Made by a program: the position numbers and the translations under genes. A stretch of DNA of 36,905 bases from an uncultured Bacteroidales bacterium (lineage in GTDB: Bacteria > Bacteroidota > Bacteroidia > Bacteroidales > M50B96): NCBI GenBank assembly GCA_964388245.1, contig CAYLZH010000006.1, forward strand, positions 1 through 36,905, read 5' to 3'. Below, one piece after another: positions 1 to 36,905 of this stretch. The notes beneath the pieces were generated by a model that was not told the DNA's origin, did not search any database, and saw nothing but the letters and a program-made list of their open reading frames with translations. How positions within the stretch are numbered: position 1 is the first letter of the stretch; every line of letters begins with the position of its first letter.

Positions 1-1
1 C

Positions 2-109
2 CAGTTAAATCAGTTTGCACGCTATGATATTGATGAAGATTATACCGATAATGTAATTTTGAAAAACAGAGTGCTAAGTTTTTCGGCTGTTTTTTATTTT
101 AATCAATAG
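2..109 (+). CDS. 3' end of a gene entering from the left, probably an outer-membrane beta-barrel protein (partial)
   Basis: Open frame from base 2 reads QLNQFARYDIDEDYTDNVILKNRVLSFSAVFYFNQ* (TAG 107-109). The alternating hydrophobic terminal strand resembles Bacteroidota porin-family C-termini. Confidence 0.55.
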   Translation, partial: QLNQFARYDIDEDYTDNVILKNRVLSFSAVFYFNQ

Positions 110-262
110 TGGTTATAAACTGTAAATTATCAACCATCAAAATTTAAAATGTTTATTTCTTCTTCCTATATCATGATTTTATCATTATAAAAGAATTTTT
201 TCAATTATAAAAGCTTATACCTAATTCACAATTTCTAACTCAAATTAAAAAAAATAAAGAAC

Positions 263-1282
263 ATGAAAACATTCACGAAATTATTTCTCTTAAGTTTGGT
301 GCTAATTATTATTACTTCTTGTAGTAAAGAAGATGAGCAATCTAATAGTACTTTAGATAATGCAATTTTACTTGAAATTAATCCGGAATATGGATGCTAT
401 GTGGCTGAAAACGGAGATCATTTCTATTACGATGCCTTATTGAGTATTAACGATAGTAACCTGTACAAACTGGATGTTGAAGCAGGAAAGAAATATCATT
501 TCATTTGTACACAACCCGGCTTGCATTATACAAATCTTCAAATGTTATTATTGAATTCCGAAATGGATACCATTTCAATTTCCTATCGCAAAGAAGGTAT
601 CCCGCATATTTACTTCGAACCAAGTTCAAATGATTACTTGTATTTAACTGTGTCTACCGGATATGAATATAATGAATCGTTGAGCTATAATTTGTATTTC
701 GAGGTATTCGATCCGGTATCGACCGATTTCAATGGCTATCCGGTTGAATATTACGGGCCTTGGCAAATAACAGGTGCAAACAGCCTGAAGTTTACAAAAA
801 TTGATACGCGGGGATTTCGCTGGTTTCGGTTTAATACAAGCTTAGACAATCCTGATGTATCCTTCACATTAAAAGCAACACAAAATAGCGATATCCCATC
901 GTTTGGTTTTCTGTTTGATGGATCGACTGATTTATTAACATGGAGCGATTACAGGTACGAATTGCCCGACTTTGGGACTTTTTTCAATATCCTGGATAAT
1001 CAAACTTTTCGGATATATAACATAAAAGGGAGCAGTATTGGATTTGATTCGGGTAGCTATTCGGTACCTGATATCGACATGATCAATGGAGTAAATATAA
1101 ATCTGTTATTCCACGACTATGGCAGCCACTATACTTATGAGATTATTTTAAATGGTACTTCCATACAGGAACTCAGTATTGAATCAATAAACACATTTTA
1201 TCTTGTAACGCAAGACCTTGATTATGGTGACATCTTGTTCGAAAATATACAGTTTGAGTCGGATACAATTGCTAAAAAGTAA
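263..1282 (+). CDS. Hypothetical lipoprotein, probably surface-exposed
   Basis: 339 aa. Signal peptide II with lipobox ITS-C followed by SKEDE, resembling the Bacteroidota lipoprotein export signal. Beta-rich body. Confidence 0.75.
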   Translation: MKTFTKLFLLSLVLIIITSCSKEDEQSNSTLDNAILLEINPEYGCYVAENGDHFYYDALLSINDSNLYKLDVEAGKKYHFICTQPGLHYTNLQMLLLNSEMDTISISYRKEGIPHIYFEPSSNDYLYLTVSTGYEYNESLSYNLYFEVFDPVSTDFNGYPVEYYGPWQITGANSLKFTKIDTRGFRWFRFNTSLDNPDVSFTLKATQNSDIPSFGFLFDGSTDLLTWSDYRYELPDFGTFFNILDNQTFRIYNIKGSSIGFDSGSYSVPDIDMINGVNINLLFHDYGSHYTYEIILNGTSIQELSIESINTFYLVTQDLDYGDILFENIQFESDTIAKK

Positions 1283-1355
1283 CAGCTTGCTAATAAAACT
1301 ATCGGAAACTAAAAAAATATGTTTCGATGTAGCCTATGAGATTGATAAGTATTTA

Positions 1356-1625
1356 ACTCAAGTTTCGCAATTGTTTTAGTCATTCCAATCAAATGAAATA
1401 TAGTATGATATAAATCTCTGTGTAACTTTGTGCATTCTCAGTGTAACTCTGTGATACAGCTAAAAGGCTATTACACAGAGTTCCACAAAGGTACCACAGA
1501 GGTTCACAGAGAATTTTACACCTACAAATGGAATTCTAATATGCTGGTAATCAACCAGCATTTATCTCGTGGACTTATTAAATGACTGATAATATTTTAG
1601 TTACAGCAAGCCGCGAAACTTCAGT
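1356..1625. mobile_element. Non-autonomous MITE-like insertion (~270 bp)
   Basis: Terminal inverted repeats ACTCAAGTTTCGC (1356-1368) and GCGAAACTTCAGT (1613-1625) match 12/13. Flanking direct repeat ATTTA lies at 1351-1355 and 1626-1630 (or TATTTAA if the ends are set 1 bp inward). No internal ORF. Excision restores the host frame. Confidence 0.8.
1412..1516. repeat. Long imperfect palindrome built of four ~10-11 bp TCTGTG units per arm (REP-like)
   Basis: Left arm aaatctctgtgtaactttgtgcattctcagtgtaactctgtg (1412-1453) pairs with right arm cacagagttccacaaaggtaccacagaggttcacagagaattt (1474-1516). Confidence 0.85.
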
Positions 1626-2027
1626 ATTTAATTCCAACTCCCCCATATTTTGAATATGATTCATTGGGATCTGAGCCACAAATAGTTGCTGGCAAGGATC
1701 CCGATGTTTCTGCTTTCCGTTTCTGGTTTCAATCATTTTACGATGCTCCTAATGGCTTTGAGGAGGAAATGAAAGAGTTGATCTATCAACTGGGTGTAGA
1801 GGGAAGATTTCATACGAAGGATATTGTACTGATTATTCGATTTGGGAGATTCCGGCAACATAATGAGAAAGGCGGTTTGAAATACAATACTGTCGGTGCA
1901 GGAATTAACATTAAAGGATTTTATCTGAATTACAGTATTCATTATGATTTTGGTCAGGGATTAATTAAAGGAAACGAATTGAAATATGTAAAGTATTTAC
2001 AGGTGGGGTATAATTACAGGTTTTGAT

Positions 2028-2455
2028 AATCTGAATGCAAGCAGTGAAGGGATAACAAATTCAGCAACATCCTTTTTAAATCCAGATGTACCATTTATAA
2101 ATTTTCCAATTAATGAACGGAACCCTTTTATTTACTCACTCGAAAATGGCTGTGGGCAGGATACCCACTTCTCATACAATCAACCTACAGCTCTTTGTAA
2201 CACTGTGTATTTCAATACTTGCCAGGAATTTACTCACTTTTCAGGCATCGAGAATCAAACATATATTTCATTTATAAAATCCCATGGGCACTCGATCTTA
2301 CTAACGAATTTCAATGGACTAAAGAATCTGTTTCTTTAAACGAATGATATTTACACTTTGTCGAATGGGCAATATCCGGTGGTTTAGTCTATTCCGACTG
2401 GTATTTTGAGAAAGCGTATTCAAGAGATCAGAGTGGCTATAGAGATCAAACCTAA
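2028..2455 (+). pseudogene. LruC-domain / DUF4842-like C-terminal remnant
   Basis: One frame reads NPFIYSLENGCGQDTHFSYNQPTALCNTVYFNT from 2121. After a frameshift near 2270 another reads YKIPWALDLTNEFQWTKESVSLNE*YLHFVEWAISGGLVYSDWY...GYRDQT*. This fits the LruC pattern NPFI..H....PT / PWA..E..YxxFxxWAxSGG..xDWY. In-frame TGA at 2345-2347. Absent from the ORF track. Confidence 0.7.
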
Positions 2456-2596
2456 CTTGATAGTGAAAAAAATCATATCCAATTTTACTGGTGAAGAATA
2501 TTCGAATGACCCCTTTCTTTTTGTTAAAATTTGACCAACTGGTCTTGCATGTTTTTTTTTGGGCTAAATTCGGGCTGGGATTAAAATATATTAAAG

Positions 2597-5500
2597 ATGA
2601 AAAAAACTGTACTTCTAATTGCAATTGTATTCACTGCCTTAAGTGTTTTTGCTCAGCATAAACTAATTGATACACGCGAAGCATCGAAAACCGAAGATCA
2701 CACAATGCTTGATTATTCCGATGAAGGAACCAGGAATATTTCTTTTCATTATACATTTAAAAGTTCTTTGAATAGTGAAATGCCGGTTAATGGTACAAAC
2801 TACAGTTTGCTTCTACGAAAAGGATTTACGCATACAAAAGATATCGGGAAACCAGCCCTTCCATCGCATAATAAAATAGTTGCCGTACCGTTGGGAGCCA
2901 GGGCAAAAATAAGTTATCACAAATTGGCCTATTCTGATACGACTGGTTTTAGCTGTTACCCTGCCCAGCCCCCTTCACCTGATTCATACAATGCCCCGGA
3001 ACCGGAATTTACCATCGATAAAGATTTTTATACGAAAGATGTTCTTTATCCTGAAATGCCGGTCGAAATTGTAGAACGGTTAATGTGGCGCGGAATGGAA
3101 ATGTTGGTTGTTCAGGTTAGGCCTGTATTGTATAATCCGTTTCAGAAGAAGTATCGTTTGTATTCTGAAATCGAATTTTCAATTGATTTTGAAGGAGGTT
3201 CGCAGTTTATCGATGCAAACATGCACAGCCAAAATTTTCTTAGAAATTATCCGGCAGCATTCTTTAATAAGTCTTCAATACAAAATGAAGTCGATAAAAA
3301 GAGTAAACCTCGCAACCTTTCTAAAGGAGATGCTTGTGATTATATCATTGTTACAATAGATGAGTATTTCGAAGCGGCCGAAAAACTGGCTGCCTGGAAA
3401 AGACAAATAGGATATAAAGTTGAAATCGTTTCAAAACCCGTATGGACAGTAGCCGAAGTCGACGAAGCTATAAAAACACGTTACCAGAATTGGACTCCTA
3501 AGCCCGATTATTTTGTAATTATTGGCGACCAGCAGGATGTGCCGGGGCAAAGTATGGGATCACATGTAACCGACCTCTATTATGCGTGCATGGATGGAGG
3601 AAATGATTTCTGGCCCGATATGGCAAGGGGAAGAATTAGTGTTGCTTCCTCAGCATACGCCAATTCAATTGTCGATAAAATCATAAAATATGAATCAGTT
3701 CCGGTAAGCAATCCTGATTTTTATTCAACAGGTACACATGCTGCCTATTTCCAGGAGTCGAGCACACCCGGATATGCAGAGCGTCGGTTTGCCCAAACCG
3801 CAGAAGAATGCCTGCTTTATTTGGAAGATCAGTATGGATACAGTGTAAACAGGGTTTATGTTACCGGAACCTCAACAAATCCAACCAACTGGAATAATGG
3901 TTATTATTCGGCAGGTGAACCTATACCGCCTTATCTCTTAAAACCCGGATTTCCCTGGGATGGAGATGCAACTGATATCAACACACATATTAACAATGGA
4001 AGTTTGTATGTGCTACACCGTGATCATGGTTTCGAATTAGGCTGGGGCGATCCATATTATGATCTTTCGGATGTTAGCAACCTGACCAATGCTGACCTGA
4101 CACCGGTCGTTTTCAGTATTAATTGCCTTACCGGAAAATTTAACGTTTCGGAATGCTTTGCCGAACGGTTCCTTCGAAAGACACCAGGAGGTGCTGTTGG
4201 TGTGTTTGCCCATTCCGAAGTAAGTTACAGTGGTTATAACGATGGTCTTGCAATGGGGCTTTTTGATGCGATATGGGCAAATCCCGGATTAGTTCCAAAT
4301 TTTACCGGAAGCGGGGGTGTTTTCAATCCTTCAGTTACTCCCCACGATCCGATTTTAACGATGGGAGATGTGTTAAATCATAGTCTTATCAGGATGTCAG
4401 AAACCTGGGGCGTAAATCAGTATACCAACGAACTGTTTCATTATTTTGGCGATCCGGCAATGAAGATATGGACAATGGAACCTCAGGAGATTACTGCAAC
4501 ATTTACTAATACGATTATATGTGGTGTCGATTCTGTGATTGAGGTATACAATGCAAATGTTCCTGATGCCATGGTTACACTTGTAGTTGATGGTGATCTA
4601 ATTACCGGTATTCAATTGGTGAATGGAGCTGGTACACTTGAGTTTTCACCGGTTGCCGGAACAAGTGGTGTCCTCACTATTTCGGCAGCCAATCATAAAC
4701 CAAAACTTGCTAATGTATATATTTTGGGTGGGTGCCCTAAGTCGAAATTCACCATCGGGCCAAGTCATTTTTGTACTGCTGACAGTGTTTGGTTCGAATC
4801 AACATCAACCGGTACCATAACTTCATATAACTGGGATTTTGGGCCTGGAGCAGTTAATCAGTTCGATACAACAGCCGGACCCCATACAGTTTATTACTCC
4901 ACACCGGGTCCAAAAACTGTTTCGCTTCAAGTATCGGGGCCATCGGGGAGTGATGTTTACGAGCGTCAGATTTTTATCGAGGCCGATTGCAAATTTTATA
5001 TGCCCAACCTTGGAACTGTAATGACATCATTTTGCTACGGTGTGTTATACGACGATGGTGGTGAAAGCAATTATTCTGACGAATCATATGGCGTATTTGT
5101 TATTGAACCCGATGGAGCATCCAGTCTAACTCTTTATTTCAGTGAGTTTAATTTCGAACAGGACTGGGACACCTTGTTTGTTTACGATGGCAACATATCG
5201 CCTTTAAATCTGATTGGAGGCTATACCGGAAATGCGTTGCCAAATGGAGGAATCATTAATTCAGCAACAGGAAAAATTACCCTGGTACAGCAAACTGATC
5301 AGGCAGTAAATGAATTAGGCTTTAAACTCGAATGGACTTGTAATTATCCGAATTCTGCACCACACAGCGATTTCATTCTGCTCGATTTAAACTCTTGTAT
5401 GGGCGAAGCTAATTTCTATGATATTTCGACAAATATTCCAAATTCCTGGCTGTGGGATTTTGGCGATGGAAATACATCAACAGATCAACACCCTGCTCAT

Positions 5501-6742
5501 GTATACGAATCAAACGGATTGTTTACAATTAGGCTGATAACCGAAAATGCATTTGGAAGTGATACGGTAATCTATCCTTCGTTTGTTGAAATTGAGCGGC
5601 CGTTGTCGCCAGTGATAGAAGATAGCTTAGATAGATGTGGTCCTGGAAATCTTGAACTTTCAGCTTACTCTGCCGGAACAACATTCTGGTATAATTCACC
5701 GGATGCCAGCGTTCCGGTCGATACGGGAGCTATGCTCCAGGTAACACTGGATTCGAGCCAGGTATTCTTTGTTGAAAATATTGAGAATGCACCACCAGCT
5801 TATGGAGCGAAATTTAATAATGCCGGTGGAGGCGGTTTTTACAGTTATTTCACATCGCACTATCTGGTATTTGATGTGTATGAGGAGTTTTTACTGAAAT
5901 CGGTAAAAGTTTATGCCGATGGAACCGATTTGCGAATAATTGAACTGCGTGATGCCGGTGGAAACGTTATGGAAACTACAGCTATACAAATTCCTGATGG
6001 TGAAAGCCGTGTAGAATTAAACTGGCATATAGCACCAGGAACCGATTATCAGCTTGCTGCCGGTGGTTCACCAAACCTTTACCGAAATAATTCGAGTTGT
6101 ACCTATCCGTACGATATTGCAGGCATGGGAGAGGTAAAAGAAAGCTCTGCTTCATCGAATCCAACGGGTTATTACTATTTCTTCTACGACTGGGAAGTTG
6201 TTGGTGGCAAGTGCTATAGTCCGAGAATTCCTTACAGTGTATTTGTTTTTGACAATCCTCCTGTTGCCGGTTTCGACTTTAATGTAATAAACGATTCGCT
6301 CGTTTCATTTACCAATACAACCGAAAATGCTACATCCTGCACCTGGAATTTTGGCGACAATACTTCATCGGAAGTTATGAGCCCGAACCATTCTTATGCA
6401 GAGATTGGCCATTTCGATGTTGTAATGATTGCAACAAATGCTTGTGGTAGCGATACTGTTGCTGCAACTGTTGTAGTAGGAATTGATAATATCGATGATC
6501 ATCAGAATACAATTTTAGTTTATCCGAATCCGGCAGAAAATACTGTTCATATTGTATTTTCGAAACCACAAAACGAAAAGATGGATATTCACCTGTATTC
6601 AATTACCGGTCAATGTCTTAGGATTTGGCAAACGGAAAAACTCAGGAAGCAATTATCAATTCCGCTTAAAGATTATAGTCCAGGTATTTATTGGTTAAGA
6701 ATTGGTAATAAAGCTGTTAAAAAATTGATTATTCAGCGATAG
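2597..6742 (+). CDS. C25 (gingipain-like) cysteine peptidase with propeptide, PKD, CUB and Ig-like domains and a T9SS C-terminal sorting domain
   Basis: 1381 aa. SPI signal (VFA-Q), propeptide (GKPALP, FYTKDVLYP), C25 core (IIGD, TDLYYA, GRIS) with catalytic His (HRDHG) and Cys (INCLTG), and YFGDP. Three PKD motifs (WDFG/WNFG), a CUB motif (DDGG..NYS...DTLFVYDG) and a CTD (VYPNPA...GIYWLRI...KKLII). Confidence 0.92.
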   Translation: MKKTVLLIAIVFTALSVFAQHKLIDTREASKTEDHTMLDYSDEGTRNISFHYTFKSSLNSEMPVNGTNYSLLLRKGFTHTKDIGKPALPSHNKIVAVPLGARAKISYHKLAYSDTTGFSCYPAQPPSPDSYNAPEPEFTIDKDFYTKDVLYPEMPVEIVERLMWRGMEMLVVQVRPVLYNPFQKKYRLYSEIEFSIDFEGGSQFIDANMHSQNFLRNYPAAFFNKSSIQNEVDKKSKPRNLSKGDACDYIIVTIDEYFEAAEKLAAWKRQIGYKVEIVSKPVWTVAEVDEAIKTRYQNWTPKPDYFVIIGDQQDVPGQSMGSHVTDLYYACMDGGNDFWPDMARGRISVASSAYANSIVDKIIKYESVPVSNPDFYSTGTHAAYFQESSTPGYAERRFAQTAEECLLYLEDQYGYSVNRVYVTGTSTNPTNWNNGYYSAGEPIPPYLLKPGFPWDGDATDINTHINNGSLYVLHRDHGFELGWGDPYYDLSDVSNLTNADLTPVVFSINCLTGKFNVSECFAERFLRKTPGGAVGVFAHSEVSYSGYNDGLAMGLFDAIWANPGLVPNFTGSGGVFNPSVTPHDPILTMGDVLNHSLIRMSETWGVNQYTNELFHYFGDPAMKIWTMEPQEITATFTNTIICGVDSVIEVYNANVPDAMVTLVVDGDLITGIQLVNGAGTLEFSPVAGTSGVLTISAANHKPKLANVYILGGCPKSKFTIGPSHFCTADSVWFESTSTGTITSYNWDFGPGAVNQFDTTAGPHTVYYSTPGPKTVSLQVSGPSGSDVYERQIFIEADCKFYMPNLGTVMTSFCYGVLYDDGGESNYSDESYGVFVIEPDGASSLTLYFSEFNFEQDWDTLFVYDGNISPLNLIGGYTGNALPNGGIINSATGKITLVQQTDQAVNELGFKLEWTCNYPNSAPHSDFILLDLNSCMGEANFYDISTNIPNSWLWDFGDGNTSTDQHPAHVYESNGLFTIRLITENAFGSDTVIYPSFVEIERPLSPVIEDSLDRCGPGNLELSAYSAGTTFWYNSPDASVPVDTGAMLQVTLDSSQVFFVENIENAPPAYGAKFNNAGGGGFYSYFTSHYLVFDVYEEFLLKSVKVYADGTDLRIIELRDAGGNVMETTAIQIPDGESRVELNWHIAPGTDYQLAAGGSPNLYRNNSSCTYPYDIAGMGEVKESSASSNPTGYYYFFYDWEVVGGKCYSPRIPYSVFVFDNPPVAGFDFNVINDSLVSFTNTTENATSCTWNFGDNTSSEVMSPNHSYAEIGHFDVVMIATNACGSDTVAATVVVGIDNIDDHQNTILVYPNPAENTVHIVFSKPQNEKMDIHLYSITGQCLRIWQTEKLRKQLSIPLKDYSPGIYWLRIGNKAVKKLIIQR

Positions 6743-6764
6743 TATTTTTGCAAAATTTATTTAA

Positions 6765-7067
6765 GTGAAGAAAAACAAATTTCTGAAGATTATTTCACCA
6801 GTTACAAAGAATAAATATTTGTTAACATTGGCACTGTTTGTAGTTTGGCTCGCATTTTTCGACCGCGATAATTTGCTCGATCGATACCATGCAATGAAAG
6901 AACTGAATAAACTAAAAGTGGAAAAGGAGGGATACAATCAGCAAATTATAGATGATAAGGAGAGCATAAAAAAGCTGGACAACCCTGAGTATCTGGAAAA
7001 ATATGCTCGTGAAGAACATAAAATGAAAAAGGACAATGAGGATATTTTCATTGTTGAAGAGAAATAA
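6765..7067 (+). CDS. ftsB: Septum formation initiator family protein (FtsB/DivIC)
   Basis: 100 aa. NKY..WLAFFD transmembrane segment, coiled coil and LEKYARE..MKKDNEDIFI motif. Confidence 0.85.
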   Translation: MKKNKFLKIISPVTKNKYLLTLALFVVWLAFFDRDNLLDRYHAMKELNKLKVEKEGYNQQIIDDKESIKKLDNPEYLEKYAREEHKMKKDNEDIFIVEEK

Positions 7068-7121
7068 GAAACAATGTGGGGCTGAAACATAACCAAATAA
7101 TCAGGTAAACCTTATGATAGC

Positions 7122-10100
7122 CTAATTTGAGTCAATCATCCTTGAGATTTCATTGTATAGTTTATCCTTTGAAATGGGTTTTGAGATGAACCCGTCGCAT
7201 CCGCTTATTTCTGCATTTTTTACATCATCGGCCATGGCAAAGGCAGTCTGGACTAAAATAGGGACGTTTGGCTGCAGTTGTTTTATCCTGCTAATTGCAT
7301 CGTAACCATTCATTACGGGCATCTTAATGTCCATGATAATCATATCGGTATTCTTACTTGATTTCACAAAGTCGAAGGCATCTTTACCGTTTTTGACCCA
7401 TTTTATTTTAGCCCCTGTTTTTTTAATCAGGGTTTCAAGAAGTATATAATTTGATTCTTCGTCTTCAGCTATTAAGATGTATTTATCTGAAAAATCTGGC
7501 GCGGATGAATGCACCTGCTTATGCTTATCAGGTTTTATATTATTTGATATTGCAATTGGCATTTCGAACAGGAAAGTTGATCCTTTGCCTTCTGTTGATT
7601 CTACACGGATTGTCCCACCCAACAGTTCGACAAGCTTTTTACATAGCGATAAACCTATTCCGGCCCCGTTAAATTTTCTTGTATAGATATCATCGATTTG
7701 CTGAAAGATATCGAAAATAATATCCACTTTTTCTGAAGGGATACCAATTCCGGTGTCCTTCACATAGAACGACAATATTTGTTCTTTGTGCTTGTGTATG
7801 CCAAATTCAATGTATCCCTCGTTTGTAAACTTCAGTGCATTTTTCAGCAGGTTAACAAATACCTGGCTCAGCCTTTTTCTATCAGTATAAACATTAACAC
7901 CTTCCAATCCGCTAATATTGTTCAAATGCAAATCGATATTGGCTTTACCTGATAATTCCTGATCAGCTTTTACTATCTGATAGATTTCATTCAGAAAATC
8001 CAATACATTATAGTTTTCCTTATGCAATTTTAACCTGTCGGTTTCGATTAATGAAATATCAAAAATATCGTTGATAAGCCCTAACAAATGCTGGCCACTC
8101 TTATTAATGATTCCACTATAATTCTTAACCTCCGGATCGTCGTAGTCCAGTTCAAGCAGATTGGAAAATCCGATAATGGCATTTAATGGTGTTCGTAATT
8201 CGTGCGACATGGTAGCCAGGAAAACAGTTTTTACACGATCTGATTGCTCGGCAATTTCCTTGGCATTCTTTAGCTCAAGTTCATGCTGTTTCTGGATGGT
8301 GATATCGCGGGCTATTGCAAAGGTCAGGTTTTCTTCAATAAATGGTTGTGAAATCCATTCGAGCCAGATGTAATTTCCCTCTTTACTCTTAAACCGGTTA
8401 GTGAAACAGGCCAACTGCGGATTCTTCGAGTCTTTTAAATCTACAAGTGAATTAAGCGTACCAAGGTCATCAGGGTGTATCAATGATTGAACTTTTTCTT
8501 TTAGTAACTCTTTTTCAGTATATCCAAGGAGCTTAGTGAAAGCCGGATTAACCCTGACAAGTTGGCCGTCGAGCGATGTAATGCATATTAGATCAGCTGA
8601 CAGATCAAAAATTCGCTGGATTTGTAATTCGACTTTTCTTCTGACAATGAAATTGGATATCATAAAAGAGATTGTCCGTAATATGTCTACTTGATCACTT
8701 TTCCAACATGGTCTCTCAGAGTCGGTTGTTATACCTAAAATGCCGGTATGTCCTTTCCTGATTGATAAAGGAAATAATGTTAAGGATTTACAACATGCAC
8801 TGTTAGTTTCCCTGCTCGGGATGGCCCGGGCCTGGTTTATGTTTTCATAGAATATAAAACCATTTTGTTTGTATTGCCTTTTGCCATCTTCACTACGATA
8901 TATCTTTAATATTTCAGATGAATTTTTGAGTGGTTTTATACCGGTCTTAAACCATTCATAAGTCAGTTTCATTTCCTTGTATTGGGAGTAGTCGTCGATA
9001 ATAAATACACGGTTCAATCGAAAATGTTGAGCGACCTCTCCAAAAGCTTTCAGAATTGGATTCCTGATTTCTTTCGACCGGTTAAACAGGTTTGCTATTT
9101 CTGATACCAATTTCTGGTACTGTAGGTTCTTATTTAATTGTTCAACACTTTGCTTACTTTTGGTAATGTCTTCATGGATGCCAAGGTAGTGTGTTATATC
9201 GCCGTTTGAATCAACAATTGGCGATATTTGAAGTCTTTCCCAGATGATAGAGCCTGATTGTGTTTTATTTTTAATTTCACACACATGCCGGCCTTTATCA
9301 TATACTTCCGATTTTATCTCTTCAATGTATTTATCCGGATTTATATCCTTTAACTTGTCGAGGGAATTTTTTCCTTTTACTTCGCTTAAACTTAAACCTG
9401 TTACCTTCTCAAATTTCGGATTTACATATTCGACCTTTCCTTTTATGTCGGAAATAACCATGGAATTAGGGCTTTGATCAAATGTCGATGACAGTATCCT
9501 GATTTTATCTTCTGATTCTTTTCGTTTCGAAATATCATTAACCACCACCATCATCGATTTTATGTTATCAATCTCGTAGGGATGAACATTTAATTCTGCA
9601 AAAAACCACGATCCGTCTTTTCGTTTCAGGCAAACCTCAAAATCTTTAACAACGCCAATGGTTTCGAGAGTTTGGATAATGTTAGCCCGTTCCTTCTCGC
9701 ACAAGTATAAGTCGTGTGCGACCATATTTTTTAATTCATCGTGGCTATACCCAAAATAATCGATAAGTTTTTGGTTGAACGCTAATAGTTTGCCATCGTA
9801 TGTTGATAAGGCAATTCCTAATGGAGAGTGCTCAAAAATAAGTTTGTATTTTTTGTCGAGTTCGAATCGGGCAGCCTCTGCTTTTAAACGACGACTAATA
9901 TCGGATGCAAGAATTATTGCACCGTCAATTTCACCTGAAGTTGAGTAAACCGGTGCCCCGTTAATTTCAAGATTAACAGTCTTTCCATACGTTGAAAAAT
10001 ATTCAATTTCCTCGGAATAAATACTTTGACCATCTAATAAATTGTGAACTGATTTTGATAAACTTGTTGAGGCAATTCCCGGAAGCTCAAATATATTCAT

Positions 10101-11105
10101 TTTAAGTGCCCGTGGTTTTTCCCCGGATTTTCCACCCATTATGATGTTCATCCTTTCATTTTCGTAGGTAATCAGGCCTTCTTTATCAATATGGATTATT
10201 CCGGCAGGTGAAGCATTCATTAAATTTCTGATAAATCGCTCGGAAAAAACCAATTTCTCCTGTGCCTTCTTTGCCTTATCGATATCCCTTACAATTGCCT
10301 GGATAAAAATATCATCTCCCTTTTTAAACGCATTTAAGCTAACCTGGGCGTAAAAATCAGTTCTGTCGTATTTACAATGTAACCATTCAAAAGTAAGGGA
10401 TTCGCCCTGGATAGCTCGTTTTATTTTTTCTATTGCACTATCTTTCGATAATCTTCCATCGGGTTGATATTCCGGCGAAAATTCAAATGGCGAATGGTCG
10501 ATGATTTGGTCGCGTGTGCAACCAAACATTTCAAGGGTTTTTTGATTGCAATCGATAAAGAAGTTCCCGCTCATTACAAAAATTGCATCAGCTGCTGAAT
10601 CGAATAAACTCTTGAAAAAGTCTTTTGTTAAGCCCGGCCTGACATGTTCTGAATGGTTTTCTTTTTCATTTCGGATTGTAGGGTGAATAAGAAACATTCC
10701 GGAAATCAATCTTCCATTTTCTGAATAATTAACCGAAACGTAAATTGCTTTGTCTGTTTCTATTCCCGTGAACACAAATTTCTCCGGCTCAATCGTTTGT
10801 TGGTATGTTCCGGATGGCATTTGACCTTTATTTGGAATTTTTAATGTGTCATTAATTATAGAAAGATCAATGAATTCAGATAAATGTTTGTTTATCAGAT
10901 CATCTGGATTAACTCCAAATATTGCGTAGTTTGAGCTTATAAAATCGATGATATAATTGCTGTCAAATTGTAGAACCAATGTTTTTAAATTGGTTGCCAT
11001 GAAATTGAACCTGGCATTATCGACATTATTAGCATTCTGTAGTGTTTCCAAACTCAAAATTGTTTTAGCCGAAACTCTGTTATTGAATTCCCGAAATAGT
11101 TTCAA
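7122..11105 (-). CDS. Cytoplasmic hybrid sensor histidine kinase/response regulator (multiple PAS, GAF-like, HisKA, HATPase, REC)
   Basis: H-box FLATMSHELRTPLN, N-box NLLKNALKFT, G-boxes DTGIG and GAGIGL, receiver AEDE..MDIKMP..KP. At least five PAS repeats and no transmembrane helix seen. The TTG start is uncertain. Confidence 0.93.
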   Translation of the reverse strand: MKLFREFNNRVSAKTILSLETLQNANNVDNARFNFMATNLKTLVLQFDSNYIIDFISSNYAIFGVNPDDLINKHLSEFIDLSIINDTLKIPNKGQMPSGTYQQTIEPEKFVFTGIETDKAIYVSVNYSENGRLISGMFLIHPTIRNEKENHSEHVRPGLTKDFFKSLFDSAADAIFVMSGNFFIDCNQKTLEMFGCTRDQIIDHSPFEFSPEYQPDGRLSKDSAIEKIKRAIQGESLTFEWLHCKYDRTDFYAQVSLNAFKKGDDIFIQAIVRDIDKAKKAQEKLVFSERFIRNLMNASPAGIIHIDKEGLITYENERMNIIMGGKSGEKPRALKMNIFELPGIASTSLSKSVHNLLDGQSIYSEEIEYFSTYGKTVNLEINGAPVYSTSGEIDGAIILASDISRRLKAEAARFELDKKYKLIFEHSPLGIALSTYDGKLLAFNQKLIDYFGYSHDELKNMVAHDLYLCEKERANIIQTLETIGVVKDFEVCLKRKDGSWFFAELNVHPYEIDNIKSMMVVVNDISKRKESEDKIRILSSTFDQSPNSMVISDIKGKVEYVNPKFEKVTGLSLSEVKGKNSLDKLKDINPDKYIEEIKSEVYDKGRHVCEIKNKTQSGSIIWERLQISPIVDSNGDITHYLGIHEDITKSKQSVEQLNKNLQYQKLVSEIANLFNRSKEIRNPILKAFGEVAQHFRLNRVFIIDDYSQYKEMKLTYEWFKTGIKPLKNSSEILKIYRSEDGKRQYKQNGFIFYENINQARAIPSRETNSACCKSLTLFPLSIRKGHTGILGITTDSERPCWKSDQVDILRTISFMISNFIVRRKVELQIQRIFDLSADLICITSLDGQLVRVNPAFTKLLGYTEKELLKEKVQSLIHPDDLGTLNSLVDLKDSKNPQLACFTNRFKSKEGNYIWLEWISQPFIEENLTFAIARDITIQKQHELELKNAKEIAEQSDRVKTVFLATMSHELRTPLNAIIGFSNLLELDYDDPEVKNYSGIINKSGQHLLGLINDIFDISLIETDRLKLHKENYNVLDFLNEIYQIVKADQELSGKANIDLHLNNISGLEGVNVYTDRKRLSQVFVNLLKNALKFTNEGYIEFGIHKHKEQILSFYVKDTGIGIPSEKVDIIFDIFQQIDDIYTRKFNGAGIGLSLCKKLVELLGGTIRVESTEGKGSTFLFEMPIAISNNIKPDKHKQVHSSAPDFSDKYILIAEDEESNYILLETLIKKTGAKIKWVKNGKDAFDFVKSSKNTDMIIMDIKMPVMNGYDAISRIKQLQPNVPILVQTAFAMADDVKNAEISGCDGFISKPISKDKLYNEISRMIDSN

Positions 11106-11264
11106 TTAATATTTTTGTATTGCGATATACGCAATTATAATGTAATAGTTATATGGGAATTTTACTATTGATTTAATGTTTTTTAAATAATTCCTTTCGC
11201 AAAAAACCGGATTTAAGATTACCTTAGCTCCCCTAAAAAATTGAATAATTATCAAAGGTATATT

Positions 11265-12665
11265 ATGAAACAAATACAATTACTTATTGTCCTACTCTTA
11301 GTAACTGCAATTATGAATATTAATGCACAAAATCAAGGTGAAATATCTAACGAACTGCTAAATGTAATGCGACAAAAGCATGAGGCAAATCCGTCATCAG
11401 TTCCGATTACCAATGCTCTTAGCAACGGCGATGTAAAATCATTGACATTGAACAGAGAAAACCTTAGTGTAACCGATCATCATTTTAAATATAAAGTGAA
11501 AGTTAACGGGATAACAGATCAGAAAAAATCAGGACGTTGCTGGATGTTTACAGGGCTTAATATTCTTCGGCCAAAGATCATCGACAAATATCAGCTCGAA
11601 GGATTCGAGTTTTCAACTAGTTACCTTTATTTTTATGATATACTTGAAAAGTCGAACCTTTTTTTGCAGGAAATAATCAATACTGCCCATCTGCCCATGG
11701 ACAATAAGCGAGTGGAATGGTTGTTCAGGTCGCCGGTTGGCGATGGAGGCGTATGGAACTCATTAGCCAACCTGGTTGAAAAATATGGTGCGGTATCAAA
11801 ACAGGCCATGCCTGAGTCGAAAAACAGTGAAAACACATCGATGATGATCCGCATAATCCGACGCAAATTGCGTGAACAGGGGCTCGAACTTCGTCAACTT
11901 AATGTCAATAATCAGAAGAAAGAAAAAATGCTTCAACGTAAAGATGAGATGTTGTCCGACATTTATCATATCCTTGCCCTGAACCTGGGGAAGCCTCCCG
12001 TCGAGTTTGAATATCGCTTTGTTGACAAAGATGGTAACATTGGCGAAAATAAAACCTACACACCACGTAGTTTTATTAAGGAATGTTTACCGGTAATAAA
12101 ATTCGATGAGTATGTGATGTTAATGAACGATCCCAGCCGTCCTTATTATCAGTTATACGAGATCGACATGGACCGTAACGTCCTCGAAGGACGCAACTGG
12201 AAATATATCAACATGCCCAATAAGGAGATTAAAGAATTTGCTTTGGCATCGATAAAAGCCAACGAGGCCATGTATTCGTCATGTGATGTGGGCAAACAAC
12301 TGAATAAAAATACCGGAACACTCGATGTAAATAATTACGATTATGAGTCATTGTACGGAATTTCATTCAATATGGATAAAAAAGCCCGGATAATAACACG
12401 TGAAAGTGGCTCGTCGCATGGTATGGCCCTGATGGCAGTTGATGTTGATGAAAACGAAAAACCAGTAAAATGGCAGGTAGAGAACTCTTGGGGAAAAGAT
12501 GCAGGCCATAACGGATACCTCACTATAACAGATGAATGGTTTGATGAATACTTTTTCAGGGTTGTTGTGCTGAAGAAATTTATCGATTCAAAAACACTGA
12601 AAATACTTGATCAAAAGCCTATTCTTCTTCCACCCTGGGATCCGATGTTTTCGGAAGATGAATAA
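11265..12665 (+). CDS. pepC: Aminopeptidase C / bleomycin hydrolase family (peptidase C1B), exported
   Basis: Catalytic motifs QKKSGRCWMF (Cys), SHGM (His) and ENSWG (Asn), with C-terminal PWDPM. The ATG at 11265 gives a signal peptide ending INA-Q. Confidence 0.92.
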   Translation: MKQIQLLIVLLLVTAIMNINAQNQGEISNELLNVMRQKHEANPSSVPITNALSNGDVKSLTLNRENLSVTDHHFKYKVKVNGITDQKKSGRCWMFTGLNILRPKIIDKYQLEGFEFSTSYLYFYDILEKSNLFLQEIINTAHLPMDNKRVEWLFRSPVGDGGVWNSLANLVEKYGAVSKQAMPESKNSENTSMMIRIIRRKLREQGLELRQLNVNNQKKEKMLQRKDEMLSDIYHILALNLGKPPVEFEYRFVDKDGNIGENKTYTPRSFIKECLPVIKFDEYVMLMNDPSRPYYQLYEIDMDRNVLEGRNWKYINMPNKEIKEFALASIKANEAMYSSCDVGKQLNKNTGTLDVNNYDYESLYGISFNMDKKARIITRESGSSHGMALMAVDVDENEKPVKWQVENSWGKDAGHNGYLTITDEWFDEYFFRVVVLKKFIDSKTLKILDQKPILLPPWDPMFSEDE

Positions 12666-12728
12666 ATAATCCGATATGCAGATAGTACATTTTATCTTAG
12701 GGAAAAAGCTTTATTTATTCAGGTTGCT

Positions 12729-15700
12729 CTAATCCAAAAGGACAAGTTTTTTGATTGATGATGATCTTTCGGTATTGAACTGTATAAAATAGACTCCGGC
12801 CGGTTTACTATTGCCTATCTTATTTGTTCCTTTCCATGTAAATTGATGATGCCCACTGGATAGTCTGCCGTTAAAAAGCACATCAACCCGGACACCATTT
12901 AGATCGTAGATTATGACTGATACATGCTCAGATTTTGACAGCTTAAACTGAATATTTGTGGCATCGGTAAATGGATTCGGATAAGCCATAAGCGATTTCG
13001 ATTGGGCAAGGTCAGGCACCGAATACAAGATGTTTTCATTGTAGAAAGTGCTATTTACTGCACCGGGTGTTCCGTTTTCGAATGAAGCATACCAGTTTTC
13101 CGCCATTGTATTATCAAAATAAGGATCCTTTAATTCCAATGTTGGGCCATTACCATTTGGTTCGGTTGGCCAGGGAGAACTGCTTTCGTACTCAACAAAA
13201 TCGATCAGTGTATTGTTTTCATCGAATAAGCGGATGAGTTCGCCAGAACTGCTTAATCCAAAGTCGAAATCGCCCAGGAAATTTTTTACTTGCGGAAAAT
13301 GATTTGCAAAAACTTCAGAATCACGGCAAAGGACCAGATATTCTCCTGATTCAATAGAAAGGTTTGCAGGTAAGTTAAACTGATGAGCATTATCAGAATC
13401 CTTAAATATCCAGTTTGAGATATCGATACTCTGTGTTGAACTGTTGTATAGCTCGATCCAATCTTCGGGATTGAAACCAGGAGAAGAGTTATAGTTTATT
13501 TCGTTAATAACGATACTTCCTTCTTGAGATGGATCTTCTTCGAACTGGGCAATGATACTAACATCGGTTGAAAGATTAACTTGGATAACGGGATTTGAAC
13601 TGGGTGTAATTCCGGTCCAGCCGACAAACTTATAACCTGGCTTAGGAATAATACTAAGTTTTATCGGATTATTCTTAAAATAACCTCCAGTCCATGGGAA
13701 ATCTTTTAATGTGATTGAATTCAGAAGTATTTCTCCGGCACCGGAAATTGAAACATCGATAGTTGTATTGGCTACACCCGGCAAACCAAATTCTGTTTGT
13801 ATATGACTGCGCATAAATGAAATCCTGTTGTTGGCGAAATTCTTCATAGTTTGAATATTCTGGTTCCATTCATTCAAACTTGTAACATTCCAGAGGTCGA
13901 TATGGCGGGGCATATCAGTATTTATTTTCGATTTAAGGCTGTCAATATGTGTGTTAACAATTCCGACAGCAAAAATTGTATTAAACAAATCTGCAAATCT
14001 GTTTACGAACTCTATCCTGAATTCCATGCTTTGTGTTAACCTTCGAAGCAGAATTGTAGACCAGGGAGGATTTGGCCATTCCGGGCCATTTGTTTCAAGA
14101 GCAAAAGCTAATGTATTAACAGTGTAATCGTTTGGATTCCAAATTCCAAATCCAAAATCGGTATCATACATTATCCACCGCCACTTGCCTCCTGCTACTT
14201 TCGGGCGCCAGAATTTAATGTTGTTCCCAGGCCAATCCTGATTATTAAAATAAATCTGTGCAACCTGGTAATTCATAAATTCATTTATATCCATCAGGGA
14301 TTTTACATAGGTAAAATTTTCAGGGATGGTTAAATCGTTGTTCGAAACAAAATCAATCAGGGCCGAATAATGAGCGTTATCTCCCTGGATAGGTTCGCCA
14401 TAAAACTCGAGAAAATCGATGTTGTTATTATCCACCCAGGGATGATTGGAGCTAATAAAATGCTCATTTATTTTTTCACGCAGATTTAGGATTCCCCAAT
14501 ATGCTCCGTTTAAAAAGACCACTGTTGGTTTATATGCCTGTCTGTCAATGTCAATATCTTTTACCAGGCTCGTCATCATTGCATCCCTGAACATTGTGCT
14601 GGGCCAGTCGTTCCCAGAATTACGCAGTATAATTGATTCAAAATTATTAATGTCTTTTCCCTCAAAAATTTGATAATCGATTGAGCCATAACCATATTTG
14701 CTACGTGCATAGAGGGCAAGCGATTTTTGAGGGAATCCTCGGCTCCAGCCTCCAAATATTTTCACCCCGGCATCCATGTCAATTGCAGCCTGGCCAATGG
14801 ATTCGAACAACTCGAGATGAATAGGTCGTTCCCAGTCTTCCCAAAAGTTAGCACCAAAATAGGGGAAGTTTGGATCGGCATTATTTCCTTCAACATGAAT
14901 ACCGGTATCAATATTCCAAAGGTTGGTCGGGGGTGTCGATATTGATACTACAGGAAGACTAATATTTTCGTTGATAATGTAGCTTTGTGTAATTGTATTT
15001 CCTGGCAATGCGTTGCTTTTAATAATTTTCGCTTTTATTACTGATGTTGAGATTATCTCGAATGAATCTGAATAAAAGATTGAGGCTGTTGTAGGTTCGC
15101 TGCAGTCGAGCGTATAAAAAACAGAATCGTAGGCGGAAGTCCCGGATATCGATAAATGTTGAGTGCCCTGATAAATCCCGCCAGGTAATGAAAACTCAGG
15201 TATTCCGGTAAGTTCCTGTATATTTTGAATCAGGTTTGGCCCACCCGGCGATGATGGAAAAAAATGATACCAGTTTATACTATCAATTGGTCGACCAAAA
15301 GAAATATCAGCCGGTATAAAAGAGGCTTCAATTTGGTCGATGATAATGCCACTTGTGTCACTAAGAAGGATTGTTTCACCACTTGACTTAATTTTGAAAT
15401 TTGTGTGCATTTGTGGGAACAGCCCGGATAATATGGCGGGGGAACCATGGGCATTAATAGGGGCAGATTCCATGCCTAATGACAGGAATGGAATCAGGCT
15501 CAAATCCGATGAAGATATATTGGTATTGTGTACCTGAATGGCGAGCACGTTTTCACCAGTATTAAGAAAAGACTGAAAATCAGAAATAGAAAATCTGTAA
15601 GGATCATTACCATTAACAATAAGCGGTTCGGTGTATGTTATTGATGTTTCGTTAAAGGCCGGAGGTATTCCCGGAGTTCCAATATTTTCACGGGCAACCT

Positions 15701-16289
15701 CAATCCCATTAATGTATGCTACAAAAGCGTCATCAAAATCAACATGCAATACTATACTAATAATGTTGTTAATGTTCGGTATCGTAAAGCTTTTCCTGAC
15801 ATATAATGAGATAGTTGGTGCTACAATTGTTGAATCGTCGTTATCGCCATATCCAAAACCACTCGGACCGGCCGACCACTGACTGTCGTCAAATCCTACC
15901 GTGTTCCAATTTATCGGAGGTTCGTAGCTGCCAGGTAAAAATTTCCAATCGTCGCCCCAGTCAATAATGGTTTCCCAATGTGCAACAGGTTTATCTTTTC
16001 CTGATGCAAACAGTAAAAGATATTCTCCTGCATTTATGGATATTTCAGGGAAATGCCATTTCAACGGAACTGTTATATCATCAGATAATCCAAAGCCTTG
16101 TAAGTTTTGTGAGCTGCTTCCAGGATTGTAAAGTTCGATCCAATCGGAAAAATCGCCATCCTCATCAGTTATTACTGATGCGTTCAATGGCATAATTTCA
16201 TTTATCAAAATATCCTGAGATAATAACTGGGTGGTTAATCCCGGGAAAAATATAAGAGAGATAAGTATTTGTGTAAAGGACAACTTCAT
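12729..16289 (-). CDS. CotH kinase family protein with lamin-tail domains and T9SS C-terminal sorting domain
   Basis: Two lamin-tail motifs (INEI..DWIELYN), Fn3-associated FYTLDCSEPT, CotH motifs (LRNSGND, NGAYWG..NLRE, DWPGNN, WIMYDTDFG) and a CTD (AYPNPF...GVYFIQ...KKLVL). Confidence 0.9.
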   Translation of the reverse strand: MKLSFTQILISLIFFPGLTTQLLSQDILINEIMPLNASVITDEDGDFSDWIELYNPGSSSQNLQGFGLSDDITVPLKWHFPEISINAGEYLLLFASGKDKPVAHWETIIDWGDDWKFLPGSYEPPINWNTVGFDDSQWSAGPSGFGYGDNDDSTIVAPTISLYVRKSFTIPNINNIISIVLHVDFDDAFVAYINGIEVARENIGTPGIPPAFNETSITYTEPLIVNGNDPYRFSISDFQSFLNTGENVLAIQVHNTNISSSDLSLIPFLSLGMESAPINAHGSPAILSGLFPQMHTNFKIKSSGETILLSDTSGIIIDQIEASFIPADISFGRPIDSINWYHFFPSSPGGPNLIQNIQELTGIPEFSLPGGIYQGTQHLSISGTSAYDSVFYTLDCSEPTTASIFYSDSFEIISTSVIKAKIIKSNALPGNTITQSYIINENISLPVVSISTPPTNLWNIDTGIHVEGNNADPNFPYFGANFWEDWERPIHLELFESIGQAAIDMDAGVKIFGGWSRGFPQKSLALYARSKYGYGSIDYQIFEGKDINNFESIILRNSGNDWPSTMFRDAMMTSLVKDIDIDRQAYKPTVVFLNGAYWGILNLREKINEHFISSNHPWVDNNNIDFLEFYGEPIQGDNAHYSALIDFVSNNDLTIPENFTYVKSLMDINEFMNYQVAQIYFNNQDWPGNNIKFWRPKVAGGKWRWIMYDTDFGFGIWNPNDYTVNTLAFALETNGPEWPNPPWSTILLRRLTQSMEFRIEFVNRFADLFNTIFAVGIVNTHIDSLKSKINTDMPRHIDLWNVTSLNEWNQNIQTMKNFANNRISFMRSHIQTEFGLPGVANTTIDVSISGAGEILLNSITLKDFPWTGGYFKNNPIKLSIIPKPGYKFVGWTGITPSSNPVIQVNLSTDVSIIAQFEEDPSQEGSIVINEINYNSSPGFNPEDWIELYNSSTQSIDISNWIFKDSDNAHQFNLPANLSIESGEYLVLCRDSEVFANHFPQVKNFLGDFDFGLSSSGELIRLFDENNTLIDFVEYESSSPWPTEPNGNGPTLELKDPYFDNTMAENWYASFENGTPGAVNSTFYNENILYSVPDLAQSKSLMAYPNPFTDATNIQFKLSKSEHVSVIIYDLNGVRVDVLFNGRLSSGHHQFTWKGTNKIGNSKPAGVYFIQFNTERSSSIKKLVLLD

Positions 16290-16455
16290 TTCATGGTCTT
16301 CAAAGAAAAATGAACTAAACTAAATGATTCAATAAAAATACAAAATAATATCTCGGCGAAACTTAATCCGAAAAATATTTGAATTTGAAAGCTTGTTATT
16401 GAAATAAAATGTTGTAGAAACCTTAAGAATGAAATGATTGGGACTATAGTCGAAT

Positions 16456-16680
16456 TTATACAATTTGACTCTCAGTAGAAATCAGGATCCTTATTCCGGA
16501 AATTTTAGGATCAATCCTATTTTCCGAAATAGTAACAATTCCTGATTTGTGGCAAAGTACCAAAGATGTTTTTCGGTAATTTGCATCTGTCTTTTGTTGT
16601 TTATTGTTACAATTATAACAGCAACAAGATTTAAGAAACTTGGGTAGTTGATTTTCGGTTTTGGAAACCTGTTCTGGCAC
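16456..16680 (-). CDS. Possible small Cys-rich hypothetical protein
   Basis: 74 aa with CCCYNC. Its GTG overlaps the thioredoxin TAG by 1 nt. No family recognised. Confidence 0.3.
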   Translation of the reverse strand: MPEQVSKTENQLPKFLKSCCCYNCNNKQQKTDANYRKTSLVLCHKSGIVTISENRIDPKISGIRILISTESQIV

Positions 16681-17135
16681 TATTGTACCTTTAATACATC
16701 ATTAATTGCTTTAACAAATGTTTCTTTCGGAAGAGCACCTTTGGCCATCTGGGGTTGACCTTCTTTGGGAATAAATAAAATAGAGGGAATGCTCTGGGTT
16801 TGAAAAACACTTGCAAGTTCTTTTTCATCATCAACATCTACTTTGTAGATGACTATTTTGCCTTTATACTCTTCTGCTAACTCCTCAAGAATTGGAGCAA
16901 TAATTTTACATGGCCGGCACCAATCGGCATAAAAATCGACTATTGCAGGCAACTCACCTTTATATTTCCAGTCGGAATCAGCCTCGTAATTAAAAATCTT
17001 TTCTTTGAAACTTTTTGTAGTTAAATTTTCGATTCCATTACCGGTTGTTTTTAGATTATCAGCCAAAAGGGATTCCTGGGCAAACAATACTGTTCCGGCA
17101 AAACTCAACACTACTAAGAGGATTATATTCTTCAT
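16680..17135 (-). CDS. Thioredoxin with signal peptide (exported)
   Basis: DFYADWCRPC active site and cis-Pro motif SIP. Signal peptide ends LFA-Q. Confidence 0.9.
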   Translation of the reverse strand: MKNIILLVVLSFAGTVLFAQESLLADNLKTTGNGIENLTTKSFKEKIFNYEADSDWKYKGELPAIVDFYADWCRPCKIIAPILEELAEEYKGKIVIYKVDVDDEKELASVFQTQSIPSILFIPKEGQPQMAKGALPKETFVKAINDVLKVQ

Positions 17136-17219
17136 GATTAATACTTTATTAATTTTCTACTTACTACATCTACAGTTAATTGATCATATTTTATCTATTC
17201 TTTTTTATACTTACGCATA

Positions 17220-17227
17220 CAAATATA
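17220..17227 (-). promoter_or_regulatory. Bacteroidota -7 promoter box for the exported thioredoxin
   Basis: TATATTTG on the minus strand fits TAnnTTTG. It lies just past the upstream terminator. Confidence 0.5.
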
Positions 17228-17230
17228 TGG

Positions 17231-17269
17231 AAAAACTAAGGCGGTCCGACATTTACGGTACCACCTTAG
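17231..17269 (-). terminator. Intrinsic terminator after trxA
   Basis: Minus-strand hairpin CTAAGGTGGTACCG-loop-CGGACCGCCTTAG followed by TTTTT. Confidence 0.75.
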
Positions 17270-17291
17270 AAAACCTAACCTAACCAAAATT

Positions 17292-17660
17292 TTAATTCGG
17301 ATAATCTACTTTCAGAACATCCTTTATTGCTTTTTTAAATGTGTCTTTCGGAAGTGCTCCCTGTGCCATCTGTGGCTGTCCTTCGGATGGTACAAAAAGC
17401 AACGAAGGAATACTCTGAATTCCAAACAAACCAGAGAGTTCGCGCTCGGCTTCGGTATTCACCTTGTAGATTTTTATACTATCGCCATACTCATTCTGAA
17501 GTTCTTCAAGTACAGGGCCAACCACTTTACAAGGCCCACACCAATCAGCATAAAAGTCTATTAAGCAAGGTACATTACCTTCGAATTTCCACTCTTTATT
17601 TGCCTCGAAATTAAACACTTTCTCCTTAAATGTTTCTTTTGTTAAATGCTCTAATGCCAT
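17292..17660 (-). CDS. trxA: Thioredoxin (cytoplasmic)
   Basis: DFYADWCGPC active site, QSIP motif, no signal peptide. Confidence 0.92.
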   Translation of the reverse strand: MALEHLTKETFKEKVFNFEANKEWKFEGNVPCLIDFYADWCGPCKVVGPVLEELQNEYGDSIKIYKVNTEAERELSGLFGIQSIPSLLFVPSEGQPQMAQGALPKDTFKKAIKDVLKVDYPN

Positions 17661-17941
17661 TTTAGTCTTATTTTATTTATCAGTCATTAATATATTTAAA
17701 TATCTATATATGTCGAAGCGTTCAATTATCATACCAGTTTTTTAAATCGAATTCATTCAATTACAGATCATCAATAAATTGTAATTTTGTCATCAAAAAG
17801 GAAAGTGTTGTCATAGTTTTTAAAAATAATTGCAATTATGCGCCATTTGGTCATACCATTAACCAATAATAGTTTACTCTTTATCAACCCAAAAACAATC
17901 TGTTCGCAACAGTGTTTGGCTAATCAACAAAATTAATTCCA

Positions 17942-19357
17942 GTGGACGAAAAATTAGACCATCCGGTTTTCAAAATAATATCAGAAATTGCATTCAAGAA
18001 CAAGCTTGAAGTTTATGTTATAGGAGGATACGTTCGTGATATTATTATGAACAGACCTACAAAAGACATTGATATTCTTGTTGTAGGTAATGGTGTTGAA
18101 TTGGCAAAAAAGGTTGCCAAAGAAGTTGGGAAAGTACCTGTTACGGTGTTTAAAAACTTCGGTACCGCCATGATTAAGTGTCACGATGTAGAGGTTGAAT
18201 TTGTTGGCGCAAGAAAAGAATCGTACCGACGGGATTCAAGGAAACCCATTGTTGAGGAAGGATCGCTCGAAGATGACCAGAACAGGCGCGACTTCACAAT
18301 TAATGCTATGGCACTTGACCTTCGGAAGGATAACTATGGACAACTCATCGATCCGTTTGGTGGCATAAAAGATATCGAATCCGGGATAATCCGTACGCCT
18401 TTGGATCCGGATACCACATTTTCTGATGACCCGCTTCGGATGATACGTGCTGTTCGCTTTGCTACGCAACTTCGATTTCAGATAATCCCTGAAACTTTGC
18501 ATGCAATCAGGAATAATTCTAAAAGAATAGATATTGTATCGCAGGAAAGAATTATCGATGAGTTGCATAAAATAATTCTGAGCAGGAAACCCTCAGTTGG
18601 ATTTAAGTTGCTTGAAAGTACCGGATTGCTTGCCTTATTTTTTCCTGAGTTTGCAGCTCTGAAAGGTGTTGATGAAAAAGAGGGCCTAATGCATAAAGAT
18701 AATTTCTACCATACTCTTGAGGTGCTGGATAACATTTGCCCCCATACTGAAAATCTCTGGCTCAGGTGGTCGGCTATGCTACATGATATTGCAAAACCTG
18801 CAACCAAGCGTTTTCAACCGGGAATTGGCTGGACTTTTCACGGACATGAGTTTCTTGGCGCAAAAATGATCCCCAAAATCTTTAAACGCCTGAAAATGCC
18901 TTTGAACGAAAAAATGCGATATGTTCAGAAAATGGTGATGTTGCACTTACGTCCAATTGTTCTGGCTGAGGATGTTGTTACTGATTCGGCAGTCAGACGA
19001 TTGCTATTCGATGCCAGCGACGATATAGATGACCTGATGATACTGGCCGAAGCTGATATTACATCGAAGAACCAGGCAAAAGTAGCCCGTTATCTGAACA
19101 ATTTTCAGATAGTCAGAAGAAAGTTAAAAGAAATTGAAGAAAAAGATGCCATACGTAATTTCCAGCCACCGGTTAGCGGTGAGCTTATTATGGAAACCTT
19201 TGGCATTGAACCAGGCAAACCTGTGGGTATTATTAAAGATGCTATAAAGGATGCAATCCTCGATGGAATTATCCACAACGACTATGATGAGGCCTACAAG
19301 TTTATGCTTATGAAAGGAAGAGAAATCGGCTTTGAACCAATATCCGGAAGAGATTAA
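17942..19357 (+). CDS. cca: CCA tRNA nucleotidyltransferase, HD-domain containing
   Basis: GGYVRD..KDIDI, RRDFTINAMA, DDPLRMIRAVRF and HD motif LHDIAK. Confidence 0.9.
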   Translation: MDEKLDHPVFKIISEIAFKNKLEVYVIGGYVRDIIMNRPTKDIDILVVGNGVELAKKVAKEVGKVPVTVFKNFGTAMIKCHDVEVEFVGARKESYRRDSRKPIVEEGSLEDDQNRRDFTINAMALDLRKDNYGQLIDPFGGIKDIESGIIRTPLDPDTTFSDDPLRMIRAVRFATQLRFQIIPETLHAIRNNSKRIDIVSQERIIDELHKIILSRKPSVGFKLLESTGLLALFFPEFAALKGVDEKEGLMHKDNFYHTLEVLDNICPHTENLWLRWSAMLHDIAKPATKRFQPGIGWTFHGHEFLGAKMIPKIFKRLKMPLNEKMRYVQKMVMLHLRPIVLAEDVVTDSAVRRLLFDASDDIDDLMILAEADITSKNQAKVARYLNNFQIVRRKLKEIEEKDAIRNFQPPVSGELIMETFGIEPGKPVGIIKDAIKDAILDGIIHNDYDEAYKFMLMKGREIGFEPISGRD

Positions 19358-19376
19358 ACTTTTTTTAAAATTCCTG

Positions 19377-20453
19377 CTATTTTCTTAAATCGAGATAAAT
19401 GGGCAAATGATCGCTATAACCATCATGAAAATTTGGTCCATGATAGGTTCTGTTCGGCTGTTGACCCTGGTACCGGTCATCTTTTTCGAGTAAAAAATCA
19501 TTTCCATCCACACCATAAAAGATATGACTGTCAGAAGGTAAAGTATAAAAACCGGTTGATTTTGACAGCAATGATCCCGACACGATAAACTGGTCGAATA
19601 CATTCCAGTTCCCCTTATATTTCAGGCTACCACGTTTCGCCGGATTATAATGATGAAGGCTCAGATTATATAAGTTATTGATTTCAGGATTTTCAGGCTC
19701 CTTTGCAAGTAGTATATCAACAAGGCTTTTATCGACAGGATCATCGTTAAAATCGCCAGTAATAATTAGCTTGGCATTTGGATTAATTTTAAACAATGAG
19801 TCAGTTACATGTTTTAAACTTTTTGCTGCGGTCAGGCGTTTGGGTTCCGATTTTTCTCTGCCACCCCATCGCGAAGGCCAGTGGTTAACAAAAAAGTGGA
19901 TAGTATCGGTTTTTGCAACAAGACATTTAAAATAAAGGATCTCACGGGTTGGCCGGGCATTTTTATCATCGAAACGAACAGGGATTGCATGATAGTTAAG
20001 TGGTTTTACCTTGTTTTTTTTATACAACACTGCTACATCGATCCCACGCTTATCGGGCGATTCTTTATGAATAATTCCATATCCTGCTTCGGCAAGGGCC
20101 GTATTGTTTACAAGATCTTCTAGCACATTGAGGTTTTCGATTTCGCAAAGGCCAATTAGTTCAGGCAATTTCCATTGTCCCACAGCAGTTATCACCTTGC
20201 TTATATTATTCAGCTTTTTCTGATAGCGGTCGAAGGTCCATTTCTTTCTTCCCTGGGGAAGGAATTCCTCATCGTTTTTCTCAGGATCGTCGAATGTGTC
20301 GAATAAATTTTCAACATTATAGAACATTATCCTTATTTCGCCCCTTTCGCTTGTGGAATTAGTTTGCTTCGATGTTGAACAAGCCGAAAGTAATACTGTG
20401 AGTAAAATACTGCTGAATATAAGGCCTAAAAAGTGTTTTAAATTCTTTCTCAT
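19377..20453 (-). CDS. Endonuclease/exonuclease/phosphatase family lipoprotein
   Basis: Lipobox LSA-C. Motifs FYNVENLFD, NHWPSR, GDFND and SDHLP. Confidence 0.9.
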   Translation of the reverse strand: MRKNLKHFLGLIFSSILLTVLLSACSTSKQTNSTSERGEIRIMFYNVENLFDTFDDPEKNDEEFLPQGRKKWTFDRYQKKLNNISKVITAVGQWKLPELIGLCEIENLNVLEDLVNNTALAEAGYGIIHKESPDKRGIDVAVLYKKNKVKPLNYHAIPVRFDDKNARPTREILYFKCLVAKTDTIHFFVNHWPSRWGGREKSEPKRLTAAKSLKHVTDSLFKINPNAKLIITGDFNDDPVDKSLVDILLAKEPENPEINNLYNLSLHHYNPAKRGSLKYKGNWNVFDQFIVSGSLLSKSTGFYTLPSDSHIFYGVDGNDFLLEKDDRYQGQQPNRTYHGPNFHDGYSDHLPIYLDLRK

Positions 20454-20465
20454 AATGCTTAAATT

Positions 20466-20930
20466 TTATCTGATTCTGTCGTAGGATTTAACCAGGGCTT
20501 CATCAAGCCTTATGCGGTGGTAGGAGATATAGGAAAGCACAAGAGCTACAATAGGTGCTATGTTCACATATCCATAGGTAACTTTTGCTTCAAGTTCCGC
20601 TTTTATCATTGAACTATAGAAATAAATCAGACCGAGCAGGCCAACAATCAATATCATGTTAAAAATTATTAGTCTTCCCTGCAGGTTTCGTTTCTTGTAT
20701 AAGAAGATGCTGACTAAAAAAATAATTCCGATTGCACTTGCCATTATTCCCACAGGAAATGGTTCAACCGAAATTTGTGCACCGGTTTCATTGTAGCTAT
20801 TTACCTGAAACATACATTGTTCATATACTAATTCATCTACCGAAAGGTAATTGGCAACCGGTAAAAAAAACATACTTCCTATCAGTAGAAAGCAAAGTAA
20901 AAGATAAACTGTTTGAATGCGTTGTATCAT
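20466..20930 (-). CDS. DUF4293 family membrane protein
   Basis: MIQRIQTVYL start, four hydrophobic segments and DEALVKSYDRIR end, typical of this Bacteroidota family. Confidence 0.88.
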   Translation of the reverse strand: MIQRIQTVYLLLCFLLIGSMFFLPVANYLSVDELVYEQCMFQVNSYNETGAQISVEPFPVGIMASAIGIIFLVSIFLYKKRNLQGRLIIFNMILIVGLLGLIYFYSSMIKAELEAKVTYGYVNIAPIVALVLSYISYHRIRLDEALVKSYDRIR

Positions 20931-21223
20931 TTTTAAAAATTTTCAGCAAAAATAGGACTTTTAGATGATTAGATTTAAATCGGCAACAGAAAGTTGGAAA
21001 TTATCCTTAAACATATTTTTTGTTTGAATAAAGCCTATGCCTCAAAAATCAGAATAGTATAACATTTTATATTAAAATATAAAAGTAAATTAACCGGATA
21101 ATAAGATTTTTTTGAAGTTACATGTATTTTTTTTATTTTTATCTGAATTAATTAACTGATTTCAACAAGTAAACACCGCGAATACAATTTTAAGGAATTA
21201 GCCTTCCGACAAGATATATTCAA

Positions 21224-22258
21224 ATGGAAATCAATTGCTTCGACAATCTTATGGATATGATTGAAACAAAAGATTCATGTTTACTGCTTGCAGGCGACTT
21301 AGGTTCTTCATGTGAAGGTCCTCCATACGAACTAAATCCTGGTTTGATAAAAGTTTCATTGCAGGGTGAAATGATTTGGGAAAAGAAATTCAGTACGCCG
21401 TATAATGCAGGAACTATGTATTCATTGTGTGATTCTGAAACAGGGGCTTTTTATGCAATTGGCTGTATATTTTCAGATACTACATATCTTGCTTTATATA
21501 AACTAACAGAAAATGCTGATATCATTTGGAAACGAAAGATCTTACTGGAAAATCAATGGATATCAGCAAGCTTTTATGCAATGCCTTATCAGATGGTTGA
21601 AATAGAAGACGGGTTGGTGATATGTGGTATGGCCCGTTATCCTGGATATCCTAAACCATTCTTAATCAGAACCGATTTGGATGGATGCGATGGTTTATAT
21701 AGTTGTCAGGATACAGCAATGCTAATGAATCTGTATTCATGGGAGGACTCCGTTTGTAATGGCGATTCAGTGCTGGTTTCTGTTGCAATCGAAAATGGGA
21801 ATGGTCCTTTCACCGGGATCATAAATCAGGTCGATACAATAAATGAAGAACTATTTATTATGTTTGATACAAGTTCCTTTATATTCTATGCACATCCAAC
21901 TTTAACAAATCCACAGGTTGAGGTAAGTATTATCGATCCAAACGCTCAAGTCTTCAACCAAACGAAATATTTTAATGTTGTTGATTGCAATATTCAAATT
22001 AATAAGATAGAAACTGAAACCAAACTGCGAATTTCACCAAACCCGGCAAATGAGATCATCAGGCTGGATGTCTCACAATATCACAAAAAAAACAGCACTC
22101 TTCAGATATTTAATCAGGATGGAAAGTTAATTGAACAAATTAGGTTAGTCGATCATCAGATGAATCTTGATATAAGCCATTTGCATTGCGGCATTTACTT
22201 TATTAAGCTAATAAACAACACAGTTATAGAGATTACGAAATTGGTAGTAATCCGGTAA
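21224..22258 (+). CDS. T9SS sorting-domain protein, apparently 5'-truncated
   Basis: CTD ISPNPA...GIYFIKL...KLVVIR and beta-propeller-like repeats (LIKVSLQGEMIWEK, LYKLTENADIIWKR, LIRTDLDG). No signal peptide. In-frame TAA at 21191. Confidence 0.7.
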   Translation: MEINCFDNLMDMIETKDSCLLLAGDLGSSCEGPPYELNPGLIKVSLQGEMIWEKKFSTPYNAGTMYSLCDSETGAFYAIGCIFSDTTYLALYKLTENADIIWKRKILLENQWISASFYAMPYQMVEIEDGLVICGMARYPGYPKPFLIRTDLDGCDGLYSCQDTAMLMNLYSWEDSVCNGDSVLVSVAIENGNGPFTGIINQVDTINEELFIMFDTSSFIFYAHPTLTNPQVEVSIIDPNAQVFNQTKYFNVVDCNIQINKIETETKLRISPNPANEIIRLDVSQYHKKNSTLQIFNQDGKLIEQIRLVDHQMNLDISHLHCGIYFIKLINNTVIEITKLVVIR

Positions 22259-22364
22259 CTTGTGTCAACCAGAGGAGAAATATCTGAGAAATCATAAAAA
22301 ATTTCAGGGATTGTCTTATTTGATCTTCAGATAGAGTACAACATCCAATAATCTCTTCTTTCAT

Positions 22365-22394
22365 TTTGCAAAGGGAACGAAATTTATAATTTTG
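22365..22394 (+). promoter_or_regulatory. Bacteroidota housekeeping promoter
   Basis: TTTG (22365-22368), 18-nt spacer, TAATTTTG (22387-22394). Confidence 0.55.
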
Positions 22395-22411
22395 CACCAC
22401 AATCGAATACA

Positions 22412-23593
22412 ATGATAGAAATCCTTAAACATACAATAATGATAACCAGCTTTGTCATGGTGATGATGCTGATTATCGAATACCTTAACGTACACACGAG
22501 GGGTATCTGGAGTAATAAACTACGGCATTCGAAATGGTCGCAATTATTGCTGGCTGCTATTCTTGGAATTACACCGGGTTGTCTGGGTGCTTACACAATA
22601 GTTTCACTTTACACACACAATATCGTTAATTTCGGGGCGCTTGTAACTGTTATGATTGCTACATCGGGCGATGAGGCTTTTATAATGTTCTCGATGATTC
22701 CTGAAGCAGCACTGAAACTTACAATCATTATTTTCCTGATAGCAATTGTAGCCGGATTTATCGTAAACCTGGTAATAAAAGACAGGCAGCCAACAAAATT
22801 CAAGCATTTTGAATTTCCGTTACACGAAGAAACCGATGAGTGTTCATCGCGGGCGCCTGAAAGTTTTTTGCAACGATTCAAACATATCAGCTTCCAGAGG
22901 GCCATTATAATTTTCGGTCTTATCCTGTTTATCATAGGTATTTCATCGGGTGAGCTTGGACACATTCATGGCGAGCCATCAAATACAGCCCTCGACCTGC
23001 CCAACGAAATTGTTCTTGACGATCATCACATTCATGATCATACACACGATCATTCACATGATGGCCACAGTCACGACGATCAGCATGAGCATGAAGAAAT
23101 GGACAGTGCCGGTCAGCATGACCATTCGCACTGGAACTGGATTAGCATAACCTTTTTGTTGGCATCGCTGGTAGCTTTGTTTATTGTCGTTTCAGGTTCC
23201 GATCATTTTCTCGACCATCATCTGTGGGAGCATATCATCAAGAAACATTTTCTGAAAATTTTCCTTTGGACATTCGGAGCCCTTCTCTTGATTCATTTCT
23301 TAATTGATATTCTGCATCTTGAAGACTGGCTAAAATCGAACATGCTGATAATTCTGGTCGTTGCTGTTTTAATTGGCCTGATTCCTGAATCGGGTCCACA
23401 CTTTGTTTTTGTTACTCTTTTTTTTACAGGTGCAATCCCATTCAGCATATTGCTGGCCAGTTCTATTGTACAGGATGGACATGGTGCATTGCCTTTGTTT
23501 GCCGAATCGAAAAGAAGCTTTGCCTGGGTTAAATTAATCAATTTGATTGTTGGATTTGGCGTAGGACTTATCGGTATTTGGGCTGGCTTTTAA
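22412..23593 (+). CDS. Putative heavy-metal (manganese-type, DUF2899-like) transporter with His-rich loop
   Basis: PGCLGA..ATSGDEAF motif and the repeat IPESGPH..QDGHG, about 10 transmembrane segments, central His/Asp-rich tract. Confidence 0.8.
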   Translation: MIEILKHTIMITSFVMVMMLIIEYLNVHTRGIWSNKLRHSKWSQLLLAAILGITPGCLGAYTIVSLYTHNIVNFGALVTVMIATSGDEAFIMFSMIPEAALKLTIIIFLIAIVAGFIVNLVIKDRQPTKFKHFEFPLHEETDECSSRAPESFLQRFKHISFQRAIIIFGLILFIIGISSGELGHIHGEPSNTALDLPNEIVLDDHHIHDHTHDHSHDGHSHDDQHEHEEMDSAGQHDHSHWNWISITFLLASLVALFIVVSGSDHFLDHHLWEHIIKKHFLKIFLWTFGALLLIHFLIDILHLEDWLKSNMLIILVVAVLIGLIPESGPHFVFVTLFFTGAIPFSILLASSIVQDGHGALPLFAESKRSFAWVKLINLIVGFGVGLIGIWAGF

Positions 23594-23604
23594 CGAGAGA
23601 CAAT

Positions 23605-25428
23605 ATGTTTCGATTACTTTTTATCCTGCTTCGTTATTATGTTTTTTGGATTATCTTTTCGATTTTCATGCGGGTTGGTTTTATCGCTTACAATCATGAT
23701 CAAGCAAGTTCATATAGTCTGTCTGAAATTGCAATGACATTTTTATATGGATTAAAGCTCGATCTGTGCATGTCGTCGTATTTCATTTTGATCCCTGTAA
23801 TCCTTTTAAGTATCTCCTTTTTGATGCCGGTTATTGCTATAAAAAGAATTCTCAGCTTTTACACATTTATCTTGATTCTCTTCTCTTCGCTGGTTGCTAT
23901 AACCGATTTTGAATTATACAGGAACTGGGGATTCAGGATGGATAAAACGCCATTGTTGTATCTGAAAACTCCTGGCGAAGCCTTAGCCTCAACTGAAACC
24001 TGGCTCACCATAACCTTGTTTGTTGCCATGAGTGTTGTAAGTTTCATTTTCTATACTGGATACAGAAAATTTGTTGCTTCTTTTTTTGATAAAACCAAGC
24101 CAGGTATTAAAAGCTTACTCCTTATATTTATCATTCCTGTTCTGATTATACCCATAAGAGGAGGATTTGGTGTATCGGTGTTAAACGCCAGTGCAGTATA
24201 TTTCCATACCGCTCCGTTTATAAATCATTCGGCACTCAATGTAGTTTGGAACGTAGGCTACTCGCTTACCACAAACGAAACCGAAAAAAGTTATCCTTAT
24301 TTTGATAATGATAAGGCAATTCAAATTTTTCAGGATTTACAATCGGAAGCCGGTATTTCTAAAAAGGTACTGAACACGAACCGGCCCAATATAATTATTC
24401 TGATACTTGAAAGCTTTAGCTCACGGATTGTTGAACCGCTTGGTGGAATTCCGGGCATTTGTCCGAATTTAAACAGGCTTTGTAGCGAGGGTATTTTATT
24501 CGAATATTTTTACGCTAACGGTGATCGCAGTGACAAGGGCCTTGTCAGCATACTCAGCGGATATCCTGCACAACCTACCAACTCAATAATCAAATTCCCG
24601 GAAAAGACAATGCACCTGCCATTCCTCAGTAAGGAATTGGGAAGATCCGGTTATTCAAGTTCGCTTTATTATGGTGGAGACCTTAAGTTTGCCAATATGA
24701 AATCATATTTTGTAAATGGTAAATTCGATGAAATTATTACAGTTGACGATTTTCCTGATGAATTTAATACCGGAAAATGGGGCGTTCATGACCAATATGT
24801 ATTCGACCGCCTGTTGACAGATTTGGACAAGACCGGCGAGCCATTCTTTAAAGTTTTGTTTAGCCTGAGTAGCCACGAGCCATTTGAAATTCCGATAAAA
24901 GCAAAATTTCCGGGTAGCGATGAAGATAACATGTTCTTAAGTTCAGCATTTTATACCGATAGTTGCCTCGGAAATTTCATCACACAAGCCAAAACTAAAG
25001 ACTGGTGGGATAATAGCATTATTGTTATATTGGCCGATCATGGCAGTTATTTACCCGGCAATGTAAAGTATTATGAAGAAGAAAAATTTAAAATTCCAAT
25101 GCTTTGGTTAGGTGGGGCTTTAAATATTACTGATACAATAATTTCCACCTATGGATCGCAGGTCGATGTTCCGAAAACCCTGTTGAGTCAAATGCAGCTC
25201 AACAATTCAGCATTTGAATTTGGTAAGGATTTGCTTGCTCCGGGTGGCGACAAATTCAGTTTTTTTGTTTTTAACGATGGTTTTGGATTTGCCGATAGTT
25301 CTTTCATATATATTCACGACAACATAAGCGATACAGCCATCTTTTCACAGGGTGATTTAAATATAAAAAACAAGAACAAGGGCAAGGCATATTTACAGAT
25401 CTTAGCGGAAGACTATATGAGGAAATAG
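23605..25428 (+). CDS. LTA synthase family / sulfatase-like membrane protein
   Basis: Five N-terminal transmembrane segments, IRGG, PNIIILILESF, SHEPF and ADHG. ATG at 23605 preferred. Confidence 0.88.
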   Translation: MFRLLFILLRYYVFWIIFSIFMRVGFIAYNHDQASSYSLSEIAMTFLYGLKLDLCMSSYFILIPVILLSISFLMPVIAIKRILSFYTFILILFSSLVAITDFELYRNWGFRMDKTPLLYLKTPGEALASTETWLTITLFVAMSVVSFIFYTGYRKFVASFFDKTKPGIKSLLLIFIIPVLIIPIRGGFGVSVLNASAVYFHTAPFINHSALNVVWNVGYSLTTNETEKSYPYFDNDKAIQIFQDLQSEAGISKKVLNTNRPNIIILILESFSSRIVEPLGGIPGICPNLNRLCSEGILFEYFYANGDRSDKGLVSILSGYPAQPTNSIIKFPEKTMHLPFLSKELGRSGYSSSLYYGGDLKFANMKSYFVNGKFDEIITVDDFPDEFNTGKWGVHDQYVFDRLLTDLDKTGEPFFKVLFSLSSHEPFEIPIKAKFPGSDEDNMFLSSAFYTDSCLGNFITQAKTKDWWDNSIIVILADHGSYLPGNVKYYEEEKFKIPMLWLGGALNITDTIISTYGSQVDVPKTLLSQMQLNNSAFEFGKDLLAPGGDKFSFFVFNDGFGFADSSFIYIHDNISDTAIFSQGDLNIKNKNKGKAYLQILAEDYMRK

Positions 25429-25664
25429 CATTGTACCTTCTTCCAACATCATACAGTTCATAAAACTGAAATCGATAATCATAGTTCATAAATCAAAAAC
25501 AATCCTTCGTTCAACGAAGTTTGGAAACTTTGAGTTTCTCATGTGGTTAATATGACTAGCTACATTTAAAACCGGCAAAAAATAAAATAGTAGTACCGGT
25601 GTTATGTGAATCAACTATTATCTTTTTCAACTATTTTCACCGCTTCATAAATCAGAAAATTAAT

Positions 25665-26030
25665 ATGGAAAAAAGTCATTTTGATTTAATAGGAGAAGAA
25701 AACCTGAAACAGTTGATTGCCGATTTTTATGAAGGTATAAAAACCGACGATGTTTTGCGACCGATGTATCCCGAAGAACTTGAACCTGCCGAAGAACGTC
25801 TGTTCCTGTTTATGATGCAGTTTTTGGGCGGGCCAAAAATTTATCATGAAAAGCGGGGTATGCCACAGCTTCGAAAAAGGCATTTCCCATTTCCGGTCGA
25901 TAAGGATGCCCGTAATCGCTGGATGGACCTGATGAATGCTGCACTGGCAAAAAACAAAATGCCGGAAAGTGAAAAAGAATACTTAGGCGAATATTTTAGC
26001 GAAACGGCTACATTCCTGAAAAACCGATAA
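25665..26030 (+). CDS. Group II truncated haemoglobin (trHbO/GlbO-like)
   Basis: FY (B9-B10), LRPMYP (CD1 Tyr), QFLGGP..Y, LRKRH (proximal His) and G8 Trp in RNRW. ATG at 25665 preferred. Confidence 0.9.
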   Translation: MEKSHFDLIGEENLKQLIADFYEGIKTDDVLRPMYPEELEPAEERLFLFMMQFLGGPKIYHEKRGMPQLRKRHFPFPVDKDARNRWMDLMNAALAKNKMPESEKEYLGEYFSETATFLKNR

Positions 26031-26073
26031 AAGAAAATTGGTGCAGGGTGCATAAAAAATTGCTTTGGTGCTT

Positions 26074-26105
26074 TTTGGTCAGGAAGTATCTGATAGCTAT
26101 ATTTG
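26074..26105 (+). promoter_or_regulatory. Bacteroidota housekeeping promoter of the acyl-CoA dehydrogenase-etfBA unit
   Basis: TTTG (26074-26077), 20-nt spacer, TATATTTG (26098-26105): a perfect consensus match. Confidence 0.7.
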
Positions 26106-26150
26106 TTGAGTTCAAACAAAACACAATCAATAAAATCTAAATCTGATAAT

Positions 26151-27293
26151 ATGAATTTTGAATTTACCGAAGAGCAGATCATGATCCAGCAGGCTGCTCG
26201 CGACTACGCACAACGTGAATTGATAAAAGATGTATTGGAAAGAGATGCAAAAGGCACATTTCCTACCCATCATGTAAAAGCATTGGCCGAACTCGGATTT
26301 TTGGGTATGTTGGTTGCACCCGAATATGATGGCGGCGGAATGGATACGGTATCGTATGTATTGGCGATGGAGGAAATATCGAAGGTAGATTCATCAGTTA
26401 GTGTGATTATGTCGGTGAATAATTCATTGGTATGCTATGGCCTGGAGAGCTTTGGCACTGAAGAACAAAAAGAAAAATATCTTAAACCCTTGGCCAGGGG
26501 CGATAAAATCGGTGCCTTTCTTTTATCCGAACCTGAAGCCGGCTCCGATGCTACAAGTCAGCGTACCTTAGCTGAAGATAAAGGCGATTATTATTTGCTT
26601 AACGGAACAAAAAACTGGATATCGAATGCCAACTCGGCAGGAACTTACCTGGTAATAGCACAAACTCATCCTGAGAAAAAACACCGTGGAATCAATTGTC
26701 TGATTGTTGACCGGAATGCCGAAGGTGTTTCCATCGGACCTCATGAAGATAAAATGGGAATGCGTAGCTCCGATACACACTCGGTAATGTTTACCGACGT
26801 TAAAGTACCGAAAGAAAACCGGATTGGAGTGGATGGTTTTGGGTTTAAGTTCGCCATGAAAACCCTCGACGGAGGCCGGATAGGTATTGCATCACAAGCC
26901 CTTGGGATCGCATCGGGAGCATTCGAACGCGCTGTTCAATATGCAAGGGAACGTAAAGCTTTCGGAACCGAAATAATCAATCATCAGGTTATCGCATTTA
27001 AACTGGCCGATATGGCTGTAAAGATTGAAAATGCCCGAAACCTTTGCCTAAAAGCAGCATGGCACAAAGACCAGGGAAAACCTTATGGTTTACTAAGTGC
27101 AATGGCAAAACAATATGCGGCTGACATTTCAATGGAGGTAACCACAGAAGCAGTTCAGGTACTTGGAGGCTATGGCTATGTGAAAGAGTATCATGTGGAA
27201 CGCCTTATGCGTGAAGCAAAATTAACACAGATTTATGAAGGGACTTCCGAAATTCAAAAAATTGTAATTTCGCGATCTTTAATTAATGACTAA
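26151..27293 (+). CDS. Short-chain acyl-CoA dehydrogenase (butyryl-CoA dehydrogenase-like)
   Basis: LSEPEAGSDA, GTKNWISN, GRIGIASQALG, GGYGY and IYEGTSEIQ (catalytic Glu). ATG at 26151 preferred. Confidence 0.93.
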   Translation: MNFEFTEEQIMIQQAARDYAQRELIKDVLERDAKGTFPTHHVKALAELGFLGMLVAPEYDGGGMDTVSYVLAMEEISKVDSSVSVIMSVNNSLVCYGLESFGTEEQKEKYLKPLARGDKIGAFLLSEPEAGSDATSQRTLAEDKGDYYLLNGTKNWISNANSAGTYLVIAQTHPEKKHRGINCLIVDRNAEGVSIGPHEDKMGMRSSDTHSVMFTDVKVPKENRIGVDGFGFKFAMKTLDGGRIGIASQALGIASGAFERAVQYARERKAFGTEIINHQVIAFKLADMAVKIENARNLCLKAAWHKDQGKPYGLLSAMAKQYAADISMEVTTEAVQVLGGYGYVKEYHVERLMREAKLTQIYEGTSEIQKIVISRSLIND

Positions 27294-27316
27294 GTTTAAC
27301 AAGAAGATTTATATTT

Positions 27317-28066
27317 ATGAAGATTTTAGTGTGTATCAGTAATGTACCCGACACTACAACGAAAATCAAACTGGTTGATAACAATAGTGGATACGACAAA
27401 ACCGGTATCCAATGGATAATAAATCCATGGGACGAGCTTGCACTTACAAGAGCCTTACAACTTAAGGAAGAAGCAGGCAGCCCGATCGAGAAAATTACTG
27501 TTGTTAATGTAGGGACAAAAGAAACCGAGCCAACATTACGAAAAGCTCTGGCAGTAGGTGCCGACGATGCCATTCGTGTCGACTCCGAAGCAAAAGATGC
27601 CTATTTTGTTGCAGGCCAGATTGCCGAAGTTGTAAAAACCAATGGTTACGATATCATCCTTTGTGGTATAGAATCAAGCGACTACAATGGGGCTGCAGTA
27701 GGTGGTATGTTATCAGAGATTCTCGAGATGCCATCAGTATCCTCTGTCTCCGGTCTTTTCATCGAAGATGGCAAGGTAAAACTTAACCGTGAAATCGATG
27801 GTGGATCAGAAGTAATGACTACTCAGGTTCCCTTTGTGGGAATTGTCCAGAAAGGAATTGCCATTGATCCAAGGATCCCGGCCATGCGGGGAATTATGAT
27901 GGCACGTAAAAAACCACTTGTTGTGGTACCACCAGCAGGTATCGAAGCCTTGACTGAATACATCGATTACGAAATGCCTCAGGCAAAATCGGCCTGTAAA
28001 ATGATCGACGAAGAGAATGCTGGCGACATTATCAGGTTATTGCACGAAGAAGCAAAGGCGTTGTAA
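27317..28066 (+). CDS. etfB: Electron transfer flavoprotein beta subunit
   Basis: ILVCISNVPD, INPWDELAL, RKALAVGAD and PRIPAMRGIM. Confidence 0.93.
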   Translation: MKILVCISNVPDTTTKIKLVDNNSGYDKTGIQWIINPWDELALTRALQLKEEAGSPIEKITVVNVGTKETEPTLRKALAVGADDAIRVDSEAKDAYFVAGQIAEVVKTNGYDIILCGIESSDYNGAAVGGMLSEILEMPSVSSVSGLFIEDGKVKLNREIDGGSEVMTTQVPFVGIVQKGIAIDPRIPAMRGIMMARKKPLVVVPPAGIEALTEYIDYEMPQAKSACKMIDEENAGDIIRLLHEEAKAL

Positions 28067-28155
28067 ATGATAAATGATTATTGTTTATTAAATGACTATA
28101 TATTAACAGTAACGATAATCAGCAAAATAGAAATATCATAGATAAAATTAAAAAT

Positions 28156-29121
28156 ATGTCAGTTTTAGTATATACAGAAAATTGGGATGGAAAATTCAAA
28201 AAGTTAAGTTTTGAATTATTATCCTACGCAAGTGAAATAGCTGCCCAAACAAACAACGAGGTAGTAGCCCTGTCGATTGGACAGGTTGAAGATGAGGAGT
28301 TAAAGCAATTGGGTAATTATGGTGCATCAAAAATAATTTCGGTTGATAACTATACCGGACGACTCGATAATCAGGTGTTTTCATCGATCATTTCTCAGGT
28401 TGTGGAAAAAGAAGGTGCAAAAATTATTGTCCTCTCCGATAATTTTACAGGAAAAGCGCTGGCACCGCGAATATCAGCAAAATTAAAAGCAGGATTTGTA
28501 AGTGGTGCTGTTGCCCTACCAGCATCATTCGATCCCTTTATTGTGAAGAAAAAGGCCTTTACAGGTAAAACTTTTGTTCATGTTAAGGTTAATTCTGATA
28601 TTAAAGTTATCAGCCTTACAGGTAATTCTGCTGAAATTAAAGAAACCGGAAATAATGCACAAATTGAAAAATTGGCTGCAACTATTCCTGATTCACAAAC
28701 CAAGGTTCAGGAAGTTAACAAATTAACCGGAAGGATTTTACTTACCGATGCCGAGATAGTTGTATCAGGCGGGCGAGGATTGAAGAGTGCTGACAACTGG
28801 GGACCGTTGGAGGAATTTGCCGAAGTATTAGGCGCCGGTACAGCTTGTTCACGACCTGTATCTGATGAAGGATGGCGGCCACATCATGAGCATGTCGGAC
28901 AAACTGGAAAAATCATTGCACCAAATCTATATTTTGCTTTGGGAATATCAGGGGCTATCCAGCATGTTGCTGGCGTAAGCGGATCGAAGTTTTTAGTAGC
29001 CGTGAATAAGGACCCGGAAGCACCGGTTTTCGAAGTTGCCGATTATGGTGTTGTGGGTGATGTACAAAAAATATTACCTCAATTTATCGAAGCAGCCAAA
29101 GAATTAAAAGCGAATACATAG
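28156..29121 (+). CDS. etfA: Electron transfer flavoprotein alpha subunit
   Basis: [24 protein letters not shown] and NKDPEAP. Confidence 0.95.
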
Positions 29122-29190
29122 ATTAATGAATTGCATTACACCCTTTCATTAGAATTGCAATACACGAAATTATTATCATAAAATTTTCAG

Positions 29191-29224
29191 AAGCCCGGAA
29201 ATCAATAATCCGGGCTTTTGTTTT
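29191..29224 (+). terminator. Intrinsic terminator after etfA
   Basis: Stem AAGCCCGGA/TCCGGGCTT followed by TTGTTTT. Confidence 0.75.
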
Positions 29225-29543
29225 AACTTCAGAATCACAGCCATTTTTCTGAAAATCAGGATCAATCTTTTTCGTCAGTTTCGAAAAATTTTTGGGAATA
29301 TGAAATGTATCAGGATTGATACCCAGACAGAACACCTGTTATTAATATCAATTCTAAATAACAACACTGTGCATCGTCTTATTTCCCTGATCCTTATCAC
29401 AAATAAATATAATTAAAGTCATGTTTTACTGCTGATCCTTCCTATACTTTTATCGGCTGAAATTGATATTAATTATCAGGAAAAATCAGATTCAGATAGA
29501 TGATAATAAAATTTATAATAACCAATTTAAACTAAAATGTAAA

Positions 29544-30008
29544 ATGGCAAAAGTTCAGGAATTAGTTACAAAAATGGCTGATATTCATGGCCGGAAAAGA
29601 GAAAGCTTGATGCCTATACTTCAAGACATTGTTGAAGAAGAAAAGTTCCTCACCAAGGAGGTAATGATTGAAGTTGCCAGACAACTTGATTTGTCGGCAG
29701 CAGATGTTTATGGGACTGCATCATTCTATTCGTTCTTGGAAACAGAAGAAAGAGGCGAATATGTAATTCGTGTCTGCAAATCGATTATTGCCGAAATGAA
29801 AGGCAAGAAAGATATCATCAAAACCCTCGAAGACATACTTAAAGTTAAGGTAGGCGGGACTTCATCATGTAAAAAGTTCACATTGCTCGAAACAAATGAT
29901 ATTGGTTGGAGCGATCATGAACCATCCATGTTAGTAAACGATGTCCCTTATATCGATTTAACACCTGAAAAGGTAATTAAAATTATTGCTGAATACCGTA
30001 GTAAATAA
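29544..30008 (+). CDS. NuoE/HydC-like hydrogenase subunit with degenerate [2Fe-2S] motif
   Basis: LMPILQ..VYGTASFYSF..G.YVIRVC marks a NuoE fold. The expected Cx4C...Cx3C appears as CKSIIA...DIGWS. ATG at 29544 preferred. Confidence 0.85.
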   Translation: MAKVQELVTKMADIHGRKRESLMPILQDIVEEEKFLTKEVMIEVARQLDLSAADVYGTASFYSFLETEERGEYVIRVCKSIIAEMKGKKDIIKTLEDILKVKVGGTSSCKKFTLLETNDIGWSDHEPSMLVNDVPYIDLTPEKVIKIIAEYRSK

Positions 30009-30058
30009 TTCAGCTAATGTTCTTTAATCAATAAAAAACAATTAAAAAGAGCAAAACA

Positions 30059-31231
30059 ATGAGTAATATAGATAATAGTCTGAACAGAGCTGATGTGATT
30101 TTTGGAGGATACACAACAGAGAAATATAAAGTACTCCAGGAAACATTAAAAAGAACACCTGACGATATCACTCAGGAAATAATCGAATCAGGTATTCGCG
30201 GACGAGGTGGAGCAGGTTTCCCAACAGGTTTGAAATGGAAATTTGCCTCGCAGCAGGAAGCTGATGAAAAATATGTTATCTGCAACGCCGACGAAGGAGA
30301 ACCAGGTACATTTAAGGACCGTGAGATATTGATGAAAGTTCCACGGAAAGTTTTCTCAGGTATGGCTATTTGTGGTCATGTGATTGGTGCTAAAAGGGGA
30401 TTTGTTTACCTACGTGGCGAGTATAAATTCATGTTACCAGACCTGTTTAAAGAAAGGGAAGTTTTTAATGAGTATGCAAAAAAGTTTGGCTTCGATTTCA
30501 CAATCGAATTTTGCCTTGGAAGCGGAGCATATGTTTGTGGTGAAGAAACTGCCCTTATCGAGTCGATGGAAGGCAAGCGCGGTGAGCCAAGAAATAAACC
30601 ACCATTCCCGGTGGTTGAAGGATTCAAGAATAAGCCAACTGTAGTTAATAATGTTGAAACATTTGTAAACGCCAACATGATATGCCGTATCGGGCACGAA
30701 GAATTTAACAAACTTGGTACACAGGATTCACGCGGATCGAAATTATTTTCTGTATCGGGCGATACTCCAAAAGCTGGTGTATTTGAGCTCGAACTGGGGA
30801 TGAAATTATCGGAATTTGTTAAGGAATTTGGCGATGGCGACACAAAAGCAGTTCAGGTAGGAGGTGCTTCCGGATTTTGCGTACCCCGCAAAAAGTTCGA
30901 AGCAACCATTATCGGGTTCGAAGGAATTCCAACCGGAGGTTCAATGATGCTATTCAACAGTACCAGGTCGATGTACAATGTATTGCATAACTATCTCGAC
31001 TTTTTCTGTGAAGAATCATGTGGACAATGTACCCCATGCAGGGTAGGTACCCAGCAATTATTAAAAGGGATCGAAGCAATTAAGAACAATGAAAAGCCCG
31101 AAGATTACCTTACTCAATTGCTTAAGCTTACTGATACCATGAAAATGGCATCGAAATGTGGCTTGGGTCAATCAGTTGCTAATGCCTTTGCTTCGATAGT
31201 TGAGAACTTCACTGAAGAAATGATTTACTAA
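30059..31231 (+). CDS. NuoF/HydB-like NADH/FMN-binding diaphorase subunit (short form)
   Basis: RGRGGAGFPTG, NADEGEPGTFKDR, GAYVCGEE, NNVET and the [4Fe-4S] motif ESCGQCTPCR...C. 390 aa with no extra ferredoxin domains. Confidence 0.92.
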   Translation: MSNIDNSLNRADVIFGGYTTEKYKVLQETLKRTPDDITQEIIESGIRGRGGAGFPTGLKWKFASQQEADEKYVICNADEGEPGTFKDREILMKVPRKVFSGMAICGHVIGAKRGFVYLRGEYKFMLPDLFKEREVFNEYAKKFGFDFTIEFCLGSGAYVCGEETALIESMEGKRGEPRNKPPFPVVEGFKNKPTVVNNVETFVNANMICRIGHEEFNKLGTQDSRGSKLFSVSGDTPKAGVFELELGMKLSEFVKEFGDGDTKAVQVGGASGFCVPRKKFEATIIGFEGIPTGGSMMLFNSTRSMYNVLHNYLDFFCEESCGQCTPCRVGTQQLLKGIEAIKNNEKPEDYLTQLLKLTDTMKMASKCGLGQSVANAFASIVENFTEEMIY

Positions 31232-31261
31232 AAATATGCTAATCAAAATAAATCAGTTAAA

Positions 31262-33052
31262 ATGGAAACAAAACAAATAAATCTTACTATAGATGGCATC
31301 CAGGTATCAGTTGACGAAGGTACTTCGATACTTGATGCTGCCAAGAAAATAAATGTTCATATTCCCACACTTTGTCACCACGAAGATTTATGTGTAGCCG
31401 GAAATTGCAGAATTTGCGTCGTTGAAGTTGAAGGACAAAGAACCCTCACTGCATCGTGTGCGACTCCGGCAAACGAAGGAATGGTAATTCTAACCAACAC
31501 AGCTAAAGTAAGGAAAGTACGACGTGATGTTGCTGCCCTTTTGGTGTCGGAACACAATACACAATGTACAACCTGCTACAGGAGTATGAATTGCGAATTG
31601 CAGGAAATTGCATCAGAATATAATGTCGACAACAATATTTACTTAAGTGTACTTAAGGATGATATTGAAATAGATAACTCATCGTGGTCGCTTGAGAAAG
31701 ACGATAGTAAATGTATTCGTTGCCAGCGCTGTGTGCGTACCTGTGCCGAGTTGCAGCACGTAAATGCATTAACAGTTGCCAACAAAGGTGATGAAATGAA
31801 GATTTCGACATTCCTCGGACTTCCAATGAACGAGGTTGTTTGTACTAACTGTGGTCAGTGTATTAACCGTTGTCCAACAGGTGCTCTTACGGAAAGAAGG
31901 TATTTCGATTATCTATGGGAAGCCATTGATGATCCTAAGAAGCATGTGGTTATGAACACTGCTCCATCAGTACGTGTTGCACTTGGCGAAATGTTAGGAT
32001 ATCCTGTTGGAACAAGAGTTACCGGAAAAATGGTTTCGGCAATGAAGAAAATCGGAATGGATTCTGTCCTCGACACCGATTTTACTGCCGACCTTACCAT
32101 TATTGAAGAAGGAACCGAATTACTTGGTCGTTTGAAGAAAGCACTGGTTGATGGCGACACAGAAATAAAACTTCCGTTGTTAACTTCCTGTTCACCTGGC
32201 TGGGTTAAATTCATCGAGCACATGTATCCCGATCATCTCGGACATCTTTCTACATGTAAATCACCTCAGCAAATGTTTGGAGCATTGGCCAAGACCTATT
32301 ATTCAGAAAAGATAGATGTTGAAGCTAAAGATATTATTTCTGTTGCGATAATGCCTTGCGCTGCCAAGAAATTCGAAGCCAACAGGCCAGAAATGAATGA
32401 TAGTGGTTATCAGGATGTTGATGCCGGATTAACAACCCGCGAGCTTGGGCATATGATCAAGCAGGCCGGTATTGATTTTCGTCATCTGGAGGACTCTCCA
32501 TACGATAGCATTATGGGCGAATCGACTGGAGCAGGTGTAATTTTCGGAGCAACCGGTGGTGTTATGGAAGCTGCATTGCGTACTGCATATGAAATTGTTA
32601 CAGGTCGTCCGGTTCCGTTCGAAAATCTAAACATTCTTCCGGTTCGTGGTACTGAAGGTATTAAGGCTGCAAGTATAAAAGTTGAAGATTGTGTTGAAGA
32701 GTGGAAGTTTCTCGAAGGCGCCGAGTTAAAAGTTGCAGTGGCCCATGGTCTGAAAAATGCACGTATAATCATGGATCAGATTGCTGCTGGCGAGTCACCA
32801 TATCACTTTGTCGAGATCATGGCTTGTCCTGGTGGATGTATCGGCGGTGGCGGCCAGCCTATCCCAACAAATGAGGAAATCAGAAAGAAAAGGATAGCTG
32901 CCATTTATGAAGAGGATGAAGGAATGCCTAAGCGTAAGTCCCATGAAAACGAAGAAGTAATGAAACTGTATAAAGAATACCTTGGCGATCCGAATGGCCA
33001 TAAAGCACATGAGTTACTTCATACACATTATAGAAAAAGAAACAGATATTAG
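31262..33052 (+). CDS. hydA: Group A [FeFe]-hydrogenase catalytic subunit
   Basis: H-cluster motifs TSCSPGW, MPCAAKKFE and EIMACPGGCIGGGGQP. N-terminal [2Fe-2S], His-ligated [4Fe-4S] (HNTQCTTC) and 2x[4Fe-4S] (CIRCQRCVRTC, CTNCGQCINRCP). Confidence 0.96.
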   Translation: METKQINLTIDGIQVSVDEGTSILDAAKKINVHIPTLCHHEDLCVAGNCRICVVEVEGQRTLTASCATPANEGMVILTNTAKVRKVRRDVAALLVSEHNTQCTTCYRSMNCELQEIASEYNVDNNIYLSVLKDDIEIDNSSWSLEKDDSKCIRCQRCVRTCAELQHVNALTVANKGDEMKISTFLGLPMNEVVCTNCGQCINRCPTGALTERRYFDYLWEAIDDPKKHVVMNTAPSVRVALGEMLGYPVGTRVTGKMVSAMKKIGMDSVLDTDFTADLTIIEEGTELLGRLKKALVDGDTEIKLPLLTSCSPGWVKFIEHMYPDHLGHLSTCKSPQQMFGALAKTYYSEKIDVEAKDIISVAIMPCAAKKFEANRPEMNDSGYQDVDAGLTTRELGHMIKQAGIDFRHLEDSPYDSIMGESTGAGVIFGATGGVMEAALRTAYEIVTGRPVPFENLNILPVRGTEGIKAASIKVEDCVEEWKFLEGAELKVAVAHGLKNARIIMDQIAAGESPYHFVEIMACPGGCIGGGGQPIPTNEEIRKKRIAAIYEEDEGMPKRKSHENEEVMKLYKEYLGDPNGHKAHELLHTHYRKRNRY

Positions 33053-33066
33053 TCTCATAGTTTATT

Positions 33067-33105
33067 AAAAAAAGGGGATGGTCAGCTTGATCATCCCTTT
33101 TTTTT
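33067..33105 (+). terminator. Intrinsic terminator after hydA (potentially bidirectional)
   Basis: A7-GGGGATGGTCA-GCT-TGATCATCCC-T8. Confidence 0.85.
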
Positions 33106-33336
33106 GATAGGCAAGCTGCTTTTGATTTAGTATTTCTGAAAATTTGAATCTTCTTTGTAATCCAATAAAATATTTCACTTCGATTTCTGAACTGATGTTC
33201 TCTTTTTTCAATGATTCAAAAAAAAGTTGGTGTTGAAAGCGCATACGACTAATTGATAACAATTTACTAATATTCGGTTTTTTCTTAACTTTGAAAGGCA
33301 TGTACTTGAAAATTAAATAAAAATTCACATTTCCAT

Positions 33337-33362
33337 GCAACCTTTTTCAAAGTTATTGTCTA
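33337..33362 (+). promoter_or_regulatory. Putative ECF-sigma (autoregulatory) promoter
   Basis: GCAACC-N14-TGTCTA just upstream of the ECF gene. It resembles the AAC (-35) / GTC (-10) pattern of ECF promoters. Confidence 0.5.
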
Positions 33363-33378
33363 CACTGTACGGATTGTT

Positions 33379-34017
33379 ATGACAGACCTTAAGGTTTTAA
33401 TAGACGGGGTAATGAAGCGACAACGTAAGGCTCAAAAAGAGCTTTATCAACGCTATGCCCCTCTTATGCGGGCAATATGCATGAGGTATACACATGACTT
33501 TTCCGAAGCTGAAGACCTTGTACAAGAGGGATTTATTAAAATATTTACGAAAATTGACCAGTACTCGGGAACAGGGAATTTTGAAGGTTGGATGAAAAGA
33601 GTTTTTATAAATACAACAATTAATCATCTGAAAAGGAACAGAAACCTGCTTTTTCATTATGATATAAATGAGGTCCAAAGTAGCAACGAGGAAAGCTTTT
33701 CATCTAACGAGGATTATTTTTCGACTAAAACAAATATTGTTAATGTCGATTTTTCTGAAGAAGAAATTCTGAAGATAATAAACAAATTACCCGACGGATA
33801 CAGGTTGGTTTTTAATATGTATGCAGTTGAACAGCTAAGTCATAAGGAAATATCAACGATGCTTGGGATATCTGTTTCAACATCGAAATCCCAGTTGTTC
33901 AGAGCAAGAAAAACTATTCAGAAGAGTTTAATTGAATTAGCGGAAAAAAAAGTTGAACACCGGAAAAAACGGGAACAAAAAGAACAAAGTAATTCACAAC
34001 TACGCTTAATCGTTTAA
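33379..34017 (+). CDS. ECF-type RNA polymerase sigma-70 factor
   Basis: Region 2 (AEDLVQEGFIKIF..FEGWMKR) and region 4 (LPDGYRLVFNM..SHKEIS..STSKSQLFRAR). Confidence 0.95.
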   Translation: MTDLKVLIDGVMKRQRKAQKELYQRYAPLMRAICMRYTHDFSEAEDLVQEGFIKIFTKIDQYSGTGNFEGWMKRVFINTTINHLKRNRNLLFHYDINEVQSSNEESFSSNEDYFSTKTNIVNVDFSEEEILKIINKLPDGYRLVFNMYAVEQLSHKEISTMLGISVSTSKSQLFRARKTIQKSLIELAEKKVEHRKKREQKEQSNSQLRLIV

Positions 34018-34047
34018 TAACAGTGAATTAAAACAGGAATTTTGAAG

Positions 34048-35625
34048 ATGGCGAATGATTTAAAATATATCGATGAACTTGTCAGGAAGAAGATGGCAAG
34101 TCATGCCGTTGAATCAAGCGTAAATAATTACGCAAGTATTCAGCGTGCAGCATTCTGGAGGAACTTTCTAAAATTCAGGATAAGCAGTTTTAATGCTTAT
34201 TACACCGGGGCAATAGTTTTAATAGGATTGTTTAGCCTTGGATATTTTTATATTGATGATACCCCCGATAAATTAGCTGAAGCAAAAGAAAATAATGCAC
34301 TGATTAATATTTCGAAATCTGAATTAGAGGAAGTTAAGACAGAAAATAATTCGTCGAACCTTCATCAGCCAATTGCTGAAAATGCCGAACAAATTGCTAA
34401 CAAATTATCCGAACCACTTATTCAAAGCAATGAGGAAACAGATCTGCAATTAAACAGTAATGAGATTTCTGGAAACATAACAAACAATGAATTCTTAAAA
34501 TCCGATCCGGTTACAACAAGCGATATTTCGTTTGAAAGCGTTAATGAGAAAGAAAATCAGCTAATTGATGAAATCTCAAATCTAAATAATGAAGAAACAC
34601 AATCAGCCCCGGAAATACCTTCACAAGCTCAGTTAATTAATTCTGAGATTGAAATATCGGCAGTTCCAGTTAATACACCATCTTCAGGAATTGGAATGGC
34701 ATTTAACGACAACAAAGAAATTATGAATTTTACATACATCGATCCTTTGTTCTTTGCTGCAAATCCTTTTGAAGATAAAGCACCGTCTCTTGATCTAAAT
34801 CGCGATTCGGTTGATTATTATTTACCTCCCGCCATCAGGACCAGGTGGATGATAGGAATTGATTATGCACAGATTTATTCCTATCCGGACAATTATTTAA
34901 TCGATGCAGACTATTCAGAAATGTTGACCGAAAAGAATAAGATAAATAAACCCGGGATAACATTCTCAACAGGTTTGTCAGTCTTTTACCAGGGAAGAAA
35001 AAAGATTGGGTTTCAAACCGGTTTGTCCTATACCCAACTTGGTGATATCTTATCGAGAAACGAAATTATTGATATCCGGGATGCAAGCTATCCTTTACAT
35101 CCCGATGGAGGATATTTCAATGTAGACTCAGCATATATCGCTAATATAGACTCTTTATTACAGGGTATTGATTATGGAGTTTATGTTTATGACTCAACCT
35201 GGATTATTGACAATACTATTGTTGAAGATTACGATACAAGCAGGTATGCAGGAGTTCAGGCCCTAAACAGGTACACATATATTGAAGTACCCTTAATGCT
35301 AACCTACAAAATCAGATCGACACGTTTGGATTATCATCTTAAATTTGGTGTTGCTGCCGGTTTTTTTATAAAGGCCGATGGGAAAAAGCTGAGCAGTGAT
35401 GATCCTCGTGAAATTGTTGATTTTAATTCCAATTCGCCCAAATATCGTACAATCAATTATTCAATAATCGGAGGGGCAGACATATTATACCGTTTCCACA
35501 AGCGGTTTAGTTTTTCCACAGGAGTTTTATATCGACGAAACCTCCTGAATGTCTATAAAAATCATCCTTATGGAATAAAGTATAGCGCAACACAATTTAA
35601 GATTGGGCTATACTATCATTTATAA
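34048..35625 (+). CDS. Putative anti-sigma factor with TM helix, disordered linker and C-terminal outer-membrane beta-barrel
   Basis: N-terminal IDELVRKKM segment, a single transmembrane helix (GAIVLIGLFSLGYFYI) and a long S/N/E-rich linker. C-terminal amphipathic strands (FQTGLSYTQ, YIEVPLMLTY, FKIGLYYHL). Directly follows the ECF gene. Confidence 0.75.
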   Translation: MANDLKYIDELVRKKMASHAVESSVNNYASIQRAAFWRNFLKFRISSFNAYYTGAIVLIGLFSLGYFYIDDTPDKLAEAKENNALINISKSELEEVKTENNSSNLHQPIAENAEQIANKLSEPLIQSNEETDLQLNSNEISGNITNNEFLKSDPVTTSDISFESVNEKENQLIDEISNLNNEETQSAPEIPSQAQLINSEIEISAVPVNTPSSGIGMAFNDNKEIMNFTYIDPLFFAANPFEDKAPSLDLNRDSVDYYLPPAIRTRWMIGIDYAQIYSYPDNYLIDADYSEMLTEKNKINKPGITFSTGLSVFYQGRKKIGFQTGLSYTQLGDILSRNEIIDIRDASYPLHPDGGYFNVDSAYIANIDSLLQGIDYGVYVYDSTWIIDNTIVEDYDTSRYAGVQALNRYTYIEVPLMLTYKIRSTRLDYHLKFGVAAGFFIKADGKKLSSDDPREIVDFNSNSPKYRTINYSIIGGADILYRFHKRFSFSTGVLYRRNLLNVYKNHPYGIKYSATQFKIGLYYHL

Positions 35626-35640
35626 TTAGTGAAGCCATCA

Positions 35641-35913
35641 CTATTCCCTGGGTTCATAACCCGGAAGCTCACGATGGGTATGATCGCATGTTGGCAATGT
35701 TTTACTCATTCGGCAATCACACCATTTTACTTCTTGTTTCATCCTGATTTTTGTGGGAATGGGTGCAAAGCCTGTAACGTTATTATGTGAACCGTCGCAA
35801 AACGGATTACTCTTAGTGTGCCCACACGTACAGTAGTAATATTCTCCTGGTTCCATAAGTAAACGTAACGATCTCAGTCCTCTTATTTTTGGTTCGCTTT
35901 TTTCCTTCATCAT
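35641..35913 (-). CDS. CDGSH iron-sulfur domain protein (two motifs)
   Basis: CTCGHTKSNPFCDGSH and CDCRMSKTLPTCDHTH. Confidence 0.9.
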   Translation of the reverse strand: MMKEKSEPKIRGLRSLRLLMEPGEYYYCTCGHTKSNPFCDGSHNNVTGFAPIPTKIRMKQEVKWCDCRMSKTLPTCDHTHRELPGYEPRE

Positions 35914-35928
35914 CTTAGAATTTAAAAA

Positions 35929-36513
35929 TTAAATATGGTCGGAATGGTGGGCCGGATCGACTAATTCACGATATTTGTGAACCACCTTTTTAAAATCTTC
36001 CCAGGCATCCCTTTTAAGTGTCGGATTTCTTAACAAAGCAGAAGGATGAAATGTTGGCATTACATGTCTGTTTTTCCAATTTAACCACGTTCCCCTTACT
36101 TTAGTTATGCGGTCATTAGCATCAATTAATCCTTGTAATGCAGTGGCTCCAAGTAAAATAAGTATTGGTGGATCAATTAATTCGATTTGTTTATAAAGGA
36201 ATGGAATACAGATTTCGCGTTCTTCTGGTGTTGGTGTTCTGTTATCTGGTGGACGGCATTTAACAATATTGCCAATATATGCATGCTCTTTCCGTGTAAA
36301 ACCACAAACAGCCAGGATTTTATCTAACAATTGCCCCGATTTACCTACAAATGGTCTTCCTTGTTGGTCTTCGTAATATCCCGGCCCTTCTCCTATACAC
36401 ATAATTTTTGCATCGGGATTTCCTTCACCGAATACAACATTCGAGCGTGTTTGATGCAGATGGCATTTAGTACATGATAAGGTGTTCAAACGGAGGTTTT
36501 CAAATTCGTTCAT
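35929..36513 (-). CDS. Uracil-DNA glycosylase, family 4
   Basis: CTKC, GEGPG..E...GRPFVGKSG, VKCRPP and HPSALLR. ATG at 36513 preferred over the TTG at 36537. Confidence 0.93.
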   Translation of the reverse strand: MNEFENLRLNTLSCTKCHLHQTRSNVVFGEGNPDAKIMCIGEGPGYYEDQQGRPFVGKSGQLLDKILAVCGFTRKEHAYIGNIVKCRPPDNRTPTPEEREICIPFLYKQIELIDPPILILLGATALQGLIDANDRITKVRGTWLNWKNRHVMPTFHPSALLRNPTLKRDAWEDFKKVVHKYRELVDPAHHSDHI

Positions 36514-36591
36514 AGCTTTAAATTTTGAAAGCCTCAAGATAACGATTTTGAATTGTAAAGTGGATAGATTAATAAAAATAAGGATCGAAAA

Positions 36592-36903
36592 TCATCCCTT
36601 TATCTTTTGCAGCAAATATTCGTTAAGCCATCCCATGTCAGATTTTATCCAATCTTTTTTCAGGCCAATAATTTCGAAACCCATTTGTTCGAAGATACGC
36701 AGGCTTATTTCGTTATTCTCTAAAATATTGCAGTACAATTGATGAAGCCCAAGGGTAGCAAAGGCATAATCAATTGTCAGTACAAGTGCTTCGCTGGCTA
36801 TACCTTTATTTCGGTGTTTGGTATCAACCATGATCCCTAATCCGGCACGTTGATGGTATGGATCGAAATCGAAAATATCAATGGTACCTACAGGATATGG
36901 ATC
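36592..36903 (-). CDS. GNAT family N-acetyltransferase (RimJ/RimL-like), partial and extending beyond the window
   Basis: Frame is open to the window edge: DPYPVGTIDIFDFDPYHQRAGLGIMVDTKHRNKGIASEAL..YAF..LGLHQLYC..N..S..FE..GF. Confidence 0.88.
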   Translation of the reverse strand, partial: DPYPVGTIDIFDFDPYHQRAGLGIMVDTKHRNKGIASEALVLTIDYAFATLGLHQLYCNILENNEISLRIFEQMGFEIIGLKKDWIKSDMGWLNEYLLQKIKG

Positions 36904-36905
36904 CC

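Follow-up and report, generated by a model that had tools for sequence, protein, structure and literature searches.

The NuoE-like subunit HydC of a Bacteroidales hydCBA locus has lost three of the four cysteines that ligate the [2Fe-2S] cluster of its family, and the replacements are conserved across a clade under purifying selection. The domain content of its flavoprotein partner, HydB, is minimal, and HydB carries the sequence markers of non-bifurcating enzymes. Judging from the sequences, HydC almost certainly contains no [2Fe-2S] cluster, and hydCBA probably encodes a non-bifurcating NADH-dependent [FeFe] hydrogenase with HydC as a redox-silent structural subunit. We infer that HydC would hold no metal and serve a structural role, and that the enzyme would be specific for NADH and would not bifurcate electrons.

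We analysed a window of 36,905 nt, by which we mean the whole stretch of DNA under study; its source is an uncultured marine Bacteroidales bacterium. The start of hydC (Table 1) is matched by homologues of 150-155 aa. Residues 10-152 of the product belong to PF01257 (E 5.6e-36; 124 bits, cut-off 24.8; positions 3-145 of the 145 in the profile), and the best match of solved structure is T. kivui HydC (8a6t_C, E 2.9e-23), with the HydC of a NiFe-HydABCSL enzyme also matched. Residue by residue, the alignment with 8a6t_C sets VIRVCKSIIAEMKG against VIRVCLGTACHVKG and ETNDIGWSDHEPSMLVN against RVGCLGACGLAPTVMVN, which places C78, A83, D119 and S123 at the four ligand positions. The ligand set C-x4-C ... 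C-x3-C is absent, which bears out the preliminary description, where three of the four [2Fe-2S] cysteines were said to be missing from an otherwise intact 154-aa ORF. By these alignments HydC is a PF01257 homologue by descent and not a [2Fe-2S] ferredoxin by ligand set. Its sole other cysteine, C109 (within SSCKK), is Asp in 113 and Cys in just 6 of the best 120 of 1910 homologous protein clusters, and we therefore ruled it out as a spare ligand. The genome encodes four further NuoE-like proteins, and each of them has all four cysteines.

Table 1. Features of the hydCBA locus, with positions in the window
Feature	Position (nt)	Strand	Description
Terminator-like hairpin after etfA	29191..29224	+	AAGCCCGG, 11 nt, CCGGGCTT, then a T-run; divides acd-etfBA from hydCBA
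hydC	29544..30008	+	154 aa, start MAKVQ; NuoE/HydC-like; ligand pattern C-A-D-S, predicted cluster-free
Former cluster loop 1	29775..29795	+	C78-K-S-I-I-A83-E84 (canonical C-x4-C)
HydC ligand 1	29775-29777	+	C78, kept; alignment to 8a6t_C
HydC ligand 2	29790-29792	+	A83; alignment to 8a6t_C
Former cluster loop 2	29895..29924	+	N118-D119-I-G-W-S123-D124-H125-E126-P127 (canonical C-x3-C-x-x-A-P)
HydC ligand 3	29898-29900	+	D119; alignment to 8a6t_C
HydC ligand 4	29910-29912	+	S123; alignment to 8a6t_C
hydB	30059..31231	+	390 aa, minimal NuoF-like flavoprotein; FMN/NADH site and one [4Fe-4S] (Cys321/324/327/367)
HydB Met297	30947..30949	+	co-varies with the HydC change; predicted contact to HydC residue 82
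hydA	31262..33052	+	596 aa; N-terminal [2Fe-2S], His-ligated [4Fe-4S], 2x[4Fe-4S], H-cluster domain

The loss is shared by many relatives. Among the best 120 of the 1910 clusters, the ligand pattern is C-A-D-S in 92, T-A-D-S in 1 and C-C-C-C in 27 (93/120 degenerate). A scan of species-representative genomes gave 80 loci, all labelled Bacteroidales/Bacteroidota-type MAGs except one labelled Clostridiaceae; 16 of these were C-A-D-S, one was T-A-D-S and 63 were C-C-C-C (17/80 degenerate). Loop 1 reads CKSIIAE in 15 of the 17 loci of the C-A-D-S type, the exceptions being L022 (Thr78) and L070 (Val84), and CKT-I-[ST]-C-[SA] in the sister clade. Loop 2 is NDIGWSD-x-EP in all 17 and NCIGWCHKAP in the sisters. 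Cys78 itself is retained in 17 of 18 rows, with Thr found in 1/120 nearest clusters and 1/80 loci. We also searched 401 genomes, an even sample of the window's order, for the back-translated pattern N-D-I-G-W-S-D-x-E-P. It matched 13, including all five of the window's own family, and the reversed-pattern control gave no matches; the sister pattern N-C-I-G-W-C-H-x-A-P was found in nine of the 401, none from the window's family.

Within the C-A-D-S clade, Ala83, Glu84, Asp119, Ser123, Asp124 and Glu126 are near-invariant and their codons vary synonymously. For hydC, pairwise dN/dS has a median of 0.073 in this clade (8 pairs, restricted to dS 0.05-1.5) and of 0.049 in the sisters (137 pairs), and the ratio of HydC to HydB divergence is 1.14 and 1.17, respectively. 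From the low dN/dS and the unchanged rate relative to HydB, it follows that HydC is constrained as it was before the cluster was lost. The preliminary description had asked whether the substitutions are conserved across a clade under purifying selection, and they are (93/120 clusters; dN/dS 0.07). Contigs from public DNA runs of three studies, one of which may be the window's own source, cover both loops without a difference; none of the 13 public runs listed was an RNA run with the locus. Because the C-A-D-S pattern is clade-wide and the contigs are identical, the substitutions are not due to chance, strain-specific decay or sequencing error, and the synonymous codons and dN/dS likewise ruled out the last two. 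Close orthologues with all four cysteines, which the preliminary description took as the sign of such decay or error, do exist at 60-65% identity, but the clade-wide pattern speaks against either.

These nearest four-Cys sisters of HydC have the same short HydB and HydA partners. In C-A-D-S and C-C-C-C loci alike, where the genes are complete, a short HydB (385-405 aa) is followed by a HydA of ~593-618 aa. The loss thus originated within a Bacteroidales hydCBA lineage; it does not descend from HoxF. In a tree of HydB and HydA with 64 rows, from which 17 loci with incomplete HydB or HydA were dropped, a single clade (99% SH-aLRT) unites 15 of the 16 C-A-D-S rows, and L070 is left unresolved at the base. 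Fused HydC-HydB proteins of 569 aa that carry the C-A-D-S motif, a HoxF-like architecture, occur in the same Bacteroidales lineage; two of the three have Val at Glu84. When the three fusion proteins were added and the trait columns removed, two C-A-D-S clades appeared in a basal polytomy. A single origin of all 19 rows, fusions included, was not rejected by an AU test (p 0.589), and the constrained tree was 2.28 log-likelihood units better. One origin within the four-Cys Bacteroidales hydCBA lineage would be the simplest reading of these trees.

A cluster-free NuoE-like domain has a precedent in HoxF, where, according to the available part of the report, it lies on the NuoF-like flavoprotein of a non-bifurcating hydrogenase (Feng et al. 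2022). The likeness of HydC to the N-terminal domain of HoxF, pointed out in the preliminary description, is real at the level of the motif, since the second loop of H. thermoluteolus HoxF reads ...CAGLSDQAP... (5xf9_A), with Ala and not Glu at position 126. Like the group 3d HoxF (5XF9), HydC has a NuoE-like fold predicted to lack its cluster, through ligand loss, and a second loop of the S-D-Q-x-P type. The second loop is C-H-K-A-P in the Bacteroidales sisters versus S-D-[QKH]-E-P in the C-A-D-S clade, from which we conclude that the clade converged on this cluster-free solution. HydC differs from HoxF in being a separate subunit that serves an [FeFe] HydA and not HoxU/HoxYH; a fused NuoE-NuoF protein with HoxU/HoxYH is not found here, and separate hydC and hydB genes precede hydA. 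The proposal that a split HoxF-type diaphorase had been grafted onto an [FeFe] catalytic subunit finds no support, given the four-Cys sisters and the absence of HoxF from the 53 solved sequences that match HydC at E <= 0.01.

To place the change in the wider family, we collected 150 proteins from 1.84 billion representatives and scored 149, one protein of 4551 aa being left out. All four ligand positions are covered in 135 of these, with 112 reading C-C-C-C and 23 being degenerate; many of the degenerate sequences are the N-terminal portion of a NuoE-NuoF fusion. For one degenerate sequence, P0171 (599 aa, N-A-D-N), H. thermoluteolus HoxF is the best match of solved structure (1.5e-112). At the position of Glu126, just ahead of the conserved Pro, Glu is found in 17/23 degenerate sequences versus 0/112 intact ones, and Asp directly follows ligand 4 in 20/23 degenerate sequences. 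On a FastTree phylogeny of 141 rows, built from a short alignment and weakly resolved, ligand degeneracy requires six changes, at least four of them forced by well-supported branches, and Glu126 requires five. As far as these alignments go, the replacement converges on an S/N-D-Q-E-P signature, newly described here.

The hydB gene begins 51 nt downstream of hydC, an order kept wherever the downstream gene is complete. Its product has only the Pfam domains PF01512 and PF10589, with neither an N-terminal [2Fe-2S] domain nor a C-terminal 2x[4Fe-4S] domain. The cluster cysteine columns are conserved in 64/64 rows, the B1/N3-type set is the only one present, and the best solved relative is HoxF (5xf9_A, 1.4e-95). 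HydB thus has FMN and one [4Fe-4S] cluster, so that electrons would pass from FMN through the [4Fe-4S] cluster to HydA. This supports the minimal FMN-[4Fe-4S]-HydA wire of the preliminary description.

The class to which this architecture points has already been published (Losey 2017; Losey 2020). According to the latter, non-bifurcating beta subunits carry a smaller number of Fe-S domains, have T/S and K/S/A where bifurcating ones have A/E and M by the NADH site and Tyr where those have Phe by the FMN, and lack GGPSG; the positions are T. maritima HydB 232 and 234 (T/S and K/S/A) and 367 (Tyr). Within the portion of its Table S1 that we used, betas of ~400-434 aa with T/K/Y/GGASG are predicted to be non-bifurcating, and the 635-aa Bacteroides betas have A/M/F/GGPSG (Losey 2020). 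HydB, at 390 aa, lacks the extra Fe-S domains and has every residue marker of the non-bifurcating state (T/K, Y and GGASG, no GGPSG): it reads PGTFKDR, GAYVCGEE and GGASG where the aligned bifurcating homologues read PGAFMDR, GAFVCGEE and GGPSG. These positions were mapped by motif context on A. woodii HydB, NfnB and Stn, with no printed T. maritima HydB alignment used. The available text of Schut 2022 defines Bfu/HydABC enzymes by clusters B1-B5 in BfuB and C1 in BfuC, and the present enzyme falls outside that definition, having a single HydB cluster and no C1 ligand set.

HydA contains PF02906, PF02256, PF13510, PF10588 and PF22117. It scores 859.5 bits against NF040763, the NCBIfam model for 'NADH-dependent [FeFe] hydrogenase, group A6' (cut-off 765), and 502.7 against TIGR02512 (cut-off 405.95), which places it in [FeFe] group A. 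Its best solved relatives are T. kivui HydA1 (8a6t_A, 5.1e-181) and then 7q4v_A (1.6e-174), and all cluster cysteine columns are conserved. The H-cluster motifs L1-L3 are TSCSPGW, MPCAAKKFE and EIMACPGGCIGGGGQP. In L1 the second Cys is Ser, as it is in A. woodii HydA1. We ruled out TSCSPGW as the mark of an odd or inactive enzyme, the motif being present in 64/64 HydAs of the family and in A. woodii HydA1; a literature search for TSCSP gave no relevant paper among the 15 of 29 matches listed. As the genome encodes the maturases HydG and HydF, both with scores above their cut-offs, the enzyme can be matured. A second HydA lies on another contig, beside a long HydB and a four-Cys HydC, and the genome's four other NuoE-like genes adjoin long HydB-like genes whose products have a thioredoxin-like Cys motif at the N terminus. 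The second HydA/long HydB/four-Cys HydC set would fit a bifurcating role.

A spacer of 420 nt lies upstream of hydC. The hairpin listed in Table 1 was read by eye, its loop being longer than our terminator scan permits. A combined sigma-70 and terminator scan, whose models do not extend to Bacteroidetes promoters, found sites no more numerous than in shuffles. The Rex-type operator TGTTA-N6-TAACA, with at most one mismatch, occurs three times in the window, as often as chance would give (43/100 shuffles reach three), and not at all at 29122-29543. The upstream acyl-CoA dehydrogenase, etfB and etfA are absent by blastp and tblastn from all 80 related loci. Given this and the hairpin and spacer in between, we rejected a functional tie to hydCBA and treat these genes as mere neighbours.

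We modelled HydC alone and together with HydB. The AF2 model of HydC keeps the NuoE fold (mean pLDDT 84.9), and its top Foldseek matches are NuoE, FdsG and HydC chains (TM 0.63-0.77). The HydC-HydB complex model reached an ipSAE of 0.92 (best control 0.00), with contact agreement of at least 99% across runs and partner pLDDT of at least 92; this mark is attained by 116/157 solved complexes and 2/215 mismatched pairs, but since solved NuoEF/HydBC-like complexes exist, the pass may reflect memory or likeness only. The modelled HydB interface on HydC comprises residues 80-82, 84-86 and 118-126, from the two loops that once bore the cluster. Together with the adjacent hydB and the kept gene order, the model supports pairing with a NuoF-like flavoprotein. 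HydB residue 297 lies in the modelled interface, where it touches HydC residue 82; it is Lys in 45/48 sister rows and Met in 16/16 C-A-D-S rows. HydB A105C also tracks the HydC change (16/16 C-A-D-S rows versus 1/48 sisters). A pairing of Cys105 with HydC Cys78, across the interface or through a metal, would be speculative, as Cys105 is not among the predicted HydC-HydB interface residues. The rebuilt loops would now form the interface directly and would be conserved for that reason, and the model is consistent with HydC acting as a structural, redox-silent clamp on HydB.

We propose that hydCBA would encode a soluble enzyme of the Syntrophomonas wolfei Hyd1ABC kind. NADH would donate a hydride to the HydB FMN, and electrons would leave one at a time via the HydB [4Fe-4S] cluster and the four accessory clusters of HydA to the H-cluster, where protons would be reduced. 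The NADH-to-H2 reaction would be reversible and favoured only at low H2 pressure. In enzymes of this class the HydC [2Fe-2S] cluster, the equivalent of N1a/C1, would lack a partner downstream; as the clusters that HydC would feed are missing from HydB, a HydC cluster would be a dead end, and one Bacteroidales lineage would have dropped it. HydC would be retained as a redox-silent subunit that clamps HydB beside the flavin, with the old pocket rebuilt from Ala83, Glu84, Asp119, Ser123, Asp124 and Glu126 as part of the HydB interface. Uncoupled ferredoxin input may occur through the surface clusters of HydA, the point of ferredoxin entry in monomeric enzymes.

[FeFe] hydrogenases that depend on NADH and do not bifurcate are alike in consisting of HydA, a NuoF-like and a NuoE-like subunit, with a short beta of ~390-430 aa holding FMN and one [4Fe-4S], and HydB shares with them the T/K/Y/GG[A/T/S]SG markers. 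The accessible text of the Hydrogenedentota study describes 'sub-type II' enzymes with a long-HydB paralogue in the same genome, as here. In characterised non-bifurcating members the NuoE-type [2Fe-2S] cluster is predicted to be retained (S. aciditrophicus HydAB is predicted to have two [2Fe-2S]), whereas three of the four ligands are lost here. With NuoE/Nqo2/NDUFV2 of complex I, the site of N1a, HydC shares PF01257, the fold and the flavin-side position; those subunits keep all four cysteines, however, and the hydCBA enzyme has no membrane arm. The A, B and C subunits are likewise homologous to those of the bifurcating HydABC/Bfu enzymes of T. maritima, T. kivui and A. woodii (Schut 2022), but the enzyme described here has one cluster in B and none in C.

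One alternative is that the rebuilt pocket forms a new site for a mononuclear cation (Mg, Ca, Zn or Fe), held by Asp119, Asp124, Glu126 and Glu84 and perhaps by Ser123 and Cys78, that stabilises the HydB interface or tunes the flavin in place of N1a. In its favour, the replaced positions, six in all, hardly vary in residue while their codons change synonymously; carboxylates make up four of the six and meet on two loops at the predicted interface; and D-Q-E-P recurs in other degenerate NuoE-like domains (Glu126 in 17/23 versus 0/112; at least four independent changes); near-invariant carboxylates together with Cys78 in 17/18 rows exceed what a plain filler needs. However, Cys78 can be Thr, Glu84 is Val in L070 and two of the three fusions, and H. 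thermoluteolus HoxF has Ala at 126, with no metal reported there in the accessible text of Feng 2022. The carboxylates could equally well form pairs with HydB or with Lys79, Lys86 and Lys88, and we consider a cation site unlikely. Asp, Ser and His are able to ligate Fe-S clusters in other proteins. This ability, together with the one Cys kept in 17/18 rows, could be taken to mean that HydC still binds an N1a-type centre, modified and not lost, through Cys78 with Asp, Ser and Glu. Such a cluster is highly improbable: the single remaining thiolate is Thr in two sequences, the Ala at ligand 2 cannot ligate, C109 is kept in only 6/120, and the analogous HoxF domain is reported to be cluster-free.

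That the enzyme is still a bifurcating or confurcating HydABC using ferredoxin and NADH is suggested by its HydA, whose nearest solved relatives (8a6t_A and 7q4v_A) are the HydA subunits of bifurcating enzymes. Nevertheless, none of the domains and clusters that the cited work regards as necessary is present in HydB. According to that work, the extra HydB clusters are required for bifurcation, the HydC cluster (C1) links to them and N1a lies off the main path (Schut 2022; Furlan 2022; Feng 2022; Hydrogenedentota study), and non-bifurcating homologues lack the extra clusters (Schut 2022; Furlan 2022). All three HydB sequence markers are in the non-bifurcating state, C1, for which a place on the low-potential branch has been proposed, has been lost, and long HydB-type modules elsewhere in the genome fit that role, so we give bifurcation by hydCBA very little credence. 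We give hardly any to HydC as a functionless, decaying remnant or an assembly error, for which only the ligand loss itself speaks, against an intact frame, a dN/dS of 0.07, a clade-wide pattern, identical contigs from three studies and an unchanged rate relative to HydB. Beyond our preferred reading of a redox-silent structural subunit in a non-bifurcating enzyme, we tentatively suggest, as something possible but not favoured, that cluster loss in NuoE-like modules is a repeatable switch, in which ligand 4 changes to Ser, Asn or Ala, followed by Asp-Gln-Glu-Pro, and which the Bacteroidales HydC reached independently of HoxF; the flavin-side acidic pocket may hold a cation or replace N1a in controlling the flavin radical or nucleotide release.

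Of the undescribed enzyme subtype first proposed for this locus, the enzyme class and the HoxF precedent for a cluster-free domain are already known, the class from Losey 2017 and 2020. A full-text literature search, with subscription-only papers and unread supplements outside its coverage, turned up no account of an [FeFe] hydrogenase whose HydC is without its cluster. What is new is the Glu/Asp signature reached by convergence, together with the fused relatives, the interface map with the HydB K297M co-variation, the order-level counts and the confirmation from independent runs.

The role of the flavin-side, off-pathway [2Fe-2S] cluster is debated: the accessible texts describe it as unclear in complex I (N1a) and propose a place on the low-potential branch in bifurcating enzymes (C1) (Furlan 2022; Feng 2022). 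The C-A-D-S lineage indicates that a split NuoE-type subunit can lose this cluster under strong selection, exactly where its partner has no clusters to feed, and lends support to a role of the cluster in bifurcation, as opposed to simple electron flow from NADH to H2. The Glu-before-Pro signature could aid annotators in separating cluster-free from cluster-binding NuoE-like domains. With few residue differences and the same partners, the C-A-D-S clade and its four-Cys sisters offer a ready comparison for biochemistry; if cluster loss is indeed a repeatable switch, they would be a natural matched pair for asking what the off-pathway cluster is for in complex-I-type flavoproteins.

A residue of HydB co-varies with the change in HydC. 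Among the 64 loci with complete HydB and HydA, position 105 of HydB is Cys in all 16 whose HydC carries the C-A-D-S pattern (C78, A83, D119 and S123 in the window) and Ala in 47 of the 48 sister loci, whose HydC has four Cys. In a model of the complex, Cys105 lies outside the predicted HydC-HydB interface. An equivalent Cys is also present in all three natural HydC-HydB fusions that we found (P0121, P0122 and P0123; 569 aa). These fusions have the C-A-D-S motif, group with locus L070 and resemble HoxF in architecture, inside the [FeFe] lineage.

The window's own genome (G000) contains four further NuoE-like genes, all of which keep the four Cys (loci L001-L004; contigs C193, C259, C158 and C105), and each adjoins a long HydB-like gene. 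Four genes in this genome encode an H-cluster domain; a second hydABC-like set sits on C193, and C158 encodes a 420-aa H-domain protein. When 401 genomes from the same order were scanned with a back-translated N-D-I-G-W-S-D-x-E-P pattern, one genome, G087, had two C-A-D-S-type copies on separate contigs (C8 and C41), one with Ala (GCA) at the variable position of the pattern. In a predicted protein of 4551 aa, P0125, 23 separate stretches match HydC (E 1.5e-46). P0125, which was excluded from the homologue counts, could be a repeat protein or the product of mis-assembly.

The globin, acyl-CoA dehydrogenase, EtfB and EtfA genes that precede hydCBA were found in none of the 80 related loci from the scan of species genomes. 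The TGTTA and TAACA half-sites in the spacer before hydC do not have the N6 separation of a Rex-type palindrome.

Features in and around the hydCBA operon
Feature	Window position (strand)	Remarks
Bacterial-like globin, acyl-CoA dehydrogenase, EtfB, EtfA	25662-29121	Same strand as hydCBA, directly upstream
TGTTA...TAACA half-sites	29337-29363	17 nt apart; spacer upstream of hydC
HydB Cys105	30371-30373	Codon
H-cluster motif L1, TSCSPGW	32183-32203	HydA residues 308-314
Small protein, two CDGSH iron-binding zinc-finger motifs	35641-35913 (-)	
Uracil-DNA glycosylase family gene	35929-36537 (-)	Adjoins the CDGSH gene

In motif L1 of HydA, Ser occupies the position of the usual proton-relay Cys of TSCCP. 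TSCSPGW is a known natural variant, because all 64 HydAs of the family have it, as does Acetobacterium woodii HydA1 (7q4v_A).
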